Assembly: GCA_048270185.1 (NCBI GenBank)
Contig: JBLWTJ010000001.1
Span: forward strand, 1,280,001 to 1,344,000
Direction of reading: 5' to 3'
DNA length: 64,000 bases
Source of the DNA: Bacteriovoracaceae bacterium
GTDB lineage: Bacteria; Bdellovibrionota; Bacteriovoracia; Bacteriovoracales; Bacteriovoracaceae
Shown piece after piece: positions 1 to 64,000 of the stretch (positions are counted from its first letter, which is position 1; every line of letters begins with the position of its first letter). A model generated the notes under the pieces. The model made no database searches, was not told the DNA's origin, and was given only the letters and a program-made list of their open reading frames with translations. The position numbers were made by a program, and so were the translations under genes.

Positions 1-1411
1 TAATCTCTTCATTCATGAATTTATCCATTTCACTAATCTTAGGGGAAGTGAAAGGGTGATGTTTTGCGTAGAATCTTTCTTCATCAGTTTCAAAACATGG
101 GAAGTCATTAACCCATAGGAATGCAAAACCATCTTTAATAAGATTAAGTTCACGTCCAAGGTGGCGACGTAGAGCATCGGCACTATCGTGTACTATCTCT
201 TCCTTATCAGCAAAGAATAGCCAAGTTCCATTAGCTGCATCACCATCTAAGTCTGAAAGACTAGAAAGAGAAGCTAGAACTTCGTCAGTTATAAACTTCG
301 AGATACCACCTGAAACAGCTCCATTTTCAACTTTAAAGAAGGCAACACCTTTTCCGCCGTGAGGCTTTACCACATCAACAAATCCATCGAGGATCTTACG
401 TGAGAATGTTCCCATTGAAGCAGGTACGAACATCGTCTTAACCATGCCACCACTTTCAATTGCTGATTTGAAAACACCAAACTCAGTATCTTTGAAAATA
501 TCTGAAACAACATGTTGCTTTAGACCAAAGCGAACATCTGGTTTATCTGAACCATAATCTCTCATGGCATCGTTATAGTGCATAACAGGAATTTCAAAGC
601 TAGCATCTAATTCAAAAATATTCTTCATTAGATCTGTTGCAAGATTCTTCATATACTCTTCAGTAGCAAAAGAAACCTCGATATCGATTTGAGTAAACTC
701 AGGTTGACGGTCAGCTCGAAGATCTTCGTCACGGAAGCACTTACAAATTTGGAAGTACTTATCAGTTCCACCAATCATAAGAAGCTGCTTCAGAGTTTGC
801 GGTGACTGTGGAAGAGCGTAAACATGACCAGGGTGAACACGAGATGGAACAACGTAGTCACGAGCTCCTTCTGGTGTCGACTTATAGAGAATTGGCGTCT
901 CAACTTCGATGAAGTCATGAGCGCTCATTGTATTTCTTACGTCTAAAGTAATTTTAGAACGAAGCTTTAGAATATCTTGTAGCTTTTTAGTTCTTAGATC
1001 GAGGTAGCGATACTTAAGTTTATTATCTTCAGTTGCCTCAGTTGCCCCATATGGAAGAAATGGAATATTATTAATATCACACTCAGATAGTACTTCTAGC
1101 TCCTCGACAGAAACTTCAACTTCACCTGTTGGCATATTCTTATTAAGGGCCTCAGCTGGACGAGCAGCAACTTCACCTTTGATCATAATAACTGATTCAA
1201 GATGACATTTTTTAAGAAGATCAAGGTCACCTTTGAAATTTGTGAAGTTAAGTTGCGTAACACCAAACTTGTCTCTTAAATCGATGAAAGTTAGACCACC
1301 AAGATCTCGGTTCTTATTTACCCAACCGCATAGTGTTACTTTACTCCCGATGTGACTCGCTCTTAATTCTCCAAGATTGTGACTTCTCATCAATCCTTTA
1401 ATTTGTGACAT
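1..1411 (-). CDS. aspS: Aspartate--tRNA ligase (3' end outside window)
   Basis: Manual translation from ATG 1411 (GAGGA RBS): MSQIKGLMRSHNLGELRAS...VTLCGWVNKNRDLGGLTFIDLRD, also TPEGARDYVVPSR, YALPQSPQ, CFRDEDLRADRQPEFTQID. Confidence 0.97.
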   Translation of the reverse strand, partial: MSQIKGLMRSHNLGELRASHIGSKVTLCGWVNKNRDLGGLTFIDLRDKFGVTQLNFTNFKGDLDLLKKCHLESVIMIKGEVAARPAEALNKNMPTGEVEVSVEELEVLSECDINNIPFLPYGATEATEDNKLKYRYLDLRTKKLQDILKLRSKITLDVRNTMSAHDFIEVETPILYKSTPEGARDYVVPSRVHPGHVYALPQSPQTLKQLLMIGGTDKYFQICKCFRDEDLRADRQPEFTQIDIEVSFATEEYMKNLATDLMKNIFELDASFEIPVMHYNDAMRDYGSDKPDVRFGLKQHVVSDIFKDTEFGVFKSAIESGGMVKTMFVPASMGTFSRKILDGFVDVVKPHGGKGVAFFKVENGAVSGGISKFITDEVLASLSSLSDLDGDAANGTWLFFADKEEIVHDSADALRRHLGRELNLIKDGFAFLWVNDFPCFETDEERFYAKHHPFTSPKISEMDKFMNEEI

Positions 1412-1441
1412 GTTAATCCTCTTGATATATTGTTTTTAAGT

Positions 1442-1966
1442 ATGAAATTTATAACAAATAATGCACATATTCTCAGTACATTTTTTGCATTTCTAGCGAT
1501 AACGCTAAGCACATCATCTTATGGTCAATTTATAAATAAGAAATGGCCAAGTAAAATCATGCTAGTCCCGTCAAATCAAGAAATCGAGATCTCTTGGGCG
1601 GTTTCAGATCGTGAGAAAGAGAAGGGATTAAGCTTGCTAAAGCCTGAGCGTATGCCAAAGACTTCGGGGCTAATTTTTGTTTATCAAAAGACAAAGCCTC
1701 TAAGATTTTGGATGCCTGAGACACTCTTTGACCTGGATATTATTTTTCTCGATAAAGACTTTAAAGTCATTGCTATTGAAACGCTTCCACACTATCCAAA
1801 AAGAGATGATTTAAGAAAAATTCCAATGACCAAGACCTATACTGGTCAATTTGTTTTAGAATTACATGCTGGAATGGCCAAGAAATTTAAAATTGTGAAG
1901 GGTTCCCAACTTAAATGGAAGAAACCCCTCTCGCAGTCGTTTCTGAATTCTCTGGGAATAAAATAA
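1442..1966 (+). CDS. DUF192 family exported protein
   Basis: Signal-peptide-like N-terminus; REKEKGLS, GLIFVY, FWMPETLFDLDIIFLD and FVLELHAG motifs. Confidence 0.85.
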   Translation: MKFITNNAHILSTFFAFLAITLSTSSYGQFINKKWPSKIMLVPSNQEIEISWAVSDREKEKGLSLLKPERMPKTSGLIFVYQKTKPLRFWMPETLFDLDIIFLDKDFKVIAIETLPHYPKRDDLRKIPMTKTYTGQFVLELHAGMAKKFKIVKGSQLKWKKPLSQSFLNSLGIK

Positions 1967-2777
1967 GATACTCATCACGAGCAATATATCCCAGGTGATC
2001 GCGTACAAGCTTCTTCTTATAGCGATTATTGTGACGAATTAATTCTAGCTCTTTCATTAAAGATGCATTTTCTTCTGTTAGAAGCTTCACTTCATGATAG
2101 GCCTGATCCAGAGTACTCTTTTTATCAAAGTATTCAATCACTCCACCTTGCGAGAAAATTAATCTTCCAAGAAGGAAAAGACAAAATCCCCAACAAAGCT
2201 TAACTCCCCAACTTGTCACTTCCCCAGTCTTTTTCGACTTTGCACGTACCTTTCTCTTTGCCGTTACACTTGGCTTTGATTTCGCTAGAGCTTTTACTGG
2301 AGATTGTTCTGCATAATTTACATCAGGAGAAGAAGATCTTCTTCTTGCAGGAGAAGACATTTCAATTTTCTCTGCTTCTGTTACTAATTTTCTTGTTGGT
2401 GCTGAAGCTTGTGTAGGTGTCGGTCTTGAAGCAGCGGACGCAGACATTCCACTTGGCCTTGCACTTGAAGTACTTGCAGCACCTCTTGCTTCTCTTTGAG
2501 CGCGAAGCTTTGCAAGAACTGAAGAACCCGAATTTTCACTTGGTGCTTTCATTCCAGTATCTTGTGGCACTCCTCTATTAATTCCAGGTCTTGGACCTGC
2601 ACCAGGCATTGGCGGAGGTGTTGATTGCGAAGTGGCCTGTCGTTTTGCCATCTTTTGACGATTACGTTCGATAGCTCTCTGCATCGCATCACTTTTAGCG
2701 GCACTTTGAGTTGAATTATTACTTGCTGATGTCGACCCTGAAGAAGGTCCACGATTTCTTCCTAGTGAAAACTGCAA
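1911..2777 (-). CDS. ftsB: FtsB/DivIC-like septum formation initiator with long disordered N-terminus
   Basis: C-terminal TM + GGVIEY + coiled coil + LVRDHLGYIARDEY; about 190 aa S/A/P/R-rich N-terminal region. Confidence 0.72.
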   Translation of the reverse strand: MQFSLGRNRGPSSGSTSASNNSTQSAAKSDAMQRAIERNRQKMAKRQATSQSTPPPMPGAGPRPGINRGVPQDTGMKAPSENSGSSVLAKLRAQREARGAASTSSARPSGMSASAASRPTPTQASAPTRKLVTEAEKIEMSSPARRRSSSPDVNYAEQSPVKALAKSKPSVTAKRKVRAKSKKTGEVTSWGVKLCWGFCLFLLGRLIFSQGGVIEYFDKKSTLDQAYHEVKLLTEENASLMKELELIRHNNRYKKKLVRDHLGYIARDEYLILFPENSETTARGVSSI

Positions 2778-2916
2778 ACTTACATCCTGTTTTTTGCTAA
2801 GCGTTCCTCATGAACACTTTTTTTCCCAATATCAATATTTTAATGCGTTTCAAAATTTCACACAAGTGATTTTCTCAAGGAAAACTTCTCTTGACGCCTG
2901 TTGTTATTAGCTTTTT

Positions 2917-3756
2917 TTAAGAAAGTAATACTTGAGTTTTTGAATCATCAAATGAAGTATTGAGTGATTCAATTTGCAGCCAAAACTTTCTAATGGCCGC
3001 AAGCTCATTTAAGTAGAGTTTTAAAGTATCATCAAGGCCTCTAAGAATTTGAGCTTCACTTGCAAGCTCACCTTCTTCAAAGATTAATGATAATTCTTCA
3101 AAAATTGTGTGAAATTTATCTTTTGGTTTTATGATGAAATGTTTTTCAGAAATACTAAATTCATGAAGTTGCATTCTTTCTTCAAGGGCCTTCTCTAAAC
3201 GAGTAAAGAGAATACTTGCAATACACACATCACCGATTGGACCAAGTTTTAAACGTTGTCCACTCCCTTCTAGCTTATGACTTTTAAAATTAATTCGAAT
3301 AGCTTCATCACTTCTTTGATACCACCAGCTAAAGCCAGGATCAGAAATATTACAAATGAGATCTTCTTCTAATGGAAAGCGTTTATTAAAAATTTGGTCA
3401 TAAATAACTTGAGCAATATCATGACTTTCTAATTCATAAAATAGTGTCGTTTCAACTTCGTCGGCCTCAATACGCAAGGCCTTAAGCATCTGCTTGTCAC
3501 CAGCATGGGCCAACTCAAAAGTGTCGCTGATATTTTCAGAAATGACGCCTCTGATACTAAATGTTGAGCTATTCTTTACGATATTAAAAACTAGACCTGG
3601 AGTTTGTGGGTATTCGACAGCACACTTATCGATTGATTCTGAAGACAAAGAATTACCAAAAAGAAATTCATTCTTAAAGTCGTCGTCTGCTAAATAAGTC
3701 TCTTGCGTGTTTAAATTAAAAGTCTCTTGTGTAAGAAAATCAAACTCGTTGTGCAC
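2917..3756 (-). CDS. Hypothetical acidic protein
   Basis: 279-aa ORF, GTG start preceded by GGAGGGG. Confidence 0.75.
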   Translation of the reverse strand: MHNEFDFLTQETFNLNTQETYLADDDFKNEFLFGNSLSSESIDKCAVEYPQTPGLVFNIVKNSSTFSIRGVISENISDTFELAHAGDKQMLKALRIEADEVETTLFYELESHDIAQVIYDQIFNKRFPLEEDLICNISDPGFSWWYQRSDEAIRINFKSHKLEGSGQRLKLGPIGDVCIASILFTRLEKALEERMQLHEFSISEKHFIIKPKDKFHTIFEELSLIFEEGELASEAQILRGLDDTLKLYLNELAAIRKFWLQIESLNTSFDDSKTQVLLS

Positions 3757-3838
3757 TCACCCCTCCATAGGTAATACATATATATTAAGTTTAATAACTT
3801 TTGATACGCATTGGCAAGAATTTGAAATTACTAAGTTT

Positions 3839-4063
3839 TTAAAAGATAGCGACAAAAATCTTTAGAACAAGAATAACGATCATTGGTGAGATATCAAATG
3901 GTATATCCATCTCAGGCATCATGCGACGAATAGGTCCACAAGTGTAATCTGAAAGTTGCTTAATTCTAATAGCAACAGGATGATGTTTATACTGTGGGAT
4001 ATAAGAAATAATGACATCGATGATGAGAATAAAAATATAAATATCTATTAGCGTGCGAATCAA
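3839..4063 (-). CDS. yggT: YggT family membrane protein
   Basis: IYIFILIIDVIISY...GPIRRMMP...DISPMI pattern. Confidence 0.85.
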   Translation of the reverse strand: MIRTLIDIYIFILIIDVIISYIPQYKHHPVAIRIKQLSDYTCGPIRRMMPEMDIPFDISPMIVILVLKIFVAIF

Positions 4064-4144
4064 AATTGAACCCCTTTAATTGCTCAATAGAATATAGAAA
4101 ATCCGTAAAAAGTTCAAGGAAGTAGCACCAATTATATTCTGACA

Positions 4145-4438
4145 CTATTTAACAATAGGACCGGCCTTAGCTGCATGAAGCTTTGTACAGGCTATTTCGT
4201 ACTTATTCTGACAAGAAAGCTCAAGATATTTGCGAGATTTGGCACTCTCTCCGTCCTCTTCATAGATGCCAGATAAGACAAAGCACGCTGGCGCATTCTT
4301 TTCCTGCTCACAGGTGTAGAGATAAAAGTCTCTCTTAAAAAAGAGATAAATGATTGTAAGGCCCGCAACAACACCACCAATAAAGAGCCAATTCTTTTTA
4401 TAATCTCTCTTATATGGCTTCGCTTCGCTTTCAATCAT
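4145..4438 (-). CDS. Small membrane protein with Sel1-like Cys-helix repeat
   Basis: TM helix, then C..NAPACFVLSGIY...YLELSCQNKYEIAC; start overlaps polB stop. Confidence 0.65.
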   Translation of the reverse strand: MIESEAKPYKRDYKKNWLFIGGVVAGLTIIYLFFKRDFYLYTCEQEKNAPACFVLSGIYEEDGESAKSRKYLELSCQNKYEIACTKLHAAKAGPIVK

Positions 4439-6771
4439 TCGAATAAACTCATCTGTGCACCCATGACAATATCGTCAAAGGAGATATTAATAAATTTTAA
4501 CACATCTGTTGCAACAGGAGATAGTTGTTTATCAATATAATGTTGATAATCAATATCACGAGGAGCTAACTCCACAGGTACGGGTCCATGCAGAGTCATT
4601 AAATAATCCACTTTTCTGATATTCTTATCAGGCTCCTTTTCTTGTAAAAGCTTTGCGGCCTTTACATGAGGAGGTGTTGATTTTGTGTATTCACTTATAT
4701 CTTTTGAAAGCCTCTTTGAATAAATAAGGCCATCATCAAAGAGTCCATTCTTTAGATCAGCAACATATTCTTTTATGTATTGATCAAGTGGTTCCCCGCT
4801 AAAGAATCGCTTATAAATTTGAAATTGAAAATTCTTTGCGGCCTTTGTCCAATCAGAGCGAACAAACTCCATACCAGAAAAGTATAATTCACCATCGGCA
4901 CTATCATTTATGACACCCGCGTACCTCTTCTTCGCACCCATCTCAGAGCTTCTCGACTCAGGGATGAATAGCTTTGAAAAACACTTTTCATATTCCATTT
5001 CTAAGAAAGATTCTAAATCGAATTCTCTTTTAATCTTTTCACTTAAGTGATTTGTGATTTTTCGGGCAAGCTCATTTGCTGCCTTATCTTTATTTGCAGT
5101 ATCTAAGAATTTAAGTTTAATAAAGACAGAATCAGTATCTCCGTAAACTACCTCGTATCCATTGTTTCGAGCATAGTTCATGGACTCATTTAAAAGCCAT
5201 TGCCCTGTTGAAGTTATTGAAGTCGCAAGATCGGCATGATAGAAGCGACATCCTCCAGACCCCATCACGCCATAGAATGAATTCATGAGAATTTTTACGG
5301 CCTGTGATAAGTTCTTATCTTGGCGATGTTTTGCAATCTCTCTTTGCCCTAATAGAAAATCAATTTGTTCCGGAAGAATATGTTCAGTCTTCGAAAATGA
5401 AACACCATTCTTAAGCATAGTAGGATTCACATCACCTTTTAAACGAGATAATGGATCAATTTTAAAAGTTTTAATAATTGTTGGATAGAGAGACTTGAAG
5501 TCTAACACTACAACATTCTCATGAATCCCTTTCGTTCCTTCGATAACAAGTCCACCAAGTGATGAGCTTTCTTTATCAATATCAAGCGTATTTCCTGCCA
5601 CAAAACCTTTGCGGTGAAGTCTTGGAAGGTAGAGGTGATCAAATGAACGAGTCGAACTCGACAAACGATCCATAAGCATTCCACTTAATTGCACACGACG
5701 ATATAAGTGATCGACAATTTCAAGTTTCTTATAAATATCTAAAACAAGAGTACAGTCGAGAATATTATACTTAGCTAGGCCATGTTTATCTTCTAGAAAT
5801 CTTCTTGTGATCTCTTCGACTTTATCCATACCTGTTGCTGTAATATCTTTATTTGCGCCTAGAACTTCAGTGGCAACAGTATCAAGCTTAAAATTTTCAA
5901 ACTGATAAAATGCTGATCTGAGGGTTGGTGGTCCATCAATAATTTGACGGCCGACAATACTTCCAAACCAACCAGCTCCCTTGCGCTCACGTATACGAAC
6001 TTGAGAACCATCTCTTCCAAGTGTTAACTTAAGGCCTAGTCTTAAGCATTTATTTTCTAAGAACTTAAAATCAAAACCAATAATATGCCAACCAACAATA
6101 AAGTCTGGATCAAATTCATGAAATTCATTAATGAAGGTTGAAAGTAGTGCTTTCTCAGATGGAAAGAAAGTTGTGAGTTCATCATTTTGGTATTCACCAC
6201 TTGAATCAACCATATAGACTTTCTTATACTCACGCTCTCCCACTTGATGAATGGCAATTGAATAAAGATCATCTCCCATACTCGTTTCAATATCGAGAGA
6301 CATCACATTAAAATTTGGTAATTGATCCTGTCTTGGACGTGCTTTAATTTGTGGATTGTGAAAAACACGAGTCTTACCAATCGTTTGAAAGGCTCCTTGA
6401 ACTTCCACTTCACCATTGATGAATCTCTCCATTAAGAAGCGCTCATTCGGTCTCACATCACTTTCATAAGTACGAATTCCATTCTTATGAAAATGTTCCT
6501 TCGTATCCATTAAATCCTTATAGCGATTAAAGTAAACACCATCCATACGACGGCCATTAAAAGCACTTAGATCAAGCTTCTTTCTTTCACCTTGAAAGCT
6601 CATTTTTATTTCACAATCACTTTCAATAAAGAACAATGGCCTTTCATTAGAGAAGATAACTTTGATCACATCATCGGCCGTCTTCACCCAGAAAACGAGA
6701 TCCATATGATTGCTCTGATCAAGCACTTGATCGTGAATAATAAAGCCAGCTGTGGACGTGATATTGGTCAT
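4435..6771 (-). CDS. polB: DNA polymerase II (family B)
   Basis: Exo motif LDIET; polymerase motifs DFKSLYPTII, KILMNSFYG, YGDTDS, KKRYAG; YIDKQL. Confidence 0.96.
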   Translation of the reverse strand: MTNITSTAGFIIHDQVLDQSNHMDLVFWVKTADDVIKVIFSNERPLFFIESDCEIKMSFQGERKKLDLSAFNGRRMDGVYFNRYKDLMDTKEHFHKNGIRTYESDVRPNERFLMERFINGEVEVQGAFQTIGKTRVFHNPQIKARPRQDQLPNFNVMSLDIETSMGDDLYSIAIHQVGEREYKKVYMVDSSGEYQNDELTTFFPSEKALLSTFINEFHEFDPDFIVGWHIIGFDFKFLENKCLRLGLKLTLGRDGSQVRIRERKGAGWFGSIVGRQIIDGPPTLRSAFYQFENFKLDTVATEVLGANKDITATGMDKVEEITRRFLEDKHGLAKYNILDCTLVLDIYKKLEIVDHLYRRVQLSGMLMDRLSSSTRSFDHLYLPRLHRKGFVAGNTLDIDKESSSLGGLVIEGTKGIHENVVVLDFKSLYPTIIKTFKIDPLSRLKGDVNPTMLKNGVSFSKTEHILPEQIDFLLGQREIAKHRQDKNLSQAVKILMNSFYGVMGSGGCRFYHADLATSITSTGQWLLNESMNYARNNGYEVVYGDTDSVFIKLKFLDTANKDKAANELARKITNHLSEKIKREFDLESFLEMEYEKCFSKLFIPESRSSEMGAKKRYAGVINDSADGELYFSGMEFVRSDWTKAAKNFQFQIYKRFFSGEPLDQYIKEYVADLKNGLFDDGLIYSKRLSKDISEYTKSTPPHVKAAKLLQEKEPDKNIRKVDYLMTLHGPVPVELAPRDIDYQHYIDKQLSPVATDVLKFINISFDDIVMGAQMSLFE

Positions 6772-6859
6772 GGACTAACACTAGCCTATTAAATATGATT
6801 TGTCTTTTTTTATACTTTTCTTAAGTCAAGGCATTGGTTTTGCCCCCGATAGGCAGGGC

Positions 6860-7348
6860 ATGACAATAACAATCGTATACACACTGTTTAATTTAGTATT
6901 CCTGGTCGACTTCTTTTCTGAAAAAGATGATAAAGGCAAAACTTATCGCTTACTTAGCTATATGAGTTTTGGCATCTTATCTCTACTTTCAATTCAAGTC
7001 TTCCAAAACCCTGCGATGAAGGTCGTATTTGTGGTATTGGCCATTGTTTCCCTTGCCTTTGCCCTTATTAACGAGTTCTTAAATGCGCCCAAAAATTCCA
7101 AAGAGCGCGTTTATAACGGACTAGTTAATATGCTACTTCCTGTCGCCATCTATTTTATCGCCCTTCGTTGGTTTCCTGCGGGATCTGACTTTTCAGGGCT
7201 AGAAGGAGGTCAAGATATTAATCGTAATATCTTCATTATTCAGACCCTATTGGTCTTAGGAGTTGCATTTAAATTTGCCCCAAAACTCGTCTTCACAAAA
7301 CGTGCAACTAAAGAAATTAATGAAGATATAAAAACCCTAAAATTATAG
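6860..7348 (+). CDS. Hypothetical multi-pass membrane protein
   Basis: About 5 hydrophobic segments; ATG 6860 preferred over TTG 6800. Confidence 0.7.
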   Translation: MTITIVYTLFNLVFLVDFFSEKDDKGKTYRLLSYMSFGILSLLSIQVFQNPAMKVVFVVLAIVSLAFALINEFLNAPKNSKERVYNGLVNMLLPVAIYFIALRWFPAGSDFSGLEGGQDINRNIFIIQTLLVLGVAFKFAPKLVFTKRATKEINEDIKTLKL

Positions 7349-7363
7349 CCTCTCCCCAAGGCT

Positions 7364-7391
7364 TCAAAGTGGCCATCATTACTTCCGATAT
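7364..7391 (+). promoter_or_regulatory. Sigma28 (FliA)-like promoter upstream of queD
   Basis: TCAA-N16-TCCGATAT. Confidence 0.45.
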
Positions 7392-7423
7392 GCTATTGTA
7401 ATGGCACTTAAATGGAGATAATT

Positions 7424-7861
7424 ATGGCCACTTTTAAATCAACAAAGCATTTCTACGGATTCCCATGTACACACCGTCAATGGAAAGCAGACTCTCACTG
7501 TAAATATGTTCACGGATACTCTCGTTCATTCCATTTTGAGTTTGAATGCTCAGAGCTAACTAAAGAAATGTGGGTTATGGACTTTGGTGATCTAAAAGAT
7601 GTAAAAGCTTGGCTTGATGATATGTTTGACCACACTTTCCTGGCCTCACAAGATGATCCTTTTATGGAAGAATTCAAGAAACTTGACGAAGCTGGAGTTG
7701 TCCAACTACGAGTCCTTCCAAATGCGGGAATGGAAGGTACGGCAGAATTTGTTTACGAAAAGATGTCAGAGCTTATCAAGAAGAAGACTGAAGGAAGAGT
7801 TTGGATCTCAAGACTCGAAGTCAAAGAGAACGAGAAAAACTCAGCAGTTTACATTCCATAA
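7424..7861 (+). CDS. queD: 6-carboxytetrahydropterin synthase / PTPS family
   Basis: HRQWKADSHCKYVHGYSR, WVMDFGDLK, FDHTFL, EVKENEKNSA; GGAG RBS. Confidence 0.88.
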   Translation: MATFKSTKHFYGFPCTHRQWKADSHCKYVHGYSRSFHFEFECSELTKEMWVMDFGDLKDVKAWLDDMFDHTFLASQDDPFMEEFKKLDEAGVVQLRVLPNAGMEGTAEFVYEKMSELIKKKTEGRVWISRLEVKENEKNSAVYIP

Positions 7862-7873
7862 TTCTTAACTCGA

Positions 7874-7903
7874 CAGGGCGCAAATACTTAAAACTGCGCC
7901 CTG
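7874..7903 (+). terminator. Stem-loop after queD
   Basis: CAGGGCGCA-N12-TGCGCCCTG; no clear U tract. Confidence 0.5.
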
Positions 7904-8065
7904 AGCAAATAATTCCATTTACTCCAATTAAATACTGAATAAATTAAGAAAATTTAAGGTTTTTTCGAAGAGTTTGGGACCCTCAAACACTTGTATTATA
8001 CCGCTATGAGTAATATATACTTGAGTAGAAGAGTTTTCTAACGAAGCAAACAGAAAGGAAATGAC

Positions 8066-9157
8066 ATGAAAATTGCGCCACTAAATTCTTGGATTAAAGT
8101 TGATGAAAAGCCACTCGTTATTGCAGGACCTTGTTCCGCAGAAAGCGAAGAGCAAGTTTATCAAATCGCCAAGCAATTAGTGGAAAATGGCCGCGTCCAT
8201 GCTTTCCGTGCAGGGATTTGGAAACCGAGAACACGCCCAAATACATTTGAAGGTGTTGGCCTTGTGGGACTTCCTTGGATGGAGCAAGTAAAGAAAGATT
8301 TTAATATTCCTATCACAACTGAAGTTGCCAATGCTTCACACGTTGAACTTGCCCTAAAGCATAATGTCGATATTCTTTGGATCGGAGCACGTACAACAGT
8401 TTCTCCATTTGCCGTTCAAGAAATAGCCGATGCTCTAAGAGGTGTTGATATTCCAGTTATGGTAAAGAACCCAATCAACCTTGATCTTGCTCTCTGGATG
8501 GGTGCCATCGAAAGATTTTCGGCCGTAGGTCTTGATAAACTTGCAGCAATCCACAGAGGGTTCTCAAGCGCAGAAAAAACAAAGTACAGAAATAAACCAT
8601 ACTGGGCCATCCCTATTGAACTTAAGAGACTAATGCCGGATCTACCAATTATTTGTGACCCTTCACATATTGCAGGTAACCGCAATCTTATTGGTGAAGT
8701 TTGCCAGAAGGCAATGGATATGAACTTTGATGGTGTTATGGTTGAAACTCATATCACACCAGAGAAGGCACTAAGTGATGCTGCTCAACAGGTTACACCA
8801 GAGATGCTTCACAATATTATCACTCACCTATCAGTGAGAGATGCAATCGGACACAATGATGGTTTCGAAGATGAGCTAAATAAACTTAGAAATAAAATCG
8901 ACCAAGTTGATAATGATATTCTTGAAATGATGCATATGAGAATGAATATTGTTAAACAAATTGGAAAACTTAAAAACGATAATAATGTCACTCCACTTCA
9001 AGTAGGAAGAATGGATGCACTTATGAAATCTCGTATTGAAAAAGGTGAAAAATTCTCACTTGATAAGAGATTTGTTGAAGAACTTTATCATGCAATTCAC
9101 ACGGAATCTGTTAGAGAACAGACTCGTATGATGAACGATTTTAAAAAAGATTCTTAA
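8066..9157 (+). CDS. Bifunctional DAHP synthase (class I-beta) / chorismate mutase
   Basis: IAGPCSAES, GIWKPRTRP, WIGART, DPSH; C-terminal AroQ domain LRNKIDQVD. Confidence 0.93.
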   Translation: MKIAPLNSWIKVDEKPLVIAGPCSAESEEQVYQIAKQLVENGRVHAFRAGIWKPRTRPNTFEGVGLVGLPWMEQVKKDFNIPITTEVANASHVELALKHNVDILWIGARTTVSPFAVQEIADALRGVDIPVMVKNPINLDLALWMGAIERFSAVGLDKLAAIHRGFSSAEKTKYRNKPYWAIPIELKRLMPDLPIICDPSHIAGNRNLIGEVCQKAMDMNFDGVMVETHITPEKALSDAAQQVTPEMLHNIITHLSVRDAIGHNDGFEDELNKLRNKIDQVDNDILEMMHMRMNIVKQIGKLKNDNNVTPLQVGRMDALMKSRIEKGEKFSLDKRFVEELYHAIHTESVREQTRMMNDFKKDS

Positions 9158-9190
9158 AACACGTACCAAGAAAGGTGTTATAATTTTCAT

Positions 9191-10348
9191 ATGAAAGTAT
9201 CTGAACGAGTCGAAGGAATTGCTCCGTCTGGTAGTATCCAGATTGCAGCGCAAATTACTAATCTTAGAAATGAGGGCAAGGATATAATTGGCCTCAATAT
9301 TGGTGAACCTGACTTCTCCCCTAAAGAGAGTATTATTGAAGCTATTTATGAAGCTTTAAAAAAAGGAAAAACAAAGTATTCCTTTGTCCGAGGTGAACCA
9401 GAGCTAAGATCGGCCATCGCTGGCTACTTCAATCACCGCTGTGGAACTGAAATTCACGCTGAAAATATTCTCGTAGGAAATGGCTCTAAGCAAATTATCT
9501 ATAATACCTTCCAAGCAATTTTAAACCCAGGTGATGAAGTAATTATTCCCATTCCATATTGGGTAACGATTCCAGAAAGTATTAAGCTTGCTGGTGGCGA
9601 AAGTGTTTATGTTAATTCTCTGCCAGACTTTCACCTTGATCTTGCGGCCATTGAGAAGGCCATTACAAGTAAAACAAAAGCCATCTATATCAACACGCCA
9701 AATAATCCTTCCGGAGCAGTTTATAACCGTGAAGAATTAACTAAGCTAGGTGAACTTGCAGTTAAGCATAATCTTATTATCGTAAGTGATGAAGCCTATG
9801 AGTCCCTTACTTATAATTGTGAGTTTATCTCTCCACTTATGCTCGGAGAAGAAATCGCCAATCGCTCAATATCAATTCAAAGTTTTTCAAAATCCTTTTG
9901 TATGACTGGCTTTCGAGTTGGTTATATGATTGCCAAAGAAGAATTTATTAAGAAGGTTGACTCATTCCAAGGACATCTTTGCGGAAATATTCCGCCATTC
10001 ACTCAACTTGGAGCAGTTAATGCAATCGAGAATCAAGATGAGATCATTGGAGATATGTTAAGTGTTATGACAAAACGACGTGATACAGCTTATCGCCTCT
10101 TCTCAACTCTCTTTGAAGTTAGTGAGCCACAAGGTGCCTTCTATCTCTTCTTGAATATCAAACCTTTCATCGAAAAAGGTATTGTAAAGGACTCTGTTGA
10201 GATGGTGCAAAAGCTAATCGCAGAAGCAGGTGTCGCTCTTGTTCCAGGTAAGTTCTTTGGAGAAGATAATTATATACGCCTTGCTTTCACCGATAGTGTT
10301 GAAAGAATTGAGCAAGCATTTGAAAATATAAAAAAGGTTCTCGGTTAA
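9191..10348 (+). CDS. PLP-dependent aspartate/prephenate aminotransferase (class I)
   Basis: GEPDF, PNNPSG, SDEAY, SFSKSFCMTGFRVG. Confidence 0.92.
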   Translation: MKVSERVEGIAPSGSIQIAAQITNLRNEGKDIIGLNIGEPDFSPKESIIEAIYEALKKGKTKYSFVRGEPELRSAIAGYFNHRCGTEIHAENILVGNGSKQIIYNTFQAILNPGDEVIIPIPYWVTIPESIKLAGGESVYVNSLPDFHLDLAAIEKAITSKTKAIYINTPNNPSGAVYNREELTKLGELAVKHNLIIVSDEAYESLTYNCEFISPLMLGEEIANRSISIQSFSKSFCMTGFRVGYMIAKEEFIKKVDSFQGHLCGNIPPFTQLGAVNAIENQDEIIGDMLSVMTKRRDTAYRLFSTLFEVSEPQGAFYLFLNIKPFIEKGIVKDSVEMVQKLIAEAGVALVPGKFFGEDNYIRLAFTDSVERIEQAFENIKKVLG

Positions 10349-11079
10349 TGAAAGTTGGAATCATCGGTTTTGGACGTCTAGGAAAACTCATCACAAAGTA
10401 TCTTGAAGAAGATTTCACAGTTGAAGTTTATGATATAAATGAAAGTGTGAAGAATGAAGTTGAGGCACTTGGGGCCCGTTTTAAAACTCTTGAAGAAGTT
10501 TGTAAGAATCCAATCGTTATTCCATTTGTTCCAATGAATAAATTTGAATCCGTTATCAAAGAGATTGCCCCTCTTCTAACTCCTGATGCACTCGTTGTTG
10601 ATGTTTGTTCTGTCAAAGAGATGCCGGTTGAGGTTATGAAGAAACACTTACCTGAAAGCGTAAGCATTCTTGCCACTCACCCAATGTTTGGTCCAGACTC
10701 GGCAGGAGAGACTTTGTTTGGCACAAAAATCGCCGTCTGCCCTGTTCGCATTGAAGATAAGTACTATCAAAAGATTTGTGCCTTCATGCGCTTTCATGGC
10801 ATCAAAGTTGTGGAAACAACAGCAAGCGAACACGACAAGCAAATTTCTCACTCCCTTCTTCTGACACATATGATTGGAAGAACTCTTATGGATATGGATG
10901 CCAAGAAACTCTCAATTGATACTAAAGGTTACCGCAGACTGCTTAAAATTCTAAAAACAGTCGAGAATGATTCTTGGGAGTTATTCGCCGATATGAATGA
11001 GCATAATCAATATGCAAAGCAAACTCGCGATGAATTCCTCGCTTCATTTAATAAAGTAATTAAAAGGCTCGAAGATTGA
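10348..11079 (+). CDS. tyrA: Prephenate/arogenate dehydrogenase
   Basis: GIIGFGRLG Rossmann motif, DVCSVK, HPMFGP, EHDK. Confidence 0.92.
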   Translation: MKVGIIGFGRLGKLITKYLEEDFTVEVYDINESVKNEVEALGARFKTLEEVCKNPIVIPFVPMNKFESVIKEIAPLLTPDALVVDVCSVKEMPVEVMKKHLPESVSILATHPMFGPDSAGETLFGTKIAVCPVRIEDKYYQKICAFMRFHGIKVVETTASEHDKQISHSLLLTHMIGRTLMDMDAKKLSIDTKGYRRLLKILKTVENDSWELFADMNEHNQYAKQTRDEFLASFNKVIKRLED

Positions 11080-11912
11080 TTAAAAAAGATATGAAGGTAG
11101 CATTTCAAGGAACAAAGGGTTCTTACTCTGAAGAGGCTCTCTATAAGTATTTCGGAAAAGATGTCGAAGCAGTAGGTATCGCCCTGAGTGAAGATGTGTG
11201 CAGCGCTCTTGAAAATAAAGAAGTCGCTTGTGCTATTCTACCAATCGAAAATAGCATCGTCGGAAACGTCGATATCAATATGGATTTAATTTTTAAACAC
11301 GACTTCTTTGCCATTGGCGAACTCTACTTAGAAATTAATCACTGCCTCATGGCAAATCCGGGTGTGGATATTAAAGATGTAAAAGCTGTTTACTCCCACC
11401 CGATTGCCCTGGCCCAGTGCCATGGCTTCTTTAAAAAGAACGAGTTAAAACCTGTTGCTGAATTTGATACAGCAGGTTCAGCTAAGATCATCTCTGAATC
11501 AAAATCTAATAATGAAGCCTGTGTCGGTTCCAAGCTTTGCGCTGAATACTATGGTCTCAATATCATTCAAGAAAAGATTCAAGATGAAGCCGACAATTAC
11601 ACACGCTTTCTCATCTTTGTTCGTGAAGAAAATATTCCAACAGGAATTGGAAAAGAGAAAACCAGCATCGCCTTTACAACGAAGCACCACCCAGGAGCTT
11701 TACTTGGATGCCTACAAGTCTTTGCCAGTTACGATATCAACTTAACAAAGCTTGAGTCGCGCCCTATTCCACACGAACCATTTAAGTATATCTTCTATGT
11801 TGATTTCATGGGTGCTCTTCACGATCCTAAAGTCCAAAATTGTCTTAAGGAATTAAAGCGTGATGCCAATGGAATTAAGATTCTTGGAAGTTATCCTGCT
11901 GGAAAATTTTAG
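11076..11912 (+). CDS. pheA: Prephenate dehydratase with ACT domain
   Basis: VAFQG..GSYSE, PIENS, SHPIALAQC, NYTRF, NLTKLESRP, LGSYP. Confidence 0.95.
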   Translation: MIKKDMKVAFQGTKGSYSEEALYKYFGKDVEAVGIALSEDVCSALENKEVACAILPIENSIVGNVDINMDLIFKHDFFAIGELYLEINHCLMANPGVDIKDVKAVYSHPIALAQCHGFFKKNELKPVAEFDTAGSAKIISESKSNNEACVGSKLCAEYYGLNIIQEKIQDEADNYTRFLIFVREENIPTGIGKEKTSIAFTTKHHPGALLGCLQVFASYDINLTKLESRPIPHEPFKYIFYVDFMGALHDPKVQNCLKELKRDANGIKILGSYPAGKF

Positions 11913-11913
11913 A

Positions 11914-12687
11914 CTAGGCCTTAATCTTTCTGATTGCGATAAATGAAATATCATCATACTTAAGCCAAGTCTCATCTGTTTGATTTTTACAGAACTCCAC
12001 AAGGTTTTCAAAAGACTTGTCGAAATTCCCCTGGCCAATTAGTTCAGTAAGTGAATCGTGAGGTATATTATCAAAGAGCCCATCACTTCCTATTAAGATA
12101 GTATGTCCTTTTTTGATTGAGGCCCCTGAAGTCGATTCAATTTTAATAACCTCATCACCCATAAGATTATTCACATAATTTCTTTCCGGATGCGATAGTG
12201 ACTCTTCTTGGCCTAAGACACCGGCCTTAACCATATGCCCAACACCAGAGTGCGGAGTGGAAGTATAAACTTCATTTCCATGAGCATTCCAATAGAGTAT
12301 TTCAGAATCACCGACATGGTAGAAGCGAGCGATATCGTCTTTAATATGAGCACAAGCAAGAGTTGATCTTGCACCGGCCTTCAAGGCCGAAACACCTTCA
12401 TTTGCTTTTTCAATGAGATCGATACAATTATCACCGTCTTTATATGCGGCCAAGGCTTCACTAATTGTAACAGAGGCATCTCGACCGCGCGGATGCCCTC
12501 CTGCACCATCGGAGACCCCGAGGACGAAGGACTTTTCATCTCCACTAATGAAGAGTGAGTCTTCATTGAGATCATTTGCTTCTTTTAGTTTATGACGGGC
12601 CAGAAAATAGCCAATACGATAGTCACCGAAGTCAAAGAGTTCATGTTCGCAATCGAGAATGTCGCTAACAATTTTCTTAAATAGCAT
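11914..12687 (-). CDS. PP2C/PPM-family Ser/Thr phosphatase
   Basis: NEDS, SDGAGGH, VGDS, SDGLFD, DDIS metal-binding motifs. Confidence 0.9.
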   Translation of the reverse strand: MLFKKIVSDILDCEHELFDFGDYRIGYFLARHKLKEANDLNEDSLFISGDEKSFVLGVSDGAGGHPRGRDASVTISEALAAYKDGDNCIDLIEKANEGVSALKAGARSTLACAHIKDDIARFYHVGDSEILYWNAHGNEVYTSTPHSGVGHMVKAGVLGQEESLSHPERNYVNNLMGDEVIKIESTSGASIKKGHTILIGSDGLFDNIPHDSLTELIGQGNFDKSFENLVEFCKNQTDETWLKYDDISFIAIRKIKA

Positions 12688-13423
12688 CCGACCAATCCAT
12701 TACTTCTAAGTGGTAACGTAGCATACTAATATTTTTAAATCGATTTAAGATCATCCCGCGCTTAAGCCCACAAATAATGTACTTAATTGAAGGTGATAAC
12801 TTCTTATAATGCTTCTGTCCTCCTAGGATATCATAGAAAATGCGAATGATTTTAATAATATCTTCATCGCGATTATCTTTCTTTGAATCTCCCCAGTGAT
12901 GTAGATCGATTATTTTTAAATCGAACTCAAGACCAAAGCGGCGGATTATAATATTTTCAGTGTGAAGATCACCATGATACTCACCCTCAAGATGAATGGA
13001 CTCAACTCCAACAACAATTGAATAAAGTAAGTGGATAGCAGAGAAAATCTCTAGCCTCTTACCCTTTTGCTTATTGATAAATTCCGCAAGCATTTCTCCT
13101 TCAATAAATTCGGAAGCAATACAAGCGACTTTATGTCCCTTAAGAGTGATAATCTCGTGTGAAAGACAGTCCATCACGATAGGACTTGATTTTAACTTCT
13201 CAAGTTTTAAGGAGTATCGAGTACTGACCTTAAACTTCTTATTTCTTTGTGGAAAATATATTTTGATAGCTCGAATGGTATTCGTATGCTTTTCCTTAAC
13301 GCGGTAGACCTCACCTTCAAAACCAGCACCAAGCTTTTCGAGAATGATATAGCGACCAGCAATCACACGTCCCGGAATGAGATCGAAAGCTTCAATTTCT
13401 ACACTATCTTTGACCTTACTCAA
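12677..13423 (-). CDS. Short Hanks-type Ser/Thr kinase-like protein
   Basis: LGAGFEGEVY, AIKI, HGDLHTENI, KIIDL. Confidence 0.85.
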   Translation of the reverse strand: MSKVKDSVEIEAFDLIPGRVIAGRYIILEKLGAGFEGEVYRVKEKHTNTIRAIKIYFPQRNKKFKVSTRYSLKLEKLKSSPIVMDCLSHEIITLKGHKVACIASEFIEGEMLAEFINKQKGKRLEIFSAIHLLYSIVVGVESIHLEGEYHGDLHTENIIIRRFGLEFDLKIIDLHHWGDSKKDNRDEDIIKIIRIFYDILGGQKHYKKLSPSIKYIICGLKRGMILNRFKNISMLRYHLEVMDWSDAI

Positions 13424-14027
13424 GCGGTCCTCCTATATCATGATAATTCATATCGGAACGCGCCTGAATTTGCTCAAGCATAATCTTCTTAAATTCACGT
13501 CTAATATTAACTATTTCAAAAACTAAGAAAATTGCAAAGACGATATAAAAGCCTATCGACTTAAAGAACGCCCAAGTAGAAGTTGACTCATAGATCGCCA
13601 AGTACCCCATAAAGAATCCATTAATTAAAAGGAAGAAGGCCAAGTGGTACTCAAGCTTAAGCATAATGGCTTCTGGAACCATAACTTTCTTCTCCAAATC
13701 ATTCATCATCGTAAGCATTAAGCTCTTACCACGACGTAAATTAAAAATGAGAAAGCTACTCAAGAAGAGTCCAGTAAAGAATGGTTGTAATTTAAACCAA
13801 ACACCATCGTGCCCAATCAATGAGATCGGGCCAAGAATTAAAATAATAATAAAATTTAATTTTGAAATAGAGTGAATATGCTTAAAGAAAACTTTCTCAA
13901 AAATAATCTCTAAAATTGCCAGAGAAAGTCCACCAATAATAGCGATCTCGACAGATTGAGTTTCTTCTAAATACCAGTACAAAAGAGCTGGTAAGAAGGA
14001 GATGAGAAATAAGTTATTCTTTTTCAT
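13416..14027 (-). CDS. YciB/IspZ-family inner membrane protein
   Basis: Five TMs; WFKLQP, TWAFFKSIG motifs. Confidence 0.75.
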   Translation of the reverse strand: MKKNNLFLISFLPALLYWYLEETQSVEIAIIGGLSLAILEIIFEKVFFKHIHSISKLNFIIILILGPISLIGHDGVWFKLQPFFTGLFLSSFLIFNLRRGKSLMLTMMNDLEKKVMVPEAIMLKLEYHLAFFLLINGFFMGYLAIYESTSTWAFFKSIGFYIVFAIFLVFEIVNIRREFKKIMLEQIQARSDMNYHDIGGPLE

Positions 14028-14036
14028 ACCTGCGCA

Positions 14037-14822
14037 TTATGCTGCATTTTTACGTTTTTGGCAAAAGTCCTCAAACTCTTCTTTTATACAAGATGGTTCA
14101 AGAATCTCAATATGATCGCGCATAGAGTATAGCCAATCAAATAAGTAGAGCGACTTTTCAACAGAAGCGGCCCATATAATTTCACCATATTGATTGGTTG
14201 TCGAATAAGGATGACCTAGGAAAATTAGATTACTAATTGGTTGTAACTCATGGCCATAGGCAAGCTTTATAATTAAGCGTTGATCGCTGCCATCAATATG
14301 CCTTAGAGCATTGATATATTCTTCAATTTCAAATCGAGAGTACATAGACTGATAATCAAAGCTTTGGAATTCAATATCCTCTACTTCATTCATATCAATC
14401 GTAATTAGTTTCTTAGTTAAAATATCTTCAGTAATAATCTTGTAAACATTTTGAGAAAGGACTACTCTCCATGGCCTTACACGAATCGAAGATTGATCCA
14501 GAAAAGTAAACTCACAAACGCGTCCATCTTTTGAAGCTGCTTGAACATCTTTTATAAGTTCTCGATGACTGTTACTTGCAAGAAGTACATCTCCATAGTC
14601 ACGTCGCCAAGAAAGTGGCATTAATAAGAATTCAGTATCCTTAGGTCTCAGATCAACAGATAAACCATAGAAGTGAGATTTTTCGTAGAATAGGTAGAAG
14701 TCATCACGATTAATTTCATATTTCTTTAAAAATGATACTAAGTTTATTGGCTTTCTAATTTCTTCTAAGTGAAATAAAATATTCCAAAAATTTTGATCTT
14801 CCATAGACGAAAATGACGTCAT
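14037..14822 (-). CDS. Divergent WYL-WCX domain protein
   Basis: RVRPWRVV (WYL strand pattern); C-terminal WLYSMRDHIEILEPSCIKEEF (WCX pattern). Confidence 0.6.
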   Translation of the reverse strand: MTSFSSMEDQNFWNILFHLEEIRKPINLVSFLKKYEINRDDFYLFYEKSHFYGLSVDLRPKDTEFLLMPLSWRRDYGDVLLASNSHRELIKDVQAASKDGRVCEFTFLDQSSIRVRPWRVVLSQNVYKIITEDILTKKLITIDMNEVEDIEFQSFDYQSMYSRFEIEEYINALRHIDGSDQRLIIKLAYGHELQPISNLIFLGHPYSTTNQYGEIIWAASVEKSLYLFDWLYSMRDHIEILEPSCIKEEFEDFCQKRKNAA

Positions 14823-14849
14823 TACAGCTCCTTAAATAACCTACTTATT

Positions 14850-14877
14850 TTATCGGATAAAGCAGTCTATTCCTTTA
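14850..14877 (-). promoter_or_regulatory. Sigma28-like promoter upstream of WYL operon
   Basis: TAAA-N16-TCCGATAA on minus strand. Confidence 0.6.
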
Positions 14878-14912
14878 GTGATTTTTAGATAATTTAATGA
14901 GATAATATTCGT

Positions 14913-15413
14913 ATGGTACTGAAATCACTACTTAAGAATCCTGTACTGGCATTCGGAATATTAATATTTATTATCTTTCTCCTGCAGCTTAGAGATAACG
15001 GTGCTTTTGATAAAAGGGCCTCGAGTATGATGGCCACTTCATGTCGCTCAGTTAAGGTACGTCTTGATAAGTATCTCCACCCTTCTTGGAAGATTGAATG
15101 TAATAAAAATAACTTAGAAGTGACGATTCCAGCTGACACGAAAGTGATCCCAGAGAATATGGAAGATAAGCAAATTCTCAAGCAAGAAATGTACAAGGCC
15201 TTGGCCAATTCATATATCTCAATCTCTCGCTATGCTATGGAAGAAAGTCTTGAGCGTACGATGATGATTGTCGTGAAATTGATTCACCCACAAATGATTC
15301 TTTCTTCAATTTCTGAGGGAAAGTACGTGGTAAAACTTAAGACGCTAAAGAATAAGAATAATCTAGCTCGCCACATCCACCAAACTATTCAGGTCCAAGA
15401 GGTCACAAAATAA
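14913..15413 (+). CDS. Hypothetical membrane-anchored protein
   Basis: N-terminal TM, basic exported domain with two Cys. Confidence 0.7.
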   Translation: MVLKSLLKNPVLAFGILIFIIFLLQLRDNGAFDKRASSMMATSCRSVKVRLDKYLHPSWKIECNKNNLEVTIPADTKVIPENMEDKQILKQEMYKALANSYISISRYAMEESLERTMMIVVKLIHPQMILSSISEGKYVVKLKTLKNKNNLARHIHQTIQVQEVTK

Positions 15414-16289
15414 TTCGGCTCTTTCAGCTTTAAAGCACGTTGTGTGTCCATTCACTTCAAGACAGTATTGATAGGCATGAAGAAATAACCTTTTATCATC
15501 TTCACTATAGTTCTCATTATAGATAGGATCACCCACAATCGGAAAACCTGCATGAGATAATTGCACGCGTATCTGATGACGGTGGCCCTCTTTAAGACGA
15601 ATTCTAACGAGGCTCAAATTCTTCTCACGATTAAAGTGAAGTGGTTCAACATCAAGTTGTGCCTCCACACCAATATCGCTAATAATCATCTTCTCACCTT
15701 TTAGCCCACTTGAAACAAGTCGATCAACAAGATGTAATGATTCACTAACTTCACCATTTACTATAGCAAGGTAGGTCTTTTCTTTGGCGATTTGAGAAAA
15801 ACTATTGCGGAGATTTTCATGTATTAATTCATCTTTAATATAAATAAGAACACCACTTGTTAACTTATCAAGGCGATAAAGCAGACCCTTTTCATAATCA
15901 GACCGAGGATTACTTAAGCTTGGTAAGCAGAAATGTGAGCGCATGAAATTAAGTACAGTCTTCGTCTCACTATACTCCATGGGATGGCCATGAATACCTT
16001 GAGGTTTGTTAAGGACGATAAAAATATCATCTTCATGAATAACTTCGATACTTGGGCCAGTATAAATCGGATTCACATGGAAGCGATTAATGAGATCCAT
16101 CGGTAAATAGATTTCACTCTTTGCGATAACTTGTGACTGGAGTGCCATCTTTGAAATAAAAGAAGTTTTGATGGCCTTATTAGACAAATGGAGCTCCTCT
16201 TTGAGGAACTCCTTTAACGTATTTTTATCATTGAGATTACAGAAATTTTTATTGTGCTTCAACTTTGTGTCCATTACTTTCAAGATCAC
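15363..16289 (-). CDS. RluA/RluD-family pseudouridine synthase
   Basis: NKPQG, YRLDKLTSG, EGHRHQIRVQ, PIVGDPIY, LFLHA. Confidence 0.92.
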   Translation of the reverse strand: MILKVMDTKLKHNKNFCNLNDKNTLKEFLKEELHLSNKAIKTSFISKMALQSQVIAKSEIYLPMDLINRFHVNPIYTGPSIEVIHEDDIFIVLNKPQGIHGHPMEYSETKTVLNFMRSHFCLPSLSNPRSDYEKGLLYRLDKLTSGVLIYIKDELIHENLRNSFSQIAKEKTYLAIVNGEVSESLHLVDRLVSSGLKGEKMIISDIGVEAQLDVEPLHFNREKNLSLVRIRLKEGHRHQIRVQLSHAGFPIVGDPIYNENYSEDDKRLFLHAYQYCLEVNGHTTCFKAERAELFCDLLDLNSLVDVAS

Positions 16290-17094
16290 GTTTTCTAATC
16301 ATAAATTCAACCTTACGGTTTTCATTATCAATTTCCATCTGACTTCTGCCAGGTAGATCAGTTAAACGAGTATCCCCATAAAAGACAGTTGTGATTTTTT
16401 CAGGTGCAACACCACGGCGAATAATTGATTTCGTTACAGCTGTTGCTCTAGCTGAAGATAACTCAAGGGCATCACTTTTACCATCATTTGATACTTCGCC
16501 ACGGGCAGCGTGACCAATAACAAATAACTTCCAATTTCGCTCTTGTAGTAAATTAATTAGACGTTGATAAGAAGAAACTGCAATTTTTGATTCATCAATA
16601 GCAATTGAGCCACGCTTAAAGTAGATATTATCTTTAAGGCGAACAACAATTCCTTCCGCTTGTTCATAAACAGTTACATTTTCGTTTAGCTTAAATTCTT
16701 TTAAGTCATAACGCATATTTTTAAGTGTTTCTTCAGATCCACGATTAATTTCATGCTTATCAAGAATCCCTTCCATAGTTAAGAATTCAATTGGAAAAGG
16801 TTTAATTGGAGTTTGTGACTCCATCATTGTAGGAAAGTTATCTGGTGACTTACCTTTTTGGATAACTTCACCTTGCTGAAGAACGTTACCGCCAAAGGCA
16901 TTACGAATTGAACCAAGGGCCGCTTCATACTTTGCTGTTTCTGTTTTAGCGAAAGAAAGAAGAAGAACGAAGAATGTTAGAAGTAATGTTACGAGATCGG
17001 AGAATGTCGCCATCCAACCTGGTAAACCAGGGGCACATGGAGGACATTTAGCTTTCCCATCATCAATTGTACCTGCGCTACTATCGTCGGCCAT
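16249..17094 (-). CDS. motB: Flagellar stator protein B (PomB-like)
   Basis: WMATFSDLVTLLLTFFVLL; OmpA-like domain LSSARA...NRKVE. Confidence 0.92.
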   Translation of the reverse strand: MADDSSAGTIDDGKAKCPPCAPGLPGWMATFSDLVTLLLTFFVLLLSFAKTETAKYEAALGSIRNAFGGNVLQQGEVIQKGKSPDNFPTMMESQTPIKPFPIEFLTMEGILDKHEINRGSEETLKNMRYDLKEFKLNENVTVYEQAEGIVVRLKDNIYFKRGSIAIDESKIAVSSYQRLINLLQERNWKLFVIGHAARGEVSNDGKSDALELSSARATAVTKSIIRRGVAPEKITTVFYGDTRLTDLPGRSQMEIDNENRKVEFMIRKRDLESNGHKVEAQ

Positions 17095-17152
17095 TTCTTA
17101 CTCCTTGAAGTTTCTTAGTATTTATTCCTTAAATACGCCTTAAATATTTTTA

Positions 17153-17923
17153 TTACTCTTCCCCACCATCATCTTCAGATGATCTTTCACTTGGAGGTAG
17201 GAATGAATTAAGTTTCTCAATAATCATACGTGGGTTCTCACCAGCAACAATTCCTAATGTCCCCGCGATCACGATACTCATGGACATAAGCTCCATTGAA
17301 GATCGATACTCAATTTTATTTTTAAGAGGGTTGGCAAAAACGTTGGCAACAACCGCACCATAGAAAGTCGTAAGAAGGGCAACGGCCATGGCCGGACCAA
17401 TTGCTGACGGATCTGAAAGGTTCTGAAGCATCTGAACTAGACCGATTAGGGTCCCGATCATCCCCATAGCAGGTCCATCGGCAGCAACACCATCAAAAAC
17501 GTCTGCACCAGTTTTGTGACGAGACTCCATTGAATCAATATCCATTTGTAGAATTGCAGCAATAACTTCTGGTGGCCTATTATCTGCAGCAAGTGTCATT
17601 GCTTTCTTCATAAAAGGATCATCAATTTCTGCTTTCTCAAGGGCAAAGACCGACTCACGTCTAGCTAGTTCTGCTAATTCTTTAATCTTATTAATTTTGT
17701 CTTTAGGATCGACTGCTGTGAAGAAAATTGACTTCATGGCAATTGAGACAAGTCCTTTAATAACTTCCATTGGCCAGCGGTATAAGGTAACCCCTACAAG
17801 ACCGAGACCAACGACGAGAACTGAAGGTACATCGATAAAGATCGAAATCGATCCCCCCGACATAATAGAACCTAAGATCCCACCGACTGCTAATACTAAA
17901 CCTATGACTGATGCTATATCCAT
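17153..17923 (-). CDS. motA: Flagellar stator protein A (PomA-like)
   Basis: GPAMGMIGTLIGLVQML, GPAMAVALLTTFYG, GENPR. Confidence 0.95.
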   Translation of the reverse strand: MDIASVIGLVLAVGGILGSIMSGGSISIFIDVPSVLVVGLGLVGVTLYRWPMEVIKGLVSIAMKSIFFTAVDPKDKINKIKELAELARRESVFALEKAEIDDPFMKKAMTLAADNRPPEVIAAILQMDIDSMESRHKTGADVFDGVAADGPAMGMIGTLIGLVQMLQNLSDPSAIGPAMAVALLTTFYGAVVANVFANPLKNKIEYRSSMELMSMSIVIAGTLGIVAGENPRMIIEKLNSFLPPSERSSEDDGGEE

Positions 17924-17960
17924 ACAACATTCCTATTAGAATTTTTTCATTTCATTCTAA

Positions 17961-17988
17961 GTATCGGAAATAAGAATAATGAACTTAA
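17961..17988 (-). promoter_or_regulatory. Sigma28-like promoter for motAB
   Basis: TTAA-N16-TCCGATAC upstream of a class of gene commonly FliA-dependent. Confidence 0.65.
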
Positions 17989-18080
17989 TAAAAAATTTAG
18001 TAAGTTCTTTAAATTGCATGTTTAGGAAAAAACTACCCTTGAGAACTAAGGAGATAAAAAAATGAACTTAGATATATAAA

Positions 18081-18107
18081 TGCCCTTCTAACGGAGTTAA
18101 AAGGGCA
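18081..18107 (-). terminator. Intrinsic terminator
   Basis: TGCCCTTTTAAC-TCC-GTTAGAAGGGCA followed by TTTATAT on minus strand. Confidence 0.6.
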
Positions 18108-18157
18108 AAAAGGAGATTATTGAGAAACAAGTCCTATGTTTCCAAATTTTTAACTGA

Positions 18158-18391
18158 CTAATTTACTTTAGAAATTTCGACGCCATTTTCTTCAAAAGTT
18201 GCATCGAGGAACTTAAGCATTTTTGATCTCAATTCATCCATTGAAACGGCCTCATCTACCATCAATTCTTTCTTAATGAAATCTGTTGGTACACCTGAGA
18301 TTTCAACTAAATCATTTAATTGCACCATAACATCCTTGTTGTGAGTATCTTGTTGTTGTGTTGTTGTGTCTGTTGTCTTTGTCATTTCCAT
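18158..18391 (-). CDS. Small hypothetical protein (77 aa)
   Basis: ATG 18391 with AGGAGAGGG RBS; helical LVEISGVPTDFIKKEL...MDELRSKMLKFL. Confidence 0.7.
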   Translation of the reverse strand: MEMTKTTDTTTQQQDTHNKDVMVQLNDLVEISGVPTDFIKKELMVDEAVSMDELRSKMLKFLDATFEENGVEISKVN

Positions 18392-18522
18392 TGACTTCCC
18401 TCTCCTGTAACAAATTTCAACGATCCATGTCGGAGCAATCCTTTGCTTCACTTTGTCACAAAAAAATCATATCTAGCGCGTTAAATGAATGTCAAAAGTA
18501 ACAAAACAGATGTAAGAATTTA

Positions 18523-19710
18523 TTAGATTTTAACATCCTTAAAGATAACCTTAAGGAAACTGTTAGCTTTATCTAATAATTCAAGATATTCGCTATGCGC
18601 CTCACTGAGTAAAGTGATTCCTCCTCCTGCCCCATATAGAGCTTCCTTAGAAGATTTTGACACACTAAGCGTACGGATATTTATAGACGAGGTCTTCATA
18701 TTTTGAAAATTTAAAACTGTTGAACCAGTGTAAATTCCTCGGGAATTATTCTCAATATTTTTTATAAGTTTTAGTACTCTCTTCTTTGGAGCACCAGTGA
18801 TACTGCCTCCAGGGAAGATGGCCTTGAGAATTTTTGCACTATCGTACTCGTCCATGGCCACACTAATTTGTGAATATTGATGAATCAGGCCCGGTACTCG
18901 AAAGAACTCTCTTTTAGCGTCCACTTGCGAAAAAGAGTCTCCAATTCTTGAAAGATCATTTCTAAGAAGATCGGTAATAATATTTAGCTCACTCTCATTC
19001 TTCTCATCTCCAGTAAAGCTCTCAATACCCTGTTCTTCTCTGACTGTTCCTTTGATAGGTCTTGATATCACACGGCCATTTTTAAAGCAGTACAGACACT
19101 CTGGTGAGTTACTGATAATGAGCTCATCATTTACTTCTAAATTTATGAGATGGGCAAACTCACTGAGGTTTGAAAAAGTCTCTTGGCACAAGAAAGTTTT
19201 CTCAAGTTTATCAAGATCATCGACTTCAAACTTCAAAAGAGAAGTGAGATTTAATTGGTAGCAATTACCATCGAGGAGATTTTCATAAGTCTTTTTAAAT
19301 TTCTCTTCATATTCTTTAAAAGAAATAATACTTAAAGGCTTCGCAGTTGTTTGATCAACATCTTTTAGTGGCTTTATTTCACATGACTCGCTAAAGTCGA
19401 TAAATGTAGCAAGCTCGACTTCCACTTCTTCACTAACTTCTCCCCATTCAAAGAGCATTCCTAATTCATAGTAGAGAACTTGTACTTGCCAGGTATCACT
19501 TAAAATTTCATGAAAGGATTCTTTTGAAAAAGGAAGTGTTATTCCTTTTAGGTAATCATGGATAAATAGATTTGTGACTCGAATATATCGAGAAGGCTTA
19601 CTTAAAGATAAGAAGCCTTCTTCTTTTTTAAAGAAAGCGTATGACTTAATGGCCAGGTCTTGCATCATCTTGTGCATAGGCCACATTTTCAAAGCTTGTG
19701 TGAGCACCAA
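18523..19710 (-). CDS. pabB: Chorismate-binding enzyme, PabB/TrpE-like (start uncertain)
   Basis: GNCYQLNLT, NSPEC, RPIKGT, DLLRNDL, FPGGSITGAPK, GAGGGIT. Confidence 0.8.
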   Translation of the reverse strand: MVLTQALKMWPMHKMMQDLAIKSYAFFKKEEGFLSLSKPSRYIRVTNLFIHDYLKGITLPFSKESFHEILSDTWQVQVLYYELGMLFEWGEVSEEVEVELATFIDFSESCEIKPLKDVDQTTAKPLSIISFKEYEEKFKKTYENLLDGNCYQLNLTSLLKFEVDDLDKLEKTFLCQETFSNLSEFAHLINLEVNDELIISNSPECLYCFKNGRVISRPIKGTVREEQGIESFTGDEKNESELNIITDLLRNDLSRIGDSFSQVDAKREFFRVPGLIHQYSQISVAMDEYDSAKILKAIFPGGSITGAPKKRVLKLIKNIENNSRGIYTGSTVLNFQNMKTSSINIRTLSVSKSSKEALYGAGGGITLLSEAHSEYLELLDKANSFLKVIFKDVKI

Positions 19711-21037
19711 CGAAAGTTAATTTTGCTGTACCAACTTCACCACCACGGTTCTTACCTAGAATGATTTCTGCTAGACCTTGATCTTTAGTATCTGGGTTGT
19801 AGTACTCATCACGATAAACGAACATAATAATATCCGCATCCTGCTCGATCGATCCCGATTCACGAAGATCGGAAATCATTGGTCTCTTATTCGGACGAGA
19901 TTCAACGGAACGGTTAAGCTGTGAAAGTGCAATTACAGGACACTCAAGCTCTTTGGCCATATTCTTTAGACCCCTTGAGATTTCAGAAATCTGCTGTTCA
20001 CGAGAAAGGGTCTTATTGTGTGAACTCATAAGCTGAAGGTAATCGATTACAACTAATCCAAGACCTTCTGAAGCCTTAATCTTACGACAAGCCGATTGAA
20101 TATCAAGTAAGCTTGTTCCTGCATTATCGTTAATATAAATTGGTAGGTCTGCTAATTGCTGGATTCCTTGACCAATCTTTCTTAGATCTGTTTCTAAGAA
20201 CTCTTTTGTTCTAATTCTCTTTGAGTCAATCTTCGCTCTTTGGGTAAGAAGACGCATTGAAAGCTCTTTTGCCATCATCTCCAGAGAGAAGAGAGCAACA
20301 GGCATTTTAGTCATCTCACAAACGTTTTGAGCAAAGTTAAGAGCAAGTGCCGTCTTCCCCATGGCAGGACGAGCAGCAAGAATAATAAGTTGACCTGGTT
20401 GCATTCCAAGAACAAGCTTATCAACGGCGCCATATCCAGTAGGTATACCTTGAACTTGACCGGCCTTACGAGATGTATCTTCGATCTCTTTAATATTTTC
20501 TTTTAGACATTCATTTAGTTTAATCATACTTCCTTGTTTGGCTTCATTTGTAAGCCCAAAGAAAGTTGCTTCTACTTCTTGAATAAAGTCTTGAGCATTT
20601 CCTGAAAAAGTTGCACCTTTATCTGCTACTTTACGAGCTTGGCGAACAAGCTCTCTTAGAGAAGCTTTGTCTTTAACAGTCTTTGCATAATGTCTTAAGT
20701 TGGCACTTGATACTTGGTCTTCCGTAATATCAAGAATGAATGATTGACCACCAATTCCCTCAAGTCTATTGTGATCTTGGAGGTGGGAACAAATTGTTAC
20801 GTAGTCGACTGGATTATTAGAATAAACCATGTCTTTAATAGCATCATAAACAATCCCATATTTAGGATCGTAAAAGTCTTTTCCTTCTAACTTTAAGTCA
20901 GAGATTTCATCAAAAGATAAACTATCTAGTAATAGACATGACAGAAGTGATTTTTCTGAAAGAGTATCATTTGGAAGTGCTCGCGCACCTGGATTCATAC
21001 TTTGTTGTTGCTGTTGTTCCATCATATTCGGCCCCAT
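19646..21037 (-). CDS. dnaB: Replicative DNA helicase
   Basis: AARPAMGKT, FSLEM, IDYLQL, LSQLNR, DLRESGSIEQDAD. Confidence 0.98.
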   Translation of the reverse strand: MGPNMMEQQQQQSMNPGARALPNDTLSEKSLLSCLLLDSLSFDEISDLKLEGKDFYDPKYGIVYDAIKDMVYSNNPVDYVTICSHLQDHNRLEGIGGQSFILDITEDQVSSANLRHYAKTVKDKASLRELVRQARKVADKGATFSGNAQDFIQEVEATFFGLTNEAKQGSMIKLNECLKENIKEIEDTSRKAGQVQGIPTGYGAVDKLVLGMQPGQLIILAARPAMGKTALALNFAQNVCEMTKMPVALFSLEMMAKELSMRLLTQRAKIDSKRIRTKEFLETDLRKIGQGIQQLADLPIYINDNAGTSLLDIQSACRKIKASEGLGLVVIDYLQLMSSHNKTLSREQQISEISRGLKNMAKELECPVIALSQLNRSVESRPNKRPMISDLRESGSIEQDADIIMFVYRDEYYNPDTKDQGLAEIILGKNRGGEVGTAKLTFVGAHTSFENVAYAQDDARPGH

Positions 21038-21050
21038 AATATGATTTAAT

Positions 21051-21080
21051 AAAAAGAAGAAGGGCCAAATTAATGGCCCC
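21051..21080 (-). terminator. Intrinsic terminator after rplI
   Basis: GGGCCA-TTAATT-TGGCCC followed by TTCTTCTTTT on minus strand. Confidence 0.7.
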
Positions 21081-21103
21081 TCAATATTTAAGACTTTTAA
21101 GAA

Positions 21104-21715
21104 TTAGCTTCTTAGAATTCTATTGGCTTCCATCTTAAGCTTTTCTTCTTCAGAAAGCTCAGTGTTTTCACCATTTGCAGCAGCTTCTTCTTGTTCTTTT
21201 GCAAGAGCTTCTTTAGCAGCTTTTGCAGCAGCAAGTTCTTCTGCTTTTTTCTTGTTTTCTTCTTCTTGAGCTGGATCCATTTTTACAGATACAGTAAAAG
21301 CAGCTTCAATTCCTGCGAAGATTTTAGCTTTAACAGTGTAGCTACCAACTGAACGAATTGGATCTTCTAGAAGAAGGTGTCTTCTTTCTACATCGTGACC
21401 TAGCTTAGCTAGTTCTTGAGAAAGTTCGTGAGTTGTAACAGAACCAAAAAGTTTACCGTTAGTACCAACTCTTTTGATTAGTTCAAGGTTAACACCATTG
21501 ATTGCTTTAGCAACAGTTTCAGCATCAGCTTTATCACCAGCTACTTTCTTAGCAAGTAGTTTTTCGTAGTGCTTAACTTGAGCTGTATTAGACTCATCTG
21601 CAAGAACAGCTGAACCATTTGGGATTAGGAAGTTTCTTGCATAACCAGCAGAAACATTAACAATTTCCCCTACGTTTCCAAGAGACTTTACAGTTTCTTT
21701 AAGAATAACTTTCAT
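21104..21715 (-). CDS. rplI: 50S ribosomal protein L9 with acidic C-terminal extension
   Basis: MKVIL...GYARNFLIP, GKLFGSVT. Confidence 0.97.
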   Translation of the reverse strand: MKVILKETVKSLGNVGEIVNVSAGYARNFLIPNGSAVLADESNTAQVKHYEKLLAKKVAGDKADAETVAKAINGVNLELIKRVGTNGKLFGSVTTHELSQELAKLGHDVERRHLLLEDPIRSVGSYTVKAKIFAGIEAAFTVSVKMDPAQEEENKKKAEELAAAKAAKEALAKEQEEAAANGENTELSEEEKLKMEANRILRS

Positions 21716-21716
21716 T

Positions 21717-22727
21717 TTATATCTCCTTATTATTTTTAAAAAATCTTCTAAAGTTGACCCAATAATCTAGAAGGCCAACAATCGCAATAAAGCGATGAGC
21801 AAAGAAAATAGTCATAATTGCAAGAATTGAGCGGATAAATCCTGTTACCTTGATGTACTTTAAAAAGTCCAGGTAAACACCCATTCCTTGAAAGAAGTAA
21901 AAAACACCTAAGCAAAGTAGAATATTAAGACCAATGATTTCATAAGTCTCACCACCGATATACTCTCCTCCTAAGAAGAGACCAAGACCGACGATAACAA
22001 TAAATGCAAAGTACTCTGGCACTTGAAAGCGAACAAAGTTCTTTAGTCCATACTTGTAACCGTGGAGCATTTTCCACATTGTTGCATTTCTAAGAAGCAT
22101 AAAAACCGTAAGCCAAAGAATGAAGAATGTTCCAACGAAAATTACAGAGAATCCCCATTGATAAACTTTCGTAATAACCTCTTCTGGTTTATCAAAAATT
22201 TGTTGATAAAGGGCGGCCATTTCACCACCACGAGAGATTAATTCTTTGTACTCAGGTGTACTTTTAAGTTGCGTAAAAGATGATGTTACTAGTTCCGTAA
22301 TCGAGTTTGAGATCGCTGAAGGGAAAATCACTTCAATCGTTCCCATGATTCCGAAAATAACTACGAGTAAATAGAAACCTCTTTTTAGAAGTCCTTTAAC
22401 CGGATCTTCATTCTTCAAAATAGTTGAAGCACTTAAGAATCCAATAATCACGGCATAGAATAAGAATGCCGCAGAATTACCAAGGATTAAGAAAGCTTCA
22501 CCGTACTGAGAACCTAAAAAGGCCAATATAATAATCGTTCCAAAGGCAACAAAAGTTTTTAAGTTTCCGTAAAGCAAGAATGCGAAAGCAGCCGGTAGTG
22601 GTGAAAAAACACCAAGTGGATATGCTACGCTTAGAACCAAACAAATTACACACAGAAAGATTAGCTTCCCAATAGTGAAGTTATCTTTCGAAATTGGTGA
22701 AAATGTATTTGGCTTTTTTTCGTTCAT
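21717..22727 (-). CDS. DUF2232 (YybS-like) membrane protein
   Basis: Multi-TM; YFFQG and GLLDYWVNFRR motifs; usual position between rpsR and rplI. Confidence 0.8.
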   Translation of the reverse strand: MNEKKPNTFSPISKDNFTIGKLIFLCVICLVLSVAYPLGVFSPLPAAFAFLLYGNLKTFVAFGTIIILAFLGSQYGEAFLILGNSAAFLFYAVIIGFLSASTILKNEDPVKGLLKRGFYLLVVIFGIMGTIEVIFPSAISNSITELVTSSFTQLKSTPEYKELISRGGEMAALYQQIFDKPEEVITKVYQWGFSVIFVGTFFILWLTVFMLLRNATMWKMLHGYKYGLKNFVRFQVPEYFAFIVIVGLGLFLGGEYIGGETYEIIGLNILLCLGVFYFFQGMGVYLDFLKYIKVTGFIRSILAIMTIFFAHRFIAIVGLLDYWVNFRRFFKNNKEI

Positions 22728-22761
22728 TACTTTTACTATTTCCTAAAATTTCATTCACTTC

Positions 22762-23370
22762 TTAGTGAGCGAAATCACCTCTAACATGAGAAACTAGACC
22801 AATATTTCTTGCTCTCTTGATAGCTGTTTGTGCCCATCTGTGGTGCTTAGTCGATACACCAGTTACTCTTGATGGTTGAATCTTACCAAATTCGTTGATT
22901 AGCCAGTTGTAAGTCTTTGGATCTTTCCAATCAGCAGTGATGCTGTTTGCTTTAAACCAACAGTTCTTTCTCTTAGCGAATCTTCTCTTGTCTTTTTCAG
23001 CACCTTTTTCAAGTTCATCAGTTTGTGAACCAGCGTGAGCTTTAGAGAATGGAGTCTTGTAGTTTTTAACAGCAGTTTCAGCGTCAGTATCAAGTTTAAC
23101 GATTAGGTACTTGTGTACGTTTTCGTTAATTTTGAAACGTCTTTGAAGTTCTGTGTTTAGGTCTTTGTTTCCTGAAACGATGAAATAGATGTAGTTACCT
23201 GTTCTAGAACCGTTCTTGGCAGTTTGAGCAAATGTTCTCATTCCCCAATCATCAGTTAGGTGAACTTCACCTTCGTAATTTTTTGCAACTTCAGCTACTA
23301 GGTTTTTAAGGCTAGTTTGTTGCTCTTCAGTTGCGCCCGCGTGAGCTACTAATGCTAACTCATAAATCAT
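22762..23370 (-). CDS. rpsF-rpsR: Fused 30S ribosomal proteins S6-S18
   Basis: N-terminal S6 (YEL...DWGMR...INENVHKYLIVK); C-terminal S18 (DWKD...GKIQPSRVTG...AIKRARNIGL); one continuous frame. Confidence 0.93.
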   Translation of the reverse strand: MIYELALVAHAGATEEQQTSLKNLVAEVAKNYEGEVHLTDDWGMRTFAQTAKNGSRTGNYIYFIVSGNKDLNTELQRRFKINENVHKYLIVKLDTDAETAVKNYKTPFSKAHAGSQTDELEKGAEKDKRRFAKRKNCWFKANSITADWKDPKTYNWLINEFGKIQPSRVTGVSTKHHRWAQTAIKRARNIGLVSHVRGDFAH

Positions 23371-23372
23371 AC

Positions 23373-23428
23373 TTTATCTCCTGGACAATAGTTATTATTG
23401 GCTTCCCCACCATAGGGAAGCGAGTAAA
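23373..23428 (-). promoter_or_regulatory. S6:S18-type ribosomal leader RNA
   Basis: UUUACUC can pair with GAG(A)UAAA over the SD; GCUUCCC/GGGAAGC hairpin; CCA just before GGAG. Confidence 0.6.
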
Positions 23429-23484
23429 TTAACGGTCAATGTGCGCCTAATCTACCAGTCTTGTGGCTTTGTGTAAAGCCATGG

Positions 23485-23690
23485 AAGGTGCACGCAACTT
23501 TTTCGTGAAATCAATAACTTAAAATGAAACAGGTAAAGAGATATACGTCTTTTCAATAAGTTAAAAAATACTCACGAAGTCTTTGCTCACCCGAAGGACC
23601 AAAATAAGCATAAATAGTGGTAAATATTTACAAATACGCACTCAAGGTCAAGATAAACACCTGAAATCTTGAAAAGGTTGCGTGCACCTT
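23485..23690. mobile_element. 206-bp non-coding element with 20-bp terminal inverted repeats (MITE/REPIN-like)
   Basis: AAGGTGCACGCAACTTTTTC (23485-23504) and GAAAAGGTTGCGTGCACCTT (23671-23690) are 19/20 complementary. Confidence 0.55.
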
Positions 23691-24291
23691 AGTCGAGCCA
23701 TTCCAGAAGAATATCGATCTTCATATTGATATCGTCGATTTCAAGGATGCCCTGCTTTAAATCAGGAGAAGTTACGACAAATTCAGTGATGGCCCCAATG
23801 AGAACTATGGGATCAGTAGTGGCCTCTATCAGAGCATCATACTCGGCCGGGTTTTTAAAGAATGACTTGGCCCAATGACGAAATACTAATGAAAGTTTTT
23901 GCAGAGAAATCATATGCTCTGGCATAACACTTAAGAATTCAGGAATAGTTTCAATCTCCACCGTATTAAAAGGGCCACCTTCGTTGTAGACACTAACGAT
24001 CTCCCCTTTAGCGATTGGCTCAAGAACAACGAGCATGGTTCCATCTTTTGATTTTTGAAGAATCTCAACTCGACCGAACCCTGTGATACGGCGAACACTC
24101 TTATACTTGTCGTGTTCAATGGCTATCGACTCTTCATTCTCATCAAGATTTGCGTAGGAAAGCGCGACAGGTACGCCAAGCTTTTCTGCTTCATGAATCA
24201 TTTGAATATAGCGTGGCTCGAAAATATTGAGAGGTTTCTTAAGGATTGCTTGGTAGGAAACTTTATGTAATGGAAATAAGAATGCTCTCAT
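23689..24291 (-). CDS. Stand-alone Lon protease substrate-binding domain protein
   Basis: LFPL...PLNIFEPRYIQMI, DGTMLV, KQGILE. Confidence 0.85.
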   Translation of the reverse strand: MRAFLFPLHKVSYQAILKKPLNIFEPRYIQMIHEAEKLGVPVALSYANLDENEESIAIEHDKYKSVRRITGFGRVEILQKSKDGTMLVVLEPIAKGEIVSVYNEGGPFNTVEIETIPEFLSVMPEHMISLQKLSLVFRHWAKSFFKNPAEYDALIEATTDPIVLIGAITEFVVTSPDLKQGILEIDDINMKIDILLEWLD

Positions 24292-24304
24292 AAGTTTTCC
24301 TCAT

Positions 24305-24324
24305 AAAGGTTCCTGGAACCTTTT
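24305..24324. repeat. REP-like palindrome
   Basis: AAAGGTTCC-T-GGAACCTTT, related to the RAYT-flanking repeats; abuts a second hairpin at 24323-24345. Confidence 0.6.
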
Positions 24325-24349
24325 CGGGATGCATTGCACCCCGAATGGG

Positions 24350-25921
24350 CTAGAATATTTCGTATTGTTCAACGTGGTAAGAGTTCTCTGAACGAATCTG
24401 AAGATTCACACCAAAGACTTCTTCCATCGTTTCGATAATATCAATCTCTTCACTACACAGAGATGCTGTCACCTCAGGGTGAGCGTAAATTGATACTTTC
24501 TTTGACTTTGGATTATTGCGAATTTTTTTTCCAAGTTCGCGTACAATTTCAAAACAAACAGTGCTTACCGTCTTAACAATGCCATTTCCATCACAGTACT
24601 GGCATGGCTCACACATAATTCGTGTAAGAGTGTCACGAGTTCTCTTACGAGTCATCTCAACTAAACCTAGCTCTGAAATCGGTAGGACTTTAGTTTTTGA
24701 GCGATCTTTCTTAAGCGCTTCTACTAAAGTGTTATAAACAGCTTCACGGTTTTCTTCTTTTTCCATATCGATAAAATCGATAATAATAATCCCACCGCAA
24801 TTTCTAAGTCTTAGCTGATATGCTATCTCTTTTACTGCTTCTAAATTTGTTCTAAGAATTGTTTCTTCGAGAGTCTTTCGCCCGACAAATTTTCCCGTGT
24901 TAACATCAATTGAAACAAGGGCCTCTGTTTGGTCAATATTTAATGATCCACCAGAGCGCAGGTAAACCTTATTACTAAGTCCTCTTTCGATTTCAATATC
25001 AACACCGTATTTTTCAAAAATAGGATTCGTTTCATCAAAGTATTTCGCCTTGCCTTTAATTTGTGGAAGGTACTTTGCTGCGAATTTCTCAACTTCTTTC
25101 ACACCATCTTTATCATCGATAATAATATTTTCCACATCTTCATCAGTGATGTCGCGAAGAACTCGTTGAATGAAAGTTAGGTCTTCATAGCAAAGGGCCG
25201 GAGCCTTTTCCTTTTCAGACTTCTTTTGAACTTCCTTCCAGATTTTAGTCAGCATATCGTAGTCAGTTTTAAGAGTCTTGTATGAACTCCCCTCTGCTAC
25301 AGTTCTGGCAATTACACCCTTACCTTCTGGGCGAATTGTTTCAAGCATTTCTTTTAAACGATCGCGTTCATCATCATTTTCAATACGGCGAGAAACACCA
25401 GTGTGTTCGATGAATGGCATATAGACAACGTAGCGGCCAGGAATCGTCACGTGACGTGTTACTCTTGGGCCCTTTGTTGAGATAGGCTCTTTTGCAACCT
25501 GAACAATAATCTCATCCCCTTCTTTAAGGAACGATTCAATAGTGGCAGAAGCTGGTCGCATTTTCATATCAACCGCTTCAGATAGAGTTGCCAACTCATC
25601 AGGAATCACAAGCCCTGAGTCTTGCTTTTCTTTTCTAATTTCTTCGGCCTTCTTTGCCATTTCTCTTTGTTCATCAATTGTTGGAAGATAGGCATCATCA
25701 ACATATAAGAAAGCAGCCTTCTCGTACCCAATATCAACAAAAGCTGATTGCATACCAGGCAGTACTCTTAATACTTTTCCGCGATAAATATTTCCAAGTC
25801 TTGGGTGTGGTGACGTTGTTGGTTTCGTTCTCTCCATAAGGAAGTCGAGAATTTCACCGTTCTCCATCAAAACAGCACGCCACTCGTTAACTGTTTTGTT
25901 AATAATCAAATCTTTAGACAT
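24350..25921 (-). CDS. rng: Ribonuclease G (Rne/Rng family)
   Basis: GNIYRGKV..VLPGMQSAFVDIG, KEPISTKGPR, IDVNTG, IDFIDM, GLVEMTRKR, CQYC. Confidence 0.95.
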   Translation of the reverse strand: MSKDLIINKTVNEWRAVLMENGEILDFLMERTKPTTSPHPRLGNIYRGKVLRVLPGMQSAFVDIGYEKAAFLYVDDAYLPTIDEQREMAKKAEEIRKEKQDSGLVIPDELATLSEAVDMKMRPASATIESFLKEGDEIIVQVAKEPISTKGPRVTRHVTIPGRYVVYMPFIEHTGVSRRIENDDERDRLKEMLETIRPEGKGVIARTVAEGSSYKTLKTDYDMLTKIWKEVQKKSEKEKAPALCYEDLTFIQRVLRDITDEDVENIIIDDKDGVKEVEKFAAKYLPQIKGKAKYFDETNPIFEKYGVDIEIERGLSNKVYLRSGGSLNIDQTEALVSIDVNTGKFVGRKTLEETILRTNLEAVKEIAYQLRLRNCGGIIIIDFIDMEKEENREAVYNTLVEALKKDRSKTKVLPISELGLVEMTRKRTRDTLTRIMCEPCQYCDGNGIVKTVSTVCFEIVRELGKKIRNNPKSKKVSIYAHPEVTASLCSEEIDIIETMEEVFGVNLQIRSENSYHVEQYEIF

Positions 25922-26102
25922 ATATATTCCTTTTAAACTTTATCTCTTTAAATCAAATATAGGAGTAAACCTCGGCGAGCGTCGCTCAAGCCAAAGAGTT
26001 TAACCTACTAATAATTGTACGACTGAGCAAGGTTTTACGCTAGAAGATATAATATTCCGCGTTAACCTACTCAGTTATTACAATTGTAAATAATTTTAGA
26101 AT

Positions 26103-27317
26103 TTAGATAAAGATTCCAGCAACAGCTGCCGTCATGAAACAGGCCAAAGTCCCCGCTATAAGTGACTTTATACCAAGACGAGCAAGGTCTTGCTTGCGGT
26201 TTTCAGCAATCCCACCGATTCCACCAATTTGAATTCCAATTGATGAGAAATTAGCAAAACCACAAAGTGCATAAGTTGAAATAATAACCGAGCGCTCTGA
26301 TATATTACTCATATTAGCTCGAAGGTCGAGATAAGCGACAAACTCATTAAGTACGAGTTTCTTACCAAGTAGCGTTCCAACTACTTGCGCATCTTTCCAT
26401 TCAACACCTAGAAGCCATGCAAATGGAGCAAATAATTTCCCCATAATTAGCTCAAGAGTAATTCCTTCAAATCCAAACCAACCTGTGACAAGAGCAAGTC
26501 CACCATTTAACATGGCAACAAGTGCGATAATTGCAACAAGCATGGCACCAACATTAATAGCAAGCTTAACACCTTCACTTGCACCATTGGCCGCAGCATC
26601 GATTAAGTTAACACTACTATCTTTTAATTCTAATTTTAGATCACCTTTTGTTAATGACTCTTCTGTTTCAGGAATCATTAATTTTGCACAAACAAGTGCA
26701 GCTGGCGCCGACATAACTGAAGCTGAAAGTAAGTGAGCTGCATCAATTCCGAAACCAACATATGAAGCAAGAACTCCACCAGCAACTGTTGCCATCCCAC
26801 CAGTCATGAGGGCCATAAGCTCAGACTTTGTCATTTTGGAAATTAGTGGCTTAACAACAAGAGGTGCTTCCGTTTGACCTGCAAAGATATTTGCTGCCGC
26901 TGCAAGTGACTCAGCTCCTGAAGTCCCCATTACAAATGACATTACTTTAGCGAAAGCACGAATGATTACTTGCATAACACCTAAGTGGTAAAGAACACTC
27001 ATTAAAGACGACATGAAGATAATTGTTGGAAGTACCATAACAAAGAAGATAAACCCTGTTTTAGGTACATTTGTTAGAGGCCCAAAAAGAAATTCCGAAC
27101 CTTCATTTGTATAATTTAGAATTGATGTAAAGAAGCCGCGTGCTCCCTCAAAGAATCCCTGTCCTACTTGAGTTTTAAGAATAATTAGTCCAAATCCAAC
27201 TTGGAGTAGAACCCCAGAAATAACAAGTCGCCAATTAATTTTTTTACGATCAGTTGAAAGTGCAAATGCAATTCCAATCATTACTACTAAACCAAGTGCC
27301 GAAATGAATCTTTCCAT
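26103..27317 (-). CDS. nupC: NupC-family concentrative nucleoside transporter
   Basis: ANIFAGQTEAP, TGGMATVAG, NEFVAY, CGFANFSSIGI. Confidence 0.95.
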   Translation of the reverse strand: MERFISALGLVVMIGIAFALSTDRKKINWRLVISGVLLQVGFGLIILKTQVGQGFFEGARGFFTSILNYTNEGSEFLFGPLTNVPKTGFIFFVMVLPTIIFMSSLMSVLYHLGVMQVIIRAFAKVMSFVMGTSGAESLAAAANIFAGQTEAPLVVKPLISKMTKSELMALMTGGMATVAGGVLASYVGFGIDAAHLLSASVMSAPAALVCAKLMIPETEESLTKGDLKLELKDSSVNLIDAAANGASEGVKLAINVGAMLVAIIALVAMLNGGLALVTGWFGFEGITLELIMGKLFAPFAWLLGVEWKDAQVVGTLLGKKLVLNEFVAYLDLRANMSNISERSVIISTYALCGFANFSSIGIQIGGIGGIAENRKQDLARLGIKSLIAGTLACFMTAAVAGIFI

Positions 27318-27407
27318 TGTAATCCTTTAAATCTCAACTAAATTATTAGATAACCTTAGAATAAAGGTTGAGTAAGAGATGGACAATAGAAAATAGGAAT
27401 GAGTCTA

Positions 27408-27803
27408 CTAAAAGTTAAATGACCAGCCAACTTTAGGGTTTTGAGCATTGAATTTCTTGATATCAGTCGCTGTATTTTGAGCATGCCAGCTTAAACGACT
27501 AGTTGTATCAAATGACTTTGTATTACTTGCACCACGAATTGTCGCTTGTGACTTAGATGCCTGATTATAGGCAACAACACCAACACCGATAACAATACCA
27601 ACAGCACCACCAATTAAAATATTCTTTAAGTGATCACTAGGCTCTTCAACAAATGAAAGAGTTGATAAACCAAGAACTGCACCACCAAGCCCTAGTCCAG
27701 CAACAGTTGTTAAGTCACGAATTCCCTCTTCTTTAAAGCTAGTTTGAGCTGAAGCTTGGAATGAAAATGCTAGTAGTAAACATAATGTGATTAATTTTTT
27801 CAT
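27408..27803 (-). CDS. Hypothetical exported protein
   Basis: Signal peptide, glycine-zipper-like helices, C-terminal VGWSFNF. Confidence 0.75.
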   Translation of the reverse strand: MKKLITLCLLLAFSFQASAQTSFKEEGIRDLTTVAGLGLGGAVLGLSTLSFVEEPSDHLKNILIGGAVGIVIGVGVVAYNQASKSQATIRGASNTKSFDTTSRLSWHAQNTATDIKKFNAQNPKVGWSFNF

Positions 27804-27956
27804 GCTGATTAAGTCCTAATAGTTTATATGCTTTGCGCAAAGTTTCATCATTGCCACCTGTGATGGCCGTGTCTATAATGATCCTTTTCTTATTCTATAC
27901 GCTTTAGTAAATTGATGCAATAAATTGCACTCGAAGAAATAATTACAAGGGATACT

Positions 27957-29276
27957 ATGTCACAAAATTTTAGCGCATATCAAATCATCTCAAAAAAGAG
28001 AGATGGAAAGAAACTTAATGATGAAGAGATTAAGTGGTTCATTAATGGATTAACAAGTGGTGACGTCGCTGATTACCAGATGTCGGCCCTTCTGATGGCC
28101 ATTTATCTAAATGGAATGAGCGTTAAGGAAACTGCAGCACTGACAGATGCCATGCTCTACTCTGGAAAAACATTAAAGTTTAAAGGCTTGAACGTGATCG
28201 ACAAGCACTCAACAGGTGGTGTTGGTGATAAGGCATCGTTCATCTTAGGTCCAATTGCGGCGGCATGTGGAGTGAAGGTTCCAATGATGGCCGGACGTGG
28301 TCTTGGTCACACTGGTGGAACTGTTGATAAAGTTGAATCGATTAAAGGTTTTAAAACTGATATCACTCTTGATCAATTCAAAAAACAACTTAATAAAGAA
28401 AAGATCGTTCTTATTGGACAAACAAAAGATATCGCTCCTGCAGATAAGATCATCTACGGCCTAAGAGATGTAACTGGAACTGTTGAATCAATCCCTCTTA
28501 TCACTGCTTCAATCATGAGTAAGAAACTTGCTGAAGGCGCTAATGGTATTGTGATGGATATCAAAACTGGTGACGGTGCATTTATGAGTAATATCAAAGA
28601 TGCCAAAGCACTTGCAAAGAGTCTTCGTGATACAGCAAAGCGTTTTGATAAGCGTATGATCACAATGATTACAGATATGAACCAACCACTTGGACAATAT
28701 ATTGGTAATTCACTTGAAATTATCGAATCAATTGAAACTCTAAAAGGTAATGGCCCTAAAGATCTAACAGATATCAGTGTTAAGCTTGCCGGTGCTATGA
28801 TCTACATCGGAGGAAAAGCTGATTCACTAAAAGAAGGTGAAAAGAAAGCACAAGCTGTTATCGATAATGGAAAAGCACTTAAAGTTTTTAAAAACCTTAT
28901 TAAGGTGCAAGGTGGCGATGAGAAGGTTTGTGATGACTATTCTCGCCTACCATTGGCAAAAGAGAAGACTATTTTCACAGCCTCTAAGACTGGATATGTT
29001 TCGGCCATCGCCTGTAAGAATATGGGACTTCATTGCGTAAGCCTTGGTGGTGGACGAGCAAAAGCTAGTGACAAAATCGACTTTGGTGTTGGCTTTATTC
29101 TAAATAAGAAAATTGGCGACAAGGTTTCTAAAGGTGAAGCCCTTGTTGAAATCTATCATAATAAAAACCAGAAGAAGCAAGTTGATTCAATCCTTGCTGA
29201 ACTTAAAAAAGATATTAAGCTTACAACAACTAAGCCTAAGGCAAGTAAGTTAGTATTCGAGGTTAAGGAAATCTAA
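27957..29276 (+). CDS. pdp: Pyrimidine-nucleoside/thymidine phosphorylase
   Basis: DKHSTGGVGDK, GRGLGHTGGT, SIMSKKLA. Confidence 0.95.
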   Translation: MSQNFSAYQIISKKRDGKKLNDEEIKWFINGLTSGDVADYQMSALLMAIYLNGMSVKETAALTDAMLYSGKTLKFKGLNVIDKHSTGGVGDKASFILGPIAAACGVKVPMMAGRGLGHTGGTVDKVESIKGFKTDITLDQFKKQLNKEKIVLIGQTKDIAPADKIIYGLRDVTGTVESIPLITASIMSKKLAEGANGIVMDIKTGDGAFMSNIKDAKALAKSLRDTAKRFDKRMITMITDMNQPLGQYIGNSLEIIESIETLKGNGPKDLTDISVKLAGAMIYIGGKADSLKEGEKKAQAVIDNGKALKVFKNLIKVQGGDEKVCDDYSRLPLAKEKTIFTASKTGYVSAIACKNMGLHCVSLGGGRAKASDKIDFGVGFILNKKIGDKVSKGEALVEIYHNKNQKKQVDSILAELKKDIKLTTTKPKASKLVFEVKEI

Positions 29277-30097
29277 TGCACGCAATATTTAAAAGATTAG
29301 AAGAATCAAAAAGCTTTATTCAAAGTAAATACGACAAGTCACCAGAAGTTGGTGTTATCCTTGGTTCAGGCCTTGGTGAATTTGCAAACCTACTAGAGAA
29401 TAAAGTTGAAATTAGCTACGAAGATATTCCAGGTTTTAAAAAGACAAAAGTAAAAGGGCACAAAGGACAACTTGTTCTAGGTGAGCTTGGTGGAAAAGTT
29501 GTTGCAGTTATGCAAGGGCGTATTCACCGCTACGAAGGACACTCTCTTGATGAGGTGGTCTTTCCTGTTCGTGTTTTAAAGTCACTTGGAATTAATAATC
29601 TCATTATCACAAATGCTGCTGGTGGAATTAACACTTCTTATCGTTCTGGTTCATTAGTACTTATTACTGATCACCTAAACCTGACAGGAGAAAATTGTCT
29701 TGTTGGTGAAAATATTGAAGAGCTTGGAACTCGCTTCCCAGACATGACATATGCTTGGTCTCCTAAGCTTAGAAAAGTTGCTCATCAATCAGCTCAAAAT
29801 ATTTCATATGACCTCAAAGAAGGTGTCTATGTTGGTGTTCTTGGACCAACTTACGAAACTCCAGCAGAAATACGTATGTACCGTAACTTCGGTGGAGACC
29901 TAGTAGGTATGAGCACTGTACAAGAGTGTATTGCGGCCAACCACATGGGACTTGATGTACTTGGTATTTCTTGTGTTACTAATATGGCCGCAGGAATTGA
30001 GAATACTAAACTAAATCACGATGATATTAAGCACGAAGCTGCTCGTGTCATGAAAAAGTTCCTAGAATTACTACAAGAAGTCGTAAGTAATATTTAA
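29276..30097 (+). CDS. punA: Purine-nucleoside phosphorylase (trimeric family)
   Basis: ILGSGLG, GRIHRYEG, TNAAGG, GPTYETPAE, VGMSTV, VTNMAAG. Confidence 0.95.
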   Translation: MHAIFKRLEESKSFIQSKYDKSPEVGVILGSGLGEFANLLENKVEISYEDIPGFKKTKVKGHKGQLVLGELGGKVVAVMQGRIHRYEGHSLDEVVFPVRVLKSLGINNLIITNAAGGINTSYRSGSLVLITDHLNLTGENCLVGENIEELGTRFPDMTYAWSPKLRKVAHQSAQNISYDLKEGVYVGVLGPTYETPAEIRMYRNFGGDLVGMSTVQECIAANHMGLDVLGISCVTNMAAGIENTKLNHDDIKHEAARVMKKFLELLQEVVSNI

Positions 30098-30099
30098 TT

Positions 30100-30127
30100 A
30101 TTTCTCTCTACCTTGGTAGAGAGAAAT
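30100..30127 (+). terminator. Stem-loop after punA
   Basis: ATTTCTCTCTACC-TT-GGTAGAGAGAAAT perfect 13-bp inverted repeat. Confidence 0.6.
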
Positions 30128-30185
30128 TTGTTATAATCTAAACAAATCGACCCCGAGTGAATACTCGGCTTTCTTTGGATTATAG

Positions 30186-31514
30186 ATGGAACAAAATTCT
30201 TCTCATAAGATGCTGGCAGACATGAGCTTTTGCGTCTTCGACCTTGAAACAACTGGTGGAAACCAGAAAAAAGATAAAATCATTGAAATTGGACTAGTAC
30301 AAATCGACAATTTAACTGTTGGTGCTAAGAAAAGTTTTCTTATCAATCCAGAAAGAAAGATTCCTGACTTCATTCAAAAACTAACGTCAATTACACAAGA
30401 AGAAGTAGAAGATGCACCAATTATTGATGATGTAATTGATGAGGTACTTGAGTTCCTAGGTGATCGCGTTCTAATCGCTCACAACTCTTCTTTTGATATT
30501 CCATTTCTAAATTCTGTTTTAAAAAGGCTTGGAAGAAAAGAATTAGAGAATAAAGGTCTTTGTACAAATCTAATGACAAAGTATTTGATTCCAACTCTCA
30601 TGAACTCAAATCTTAATTATATGTCGCGTGTTTTTAATATCTCTCACCAAAAAGCACACCGTGCCCTTGATGATGCAATAGCAACAGCACAATTATTTCT
30701 AATTTACTTAAATATCTTCATGGCAAAAGGGATTAAGAAAATTAATCACCTATACTACCCAAAGAATCGTTATGAATTAGACCTATGTAATTTTAAGAAG
30801 CAAAGTACTGATTTAGAAAAAATAAAAGAAAAAATGGAGTCAGTCTTCGCCCCATTTGTGATCACTGTTAAAGGTGAGAATGGAATCATTCTCTTCTCAT
30901 TCCCTTGCACAAATAAGGCCAATGAAATTGAATTCATTTGTGAGCGTATTAAGGATCTCGACTGGAAGACAATTTCGCTAAAATTAAGTGGCCCGATCTT
31001 AGAGTCTCTTATTCGCTTTAATCACTCTTTTAATAAAATGACAGAAGATGACCAACAAAAATCACTAAAACTTCTACGTCAAAATCTTATTGGAGATGGA
31101 ACTAAGGAAGAACTTCATCAACTTTACAAAGAACAAATCCAAAAAGTTAAACAAGCTGACTTCGTACTAATGAATCACCTTGTACCAGAGCAATATACTA
31201 TCTACCCTCTTGGTTCTCTAGGTATACGCCAAGGACTTATCTTTCGATATCCTGGTCATGACAAGAAACTAATTCAATATATCAATTCAAAGATCAATCG
31301 CAAGAAGTCAGGGAAGCTTAAAGAGATTCATGTCTCTAGCGACTTAAATGATCTTGTAAATCTCTATATGGCCAAATGCCTAAAGGAAGAAAAGGAATTG
31401 ATGATCTTTAAAGATTCATTTGCTCTTAAGAATAAGGAATTCTTCTTTATTGAATTGGATAAATTCTTAAAAGCCAATCCAAATAAGTACAACTATCCTA
31501 ACTCTTTTATTTAA
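30186..31514 (+). CDS. DEDDh (DnaQ/PolC-like) 3'-5' exonuclease with long C-terminal region
   Basis: VFDLETTG, IAHNSSFD, HRALDDA. Confidence 0.88.
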   Translation: MEQNSSHKMLADMSFCVFDLETTGGNQKKDKIIEIGLVQIDNLTVGAKKSFLINPERKIPDFIQKLTSITQEEVEDAPIIDDVIDEVLEFLGDRVLIAHNSSFDIPFLNSVLKRLGRKELENKGLCTNLMTKYLIPTLMNSNLNYMSRVFNISHQKAHRALDDAIATAQLFLIYLNIFMAKGIKKINHLYYPKNRYELDLCNFKKQSTDLEKIKEKMESVFAPFVITVKGENGIILFSFPCTNKANEIEFICERIKDLDWKTISLKLSGPILESLIRFNHSFNKMTEDDQQKSLKLLRQNLIGDGTKEELHQLYKEQIQKVKQADFVLMNHLVPEQYTIYPLGSLGIRQGLIFRYPGHDKKLIQYINSKINRKKSGKLKEIHVSSDLNDLVNLYMAKCLKEEKELMIFKDSFALKNKEFFFIELDKFLKANPNKYNYPNSFI

Positions 31515-31519
31515 AGTAT

Positions 31520-32947
31520 TTAGAGAAGGTTTTGAATAATAATATCCTGAGCAGATATTTGTACTTTAGAATTTTCCAGACCTAGTAAGTGAGTAATAAG
31601 ACGATTTAAGATCTTATTCTTCTGTCCTTCAATAGAAAGGTTTTTAACATTTAAGATGATATCGTGATCGATCTTAGAAAAAGAACATTCGATATTATTA
31701 GTTGAATCACCAATTAAAAGCTCATGATTTTTAAGAGTCATCATTTCACTTAGAATGAGATAAAGAATTATAGGAAGACTTGCTCCACTCACCTTTGTCT
31801 CTTCTAACTCACGAGAAACTTTTGTATCGATTGAAATACCAGATTCTATTTTTCGATTACTCAAAAGAGAAATTGATTGTTGAAGTATTTCTGAGAAATT
31901 TTGTTTTTGATTAAGTTGATCTTTAACACGAGCAAAGCCTAGAAATGTATGAATAAGATTCTTACAGCGATTGGCCGAAGCCTTCATCTCTTTTAGAATT
32001 GTCTCATCTTCTTCTTCCCAGTCTTCAAGTTCAAGCATATTAATGGCCGCAAGAATACCGGCCAGAGGATTATTTAACTCGTGAGCAATTGAGCTTGTAA
32101 TAATACCAAGTTCAGAATGAGACTTTGTATAGTTGAATTCTTGCTTAACAAGACAAATAGTCTTGAGGTGTCCTAATTGCGAAAAGAGGATTTTATACTT
32201 TTGATCTTCAATATCTATCCAGTCAGAATCAATCGATGCTAATAGATGATTTGGAGTGATATTTAACTTAGAAAAAAGATCATTATGATAACTTACAATT
32301 TTATCGTCATTTAAAATAACGACGGGATAATTGAGTTGATTAATTAACTCGGAAAGCCCGACCTGACTCTGTGCCTGAGAGTGCTCATTAGCACTTGTAA
32401 GTCGGACAAACTCTGCAATGGCCGGAATCAAATTTAGAGCTTCTACATTTCTAATCTTTAGTAGATAGAAGTGATCCTGATCTTCAAAACAAAAGTCTTC
32501 TTCAACACTATAGAGAAAAGATTCAGACTTCTTTATCTTTAAAACCTGAAACTCACTCTTGATTTCATAGAGTTTAAATAGTGCATTGATGAAATTGTGA
32601 TCAACTTCTGAATATACTTTTTCAATGAATGTTGTCACTTCTGCTGGATTTGAAGCTTCAAAGTTTAAGCTATAACCAATCTTAAACTGACGATGAAGTT
32701 CTCTGCGAAAACTTAAAAGATCCTTTAACTCATTTGTATCAGTTAGTTCGATAATATGATCATCAAGCTTAATTATAAGAGGCTCACCTGATTCAATTGT
32801 AAAATCAAAGTCAATTTCACTCTCACTAAATCCTGAATAATTTAAAGTTTTAAGAAGTTCTTCGTTAAGTTCGAGATTTGAGTGATACGAGAAATTCTGT
32901 TTTAGAGAATCAATATCAATGTCTTTGAATGTTAGTGTTGAATTCAT
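31520..32947 (-). CDS. HisKA-domain protein with degenerate ATPase domain
   Basis: IAHELNNPLAGI H-box; PAS-like segment; no N/G boxes visible. Confidence 0.75.
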   Translation of the reverse strand: MNSTLTFKDIDIDSLKQNFSYHSNLELNEELLKTLNYSGFSESEIDFDFTIESGEPLIIKLDDHIIELTDTNELKDLLSFRRELHRQFKIGYSLNFEASNPAEVTTFIEKVYSEVDHNFINALFKLYEIKSEFQVLKIKKSESFLYSVEEDFCFEDQDHFYLLKIRNVEALNLIPAIAEFVRLTSANEHSQAQSQVGLSELINQLNYPVVILNDDKIVSYHNDLFSKLNITPNHLLASIDSDWIDIEDQKYKILFSQLGHLKTICLVKQEFNYTKSHSELGIITSSIAHELNNPLAGILAAINMLELEDWEEEDETILKEMKASANRCKNLIHTFLGFARVKDQLNQKQNFSEILQQSISLLSNRKIESGISIDTKVSRELEETKVSGASLPIILYLILSEMMTLKNHELLIGDSTNNIECSFSKIDHDIILNVKNLSIEGQKNKILNRLITHLLGLENSKVQISAQDIIIQNLL

Positions 32948-34242
32948 ACATCACCCTTTTTGAGAGTAACCATTCCATCCGCATAGTGGATATCGACATC
33001 AACATTCTTAAGCTTTGCTAAATCCTTAGCACTACTCACTACTTTATCTCCAATTTGAGTATAGGCATAGCCGCGAGTAAGAACATTCTTTGGATTGAGG
33101 GCCCCGAGAACTTTTTCGAACTCTAAATTCTTATTTTTAAAGTTGTGAATTTTCTCTTTAATGGCCTTGATTAGGTCTCTGCTTAGGCGATCAAGCTCAT
33201 AGCTATACTCATAGAGAGAAAGGATCTGCTCTTTTCTCTTAATAAGATTTAATTTTTCTAATTCGTGTTTATACTCAGATATTTTTGACTTAAGGGCCTG
33301 GAGAAAACTGAGTGGAGATGTTTCACTTAAAATATCATAGCGACGTCTTAACTGATCTTGCATTGAATTTCTTAGATCCTTCTTAAGTCTCGAAAGATCA
33401 TTATCAATAACGAGATATTTCTGCGTTAGAATTTCAGCAGCGGCCGAAGGAGTCTCCATTCTAAGGTCGGCCACGTAATCAGAGATCGTAAAGTCAACTT
33501 GGTGACCCACAGCACTTACTGTTGGAATTGGACAATTATAAATATCCCAAGCTAAGGCTTCATCATTGAACGCCCATAGGTCTTCCATTGATCCACCACC
33601 ACGGGTGAGGACAATGACGTCTAACATATCTTTAGTGCGACCTTCTTCTTTTGCTTTTAAATGGTAAGCAATTAACTTCTCTAAGGCCTTACGAATTGAA
33701 GCAGGAGCATTAACTCCTTGAACAAGGGCCGCAGATAAAAGTACCTGATGGTAGTCAGAGCGTCTTCCTGCAACATTTAGAAAATCTTGCAAAGCGGCTG
33801 CACCTTTAGCAGTGATAACTCCGATTTTCTTTGGCATAGAAGGGATTGGTAACTTTGAGCTCATATCAAAGAGTCCTTCGTCTTGAAGCTTCTTCTTAAG
33901 CATTTCAAATTGCTCTTGAAGATCTCCCTTACCGGCAGGAACAATTCTTTTAACAATTAATTGAAATGTACCACGAGTTGGGTAAACCGAAACTGAGCCC
34001 GAGACAATGACCTTATCTCCGGCCTTAATATTTTTGATAGTAGGGTTTCTCATGGCATCCATTTTAAAAAGGGCCATTTGCATGAGAGCATTGCCATCAC
34101 CTAACGAGAAATACCAATGTCCAGCACCTGAAGAGCTTAAGTTTGAAACTTCTCCTGTCACACTAATATTTTGGTAGTTTTTTTCGAGATTATTTTTAAT
34201 GTGATTAACGAGTTGAGAAACAGAAGGGACTTTATTATTCAT
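32944..34242 (-). CDS. xseA: Exodeoxyribonuclease VII large subunit
   Basis: GEVSN...GHWYFSL, RGGGSMEDLWAFNDE, SAVGH, TPSAAAE. Confidence 0.96.
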   Translation of the reverse strand: MNNKVPSVSQLVNHIKNNLEKNYQNISVTGEVSNLSSSGAGHWYFSLGDGNALMQMALFKMDAMRNPTIKNIKAGDKVIVSGSVSVYPTRGTFQLIVKRIVPAGKGDLQEQFEMLKKKLQDEGLFDMSSKLPIPSMPKKIGVITAKGAAALQDFLNVAGRRSDYHQVLLSAALVQGVNAPASIRKALEKLIAYHLKAKEEGRTKDMLDVIVLTRGGGSMEDLWAFNDEALAWDIYNCPIPTVSAVGHQVDFTISDYVADLRMETPSAAAEILTQKYLVIDNDLSRLKKDLRNSMQDQLRRRYDILSETSPLSFLQALKSKISEYKHELEKLNLIKRKEQILSLYEYSYELDRLSRDLIKAIKEKIHNFKNKNLEFEKVLGALNPKNVLTRGYAYTQIGDKVVSSAKDLAKLKNVDVDIHYADGMVTLKKGDV

Positions 34243-34309
34243 CTAGATATGATGAAGAAAAAGGCACAAAGTGGGAAGACTAAACGCGTCACCCACTTCG
34301 CTATAAGTA

Positions 34310-35650
34310 TTAGATTTTACTGAATTTTTCGACTGTATTGAGGAATTTAATGGCCTGAATAACTTGGTAATCTTCAGCAGCATTATACTTTGAAGATTTC
34401 TTCTTTTGGCCATTGTGTTCATTAAGTGCTTTTGCTCTTTCGATTCTCTTCATACGAGCAACTTTCTCACGTGCAAGACGTGCTTTCTTTTCTTCTTTTG
34501 TTTCAACTGTAGCTGTTAAGTGGTTTCTTAAATCAACCTCTCTAATTCCACCATCATCATACATATTCTCAGATATGAATTCACCTTCGACTTGTGAAAC
34601 TAGCACATCAGGCTTAATACCTAGGGCCTGAATTTTTCTTCCTTTCGGAGTCATATACTGAGCAATTGTAAGCTTAATTCCTTGATCTTCAGTAATTTGA
34701 GAAACTGTTTGAACACTTCCCTTACCAAAAGAATTTGTTCCAATAATAATTGCACGTCCATGATCTTGGAGAGCACCTGCAACGATTTCAGATGCAGAAG
34801 CACTTGAACCATTAATTAAAACACCTACTGGAACTTTTAATTCTTTATGCCCACTCTTTTTTACATAGCGAATTTCTTTATTCTTTGGATCACGGCCTTC
34901 AGTAGAAACAACCACTCCTTCATTTAAGAAAACTGAGGCTAGGTTTACAGCTTCATTCAAAAGCCCTCCAGGATTATTTCGTAAATCCAAGATAACACCT
35001 TTGAAATTCTTCCCTAGAGCTTTCTTCTCTTTCTTAATTCCATCAACAACAAACTTAGCTGCATTCTTTTGAAATTGGCTTAAACGAATAACTGCATATC
35101 CATTTACTGCATATGACTTAACTGGTTTCGTTTTAATCTTTTGTCTTTTTACGTCAAAGTAGCGAATATCTTTTTCACCCGCTCGCAAAATCCCAAGATT
35201 AATGATGGCACCAAGCTCCCCCTTCATCTTATCAACGGCTTCATCAAGAGTGATCCCTATTGTTGATTCATGATTGATCTCGATGATCTTATCTCCAGGC
35301 TCAAGCCCTGCTTTCTCAGCAGGTGAATCTTCAATTGGAGTAGTGATAACGAGGACACCATCTTTTTGAGTTACTTCAATTCCAAGTCCACCATACTCTC
35401 CACTTGTATCTTCTTGCATCTTTTTAAAGACTTCTTTGTCTAAGAATGCCGAGTGAGGATCGAGAGTTTGAAAGATACCTTTTAAAGCACCATCTATTAA
35501 TTTATCGATATCAACCTGACGGTAATAATTTGTTTCGATAATGTGAATAACTTTGTTGAATAATTCGAGTTTCTCGAAACGAGACTTTTCCTTCGACTGG
35601 ACTGGCACCATCAATGTGCAAAGCACAAGTGCCACAAGAAGTTTCTTCAT
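34310..35650 (-). CDS. ctpA: S41 carboxyl-terminal processing protease
   Basis: LDPHS, GGLGI (PDZ), LDLRNNPGGLL, SASASEIVAG, FGKGSVQ. Confidence 0.95.
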   Translation of the reverse strand: MKKLLVALVLCTLMVPVQSKEKSRFEKLELFNKVIHIIETNYYRQVDIDKLIDGALKGIFQTLDPHSAFLDKEVFKKMQEDTSGEYGGLGIEVTQKDGVLVITTPIEDSPAEKAGLEPGDKIIEINHESTIGITLDEAVDKMKGELGAIINLGILRAGEKDIRYFDVKRQKIKTKPVKSYAVNGYAVIRLSQFQKNAAKFVVDGIKKEKKALGKNFKGVILDLRNNPGGLLNEAVNLASVFLNEGVVVSTEGRDPKNKEIRYVKKSGHKELKVPVGVLINGSSASASEIVAGALQDHGRAIIIGTNSFGKGSVQTVSQITEDQGIKLTIAQYMTPKGRKIQALGIKPDVLVSQVEGEFISENMYDDGGIREVDLRNHLTATVETKEEKKARLAREKVARMKRIERAKALNEHNGQKKKSSKYNAAEDYQVIQAIKFLNTVEKFSKI

Positions 35651-35670
35651 GATATTTCCTAATCTTAATC

Positions 35671-36705
35671 TTATATATTAAGTTTCTTATTAACTAATGA
35701 AGCTGTATTTTGCGCAGTATTTTTCTTTCTAATTTCAAAATAAACTTTGCTTAAATTACCTTTCTTAATTGAAAAGCGAGTTTTTGCAAGTTGAGTTCCA
35801 GCCGCTATTCCCTGCCCTTTTTTAACATTAGCAGTCAGATCACCTAGATAAATACTTCTTACATCATTACCGTGGTCAACCATGATCACGTTTCCAACGT
35901 TAGCAAGAGATCCAACGTACTCAACCTTTCCGTCTTTTGTTGCAAGAATTTCTTGTCCACTTTTGACAGTATATGTAATCCCCTTCTTTCCATTTTCAAC
36001 TGAAATGTACTTCTTTAGTGGGATGGCGAAGTCTGCAACAAGGCTTGAAGACTTATTTGCAGCTCTTTGTTTCTTTGCAGCTTTCTGTTTAGCAATTCGT
36101 TGATTTTTTTCTAGCTTATGTAATTCTGACTTTAATTTTTCATGATTTTCTTTTTCAGCTAAGAACTCTTTTACTGTTGAGTTTTTCTCACTCTCAAGAT
36201 CTTGAAGAACTGCGTATAACTCTCTTTCAACAGCAATTGTTTCATTCAAAGTTAGTCTAAGTTTTGTTGTCTTCTCTTTTAGATTTTTACAGTAATCAAT
36301 TTTTGATTGAATTTCATTCTTTTCTTTTTTTAGTGATTTTAAAAGTAATTGGCTTTTAACAAGGTCATCGTGAGTTGAATTCTCCATATAGCTTAGGGCC
36401 ACGTGGCGAATCGTTTTCTTAACTTTAATTTTATCTTGTTCTAATTCAAATAGAGATTGATTAAGGTTTTTTTCAAGATCATAAATCTTATAATCGAGAT
36501 CTTGTCTCGATTTCATTGCTTGCATGTAGTCTTCATTCTTAACTTGTAGCTTTGTTTCAATTGATTGAATACTAGACTTATAAGTGTCAATTTTCTTACG
36601 ACTTACATTAACTTGTTTATTAACATTATTGAAGCTTGGGTTATTGGCCCCGAAAGCAAATGAAGATGCAATGAGAATTGATAATAAAATTAAGCTTTTT
36701 GCCAT
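35671..36705 (-). CDS. envC: EnvC-like coiled-coil + degenerate M23 protein
   Basis: Signal peptide, coiled coil, GNVIMVDHG, YFEIR; lies between ftsX and ctpA. Confidence 0.75.
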   Translation of the reverse strand: MAKSLILLSILIASSFAFGANNPSFNNVNKQVNVSRKKIDTYKSSIQSIETKLQVKNEDYMQAMKSRQDLDYKIYDLEKNLNQSLFELEQDKIKVKKTIRHVALSYMENSTHDDLVKSQLLLKSLKKEKNEIQSKIDYCKNLKEKTTKLRLTLNETIAVERELYAVLQDLESEKNSTVKEFLAEKENHEKLKSELHKLEKNQRIAKQKAAKKQRAANKSSSLVADFAIPLKKYISVENGKKGITYTVKSGQEILATKDGKVEYVGSLANVGNVIMVDHGNDVRSIYLGDLTANVKKGQGIAAGTQLAKTRFSIKKGNLSKVYFEIRKKNTAQNTASLVNKKLNI

Positions 36706-37487
36706 TCAACTTTCCCTACGCTGTACCAAGCAGTTGATGCTAGTAAAACGCTACTTACAATTATTGCTAAGACTTGATCTGGTGCAAAGAACGCAAATGA
36801 AACGATACACCCTACTATTGTTGAAGTTAGAATATTTGTTGCATACATTTTTAGTGCAACATTCTTCTTTCTCTGAAATTTTTCAATTAAGTACGAGATT
36901 TGTTTTAGGTTTCTCATAATTGATGCAAATGCAACAAGCCAGAAAAGTGAAACGACGACAATGAGAACTTGAAGAGGTCTCTTCTTAAGCTCAGTCATCA
37001 CATTCTTCCATGATTCATTATTTGCAATTTTCTTACGAATTGATCCAAGGACAACATTGTCCTTACCCGTTAGTCTTACTAAGTACTCACGAATTAGGTC
37101 TGTTGAACTCGCTGAAACTTTCTCATCTAAAACAACTTTTAGACCTTTCATTGAAACGATCTCTGTAATATCACTCTTGTCTAGAGCTAAAACTTCTTTT
37201 AATTGATTCGTTACTGCAAGACTCTTTGTACTGCTAATACTTTCCACGGCCTTAACACCTGGAAGCCCCTCAATCTTACGAGAGATACTACTTGTATTTA
37301 AGTTTCCATCAACAAGTGCGTTAAAGTAGTACTCATTTTGAATTGAAGGTAGAGCATTCGAAATTCTTATCTTGAAACTATCGTAATTTGATACCGTAAC
37401 AACAAGTGAAATCGTTAGCAGTGAAAAAACAGCTTGGCCAAATAAGTTATTCTTTGTAAACCTTGCTAATTCTCTTAAATAAAACAT
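36690..37487 (-). CDS. ftsX: Divergent FtsX-like permease
   Basis: TM - periplasmic loop (LPGVKAVE) - 3 TMs; between ftsE-like and envC-like genes. Confidence 0.6.
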   Translation of the reverse strand: MFYLRELARFTKNNLFGQAVFSLLTISLVVTVSNYDSFKIRISNALPSIQNEYYFNALVDGNLNTSSISRKIEGLPGVKAVESISSTKSLAVTNQLKEVLALDKSDITEIVSMKGLKVVLDEKVSASSTDLIREYLVRLTGKDNVVLGSIRKKIANNESWKNVMTELKKRPLQVLIVVVSLFWLVAFASIMRNLKQISYLIEKFQRKKNVALKMYATNILTSTIVGCIVSFAFFAPDQVLAIIVSSVLLASTAWYSVGKVEWQKA

Positions 37488-38179
37488 GCATGCCCCGAAT
37501 GAATTAAACGTGAATTATCTAAGTGGATAATTCTCCCAGTGAATCGTTGTACTAATTCGCGATTATGTGAGGCCCAAATAATTGTTGTTCCTCTTTTTGC
37601 GTTATAGATATTAAGTAGATCAAATAAACGTTTCGTATTATCAAAATCAAGTGAACTTGAAGGTTCATCAGCAATGAAAACATCGGGCTTAGAAAGAAGA
37701 GCTCTAATAATGGCAACTTTCTGTCTTAGTCCCCCATTTGCATCCTTGGCCTTTAAACCAATACGATTCTTTATTCCTAAAATTTTAATCAACTCTTTTA
37801 GATCACTTTCGAATTCTTTACGAGATCGATAAACACTTGGATCAAAGGCGAATTGAAGATTTTCAAGTAGGCTCATATTCTCAACAAGGCGTAGATCTTG
37901 AAAAACTTGTGTTGTGAAAACCTTTTCATCAATTTTGATATTTCCGCTAGTTGGCGCGATATTTCCAGCAAGCACATTGAGAAGTGTTGTCTTCCCTGCT
38001 CCAGAAGCACCAGTAACAAAGACGACTTCACCCTTTCGAATCTGCAGATTGATATTTGAAATGGCCTTAACTCCATTGTAATCAACCGTCACATTCTCGA
38101 GTGAGAAATAAGAATTTGGGTTCAAATTCTGATTGCCGAATAAATGATGTGTTTGATTTGCGTAACTGCCTGAGATCAT
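37475..38179 (-). CDS. ftsE: FtsE-like ABC ATPase
   Basis: GASGAGKTT, VFQD, IADEPS, ASHN; ATG 38179 with GAAGGA RBS. Confidence 0.8.
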   Translation of the reverse strand: MISGSYANQTHHLFGNQNLNPNSYFSLENVTVDYNGVKAISNINLQIRKGEVVFVTGASGAGKTTLLNVLAGNIAPTSGNIKIDEKVFTTQVFQDLRLVENMSLLENLQFAFDPSVYRSRKEFESDLKELIKILGIKNRIGLKAKDANGGLRQKVAIIRALLSKPDVFIADEPSSSLDFDNTKRLFDLLNIYNAKRGTTIIWASHNRELVQRFTGRIIHLDNSRLIHSGHACFI

Positions 38180-38396
38180 TGATATGAGTCCTTCATTTAA
38201 TAATTCAAATCTTCCTAACTTGAATGTGGTCGAAATCCTCTCGACCGTAATTAATTTTATAACAAAATGGAATTTTTCGCAAAGGAGAATAAAGAGTCCG
38301 ACCCACTGAGTCAATTACATTAATTTCACATTTCTGGTGTTGATTGAAGCGATATTTCTTCGTAGAATCATCAAAAATCACTCAAAAGAGGTCAAA

Positions 38397-39182
38397 GTGC
38401 TTGAAAAAATTAATGGAAAACAACTAAATGCGAGTATTCTTGCCAAGAATCTCATTGATTCTGAGCAGGCCAAGAATGATCTATCATTTTATGACATCGT
38501 CTATGTGATCCAGAATGACACCAAGACTTCTTTTAAAAAATCGCAAGTTGAAGGGATTCAGGTAACCCTGGCCTTTACCAACCGTGAACTTTGCCAAAAA
38601 CATACTTTAGATAGTGATCGCGTTCGTGCCATCACTGTTGGAATGCTATGTAAGGAAACAAAATCAAATTCAATCGAAGTCATCGGTATTGATCTCAATG
38701 AAGCGAACCAATTTGACGATTTTATTTTTGCTCCTCCTTATGATGAGCTAACTGGCCAATTTATTATCTCACCAAGAGATGAGGCCATCTCGCTATTATC
38801 AATTGATAATGAGTCCCACCGTTTTATGGGCGTGAAGGCAACTTTCTTTTCAATTACAAATAAGGCCTTAGTCACAATGGGCCTGGCCGAACGAGAAGAA
38901 TACTTAAATGAACTCATTGATAACCTAGGCTTTATCATTCCGCGTATTCCACAACCTAAGGGTAGTGCAAATATTATCTGCTTACTTTTAAATCTCGAAA
39001 ATCCTATTGAGGAAAGGGCCTTTGTAAGAGACTACCCTACATTTGATTCTTATACAGAAGTTCTCTTCGTTAACTCTGAACTTGATTTACTAACAGGTGA
39101 TCTAACAAAGATTAAGTATGATGGGGCAAGTTTAGAAGGTGTTTACTTACCCCTGATTAAAAGAAATAAGGAAGTTAAATAA
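38397..39182 (+). CDS. Hypothetical protein
   Basis: Long ORF; GTG start after GAGG. Confidence 0.7.
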   Translation: MLEKINGKQLNASILAKNLIDSEQAKNDLSFYDIVYVIQNDTKTSFKKSQVEGIQVTLAFTNRELCQKHTLDSDRVRAITVGMLCKETKSNSIEVIGIDLNEANQFDDFIFAPPYDELTGQFIISPRDEAISLLSIDNESHRFMGVKATFFSITNKALVTMGLAEREEYLNELIDNLGFIIPRIPQPKGSANIICLLLNLENPIEERAFVRDYPTFDSYTEVLFVNSELDLLTGDLTKIKYDGASLEGVYLPLIKRNKEVK

Positions 39183-40605
39183 CTCCCTCATCTTTTAAAA
39201 GTTTGTACGCACCATCTGAACAAAAGCAATTTGGTGTGTAGCTCATTGTATTTGAAAGCTTTGAAATAATTGAGTTCTCAACATCGGCCAGTAATTTTAC
39301 TTGTCCGTCATCAAGACGAATTTTCACAGGATCTCTCTCAAGTAGAAGATTCGTGAGATTTGTTTTCTTAGCAAGTTCTCTCGGGCTCTTAACAAAGATA
39401 ATCTTCTTCTTTGGAATATCAGGGATAACCCAGTCGGCATTACTTCCCTTCTCTTTCACAAAGTTCACAATATCAGTTGCCTTATTTGTCGTCTTCTTAA
39501 ATAGCTTTTCATTGAAGCCAACATTATCTTGCTCAAGAAGTGATTGTGAGAAGTCACTCGTATCAACATTCTTAGCACCATGACGAAGAAGAAGGATACG
39601 GGCCATATCTTTAATGTCTGGATACTTATCAAACCCTCCATCAACAAGTAGCTTATGAATTGTATTCATAAAGTATGAATCATTGAATCCGTAGAATCTC
39701 ATTGGATCATTACTGATGATATCTAAAAGTTCACTATAGCGATAAATATGTCCCTTCTCTAGCATGTGATAGCAAAGAGCATCGGCAATTGCATCATACT
39801 TAGAACCTCGTGGTGAGCGAATAACTTGCGAGTACCAAGCAAAGCGTGCACTTAAGAAATCCTCCACACAGTGAAGAGCATTTTCTTTAATGGCCAAAAT
39901 ATCGTGGCCAGCTACCTTCTCTGTTGTGAAGTGGTGAAGTAAGTATTCTCTATCGTAAGTTCCATACTTAAGACCAGTATAGTGTGCATCTCTTAAGAGA
40001 TAGTCCATACGGTCACAATCAATCTCAGAGTGAAGAATTTGATTGGCAAGAATTGATGAGTGCGTACCTTTAACTAGATCAGAAATTTCTTGTGGATCAA
40101 TTCCGTGATCCTTAAGAATGCGAGTAAGGCCTCCTTCATAATCTGTATTCTTGATGATGAATGAGCCTAGGTTTTCGTGATCATCTTGAAGACCTTTTCC
40201 ACCTTTCTTATTTGTCGTCTCCCCGATCTTGATATAGGCCATCTCTGTTGTGTGAGAAAAACAAAATGTTCCAATATCGTGAAGAAGAGCTGAGACGCGA
40301 ATGGCCTGATGATACTTGGCCTCTTTCGATTTTTGCTCTTTAATAAATAACTCATGGTCTTCGACACCACGTCCAACTGATCTTAGGATATGGTGGGCAT
40401 TATTTAAAACACCTATTGAGTGGCCATAGCGCGAGTGCTCGGCACCGTGGAAAACGTAGAATGAAAAACCTAATTGTTTAATCCATCTAAGTCTCTGAAA
40501 AAATGGACTGTGAATGATCTCCATCTCAAGTGGAGTTAAGTCAATAAACCCATAAAGTGGATCGTAGACTTTTAGACCTAATTTAGCGTTTGAGACAACT
40601 TCCAT
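39175..40605 (-). CDS. HD-domain phosphohydrolase (SAMHD1/dNTPase-like)
   Basis: DPLYG, FQRLRWIKQLG, HSRYGHSIG, LLHDIG, DCDRMDYLLRD. Confidence 0.9.
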   Translation of the reverse strand: MEVVSNAKLGLKVYDPLYGFIDLTPLEMEIIHSPFFQRLRWIKQLGFSFYVFHGAEHSRYGHSIGVLNNAHHILRSVGRGVEDHELFIKEQKSKEAKYHQAIRVSALLHDIGTFCFSHTTEMAYIKIGETTNKKGGKGLQDDHENLGSFIIKNTDYEGGLTRILKDHGIDPQEISDLVKGTHSSILANQILHSEIDCDRMDYLLRDAHYTGLKYGTYDREYLLHHFTTEKVAGHDILAIKENALHCVEDFLSARFAWYSQVIRSPRGSKYDAIADALCYHMLEKGHIYRYSELLDIISNDPMRFYGFNDSYFMNTIHKLLVDGGFDKYPDIKDMARILLLRHGAKNVDTSDFSQSLLEQDNVGFNEKLFKKTTNKATDIVNFVKEKGSNADWVIPDIPKKKIIFVKSPRELAKKTNLTNLLLERDPVKIRLDDGQVKLLADVENSIISKLSNTMSYTPNCFCSDGAYKLLKDEGVI

Positions 40606-40617
40606 GTTGATCCTTTT

Positions 40618-40648
40618 GAAAAAACAAATGCCCGTAAATTACGGGCAT
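40618..40648 (-). terminator. Intrinsic terminator
   Basis: ATGCCCGTAA-T-TTACGGGCAT followed by TTGTTTTTT on minus strand. Confidence 0.75.
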
Positions 40649-40686
40649 CTTATATTTTATAATAAATTTGTTGATAGATACAAGGA

Positions 40687-40860
40687 TTAAGACTTTTTCT
40701 TTCTTCCTCTTTTCTTAACTGGTGTTGTTGCTACTTTAAGAGCCTCAAAAATCTTCTTTGCTTCAGCTCTTAAGTTATTTTCATAGATAAAGCGGTAGAA
40801 ATTCTCTAAATCTGGTGAACTTCTGAAGTTCTTTGGTAGTCTATTGTCTTCTGTTGACAT
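40687..40860 (-). CDS. 57-aa small protein with basic C-terminal tail (absent from ORF track)
   Basis: AGGAG RBS; MSTEDNRLPKNFRSSPDLENFYRFIYENNLRAEAKKIFEALKVATTPVKKRGRKKKS; terminator follows. Confidence 0.8.
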   Translation of the reverse strand: MSTEDNRLPKNFRSSPDLENFYRFIYENNLRAEAKKIFEALKVATTPVKKRGRKKKS

Positions 40861-40938
40861 GTGCTCTCCTTATTAGACTGACATAATAGCTTCAAAATTA
40901 CGCTTTATCAATTCTCTTTAATCTTCTTTAAGTACTGA

Positions 40939-42486
40939 TTAAGCTTCTTTTGCTTCAATCATACCGTAGCTGTGCAGCTTGTTATAAAGAGTCTTTACAG
41001 TAATTCCAAGAACCTTAGCTGTCTTAGTCTTATTACCACCTAGGTGATCAAGAGTTTGGCAGATGTGTTCTTTTTCAATTTCACCTAGCGTCATTTCTCT
41101 GAATACTCTAATTTCTTCTTGAGAATCAGCTACTTCATCTTGCTCAACTTTGATGCTATCAGCAAGGTGATCTCTTTCAACAATCATTCCAGCAGATAGA
41201 ACATAAGCTCTTTCCATGATTGAGTGAAGTTCTCTTACGTTTCCTGGCCAGTTGTAATCTTCAAGAAGTTTAACAACACCTGGAGACATTGACTTTTGAG
41301 CTTCTGGTAACTTTCCTAGGTTTAGGAAGTAGTTAGCAAGAATTTCAATATCAGACTTTCTCTCTCTTAGTGAAGGAACTCTTAGTCCAATTGTTGATAG
41401 GTTGTAGAATAGGTCTTCTCTAAAAGTACCCATTGCTACGTTTTCTTTCATATTCTGTGATGCTGCACAGATAATTCTTACGTTTGATCTTAGTTTTTCA
41501 TGAGTACCAACTCTTGAGTATGATTGCTCATTGATGAATGCCATAAGTCTTGCTTGTACTTTGATTGGCATTTTTTCAATATTGTTGATGAAGATTGTTC
41601 CACCGTTAGCTGCTTCAAGAGCACCTTTCTTAACTCTGAAACCTCTTGCTGCATCAACTTCTTCTTTACCAAAGATTTCTGCTTCTAAGTAGTCATCGTT
41701 ACCCATTGAACAGTCAACAACGATAAAAGCGTGGTTCTTTCTTTCAGAACGGCAGTGAATTCTTCTTGCTACCATTTCTTTACCAACACCAGTCTCACCT
41801 GCTACGAAAGTGTTAACATCAGAAGCTGAAACACGGTCAACAGCGATTAGAAGCTCTTGCATAATTTCAGATTTACCAATGATTTCTTTCTCTTGAGTCG
41901 TTGAACGAGATAGAGATACACCTGGTACTGAGTTCTTAAGTTCAATTTCTTTTTCTTCAATCTTCTGCTTTAGTGATTCGTTAAGGAATTTAGCAGATAG
42001 ATACATTTTCATATTCTTAAGTGGCTTTTGAAGTCCGTTTAGTCCTTCAAGTACACTGTTGATATCTTCTTTCTTAAAGTTGATTTCTTCGTTATTACCT
42101 TTAAAAGAGATTGTTCCGATAATAACACCGTCGATAATCATTGGAACACATAGCTCAGAGTGTGACTCTTCAGTCTTAGTCGTTGCAAATAATGGATCTC
42201 TTTGTACGTTGTTTGAGAAGTAAGCTCTCTTTGTCTTAATAACATGACCAACAGATCCTAGTCCTTTTGAAATTCTCTTAGCGTTCTTAACCGCTTTTGA
42301 ATTCTTAGCTACTAGGCGACAGCTTCCGTCTTCGTGTGCAAGATTGATTAGGATCTCATCACAAATAATCTCAGATCTAAAGAATTTTGATAGCTCACTG
42401 AAGAAAATCTCTTCGTCTAAAGTTGTAAGAAGAGTAGACAGTAGGTTTTCAATTTTTGTTGATTCTTTTTTCATTTCGATTGTCAT
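40939..42486 (-). CDS. GAF-AAA+-Fis HTH transcriptional regulator (NtrC family, non-canonical)
   Basis: GAF (SELCVPM), GETGVGKE, FREDLFY, WPGNVREL, GNKTKTAKVLGITVKTLYNKL. Confidence 0.92.
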   Translation of the reverse strand: MTIEMKKESTKIENLLSTLLTTLDEEIFFSELSKFFRSEIICDEILINLAHEDGSCRLVAKNSKAVKNAKRISKGLGSVGHVIKTKRAYFSNNVQRDPLFATTKTEESHSELCVPMIIDGVIIGTISFKGNNEEINFKKEDINSVLEGLNGLQKPLKNMKMYLSAKFLNESLKQKIEEKEIELKNSVPGVSLSRSTTQEKEIIGKSEIMQELLIAVDRVSASDVNTFVAGETGVGKEMVARRIHCRSERKNHAFIVVDCSMGNDDYLEAEIFGKEEVDAARGFRVKKGALEAANGGTIFINNIEKMPIKVQARLMAFINEQSYSRVGTHEKLRSNVRIICAASQNMKENVAMGTFREDLFYNLSTIGLRVPSLRERKSDIEILANYFLNLGKLPEAQKSMSPGVVKLLEDYNWPGNVRELHSIMERAYVLSAGMIVERDHLADSIKVEQDEVADSQEEIRVFREMTLGEIEKEHICQTLDHLGGNKTKTAKVLGITVKTLYNKLHSYGMIEAKEA

Positions 42487-42616
42487 GTAAGAACTCCTGT
42501 ATATTTTTTACCGTGTGTTATGCGAAGCGTTAAACTAAATTCATAATACAGCGCGTCTGAATTTTTTACAAGACTAAAATACTCAGGTGTTCAAAAAAAA
42601 TGTATGTTTTCCGTAA

Positions 42617-43948
42617 TTACAGTGACTTAAGCCATCTAGCACTTGTACACTTTCCGAAATTTCCGGTCAGTGGACCCAGGATTTTGCCCCAAGTGTCCAT
42701 AATATAGACATTTTGAGTGGCCTTCGATTGTGAAAGAACCCTCAAACTTGTAAAAATAATGAACTGTCCATCTTTTGAGTACTCAGGATCCTCATTTGAG
42801 CCGAAATCCATCGTCAAACGGTGCAGATTCTGGCCATCGGCCCCAACCTTAATGATATCGAAGCGATTATCAATCCAGCTCGAAAAGACGATTTCAGAGG
42901 CATTTGGGTGAAATCTTGGAGTTGCATTAAATTTACCAATAAAAGAGATACGCTTAACGTCCTTTTCAAGCCCAGTTGGATCCATTGTATAGATCATCGG
43001 CTTGCCTGGCCTTCCCGATAGGAAGGTAAGGATCGATCCGTCGGCGCTTAGTGATGGATCTACATCTGGTGCAAAGCTTTGAGTAAGACGTGTAAGAGCA
43101 CGTGTCTTAAGATTCATGCGATAAAGCTCAGCATTACCTTGGTGTGAAAGAGTTAGAATAATCTCTTCCCCATTATTTGTGAAAATCGCACCAGAGTTTA
43201 ATCCTTTGCGATTTGAAATAACCGTCGATTTCTTTGTCGCTACATCATAGAGCATAAGATTGACGTTCTTTACTGCTCCCTGCTTTGATTCATCAATAAG
43301 GCTGTAAACGATTTTACTTCCATCATGTGAAACGGCCGGAGAAATAACAACACCGTTATGCCAAGTTAATCTCTTTGGATTAGCTCCATCAAAGTCCATC
43401 ATAAAGAGTTCTTTCTTACCATCTGGTAGCTTGTGATCAGAAACGAAGACAATCTTGTCTTTAAAGATCGAAACCTTTCCAACAATGGCCTTATAGATCG
43501 CATCTGAAATAGCGTGAATACTATCGCGATCCTTAGGATCATAATCAACACTTGCACTAAGAAGCTGAGTTTCACCGGCAATATTCCATAAACGGTACTC
43601 AAGCTTCATATCTTTCTCACTACGATTCACTCTAAATCGCACAAGGTAATTCGTTTCCTTTGTTTTGTAATTTGCAAAACGAACATTATCAAAAGAAGTC
43701 TGTGAAATTCTTCTTGGTAAGACATTGAAGTAGTCTTGATAGAATTTAAAATCATTTCTTACGATATTAATATAATTTTCTGCAGCTTCTAATTCGTTAG
43801 GAGTAAAGGCCCCTTCAGAAAAGACTTTCTCAATTAATAAAGACTCTTTAACAACTTCAGCATCCCCAACGGAAACAACAGTTAATCCCGAATCAGTAGA
43901 TTGTGCAAAAATGTTTAATGTCATAAATATAGCTATTATGTACTTCAT
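42617..43948 (-). CDS. tolB: Tol-Pal beta-propeller protein
   Basis: Signal peptide; KIVFVS..ELFMMDFDGAN, PD40 repeats; tolQRA context. Confidence 0.9.
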   Translation of the reverse strand: MKYIIAIFMTLNIFAQSTDSGLTVVSVGDAEVVKESLLIEKVFSEGAFTPNELEAAENYINIVRNDFKFYQDYFNVLPRRISQTSFDNVRFANYKTKETNYLVRFRVNRSEKDMKLEYRLWNIAGETQLLSASVDYDPKDRDSIHAISDAIYKAIVGKVSIFKDKIVFVSDHKLPDGKKELFMMDFDGANPKRLTWHNGVVISPAVSHDGSKIVYSLIDESKQGAVKNVNLMLYDVATKKSTVISNRKGLNSGAIFTNNGEEIILTLSHQGNAELYRMNLKTRALTRLTQSFAPDVDPSLSADGSILTFLSGRPGKPMIYTMDPTGLEKDVKRISFIGKFNATPRFHPNASEIVFSSWIDNRFDIIKVGADGQNLHRLTMDFGSNEDPEYSKDGQFIIFTSLRVLSQSKATQNVYIMDTWGKILGPLTGNFGKCTSARWLKSL

Positions 43949-43956
43949 GATTCCTC

Positions 43957-44739
43957 CTATATAGGAAAGGCCAGAACAATCTCTCCGGCAACTAACCTAT
44001 TGGCGATTTCTTTATTTGGACGAGGGAAGCGACTCACGGCCTTAATTGAAGAAAGAGCCTTAGCATCGTATTCTTCATTCCCACTCTTCTTTATAATTTT
44101 ATAATCTAACAATTTCCCATCAGCGCTCAAAAATATCTGTACGTGACATGATAATTCTAAGCTTGCGAGATAGGCCGGTAGCTTCCAATTCTTACGAACG
44201 GCCTCCATCACAGAAATAACATACTTATCAAAAGCATCCCGTGCAGCTTCACTAGAAGTTCCTGTATATGAAGTCCCATCACTTAACTTATTCCCGGCCG
44301 CAATAATTCCACTGTAGTCAGTATTATCTTCAACATCTTTCTTTTGGGCTTTTTTCGTAGGCCTTGGCTTATTATCAATCTTCACATCGCGTTTTGCATA
44401 TTTTGAAAGCATATCTGCAAGTGACTTTTGCTTCTTTTCTTTATTAAGTATTACCTTGTCACTACCACCGGTGTCCTTTACTTCTTCTTTAACTTTAGGT
44501 GCCGGTTTTTGTGATGTTCCAGGTGTTAGTTTCTTTAATTGCTGATACGTCATCTTAGGCATCGCTAGAACATCAACCTTGATGGCCTTACCAATAACAC
44601 GTACCTTAGAAACTTCGGGTTTATTATCTTCCCCAAATGGAAGACCAAATTTCATAACAGAAAATGCATACAAAGCACCCACTAATAAAACGTGGATTGC
44701 AAAAGAGTATGTAATGTATTTATTAAAATTATTTTCGAT
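43957..44739 (-). CDS. tolA: TolA/TonB-family energy transducer (start extended to putative ATC)
   Basis: C-terminal VRKNWKLP...KSGNEEYD; SFAIH TM motif is in frame upstream of the first GTG. Confidence 0.78.
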   Translation of the reverse strand: MENNFNKYITYSFAIHVLLVGALYAFSVMKFGLPFGEDNKPEVSKVRVIGKAIKVDVLAMPKMTYQQLKKLTPGTSQKPAPKVKEEVKDTGGSDKVILNKEKKQKSLADMLSKYAKRDVKIDNKPRPTKKAQKKDVEDNTDYSGIIAAGNKLSDGTSYTGTSSEAARDAFDKYVISVMEAVRKNWKLPAYLASLELSCHVQIFLSADGKLLDYKIIKKSGNEEYDAKALSSIKAVSRFPRPNKEIANRLVAGEIVLAFPI

Positions 44740-44740
44740 A

Positions 44741-45157
44741 CTACTTATCCTCTAATTCCGTAACGAGTGCAATTTCATTAATATTATTCGACTTTAAAAA
44801 AGACATAAGCTTTGCCACCTTCCCATACTCGAGTTGATAGTCAGCTCTTAAGAAGAGAGTCTGAGATTTCGTTTCTTTAAAGCGATCCGTAAGAACACCA
44901 ACAAGCTCACTTAAAAGAATCTTATCCTTTCCTACAAAGTACTCTTCTGAATTCGTATAGCTTAGAATGACTTGAGATGAGCTCAAATTCATGACATTGA
45001 CCTCTCTCGTCTTTGGTAGGGTCAGCTCTATTCCATTAAGCATTAAGGGTGCCGTTATCATAAAGATAACGAGCAGTACGAGCATAACATCAACTAAGGG
45101 CGTAACATTGATTTCTGATACTGGCCCGTCACCGTTTCCACCTGTATTCATTCCCAT
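44741..45157 (-). CDS. tolR: TolR/ExbD
   Basis: [31 protein letters not shown]. Confidence 0.93.
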
Positions 45158-45178
45158 CTTTGACTCCTCTTAGCCAGA

Positions 45179-45877
45179 TTAAGATTTTGAAGAAATATAG
45201 CGCTCAACTTCATTAATAAATTGATTACTAAAGATATGAAGTTGTTCTCTTAGCTTATTTCTTCTTTGACCAAATTTATTGTAATACCAAGTTGCAGGAA
45301 TCGCGGCCACAAGTCCCACGGCAGTGGCAACAAGAGCTTCTGCAATACCAGGAGCAACAGTTTCAAGAGTTGCTCCTCCACTTGCAAGACCAGAGAATGA
45401 ATCAATAATTCCCCATACAGTCCCAAAGAGACCAACAAATGGCGTAATTGATCCAATTGAAGCAAGAGTTGTAAGGGAGTTACTCATCACCTGATCAACT
45501 TCTGTTGCCTCATTAACAAGTGCACGCTCCATTGACTGGTTAGCAATTGAAGAATAGTGTTCCTTAATTGCTGTATAATTTTCCCCAAGTGCGATTTCTG
45601 TCTTCTTAAGTTCTTTGTATCCACAAAGAAAGACTCTCTTAAGGGGACTGTCTTCAATTGTTTGAGCATCATGATAGGCCTCTTCAAGACTCGTGACTCC
45701 ACTAAAGAAGTGCTTAAAGTCAGCATTGGCTTTTTCCGCCTTATTAAAGAGTGATCTCTTTTGAAAGATGATTGTCCAACTCAGGACAGAGGCTGCAATA
45801 AGTAGAAGTAAGTCGAGCTTTACGACGATACTTGACTCTAAAAGGATTTGAAATATATCTAAGTTGTGACCTTGCAC
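45179..45877 (-). CDS. tolQ: TolQ/ExbB proton channel
   Basis: TPFVGLFGTVWGI, VAPGIAEALVATA; GTG 45877 overlapping upstream TAG, AAGGAG RBS. Confidence 0.93.
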   Translation of the reverse strand: MQGHNLDIFQILLESSIVVKLDLLLLIAASVLSWTIIFQKRSLFNKAEKANADFKHFFSGVTSLEEAYHDAQTIEDSPLKRVFLCGYKELKKTEIALGENYTAIKEHYSSIANQSMERALVNEATEVDQVMSNSLTTLASIGSITPFVGLFGTVWGIIDSFSGLASGGATLETVAPGIAEALVATAVGLVAAIPATWYYNKFGQRRNKLREQLHIFSNQFINEVERYISSKS

Positions 45878-46677
45878 TACACTTCTCCTTGCTTTCTTAA
45901 AATATATGAATAAGCGATTGTTACGATTAATAGACTCGAAGCAGGGATTAAAAGATTCCCTAGTTTCGAGAAGAAAATTGCATAATAAGTTCCCCAAAGT
46001 GGATCATGCCCCAAGAAGGCAAACAGAGGAACAAAGACAATTGAAACAAATATAAGTCCCTTAAGGACTGAGTAATTAAATAAGTAGAGGTGAATATAGG
46101 CAATGAAGAATAGAATAAGGTGTCCTAATTCTAGACTCGAATTGCGAGGAAATAAAACCACAAGTGATAAGTAGAGCATCAGCCCTTCCACCAATATATG
46201 AAGATACTTCCCTACTCGGCGATTCCTAATAAAGATCTTTGCATTTAAAAACTCAAAGAAGAAGAAAGCAAAGATTAAAATATTATGAACAATCAATTGA
46301 AAGAAGCTAAATTGAACATTCTCCATATGCGTTGGCTTACTAAAGAAGATTATTACTAAAAGAGACGCAAAAGAAATTAGATACGTTGGAAAATTAACAT
46401 TATTGTACCAATCAAAAGAGAGCTGGCTCTTGATATCTTTAAAGCGCATATCAGAAAAGAAGTAAGTCGTGGCCAAGTACCCTAAGATTCTGGCAGTCAC
46501 AAGAACTTGCCATGAAAAATCATAGAGCCAATTTTCGACGATAATAAGCTTATGACCAAGTCTGAAATGAAAGAATGTAATAATCGAGACGAGGATAAAA
46601 TAGATAATCCAATAAATGATTATTGAAGTCGCATACTTGGCCGCGTAAATAGATTTTTCTTTGGCATATAACTTCAT
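45877..46677 (-). CDS. Hypothetical polytopic membrane protein
   Basis: About 8 hydrophobic segments; translationally coupled to tolQ. Confidence 0.75.
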   Translation of the reverse strand: MKLYAKEKSIYAAKYATSIIIYWIIYFILVSIITFFHFRLGHKLIIVENWLYDFSWQVLVTARILGYLATTYFFSDMRFKDIKSQLSFDWYNNVNFPTYLISFASLLVIIFFSKPTHMENVQFSFFQLIVHNILIFAFFFFEFLNAKIFIRNRRVGKYLHILVEGLMLYLSLVVLFPRNSSLELGHLILFFIAYIHLYLFNYSVLKGLIFVSIVFVPLFAFLGHDPLWGTYYAIFFSKLGNLLIPASSLLIVTIAYSYILRKQGEV

Positions 46678-46678
46678 A

Positions 46679-47539
46679 TTAATTCGCAGTCGGGTCTATC
46701 CACTTTAGTTGTAATTCAGGAGCTGGATAAATCTTTGCATAATTCTTATAAAGAAGATTCCCCTTTGTAAGAGAATCAATCTTTTCTAATAAGTGATAAT
46801 AATTTTTCCAATACTTTGGATTATTCTTTAAGATGACATCCATTTTCTTTGTAATCTTAAATTGATCCTTAAAAGAGAATCCTGAATTAAAGATAATGTC
46901 ACTATAACGAGCTAAGACTTTGGCAAATTCCTCTTTTGGAAATTGTTTTTTATAGAAATTTGTATTCATAAGTCTTAATAAAGTAGCATCATCAAATTTA
47001 TTAATAAATTGGTTATCTTTAAGTCTTAGTAAGTCTTCAAACATCACAAGAGATATTTGAAGTTTTGATAGATCCATTGCTCGCACAAAAGGAACACTTA
47101 CAACAAATAGGTAGTGGTTTTCAGAAAGAGGCAGTCCAAAGTGAGTCATATTGGCCGAGTTGATATAGAGAATATCAAATTTCACACCAAAGTAGCCTAC
47201 CTCAGCAAGAAACTTTGAAAAGTACTCTTTAATACCAAAGTCTGGTTTATGAAAGTCCCACTTAAGGAGATCAACATTCTTAACAAGCCAATACTGAGTG
47301 ACGATATGCCAGAAGTCACGCCCTGCAGGAGTATTGTAGAAAGCCTTCTTCGTGGCCTCCACATCAACTTTCTTTGCGGCCATCTTCTTTTGCTTTTCTT
47401 TGGCCGCCTTCTCAAGTCCATCCTTCTTTAAGACCTTTTGGATCTTATTGAAGTTCACAAATTCATTTTCAACAGGAGTTGAATCCTGTGCAAAGGCTAA
47501 ACTAGAAAATAATAAAGATGAGATTAGTAACTTCTTCAT
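46679..47539 (-). CDS. Exported protein, possible degenerate M48 peptidase fold
   Basis: Signal peptide; THFGLP..YLFVVSVPFV..QISLVMFE pattern lacking HEXXH. Confidence 0.6.
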   Translation of the reverse strand: MKKLLISSLLFSSLAFAQDSTPVENEFVNFNKIQKVLKKDGLEKAAKEKQKKMAAKKVDVEATKKAFYNTPAGRDFWHIVTQYWLVKNVDLLKWDFHKPDFGIKEYFSKFLAEVGYFGVKFDILYINSANMTHFGLPLSENHYLFVVSVPFVRAMDLSKLQISLVMFEDLLRLKDNQFINKFDDATLLRLMNTNFYKKQFPKEEFAKVLARYSDIIFNSGFSFKDQFKITKKMDVILKNNPKYWKNYYHLLEKIDSLTKGNLLYKNYAKIYPAPELQLKWIDPTAN

Positions 47540-47937
47540 TAGCGACTCTCCCCTTTAATTAGGAGATCTTGTAAGCGGCCCCAGTAATGAATCTCTGTCA
47601 CACCAATATCGATATGATCAAAGAAACGGCGATACATATCTTGCCAACATTCAGTTGGCTTATTCTTTCCAAGTACATTTGTACTCATAAAACCTTTGTA
47701 ATTTGAATACTCGACTTGATAAAACTCAGAAATTGGAGAACTTAGAACATAGAAAGGTTGTCCACACTCAAATGTTGATAATACTCTAGAGAACTTCGAA
47801 GGATTTTGATGAAGTTGTGAGTAAACGGTTTGAATGTAGTAGATCGTTTTCTTAGGTGTATCTTTGGACGTGGCAGGCTTCTTAGCCTGAGCAAAGACAC
47901 TTGATAATAAAAGAAAAACGACAATAAGCTTTTTCAT
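47539..47937 (-). CDS. Exported SH3b-like domain protein
   Basis: Signal peptide; LHQNPSKFSRVL...GQPFYVL...FYQVEY..YKGFM. Confidence 0.7.
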   Translation of the reverse strand: MKKLIVVFLLLSSVFAQAKKPATSKDTPKKTIYYIQTVYSQLHQNPSKFSRVLSTFECGQPFYVLSSPISEFYQVEYSNYKGFMSTNVLGKNKPTECWQDMYRRFFDHIDIGVTEIHYWGRLQDLLIKGESR

Positions 47938-49163
47938 ACTTTCCATCTAAACTGTATTGTTTCCCATTCATGGCATTGCGGGCAACGCCAGAAGATTTCA
48001 TCTGAGTTATACCCACACTCACGACAATAGTGCTTTGTCAGAGTTTGATGCATATTCTCTAATAAGTCTTTCGTTTGTGTAACAGCTTCTTCCTTCTTAC
48101 CTAGCTCAATAAGAATCTTAATATACTCTGATCTTAGAGCATCTGAAGTTGCATGATCTCCCTTACTCCAATTACTAAGTAACTCGTAGGCCTTGTGAAG
48201 ATTATGGTGCTGTTTATAAAGTCTGATCTTAGTTAAAATGATGGACTCATTCTTAAGTAGATCTTCATCATTAAGTTCTAAGAAGTATTCAATAAGAAGG
48301 TTTAGTCTCTTAAAGTACATTTCTTTATCTTCTTCACTCCCCTTAAACCCTTCTTCTAAGGATTCAAAAGCAAATGAAGCATACATTGGCTGCTCTTTTA
48401 ATAGTTCAAGTAGATAGAACTTCGCTTCATCAACATTTCCCTCTTGAATCAGAATTCTAAGTTTTAGAATTTTTGCTGAAACCGAAGGAGCAAAGCGGAA
48501 GCCATCTTCTAAATCTTCGATGGCCTTAGACATCTGTCCATTTTCAAAGTACTTCTTCGCTTTTTGCACAAGGATATGGGAGATTGTCTCAGACTGATTT
48601 TCATGCCCTACCTTTGAAAGCATAATACGGTAATTATAGGCTTGATCCCAATCACCGATATCTTCATAGATACGACATAGAGATTGGATGACATCATATT
48701 CATCGCGGTTAATCTTAAGCACATCTTTATAAGTTTCAATGGCCTTATCAACAAAGCCACCCTTATCAAAGTCAATGGCCAACTCTTTAAGCGCTCGAAT
48801 ACGGTGATTTTCAGAAATCCCCTCTCTTGCAATTAAAGAGCGGTGAATACTAATGGCCTTTTCAATTTCACCATTACTTCTAAAAAGACCACCAAGTGCA
48901 AAGTATGTATCAATCGTTTCACGGTTAATATCCACAGCACTTAGGAATTCCTTAATGGCAAGGTCACGATTCCCTGAGATTAGGTATTGAGTTGCATTTA
49001 GGAACACTTTTGACTGAGCTTCAAAGATCGAGTTGCGATATCTCTTTGATAATTTGACACCCGTGTCCTTCTCACTAAAGTAGTGATAGATTAAAATCAG
49101 AGTAAGGACAAAAGCTACAACTGCGAGTATATGATCCTGTAGCCAGTTTAAGTAAATATGCAT
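47934..49163 (-). CDS. lapB: LPS assembly protein B (TPR + rubredoxin)
   Basis: N-terminal TM, ALGGLFRSNGEIEKAISIH, C-terminal CRECG...WRCPQCHEW. Confidence 0.9.
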   Translation of the reverse strand: MHIYLNWLQDHILAVVAFVLTLILIYHYFSEKDTGVKLSKRYRNSIFEAQSKVFLNATQYLISGNRDLAIKEFLSAVDINRETIDTYFALGGLFRSNGEIEKAISIHRSLIAREGISENHRIRALKELAIDFDKGGFVDKAIETYKDVLKINRDEYDVIQSLCRIYEDIGDWDQAYNYRIMLSKVGHENQSETISHILVQKAKKYFENGQMSKAIEDLEDGFRFAPSVSAKILKLRILIQEGNVDEAKFYLLELLKEQPMYASFAFESLEEGFKGSEEDKEMYFKRLNLLIEYFLELNDEDLLKNESIILTKIRLYKQHHNLHKAYELLSNWSKGDHATSDALRSEYIKILIELGKKEEAVTQTKDLLENMHQTLTKHYCRECGYNSDEIFWRCPQCHEWETIQFRWKV

Positions 49164-49173
49164 TTAACCTCTG

Positions 49174-50121
49174 TTATTTAAACATTAATGTTGTTGTGCT
49201 ATTTGCTTTTACAAAGTTCTTAACAGCACCCTTCACTTCATCAAGATCTTCGATGAGTGAGAAGAAGTTCGATTTCTTCTTAATTTTTAGTTCTTCTAAG
49301 TTTAGCTTCCCTTCAAGTTTAAGAGCAGCGTGCATTTGGCGAGCACATGGCCATAGACCTACTAGCTCATCAACAAGTCCAAGCTTCTTTGCTTGAGCAC
49401 CAGAGAAAACTTGTCCTTGAGCAACTTCATTAATTGGCGTTGTAATCTTCTCTCCACGGATAAGACTTACGTCATCGATGAATTGCTTATGAACATCATT
49501 TGTCATCTCAACCATCAGAGCTTCTTCTTCTGGCGTCATTGGACGATTCGGTTGTCCAATATCCTTGTAGCGACCAGCTTTAATAGTTTGTGGATTAACC
49601 ATGGCAAATTTATAAAGCTGAGAGAGATCCATAAATTGCATGATGACCCCAATCGATCCAGTAAGAGTTCCTGGAGATGAACAGATCTTTTCAGTTGCGG
49701 CACCAATATAGTATCCGCCACTAGCTGCAATCGAAGAGAATGAAGCATAGATTGGTTTAGGATTCTTTGTGATTTCGCTATACTCTTTAACACCACGAAT
49801 TCTTAAGATTTCTTGATAGATCTCTTGTGTTGGAGCAACAGCACCACCTGGCGAGTTCACTCTTAGAATGATCCCTTTAACTGAGTCATCGTTTTCAGCT
49901 TTGTGAAGAAGCTCAACAGTTTTCTTGGCATCCATGATCACACCATCAACATTGATTTGTGCAATCTTGTCTTTTGATTTTTGGAAAGATGAAGTCGCCC
50001 CACTATTTCCTTTGAAAATTGAAACTGTGTAAGCTGAAAATAAAATTAACACAATAAAGAAAACTGCCACCATGGCCATAAGGCCAATTACCGCACGATC
50101 TTTAGATTTTGTATTCGACAA
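49174..50121 (-). CDS. sppA: Signal peptide peptidase (36K type)
   Basis: RVNSPGG, AASGGYY, TGSIGV, KAGRYKD, GLVDEL. Confidence 0.95.
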   Translation of the reverse strand: MSNTKSKDRAVIGLMAMVAVFFIVLILFSAYTVSIFKGNSGATSSFQKSKDKIAQINVDGVIMDAKKTVELLHKAENDDSVKGIILRVNSPGGAVAPTQEIYQEILRIRGVKEYSEITKNPKPIYASFSSIAASGGYYIGAATEKICSSPGTLTGSIGVIMQFMDLSQLYKFAMVNPQTIKAGRYKDIGQPNRPMTPEEEALMVEMTNDVHKQFIDDVSLIRGEKITTPINEVAQGQVFSGAQAKKLGLVDELVGLWPCARQMHAALKLEGKLNLEELKIKKKSNFFSLIEDLDEVKGAVKNFVKANSTTTLMFK

Positions 50122-50270
50122 AGCATCCTCCCTGAGCTTAAAAAACCATACGTCTATCTTCGCAGAAATACTGGATTTTGTACAATTTTTAACATGTTAC
50201 AAAGTTGCCGATTAAAGTTAATTTCATGGATTCCGAAAAGAAGAGAGTACTCGTCATAAGTGGGGAAATT

Positions 50271-50540
50271 ATGAAAGGATTCAATTTTAAAAGATTAGCG
50301 ATTATTACTCTAGTGGTTCAGTCAGGATTAGTGATGGCCGAGAAATTTGAAGCTCCTGCATTCTATGACCAGGCGAAAAAACCAATTTCATTCAAAAGCC
50401 AAGTAGTGCACAAAAAGAGTCAGGCTTCATGGCAAGATTCTTATCAAGATGATGCACAATCTGACGCTGAAAAATCAAAACGTCTTCCGTCGTCTAAGAA
50501 CACAAAAGTTAAGTACTGGGATTACGAAAATAAGAAGTAA
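50271..50540 (+). CDS. Small exported hypothetical protein
   Basis: ATG after GGGG; signal peptide; TTAA-N16-TCCGAAAA upstream (50212-50239). Confidence 0.65.
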   Translation: MKGFNFKRLAIITLVVQSGLVMAEKFEAPAFYDQAKKPISFKSQVVHKKSQASWQDSYQDDAQSDAEKSKRLPSSKNTKVKYWDYENKK

Positions 50541-50563
50541 GTAATTAAGTTTCTTTTTCTAAC

Positions 50564-51397
50564 CTATAAACGACAATCTTTCTTTAAAGTTGATGGCATT
50601 TTTATATTTTTATCTACGAGATCACAAAATAGCTTATTCATTGAATCTTTAATACTCTTATCATTAATCCTATTTGTTTTTCGTACAAGTCTCGATATAA
50701 GATAATTTGACTTAGTTGGTTTGATACTTAAAATATTATCTTTATTTTCAAACGCACATTGATAGTCAGAGTTATCAATACAACCCTCTACTCTAGTCTC
50801 AACGACTCCATAACATCCACTTCTCAAATGCTTGAACAAATCTATTCCATAATCACCTTTCATTTCTTCAAACGATATTTGAAACTTCTTAGCGTAATAT
50901 GAATATGATTCTGCTTCAAAGCACTTTAAATTATCTTGAACTTTTAATCGAGATAGAGTTTTTATAAAATTAACACGATCATTATTTTCAGCATACTCAC
51001 TTAATAACGATTCGCAATTTCCGTAATTACAATCTTCTAATGATTTCTCTTTAGATAAAGTCTTTTGATAGTCTTCGTAGTTTAGCTCTCTGTACTTCTG
51101 AACTCCATAAAACACAGGAGCCCAAATAGGGTAAAAATACGTAAAACTCCAAATACACACCCCGTGAATTTCAATTTCAGAGTCAGAGAAATTTCCCAAC
51201 CCCTCAAATGGCATAGGAATATAATTATCTTTAGCCTTGGACATATCCCAGGCCATTGGCAACTTAAGTCCAAGCAAAACAAACCCAAGTAAAATACTGT
51301 AGCCAACTCTCTTATTTAAGCTTGCAATCTTTCTTCTCTTCTTGAGGTATAACTCAGAAAAAACAAAGCAAATAATCAAAATATCAATCGACATCAT
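50564..51397 (-). CDS. Cys-rich membrane-anchored hypothetical protein, paralog A
   Basis: Near-identical N-terminus to 53688-54566; aligned Cys residues. Confidence 0.8.
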   Translation of the reverse strand: MMSIDILIICFVFSELYLKKRRKIASLNKRVGYSILLGFVLLGLKLPMAWDMSKAKDNYIPMPFEGLGNFSDSEIEIHGVCIWSFTYFYPIWAPVFYGVQKYRELNYEDYQKTLSKEKSLEDCNYGNCESLLSEYAENNDRVNFIKTLSRLKVQDNLKCFEAESYSYYAKKFQISFEEMKGDYGIDLFKHLRSGCYGVVETRVEGCIDNSDYQCAFENKDNILSIKPTKSNYLISRLVRKTNRINDKSIKDSMNKLFCDLVDKNIKMPSTLKKDCRL

Positions 51398-51417
51398 AAT
51401 ATGATTCTTTCCATTTC
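51234..51417. repeat. 184-bp direct repeat, copy 1 (copy 2 at 54403-54586)
   Basis: Ungapped high identity over RBS region and first 55 codons of the paralogs. Confidence 0.9.
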
Positions 51418-51445
51418 TTAATAAAGATTCTAGGTGCTTTTCATT

Positions 51446-52606
51446 CTAATCGTTTTCTATGGTGATTTTATAAGTGTTATTCTTTCCAGTTTTTTTAAAT
51501 GTCATTCTTAAGTGTTTATTTCTTAAATAATCTTCATCATTATAAAAACGATATCCAATCATGCCTGAATCTATTTCGTAATCAGAAAATGGTTTCCAAT
51601 CAGGATAACGAGCTAAGTATGATGCATCAATATATGATTGTTTCTTCAAACGGGCCATATTTAAGAAGTAGTTATCTACATCCTTCATATTAAACCTCCC
51701 CTTTATAAAAAAAGGCCTAAATTCATATGCTGAATAATATGTTATATAAAGAAGCATTGCGATTGATTGTTTTTCAACAATTTTATTTTTCACAAATATA
51801 CTATCAAGGAATTTATTTCTAGCTTTGAAAGAACTTCCAACAAAACCTCCCTTGTACTCTAATAATTTTTGTCCAGACTCTAGATATTCATCAAATGTGA
51901 ATCTGTCATTTAATAGTAGAGTCTCTCTCAGTTTGTATAACTCATTTTCAGCTGAAAATAATTCATCTCCATACATCATTTTTATAATATTATTTGTCGG
52001 AATATTAATGTGTAATATATCTAATTCGGATATTTTTAAGTAATAAGTATGCTCTTTTATTTTGATTGTTGCATAATCATCATTTAATTTATCAACTAAA
52101 ATTGTACTTCCGGTGTAAAGTAAGAAGTTAAATAACTCTCTATTTTTATCATAAAAAATAGTTTCACTTCCTAGAGGGAGTTTCTCTCCCTCACCTACTG
52201 ATCGTGAAATACATATAGATTTTCTATACTTACCAAGAAAGTTAATATAATAGTCACTTTGCTCAAGCTTAGGATCTTTTGAAGAACAGTTGAGCATATC
52301 CTTGTATTTATCAATAGAATCATTTTTTTGCCATTTAACAAATTCAAGTGCAACCTTCTTAAAACCTCTGTCGTGATAGAGTTTAAAGCGACCAAGCTTT
52401 TGAATATTTTTCTCATCAGGCTTTTGCCAATTCAACGTAATTTGATATTTATCATAAGGAAATCCGTGCCAGTTATTCTCTTTCATAAACGCTATGGCAC
52501 GTTGATCGATTTCCTTGCGTTGCTTTGCTGAATAATTACTCATAGCAGAGGAGTCTACAATAGCTAAAGTTAGAACAATTGAGAATATTGCTTTAAATTT
52601 ATTCAT
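51446..52606 (-). CDS. AT-rich exported hypothetical protein
   Basis: ATG 52606 with GAGGG RBS; signal peptide MNKFKAIFSIVLTLAIVDSSA. Confidence 0.75.
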   Translation of the reverse strand: MNKFKAIFSIVLTLAIVDSSAMSNYSAKQRKEIDQRAIAFMKENNWHGFPYDKYQITLNWQKPDEKNIQKLGRFKLYHDRGFKKVALEFVKWQKNDSIDKYKDMLNCSSKDPKLEQSDYYINFLGKYRKSICISRSVGEGEKLPLGSETIFYDKNRELFNFLLYTGSTILVDKLNDDYATIKIKEHTYYLKISELDILHINIPTNNIIKMMYGDELFSAENELYKLRETLLLNDRFTFDEYLESGQKLLEYKGGFVGSSFKARNKFLDSIFVKNKIVEKQSIAMLLYITYYSAYEFRPFFIKGRFNMKDVDNYFLNMARLKKQSYIDASYLARYPDWKPFSDYEIDSGMIGYRFYNDEDYLRNKHLRMTFKKTGKNNTYKITIEND

Positions 52607-52632
52607 TTTCCCTCTAGTTTCCGATACAACAT

Positions 52633-53673
52633 TGGTTCCAGGTGCCTTTTCATTGACCATGCGTAACCTTATATAAAACTATATAATTGCTTATCGTCAT
52701 CGAAGAAAATAAAATTGAACAGAATCATTCACTTTAGATAAGCAAAAGATTTACATTATAACTATAAGATAAAACACAGGTAAAGAATTTCAATTAAAAC
52801 AGAGAAATTTGATTTGAATTTGCGTTCTGTATAGGAACAATCTCTTCCCATAGACTAACATACTTAATGTATTTTGGATGAATCACTTCTGGTTCAACAA
52901 TTCTATTTCGAGAATCCTTTCCATAGCGAAAATCAGGCCTCAATAAACCTTGAGAAATGCTTCTATCTTCATCTGTATTGAAACTAATATTTAACCACTC
53001 TAGAGCATCACTTGCTCGATACAAATCAAAAGCAAATAAATCGACTAGCTCAGAATTAGAAAACGGGGTCTCAGGACCAAATAAAGAACAAGTCGAATAA
53101 GGATACATTTGAACTTCAGAGACAAGACTCGCCTTAACAGGGTTTCGTAAAATATACTTGTAAGTATTTGCTCTATAACTTGATTTGGTTAACAAAGAAG
53201 ATTTATATCTACCACCGTAAATTGAGTTTAACACTCCTGCCTTTTTTTGCACTTCTAGTGTTGTCATCTTCATTACCCAGTACATAACTTCATCAATATT
53301 TGCCATGGGAGTTTCGAGCATTAAATGGAAATGATTATTCATTAGTGTAAAGGCATATATTTTCACATTATAATCCCTAACAACTTTCTCTAATGCACTT
53401 AAATAAACCCTCCACATCTGTTTGATAGGCAATGGAAACCAAGTTTTATTATGTGATCTAGCAACAACATGATAAGGATATTTGTTAGTTCTTAATGTTT
53501 TTCTACGCCCCATATTTCACCTCTTACGATATTAACGAGCAAGAAGCTGTAAACTTTAATAAAGATAAGTATCTGAAAGTTTTAAACATTACAGACTATA
53601 TTTAAAAAAACATTAAAATATACATATAAAAAACATGAAAACACATAGCGCAAAGAAAAAGCACCTGGAACCA
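52633..53673. mobile_element. RAYT locus bounded by 18-bp inverted repeats
   Basis: TGGTTCCAGGTGCCTTTT (52633-52650) and AAAAAGCACCTGGAACCA (53656-53673) are 17/18 complementary. Confidence 0.7.
52794..53513 (-). CDS. REP-associated tyrosine transposase (RAYT; Y1 HUH, IS200/IS605 superfamily)
   Basis: YHVVAR, LMNNHFHLML (HUH), YILRNPVKASLV (catalytic Tyr), YPYST. Confidence 0.92.
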   Translation of the reverse strand: MGRRKTLRTNKYPYHVVARSHNKTWFPLPIKQMWRVYLSALEKVVRDYNVKIYAFTLMNNHFHLMLETPMANIDEVMYWVMKMTTLEVQKKAGVLNSIYGGRYKSSLLTKSSYRANTYKYILRNPVKASLVSEVQMYPYSTCSLFGPETPFSNSELVDLFAFDLYRASDALEWLNISFNTDEDRSISQGLLRPDFRYGKDSRNRIVEPEVIHPKYIKYVSLWEEIVPIQNANSNQISLF

Positions 53674-53687
53674 TTTATTGAACCTTC

Positions 53688-54566
53688 TTAATATGATTTA
53701 CACTGATGTTTTAGAACCGTATGGATCTTTTGTTCATGGTTAACTGATTCACATAATATCAAGGTTGCATCATTTTTAAACTTCAAGAATTGTTCGTCGG
53801 AGTAATCTTCTTTCTTATCCAAGTAGTTATTCTTTCCCATAAACCCTATTAATAAAGCTAAGGAAGTATTTATTTTCTTTGAATCAATATTATTTACATA
53901 TTTCATATTTAATTTCAGACATTCGATATCTAGCCCATTGAGACAACTCTTAATTTTCATATTAACAACTTTGGTACACCCTCTTTCTATTGGGTCAATT
54001 AGGTCAATCGAATACTTTTCGACCATATCCTCTATTGTTAAATTAAATTGTTCAGCATAACGAGCATAAGCATTAGCTCTATAGCATTCTAGATTTTTTT
54101 TCTCTTTTAATCGATGTAGTGTAATCAAGAAATTCTTTCTATCATTCTTGTCCGCATAGAAACTGAGTAATGCACCACACTTCCCCATATCACAGTCTTC
54201 TAGAATTTTTTGATCAAAAGCCATTTGATTATAATCTGCATAGGCGTAATCTCTATACTCATTAATAGCAAAAAACACTGGAGCCCATACAGGATAAAAA
54301 TAAGTAAAGCTCCATATTGATGCTCCAAGCAACTCAACCTCAGAATCTGTGAGATTATCGGTCCCCCTGTGTGGCATCGGGATATACCCTTCTCCTTCCC
54401 CGGCCTTGGACATATCCCAGGCCATTGGCAACTTAAGTCCAAGTAGTACAAACCCAAGCAAGATACTGTAGCCAACTCTCTTATTTAAGCTTGATATCTT
54501 TCTCTTTTTTCTGAGATATAGTTCAGAGAAAACATAACAAATTATCAAAATATCAATCGACATCAT
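53688..54566 (-). CDS. Cys-rich membrane-anchored hypothetical protein, paralog B
   Basis: Paralog of 50564-51397. Confidence 0.8.
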   Translation of the reverse strand: MMSIDILIICYVFSELYLRKKRKISSLNKRVGYSILLGFVLLGLKLPMAWDMSKAGEGEGYIPMPHRGTDNLTDSEVELLGASIWSFTYFYPVWAPVFFAINEYRDYAYADYNQMAFDQKILEDCDMGKCGALLSFYADKNDRKNFLITLHRLKEKKNLECYRANAYARYAEQFNLTIEDMVEKYSIDLIDPIERGCTKVVNMKIKSCLNGLDIECLKLNMKYVNNIDSKKINTSLALLIGFMGKNNYLDKKEDYSDEQFLKFKNDATLILCESVNHEQKIHTVLKHQCKSY

Positions 54567-54586
54567 AATATGATTCTTTCCATTTC
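54403..54586. repeat. 184-bp direct repeat, copy 2
   Basis: Matches 51234-51417 (offset 3169). Confidence 0.9.
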
Positions 54587-54697
54587 ATTTAATAGTACTA
54601 CTTTATCGACATAACAAAATATAAAGTTGAACAAAGTCATCAACTTCATTAAGTCTAAAGAATAGCGAGGTAGGTATTTGATTATTCTGGTTTTAGG

Positions 54698-55762
54698 CTA
54701 AGACCAAAGATTAGCTTCTTTTTCTAATTCACTCTTAAGCTGTCCGCATGCTGCAAGGATATCACTCCCCTTTGTCGTACGAATCGTCGTCGTAATTCCA
54801 CCACTATCTAATTGCTCTTTAAACCAATTGATACGGCTTACACTTGGGCGCTTAAAATTTGATTCTGGGTATTCATTAAATGGAATGAGGTTAACCTTTG
54901 AAACCTTCTTTGGCAGAAGATTAAGTAGGGCCTTCACATCCTCGGCGCGGTCATTGTACTGATCGATTAGAAGATACTCATAGGTAATATAGCGATGGGC
55001 CTTAAGAGGAATTTCCTTAATCGCTGATAACAGTCGATCAAGGTCATAGGCCTTATTGATTGGCATAAGTTCCGTGCGAATTTCGTTGTGAGCAGCGTGA
55101 AGAGAGATGGCGATATTAACAGGTGGAAATTCTTCAAGCTTCTTGATGGCCGGAACAAGGCCAGATGTAGAAATCGTCACACGTCTTTGAGAAAGACCTA
55201 GGGCCTTCTCATCAACCATCAGTTCAGTTGCGGCCTTTACATTTTCAAAGTTATGCAGAGGTTCCCCCTGTCCCATGAAAACAACATTTGAAAGGCGCTC
55301 TTCTTCACCAACTTTTTCTTTTAAAAATTTTGTAACTGCTAGGAATTGTCCAATGATCTCCCCTGCTTCAAGGTGGCGCATAAGCCCCATTGTTCCAGTG
55401 TGGCAGAAAGTACAACCGATGGCACAACCAACTTGTGAAGACACACAAAGAGTCTTGCGGTTAGAACGAGCAGGAATCATAACCGTCTCAACTGTCTTGC
55501 TATCTCTCATAGCAATAAGAAACTTGCGAGTCCCGTCACTTGAAAGTCCGTTCCAAACTATCTTAGGTAATTCAAAGTCGTAATTTTCAGTTAAAAGCGA
55601 TTTTAAATTCTTTGAAATATTGGTCCAATTTTCAGGATTAAATTCAAGCTTTTCATAAACCCATTGCAGAATTTGATTGGCCACAAAACCCTTCTGACCA
55701 TTCTCTTCAAGGAATGATTTTAAGGCCTTAGGCGATAGCGAATAGAAAAGCTGCTTCTGCAT
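54698..55762 (-). CDS. rlmN: 23S rRNA/tRNA m2A radical SAM methyltransferase
   Basis: CVSSQVGCAIGCTFC, FMGQGEP, ISTSG, AISLHA, DILAACGQL. Confidence 0.97.
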   Translation of the reverse strand: MQKQLFYSLSPKALKSFLEENGQKGFVANQILQWVYEKLEFNPENWTNISKNLKSLLTENYDFELPKIVWNGLSSDGTRKFLIAMRDSKTVETVMIPARSNRKTLCVSSQVGCAIGCTFCHTGTMGLMRHLEAGEIIGQFLAVTKFLKEKVGEEERLSNVVFMGQGEPLHNFENVKAATELMVDEKALGLSQRRVTISTSGLVPAIKKLEEFPPVNIAISLHAAHNEIRTELMPINKAYDLDRLLSAIKEIPLKAHRYITYEYLLIDQYNDRAEDVKALLNLLPKKVSKVNLIPFNEYPESNFKRPSVSRINWFKEQLDSGGITTTIRTTKGSDILAACGQLKSELEKEANLWS

Positions 55763-55915
55763 GATTGCTCCAAATAATTTCAAAAGTCATATATATGGTT
55801 AGTGGCTAATTTTTACAAGATGCCCTGTAGAATTTTTGCTATTTTAGGGGCTTTTAGGGCAGAATAAGGGCAAGTTTACCAAAATCCAATAAAATCACAT
55901 GAGTTTGGAGATTAT

Positions 55916-56734
55916 ATGAAATTAGTTCTATCAATTGTGACGATACTTCTTATGAATACGGCCCTTGCTGGTCTCATTGGAACCGTCCCTTCTAAAGACA
56001 AAATCCTTACTCGCATTGATAAGACAACAACTTCAAATTCGGCCCTTTCATCTCGTATCAAGATCGCCGTTTGGAATATGTATAAAGGTAAGAAGCTTAG
56101 TTGGTATCGTGACTACCAAGATCTACTTGCTGATAGTGATATCATTCTTGGACAAGAATTCTTCTTAAAAGACTCAATGAAGTCGGCCTTAGAGAATCCA
56201 TACCAGAGAGAAAATATTCTCGCGACTTCTTTCTTAAATAAAGAAGGAATCGCCACTGGCGTTTTCACAAGCTCAAGCGTTAAGGCCAAGAGTGCACAAG
56301 CTTTCCAAAGTATTGATCGCGAGCCAGTGGCCAACACACCAAAACTTTCTCTTATTACAACTTACCCACTTGAGAGTGGACAGACGCTAACGATTGTTAA
56401 TATCCACGCCCTAAACTTTGTAGGCATAAATCCATTCTTTAAGCAAGTCAACGAACTGATTAAAGCAGTCAAAAAACTTAAAGGCCCAGTGGTTTTTGCA
56501 GGTGATTTTAATACAAATGCTCCTTCTAAGACTCTTTCAATGAAGATGTTATTTAAAGGTGCGGGCTTTAAGGAAGTTAAATTCTCAGGTAAAGATTCTC
56601 GTATGACGTTCCTCGGCCAAAAGCTTGACCATATTTGGTACCGCGGTCTAGAGCTAGTGGATGCAAGAGTGTTAGGAAATGTTGACGGTTCTGACCATAA
56701 GCCGATGCACGCAATTTTTGACACCATCGAATAA
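55916..56734 (+). CDS. Exported endonuclease/exonuclease/phosphatase (YafD-like)
   Basis: Signal peptide; WNMYK, GQE, NIHALNF, AGDFNT, LDHIWYRG, SDHKP. Confidence 0.9.
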   Translation: MKLVLSIVTILLMNTALAGLIGTVPSKDKILTRIDKTTTSNSALSSRIKIAVWNMYKGKKLSWYRDYQDLLADSDIILGQEFFLKDSMKSALENPYQRENILATSFLNKEGIATGVFTSSSVKAKSAQAFQSIDREPVANTPKLSLITTYPLESGQTLTIVNIHALNFVGINPFFKQVNELIKAVKKLKGPVVFAGDFNTNAPSKTLSMKMLFKGAGFKEVKFSGKDSRMTFLGQKLDHIWYRGLELVDARVLGNVDGSDHKPMHAIFDTIE

Positions 56735-56788
56735 TCTCAGCGATAATAGACATTAAATAAATAATTTATTCAGACAAAAGGATTTGTT

Positions 56789-57625
56789 GTGAAAAAAATT
56801 GCATTAAGCATAATGCTTGCGATGTCGACACTTGCAAGCTCAAATATCAGTACAAAATCACTTCTTCATAAAATACCAAGCATCAATAATGTCATCGATT
56901 ACAAATCAAATGTAAGCTGCCCGACTTGCTACTTCCCAAATGAGTTCACGGTAACGGCATGGAATATGTACAAGGGAAAGAATGAAAGCTGGGAAAGTGA
57001 TTTCGATGCACTTCTTGCTGAAAGTGATATCCTGCTTGGCCAAGAGTTTATCCTAAAAGATGTCATGAAGGATCGTCTGCAAACCCCAGTTGATGAAGAT
57101 ATCGTTCTTGCCACTTCTTTTGTAAGTTTTAAAAAGTACAAAACAGGTGTGACTAATATTTCAAAATTTGCGACGTCTTTAATCACTCCCCTTCGAAGTG
57201 ATGTTAAAGAGCCTTTCATTGGCACGCCAAAAATGGTTCTTTCAACTCAGTATGAATTAGAAGACGGGCGCCCAATTACTTTCATCAATATCCACGCCAT
57301 CAACTTCGTGGCCAAGAGAAAGCTTAAGAAGCAACTTAAGCAAGTTATGAAACATATCAATTCGACAACAGGCCCTGTGGTCTTTGCCGGAGACTTCAAT
57401 ACAAATTCAAAGAAGAAAATTCGCATGATGCGCGAGCTCCTAACGTCAATTGGATTCCAAGAGGCCGTCTTCATAGGTCGTGATGATCGTATGAAATGGC
57501 TTGGAAATAAACTGGACTATATTTGGTATCGTGGGCTTGAGCTAATCGAAGCTCGTGTGCGCGGTGAGGTTCAGGGCGCTGACCATAAACCTCTGCAGGC
57601 GACGTTCAAAGTTATTAACGAATAA
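56789..57625 (+). CDS. Exported endonuclease/exonuclease/phosphatase (tandem paralog)
   Basis: Signal peptide; WNMYK, GQE, NIHAINF, AGDFNT, LDYIWYRG, ADHKP. Confidence 0.9.
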   Translation: MKKIALSIMLAMSTLASSNISTKSLLHKIPSINNVIDYKSNVSCPTCYFPNEFTVTAWNMYKGKNESWESDFDALLAESDILLGQEFILKDVMKDRLQTPVDEDIVLATSFVSFKKYKTGVTNISKFATSLITPLRSDVKEPFIGTPKMVLSTQYELEDGRPITFINIHAINFVAKRKLKKQLKQVMKHINSTTGPVVFAGDFNTNSKKKIRMMRELLTSIGFQEAVFIGRDDRMKWLGNKLDYIWYRGLELIEARVRGEVQGADHKPLQATFKVINE

Positions 57626-57992
57626 ACTGCGAAAAGAATCCCTTCTTATTGTGATCAGGGTTTTCTAATAATTGCCCGTTTTCAATAAAGGCACCGAGTA
57701 GGTCGGAAACTTTATTGCTGGCCTCAAAGCACTTATTGAAACACTCCGGCGAGATGAGACAAACCTTGCCCTGCTTGAAGCGATCGCTTAGGTCGTAGGC
57801 AAATTTTGTGAGCTCATCTTCATCAAAGAAGCCACTAAGGTATCCCTCTGGAGTGACTTCGAGCCTCTCATCCATTTCAATTTCATTTAAGTCTACAGCA
57901 GTCTTTGAAGTGAAGATTGATCTGATGAGAAAGAGATTATATCTTTCGCTATACACGTAACTTACAAATAATACTTTATCTTCGCTTGCCAT
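57615..57992 (-). CDS. Hypothetical protein
   Basis: 125-aa ORF, GGAG RBS, ends KKGFFSQFIR. Confidence 0.7.
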   Translation of the reverse strand: MASEDKVLFVSYVYSERYNLFLIRSIFTSKTAVDLNEIEMDERLEVTPEGYLSGFFDEDELTKFAYDLSDRFKQGKVCLISPECFNKCFEASNKVSDLLGAFIENGQLLENPDHNKKGFFSQFIR

Positions 57993-57994
57993 AA

Positions 57995-59722
57995 CTACTC
58001 CGAGATAATCCCAAAATCGAGAGAGATACTACCCTTTGGCATAAAGTTTAGCTCGATCTCATAAGGTGAATTATTAATTTCAACGTGATTTTGATCAATC
58101 ATCTTTTGAAAGACATATTCCGATGGATATTTAATTGTAAGCTTTTGCTTATAACTTGATGGATTAAAAAAGCTAATGCGCTTAACTTTGTCATACTTAA
58201 GATCAGAAGAAGCTACTCCCCTTTCTTGCCACTTATGTCTAATCTCTCCACTTTGAGTGATCTGACAAGAGCTATGGCCTATGCTTTCAATTACCTTATT
58301 CCAGAACGTATCAAGCTCCTGCGCTGAACATTCTTTAAAATCATTTGAGTTAAAGATAAGAAGTCTTCCATCACCCATGGCAATAGTATTGATCTCAGTT
58401 AGGTAGCGAATTTTTTCAACGCTTAACTCATTTTCAAGATAGAAAGATTCAAGTCTTCTCACAAGAGCGCGATCAAGATGGGCAAGATCAATAATGACTC
58501 TCCCACCGCTCATGAAAAGTTTTAAAACTTTTCCAAGTAGCTTGTCGTTAATCTCTTTTCCATTAAAGTAGAAGAATTGAAATGAACTCTCCACGAGGTC
58601 TTCCCAGTGAAAAGTATTAATGTCATTAAAGCAATAATCCCACTGAAACTTAGTCTGACAAAACTTAAGAAAGCCTGAATCAATTAATTGATCCTTACTC
58701 TTTCGATCCTTCTTATCATGAAAGATACAAATTGCGTTTGAGGCCTTAAAGATAAATTCATTTTGCGCAAGGATTGTCTTCTCATTATAGAATTCATCAA
58801 GACGAGAAGAATTAATCACCTGCTTTTTTAGATCAGTATAAATTCCATTCTTGTGACGATTTGGCAGAAGAATTGAAGATGGAAGCATTCCATTATCAAG
58901 ACTCTTAAGGGCATCATCAACAATCTTGGAGTCACTCATTTGATCAAGCATTCTCACTTCGATTGAAGACATCGAACCTTCTAAGAAAGAAAAATTCTTT
59001 GTCCCCTGCCAATTCTTATTTAGAGTTTCCTTGGCAATATCGACGTAGATATTTGAGATTGTTTCATTATATTCAAGAATAAAGTCACGTTCTTGATCTG
59101 GTGTAATCTTCTCTAGTTTTAGCTCATGCTTCTTCATATCGATAAAGCGAGTAAGCCCCGATTGAAACGCCACGGAACGATCAAATATATAAGAGTTAAA
59201 AATACCATTAGCGTAGTGCCCGCAAGTCGCGGCCCACAGAGGCGCCTTGATTTCACTCTTTTCAAAGTAAGCACTAAGCTCACTACAAAAGCGAGAGAAA
59301 CCTTTATAAACTCTTGGATCGTAGAAGCTATAGAAATTATGAAGAGTGCCATCACTATCAGCACTTCCCATATTGATTCCATATTCATCACAACTTGCAG
59401 TACGTGCAAGAAGATACGGAATCCCACCATTTGGTAAGTATGGAACAGGAGTTACCGGAAGAAGAAAAATAATTTCTTTTTCAAGTTCTTGGCAAATATC
59501 GTAAAGACGCTTGAAGTCCGTCTCAGGCTTTTGAGACGCAAAATCGATCTTATCACCCGTATCCGTGTGAAAGCTCCAATTAATTGGTACGATTATCTTA
59601 TCAGTTAAAGATGTTTGTTCTATTTTAGATTTCCAAAGGGAAGCTGAAGTTTTCCAGTAAAAGAACCAATTCTCTCCTGGAAATACCGTGTCCTCATCCT
59701 TGACTACAGGTGTTGTAAGCAT
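57995..59722 (-). CDS. Hypothetical protein with degenerate GH35-like N-terminus
   Basis: AAGGAG RBS; VPINWSFH...IDF...DFKRL...GGIPYLL resembles the GH35 N-terminus. Confidence 0.6.
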   Translation of the reverse strand: MLTTPVVKDEDTVFPGENWFFYWKTSASLWKSKIEQTSLTDKIIVPINWSFHTDTGDKIDFASQKPETDFKRLYDICQELEKEIIFLLPVTPVPYLPNGGIPYLLARTASCDEYGINMGSADSDGTLHNFYSFYDPRVYKGFSRFCSELSAYFEKSEIKAPLWAATCGHYANGIFNSYIFDRSVAFQSGLTRFIDMKKHELKLEKITPDQERDFILEYNETISNIYVDIAKETLNKNWQGTKNFSFLEGSMSSIEVRMLDQMSDSKIVDDALKSLDNGMLPSSILLPNRHKNGIYTDLKKQVINSSRLDEFYNEKTILAQNEFIFKASNAICIFHDKKDRKSKDQLIDSGFLKFCQTKFQWDYCFNDINTFHWEDLVESSFQFFYFNGKEINDKLLGKVLKLFMSGGRVIIDLAHLDRALVRRLESFYLENELSVEKIRYLTEINTIAMGDGRLLIFNSNDFKECSAQELDTFWNKVIESIGHSSCQITQSGEIRHKWQERGVASSDLKYDKVKRISFFNPSSYKQKLTIKYPSEYVFQKMIDQNHVEINNSPYEIELNFMPKGSISLDFGIISE

Positions 59723-59905
59723 CAATCCACTCCTTAAGAAATATTGTAGGTTAGCCAAAACACTTTGACAATTTCAACTACTTACAAATTTCAATCAATT
59801 AGCTAAACACACAATAATGGGCAAAAACATTTTGGGCCTTATTGCCATCGAATGTAAGACACGGTAAGTTATTTCAGACAAAAATTCGATTGAGGGGACA
59901 AAAGC

Positions 59906-61048
59906 ATGTGGTATTTCACTGAAGAAGAAAAACAAATCCAAAAAATGTGTCGCGACTTCGCTAGACAAGAATTAGCACCAGTTGCAGAAAAGCATGACAC
60001 AGATGAAACATTCAACATGGATGCCTTCAAAAAAATGGGTGAAATTGGAGTTCTTGGAATTACTGCAGACCCTGAATATGGCGGAGCTGGAATGGGTGCT
60101 CTTGCTGCAACAATTGTCATGGAAGAATTTGGTAAAGCTTGTGCTTCTTCAACTCTTTCATACCTTGCTCACTCAATTCTTTGTGTGAACAATATCGAAA
60201 ACAACGCTTCAAAAGAACAAAAAGAAAAATATCTTCCAAAGCTTATCACTGGTGAGCACATCGGTTGTATGGGTATGTCTGAGCCAGAATACGGATCGGA
60301 TGCAGTAGGTATTCAAACAAAAGCAGAAAAGAAAGACGACCACTATCTTCTAAATGGTACGAAGATGTGGATCACAAATGCTCAGTATGCAGATATCGCT
60401 TACGTTTACACAAGAACAGGAAAAGAGAGAAAGAACCTTTCAACTTTCATTCTTGAAAAAGACAAGGGACACTTCGACTTTGGTAGCCCAATCCACAAAA
60501 TGGGTATGCGTGCATCACCTACTGGTGAGCTAATCTTTGACAACGCTAAAGTTGGTCTTGAGCAACTTGTTGGTAACGAAGGTGACTCAATTTATCACAT
60601 GATGAAAAACCTTGAGATCGAAAGAATCACGATCGCAGGTATCTCACTTGGTATCGCACAAGCTTGTGTTGATCAGTGTATTAAATATGCTAACGAAAGA
60701 TCACAATTTGGAAAAAATATTGGTGAATACCAAATGATCCAAAAAATGATCGCAGAGATGGCAACTGAAACTGAAATGATGAGAAACTTCCTCTACAACG
60801 TAGCTTACCGTTACGATCAAGGAGAGAAGGGGCCAGTTGTAGCAGCTCAAGTTAAGCTAGCTATTCCAAAGATGGCAACAAAAATTGCACTTGATGCTAT
60901 CCAACTTCACGGTGGATATGGTTACTCAAGAGAGTTCCCAGTTGAGCGCATGATGAGAGATAATAAACTTAATGAAATTGGTGCTGGTACTAATGAGGTA
61001 ATGATTATGATCATTGCTAAGAATCTACTTAAGGCAGCACAGGCATAG
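59906..61048 (+). CDS. Acyl-CoA dehydrogenase (isovaleryl-CoA dehydrogenase-like)
   Basis: SYLAHS, MSEPEYGSD, NGTKMWITN, KMGMRAS, GGYGY, EIGAGTNE. Confidence 0.92.
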   Translation: MWYFTEEEKQIQKMCRDFARQELAPVAEKHDTDETFNMDAFKKMGEIGVLGITADPEYGGAGMGALAATIVMEEFGKACASSTLSYLAHSILCVNNIENNASKEQKEKYLPKLITGEHIGCMGMSEPEYGSDAVGIQTKAEKKDDHYLLNGTKMWITNAQYADIAYVYTRTGKERKNLSTFILEKDKGHFDFGSPIHKMGMRASPTGELIFDNAKVGLEQLVGNEGDSIYHMMKNLEIERITIAGISLGIAQACVDQCIKYANERSQFGKNIGEYQMIQKMIAEMATETEMMRNFLYNVAYRYDQGEKGPVVAAQVKLAIPKMATKIALDAIQLHGGYGYSREFPVERMMRDNKLNEIGAGTNEVMIMIIAKNLLKAAQA

Positions 61049-61188
61049 ATGGTCTCCGCCCATGCATCGCTGACGTTGCGACGTCGCGATTGCACAACGG
61101 TAAAGCTGCTCGTCATAATGCTCTCGCATGATGACGCCCGCAGATTATGATCATTGCTAAGAATCTACTTAAGGCGGCGCAAGCTTAA
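61003..61188 (+). repeat. 46-bp direct repeat of the gene 3' end flanking a 94-bp structured insert
   Basis: 61003-61048 vs 61143-61188: 33 bp identical, then 5 third-position differences. Confidence 0.9.
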
Positions 61189-61890
61189 TTAAAGCTCAAG
61201 CCCGCCCGCTTTCCAATCACCTATACTTGATTCACGGTCAGCTTCATTCTTGCTGGCCGGAACTCTATTGAAATTCTTTTGAACAGGCGCCACAGGAGTG
61301 GAACCAAATTTAACTGTGTGGCGTGAAGAAGTTGGAGCTTCAACAGTTTTTACTTTATCAACTTCGGCCATCATTTTACGTCCCATACGATTAATTGTAT
61401 CTGTACTTGCACGGTTATGAGCATCAAGACGTTGTTGGTAGTTCTTCTCCATTGCTGCAAGTTTTTGCTTATATTCAAGCGCTGACATTTTCACTTTCTT
61501 CAAGTTTTCTAATTCAGTCGTCACCGCTGCAAGATCAGACTTACTCTTTTCAATAATGGCCTTAAGCGAATTGACGTGTGCGACTTTATGACCAAGTGTT
61601 TGCTTAGCGATATCTTGGATCTTCTTATCGGCCATGTACTTCATGCGCTCCATTTTTAACTTGTCGATCTCACTACCTAATTCAAGGTTTGCTTGAGAAA
61701 GAGATTCAATTTGCGCATTCTTTTTAAACTGACCAAAACCAAGCATCACTGCACAGGCAAGTAGAGCGATATTTGTTGCAGAAAAGATACTACTACTTCC
61801 CTTCTTAGATTTCTTGGCCTTTGATTTCTTCACTCTCTTAGAGTGAACGACGTTCTTGTGTTGTGGTCTAAATTCTTTTAGCGTTTCCAT
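61189..61890 (-). CDS. Hypothetical TM + coiled-coil protein
   Basis: Basic N-terminus, single TM, long heptad region. Confidence 0.75.
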   Translation of the reverse strand: METLKEFRPQHKNVVHSKRVKKSKAKKSKKGSSSIFSATNIALLACAVMLGFGQFKKNAQIESLSQANLELGSEIDKLKMERMKYMADKKIQDIAKQTLGHKVAHVNSLKAIIEKSKSDLAAVTTELENLKKVKMSALEYKQKLAAMEKNYQQRLDAHNRASTDTINRMGRKMMAEVDKVKTVEAPTSSRHTVKFGSTPVAPVQKNFNRVPASKNEADRESSIGDWKAGGLEL

Positions 61891-62016
61891 GTACTCATTA
61901 TATTTTGATTTGGGGTGAGAACTTAGCTCTTTTCTGGCGGCATACTGATTTCAGTACGTTAATGGAGATTTGAATGGTTAAGCCTATGCAATAATTCTGG
62001 GCACAAGACCCAGCTC

Positions 62017-62196
62017 TTAGTGTGAGCTGAAGTATCTGGCAAAGTCCTGAGCTAGTGGATAAAGAATTAAGTGCATGATAGTAATAACTGCCATCGAGGC
62101 TACGATGAGCATGTAAGGAAATGAATCAGTAAGCTCAACTTCCTCAACAGCTTCAACTTCGTCGGTCTGTGATAGGCGTAGGTCGTTGTGTTTCAT
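62017..62196 (-). CDS. 59-aa single-pass membrane protein (absent from ORF track)
   Basis: GAGGAGG RBS; MKHNDLRLSQTDEVEAVEEVELTDSFPYMLIVASMAVITIMHLILYPLAQDFARYFSSH; CTGGG/CCCAG hairpin after stop. Confidence 0.72.
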   Translation of the reverse strand: MKHNDLRLSQTDEVEAVEEVELTDSFPYMLIVASMAVITIMHLILYPLAQDFARYFSSH

Positions 62197-62423
62197 GTAA
62201 TCCTCCTCTTTTGCGATTGGGAGGGAATTTCACCCTTTCTATAATTGTAGCGCACATATTCATTAAATAAAACCTATCTAATTCATACATTATATAAACT
62301 ATTGTAATTACGTAGTAGAGACCGAGTAAATTTATAAAATTTAACCATTTAAGATTTCTTTGGTAATGTAGGTGGATTTTACAATTTACTAAGTTATACG
62401 CTTGCAATTTTAAGGGTTTATCT

Positions 62424-63557
62424 ATGAATGATATGCAAAAAGAGATCGTTGAAGGCCTAAGACGCTTTCGCCTGGAAAAAATCGAACCACATATGGAACA
62501 CGACGACTTTGAAGGAAAATTCCGCATGGAAATCTTCAATGAGTTAGGAGAGCTTGGCTTTACAGGGATGACTGTTTCAGAAGAGTACGGTGGATTAAAC
62601 CTTCCTGTTCAAGACTATAGTTATGCTCTTGAAGAAATCGCAAAATCTTCAGTTGCCTATGCTGTAACAATTTCTGTTTCTTCGATGGTGCAATCGATTC
62701 TTGATATCTTTGGAAATAAGGAACAAAAAGAAAAATACCTTCCAGCACTAACAAGCGGAGAGGCCATTGGTGCCTTCGCCCTTTCAGAATCAGGTTCTGG
62801 TTCAGATGCTGCTAGCCTATCAACAACTGCAAAAAAAGTTGATGGTGGTTATATTTTAAATGGTTCAAAACTTTGGATCACTTCAGGTGGAATTGCTAAG
62901 ACTTATGTTGTGATGGCAAGAACTGGAGGAGAAGGAGCAAAAGGCGTTTCAGCATTCATCGTTGAAGATGGAATGGAAGGATTCACTTATGGTAAGAAAG
63001 AGAGAAAGATGGGATGGAATATCTCGCCAACTCGCGAATTACTTTTTGAAAATTGTTTTGTTCCAGATGCCAACCTTCTACAAAATGAAGGAGAAGGTTT
63101 TAAAGTTGCCATGAGTGGACTTGATAAGGGACGTATTGCAATCGGTTCGATCTCTGTTGGCTGTGCCCAGCGTGCACTTGATGAAGCTATCAAGTATTCA
63201 CTTGAGAGAAAGCAATTCAAACAAGCAATCTTTGATTTTCAAGGGCTACAATTTATGATGGCCGATATGGCATGTGATGTTGAAGCTTCAAGGCTTCTCG
63301 TTCAAGCAGCAGCAAAGTCTCTTGATGATGGAAAGCCAAATCAAAAACTTGCTTCAATGGCAAAGATGAGAGCAAGTGATACGGCCATGAAAGTAACAAC
63401 TGATGCAGTTCAAATTCTTGGTGGTGTTGGTTATACAAAAGAATATCCTGTAGAGCGTTTCATGCGAGATGCAAAGGTTCTTCAGATTGTTGAAGGTACA
63501 AATCAAATCCAAAAAGTTGTTATCTCAAGACTTCTTAGAAAGGAGTATGAATCGTAA
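62424..63557 (+). CDS. Acyl-CoA dehydrogenase (short-chain type)
   Basis: FALSESGSGSDA, NGSKLWIT, KMG, GGVGY, IVEGTNQIQ. Confidence 0.93.
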   Translation: MNDMQKEIVEGLRRFRLEKIEPHMEHDDFEGKFRMEIFNELGELGFTGMTVSEEYGGLNLPVQDYSYALEEIAKSSVAYAVTISVSSMVQSILDIFGNKEQKEKYLPALTSGEAIGAFALSESGSGSDAASLSTTAKKVDGGYILNGSKLWITSGGIAKTYVVMARTGGEGAKGVSAFIVEDGMEGFTYGKKERKMGWNISPTRELLFENCFVPDANLLQNEGEGFKVAMSGLDKGRIAIGSISVGCAQRALDEAIKYSLERKQFKQAIFDFQGLQFMMADMACDVEASRLLVQAAAKSLDDGKPNQKLASMAKMRASDTAMKVTTDAVQILGGVGYTKEYPVERFMRDAKVLQIVEGTNQIQKVVISRLLRKEYES

Positions 63558-64000
63558 TGAAAATCGAAATTAGCTCTTTTATTAATGAGAATGACTTTTC
63601 AACTATAATTGATGAAAAGATTAACCAGTTTAAATCAAGTGAGCGCTATGAGTGCATCTCTAGACTAGCTGACTCTCACTATCAACAACAGTGTTTTGAT
63701 GTTCTTGAAAGATTCAATGCAAAGAAAACATTTGTGCAAATTGGAATTGGTGGAAGTTCACTAGGGCCTGAAATGCTTATCAGTGCTCTTGGACATAACT
63801 CACAGAGAAATTTCGTATTTTTAAATAATATTGATCCTGATGATACAAAGAATAAATTAGATAAGATTGATCTTAAAGAATCTCTTTTCTACGTTGTTTC
63901 TAAATCAGGAGGAACAGCTGAAACACTTGCTTCATTTGCTATCGTTGCAAATAAATTAAATCAAGCTGGTGTTAATGAAGAAAATTTAAAAGACTATTTT
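63557..64000 (+). CDS. pgi: Glucose-6-phosphate isomerase (3' end outside window)
   Basis: Manual translation from TAATG overlap: IGIGGSSLGP, NNIDP, VVSKSGGTAET. Confidence 0.9.
   Translation, partial: MKIEISSFINENDFSTIIDEKINQFKSSERYECISRLADSHYQQQCFDVLERFNAKKTFVQIGIGGSSLGPEMLISALGHNSQRNFVFLNNIDPDDTKNKLDKIDLKESLFYVVSKSGGTAETLASFAIVANKLNQAGVNEENLKDYF

Follow-up and report, generated by a model that had tools for sequence, protein, structure and literature searches.

A fused rpsF-rpsR gene encoding a putative single-chain S6-S18 ribosomal protein in the order Bacteriovoracales

In ordinary bacteria, the ribosomal proteins S6 and S18 are separate products that must pair into a heterodimer before they can bind the central domain of the 16S rRNA, once this has been primed by S15. 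Small ribosomal proteins, S18 included, reportedly exist in zinc-binding (C+) and zinc-free (C-) forms, a distinction that is said to have been drawn by Makarova et al. in 2001. The C+ and C- forms are also dealt with in PMC6094098, and PMC4647458 describes K60 and R63 of S18 as conserved basic residues which contact the 16S rRNA, together with the RpsF_leader (Rfam RF02893), the motif bound by the S6:S18 complex. No published description of an S6-S18 fusion was found in full-text searches of the openly available literature, and no mention of such a fusion was found in the main texts of PMC3353972, PMC11656739 and PMC12724312.

The fused gene, its modules and its neighborhood

The window, i.e., the whole stretch of 64,000 nucleotides that was analyzed, belongs to an assembly of 3.35 Mb (95.9% complete) of Halobacteriovorax, a marine predatory bacterium. 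The fused rpsF-rpsR gene lies on the minus strand at 22762..23370, including the stop codon, as one ATG-started open reading frame (ORF) of 202 aa, which has no internal stop in the ORF list and whose product has a mass of 23.1 kDa and a pI of 9.6, both computed from the sequence. The original prediction, which read this ORF as a complete S6 and a complete S18 with neither a stop nor an intervening ssb or priB between them, was borne out by profile searches, in which both the Pfam and the NCBIfam families exceeded their cut-offs. For S6, these were Ribosomal_S6 (PF01250; residues 3-92, 60.7 bits against a cut-off of 27, aligned over 2-90 of the 90 profile positions) and the equivalog TIGR00166 (residues 1-94, 43.8 bits against 42.9), and for S18, on the same ORF, Ribosomal_S18 (PF01084; residues 144-192, 58.9 bits against 21) and the equivalog TIGR00165 (residues 131-196, 54.1 bits against 38.75). 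Given that both halves exceed curated cut-offs, and that 144 of the 151 genomes sampled from the order have the same undivided ORF, chance is excluded as an explanation of the fused ORF.

The limits of the two modules were set by these profiles and by alignment with solved chains, in which residues 3-99 of the fused protein match residues 4-101 of a 135-aa S6 chain, and residues 129-195 match residues 3-70 of a 75-aa S18 chain, so that the segment outside both cores comprises approximately residues 100-126/128. The S6 module (residues 1-99; 23074..23370, minus strand) is thus followed by a linker of approximately 27 residues (residues 100-126; 22993..23073, minus strand), placed between the cores with the aid of conservation and the predicted structure, and by the S18 module (residues 127-202 and the stop codon; 22762..22992, minus strand), for which column conservation was also used. 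The linker string that had been quoted beforehand is found as residues 94-125 of the ORF, and the gap between the cores, from residue 99 to residue 129, is comparable to the 34-residue C-terminal tail that the 135-aa solved S6 carries beyond its residue 101. K60 and R63 (E. coli numbering) of the 75-aa solved chain have their counterparts in K185 and R188 of the S18 module, and among 64 fused homologues K185 is conserved in at least 90% and R188 is invariant.

The AlphaFold2 (AF2) model of the whole chain has a mean pLDDT of 75.1 and a pTM of 0.51. Its S6 module, modeled with a pLDDT of 81-90 over residues 1-100, shows the order strand-helix-strand-strand-helix-strand and was matched by Foldseek to S6 chains with a target-normalized TM of 0.84-0.92, an rmsd of 1.3-1.6 and E values of approximately 4e-8; this search was also used in delimiting the module. 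The S18 module reaches a pLDDT of just 60-82, residues 115-134, which include part of the linker, stay below 50, and the model gives no confident relative placement of the two modules, so it cannot show that the halves are packed like those of the heterodimer. Among the matches that Foldseek listed, all 50 are S6 chains or engineered S6 variants; no fused chain is among them, nor among the solved chains listed in the sequence comparison.

Pfam profile searches of the assembly returned this ORF as the sole S6 match and, likewise, as the sole S18 match, which means that it must supply both of these essential proteins. Neither ssb nor priB separates the halves, and the two SSB matches of the genome sit on other contigs. 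The ORFs that follow on the minus strand, all of them recognized through Pfam, encode a DUF2232 membrane protein (21717-22727), L9 (rplI; 21104-21715) and DnaB (19646-21037), and the arrangement rpsF(R)-DUF2232-rplI-dnaB persists throughout the order: of its 33 loci, all have L9 and DnaB ORFs downstream, and 31 have DUF2232 there. The DUF2232 gene between the fused gene and rplI is an odd yet stable member of this ribosomal-protein and dnaB cluster, and it is apparently at the same place in one outgroup locus (G030, L015). Upstream of the fused gene, at 23689-24291 on the minus strand, lies a stand-alone protein of 200 aa that has only a Lon substrate-binding (N-terminal) domain and that was detected with the window query in just three of 43 fetched loci (L003, L010, L026).

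Distribution, split relatives and the zinc motif of S18

In an even sample of the order, a full-length, stop-free match to the fused protein was found in 144 of the 151 species genomes, at 39-93% identity. Such a match was also found in 12 of 13 genomes of the genus, G000 counted (the miss, G012, is 73% complete), in 11 of the 12 other genera of the family, and in the sole genome of a second family of the order (G025, 0.9 Mb). The seven exceptions in the even sample are G064, which has an in-frame TAA, three genomes with two separate matches each (G071, G124 and G170), one with a weak partial match only (G147), and two without any match (G159 and G168, 89% and 86% complete). In a sample of 161 genomes of the phylum, full-length matches were confined to this family (29 stop-free, plus G064), and there were none in the 131 genomes of 24 other families, where S6 and S18 gave separate matches. 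The suggestion that the fusion is a trait of the whole clade thus holds for almost all of the order, but the trait is neither strictly universal within it nor unique to it.

The genome of the second family is 96% complete and has a very long branch, and its fused gene (L023/L051, G025:C2:49624-50184) has rplI directly downstream, with no DUF2232 gene; the organism appears to be a relative of the predators that has undergone strong reduction. As for the databases, the best 120 of 244 homologues all contain both Pfam domains, in proteins of 203-238 aa, and those closest to the window protein, from Halobacteriovorax, are called "30S ribosomal protein S18" at NCBI and "ribosomal protein S18/ribosomal protein S6" or "S6" at JGI. 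The fused protein is therefore already present in the databases under wrong names, and annotators should be aware that names referring to S18 only, or to S6 only, can make a genome seem to lack the other protein.

Stop-to-stop ORFs in the fetched loci revealed four genera of the family in which rpsF and rpsR are separate and adjacent (G014, G071, G124 and G170, at loci L020, L018, L021 and L017, respectively), and the fusion is thus not required by this type of ribosome. In these genera, S6 ends approximately 12-21 residues past its core in a tail of the form V-K-x-Y-K/R-x-P, which equals the start of the fused linker, and S18 begins with an acidic, low-complexity N-terminal extension of 50-65 residues. 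The genes are also adjacent in the outgroups, three of which (G172, G232 and G281) have long S6 tails and S18 extensions, as in the split genera, while three more (G030, G038 and G039) have short ones; in G030 and G039, rpsF and rpsR are parted by a single in-frame stop. The distance from the S6 core to the first cysteine is 26-45 residues in the fused proteins versus 71-78 in the split forms, and the simplest event, as far as can be read from these sequences, would be that rpsF lost its stop and S18 the greater part of its extension.

The fused proteins come in two types. Type A, to which the window gene belongs, has a linker of the form Y-K-T-P-F-S-K-x-Y-x-G-S-V-T-D...E-K-D-R-K-R-F and the S18 motif I-K-A-D-W-K-D-P, and forms a clade of 16 rows that the S6+S18 gene tree and the four-gene tree each support with an SH-aLRT of 99%, while type B has a shorter linker (Y-K-N-P-N-H) and an S18 that resembles that of the split forms. 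Trees of linked genes were built from DnaB and L9 (649 columns) and from four genes, with DUF2232 and RNase G added (1520 columns). In these trees, the split genera are scattered among the fused lineages: G170 and G014 are paired (96%), G071 and G124 are grouped with the fused G076 and G060 (95%), and G064 is the sister of the normally fused G016 (100%). The well-supported branches of the four-gene tree demand at least three changes of the fused or split state. Constraining all of the fused rows and G064 together made the log-likelihood worse by 32.9 units with two genes (p-AU 0.047) and by 47.0 with four genes (p-AU 0.020), in tests where the group was chosen after the tree had been viewed, the searches were of the "quick" type and all four genes adjoin the locus. 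Given the scatter of the split genera among the fused lineages, we conclude that the state changed more than once, either through repeated fusion or through secondary fission.

The zinc motif of S18 varies along with this state. In the window protein, the four zinc-ligand columns read C/K/S/H, so that the CxxC...CxxH motif of the C+ subclass is absent and a single cysteine, Cys137, is found in the S18 part. Cys137 is kept in all 121 sequences formed by the window protein and its best 120 homologues, in none of which the other two cysteine columns contain cysteine. The ligand columns read C-C-C-H in six of six outgroups and in the split G014, G124 and G170, the split G071 has none of the four ligands, and the full motif occurs in none of 29 fused loci, which, like G064, keep the first cysteine at most. 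The original prediction was right that only one cysteine is present, but this is not in itself a damaged motif, given that solved S18 chains from several bacteria also show one cysteine in the Cys137 column. The alignments thus identify the window S18 with the ordinary zinc-free form, and a comparison with the outgroups and split relatives, which have CxxC...CxxH, marks its one-cysteine state as a derived loss. Within this one order, the fused state is associated with the loss of the zinc motif, and a causal link between the two may be proposed.

Similar fusions also occur far from this order. In the ESM Atlas, 10 of the 30 nearest clusters contain both Pfam families, including clusters whose label gives Candidatus Absconditibacteriota (55 members) or Pseudomonadota (61 members) as the most frequent source. 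Among 25 distant representatives, picked from 150 listed for having a match over both halves or in two stretches, 24 have both domains, always S6 and then S18, at 20-38% identity and with lengths of 168-266 aa; a further listed representative (P0136, 924 aa, 14 matched stretches) was rejected as spurious, being a repetitive translation without any Pfam family. Given that the linkers of the distant fusions are unrelated and that their flanking sequences are typical of diverse lineages, they look like independent events, and the sequences indicate that S6-S18 fusion is not unique to this clade. One of the distant representatives is 98% identical to a 190-aa ORF of a Legionellaceae MAG (PANR01000023.1, L066:2998-3570), which is an S6-S18 fusion of gammaproteobacterial type without cysteine in its S18 part. 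A genome scan with P0160, a fused protein of gammaproteobacterial appearance, returned 80 loci of gamma- and betaproteobacteria, only one of which, that of the Legionellaceae MAG, is a single ORF; the full coverage of the query at many of these loci was rejected as a sign of fusion, as the other 79 are merely adjacent genes, many of them without priB in between.

The linker, the leader and the rival explanations

The linker is 26-38 residues long, with a mode of 27, in the window protein and its best 120 homologues. Among 64 fused homologues, mostly of type A, there is no variation at residues K102, P107, S109 and G114, while K105, K110 and S115 are found in at least 90%. It is the first half of the linker that is conserved, and it probably makes contacts on the 30S platform, whereas the second half varies, is acidic and is proposed to be a spacer. 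In Flavobacterium johnsoniae, according to PMC7797042, the 3' tail of the 16S rRNA lies in the groove between bS6 and bS18, where it is touched by a helix of the C-terminal extension of bS6. The conserved segment of the linker starts where this extension would, an analogy that may serve as a lead rather than as a result.

Upstream of the fused gene, on the same strand, there are signals for its expression. The Shine-Dalgarno (SD) sequence AGGAGA (23377..23382, minus strand) lies 6 nt 5' of the ATG and overlaps with a CAGGAG block that is kept in 13 of 14 aligned leaders, the remaining one having CGGGAG. A consensus scan found a promoter-like site at 23449..23477 (minus strand), consisting of TTTACA, a spacer of 17 nt and TAGATT, with a TG before the -10 hexamer, which coincides with a TTTAC block that shows no variation among the 14 upstream regions aligned. 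The leader in between is predicted to fold into a hairpin at 23401..23421 (minus strand), with a 9-bp stem, a 3-nt loop and conserved flanks, with CUC preceding the stem and CAA following it, and in all 14 leaders, each folded separately, a hairpin follows directly after the conserved CUC.

In 16 distinct sequences from 16 type-A species, the outer six pairs of the hairpin are standard in all 16, and pairs 3-6 are formed by three to five pair types each, while a control with the partner slid by one position gave pairing in 8-9 of 16 at positions 4-6; these counts come from the predicted fold of each sequence, which leans towards pairing, and were made in this way because MAFFT had set gaps in the 3' arm. 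RNAalifold, applied to a MAFFT alignment of 12 leaders, returned only five pairs and -0.46 kcal/mol. The energy of the window hairpin is ordinary (z = -1.06), with 32 of 200 shuffles folding at least as well, and the anchor motif is missing in three of 23 type-A leaders, in which hairpins are still visible by eye. At E<=1, Rfam gave no match in the region 22000-24500 of the window, and the RpsF_leader model (RF02893) gave none in the whole genome, while its control found E. coli and Caulobacter. The hairpin is a candidate feedback element with a shape other than that of the RpsF_leader.

Three other explanations of the fused ORF can be weighed against a single working chain. Two genes might have been joined by a mistake in assembly or sequencing, or by a mutation that arose recently, giving an artefact or a decaying gene, and the window does stem from an assembly of metagenome type, while the relative G064 carries a stop in its linker. 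This fused-type gene (L019/L050, G064:C61, match 11564-12163) has one in-frame TAA and no ATG afterwards in its S18 part, and the TAA may reflect an error in sequencing or a nonsense mutation that arose recently, or it may be a site of read-through or re-initiation. Against an artefact stand the recurrence of the same ORF in the 144 genomes, complete single-contig ones among them, its position as the sole copy of two essential genes, and the outcome of a check against independent runs, in which Logan contigs, rather than reads, were aligned to positions 22500-23700 of the window. There were no differences from the probable source run (X1) over 22895-23700, from an independent run of seawater DNA (X3) over 22910-23312, or from an RNA-library run (X4) over 22500-23154, a contig that leaves 23155-23370 uncovered and is no proof of transcription or of a single transcript. 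A related strain (X5) differed by 16 substitutions over 22859-23489, with no gaps. No insertions or deletions were reported in the four runs, so that the reading as an artefact, which has practically no chance of being right, is refuted for practical purposes.

The other two explanations accept the gene and concern its product. S18 could also, or mainly, be made from a start inside the fused ORF, with the full-length product a minor one, and type B and the split forms do have a methionine just before the S18 core (K-M-F-S-K-R-K-S-C-W-F), where a start is possible. In the window gene, however, the equivalent position reads R-R-F, the only in-frame ATG, GTG or TTG codons are codons 1 and 44, with none in the linker, and an SD-like GGAG, GAGG or AGGA is absent from nt 198 to nt 590, a stretch that includes the linker; as there is neither a start after codon 44 nor an SD-like motif, a separately initiated S18 is unlikely here, and internal initiation as a whole is very improbable. 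The main rival is the cleavage of the linker after translation or assembly, in which case mature ribosomes would carry a separate S6 and S18, and the fusion would serve only to co-express and pre-pair them. The conserved K102-x-Y-K-x-P107-x-S109-K110 and G114 could in principle form a processing site, and a disordered, exposed state is predicted for the second half of the linker. In the split relatives, however, S6 also ends in the YK-x-P segment, which must therefore be older than the fusion and more probably belongs to the structure of S6 itself, and no protease gene or precedent for such a cleavage was found; we regard both the cleavage and the purely co-expressing role that it would leave to the fusion as improbable. 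The preferred reading, which we hold to be likely, is that of a single-chain bS6-bS18, in which one polypeptide, intact and functional, would serve both roles in the 30S platform. This agrees with the natural covalent heterodimer that had been predicted, which is supported at the DNA level by a sole, conserved copy on one ORF.

The single chain compared with known systems

The origin of this single chain may be pictured as follows: the rpsF stop disappeared, as did the greater part of the long, acidic extension at the N-terminus of S18, so that the C-terminal tail of S6 would continue directly into S18. Translation would then fix the stoichiometry of S6 and S18 at 1:1, the formation of the dimer would become intramolecular, and the C-terminus of S6 and the N-terminus of S18 would no longer be free. 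A sigma-70-like promoter would transcribe the gene through the structured leader, which may provide feedback control by the fused product. A bolder proposal, which we consider doubtful, is that tethering to S6 replaces the stabilizing role of the zinc knuckle, or makes the knuckle dispensable, and that the conserved half of the linker is a new functional element of the platform, read out through an S6-S18 leader hairpin of a new type.

What is added here to the fusion itself are the living split intermediates, the repeated change of state, the association with zinc loss, the conserved half of the linker and the candidate leader hairpin. S6 and S18 are textbook ribosomal proteins that need to pair before they bind rRNA, and a natural single chain found across an order would offer a ready system for testing co-folding and stoichiometry in the assembly of the 30S platform. 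The route of the fusion, which would start from rpsF-ssb-rpsR, pass through a stage of adjacent genes and end in a fused gene, appears to have living intermediates, and the data suggest a link between tethering and the loss of the zinc site. The same architecture seems to have arisen elsewhere, which would make it a recurrent natural variant of the bacterial ribosome.

Compared with the canonical bS6:bS18 pair of the E. coli, B. subtilis and S. aureus ribosomes, the fused protein has the same families and cores, the S6 fold and the equivalents of K60 and R63, and its gene shares the rplI neighborhood. Unlike this pair, it is encoded as one chain, with no ssb or priB between its halves and with a joining segment that is partly conserved, and the C-terminus of S6 and the N-terminus of S18 would not be free. 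With regard to the RpsF_leader (RF02893), the likeness lies in a structured 5' leader that is directly upstream of rpsF, near the SD sequence, with compensatory changes across species, whereas the difference is that the RF02893 covariance model gives no match at E<=1 and that the shape is that of a simple hairpin.

The fused forms keep only the first cysteine, as does the C- S18 of solved ribosomes, but here the C- state follows the fused state rather than a second paralogue, given that the genome has a single S18. Finally, in the gamma- and betaproteobacteria the fusion is sporadic (one of 80 loci), whereas in the present clade it is nearly order-wide.
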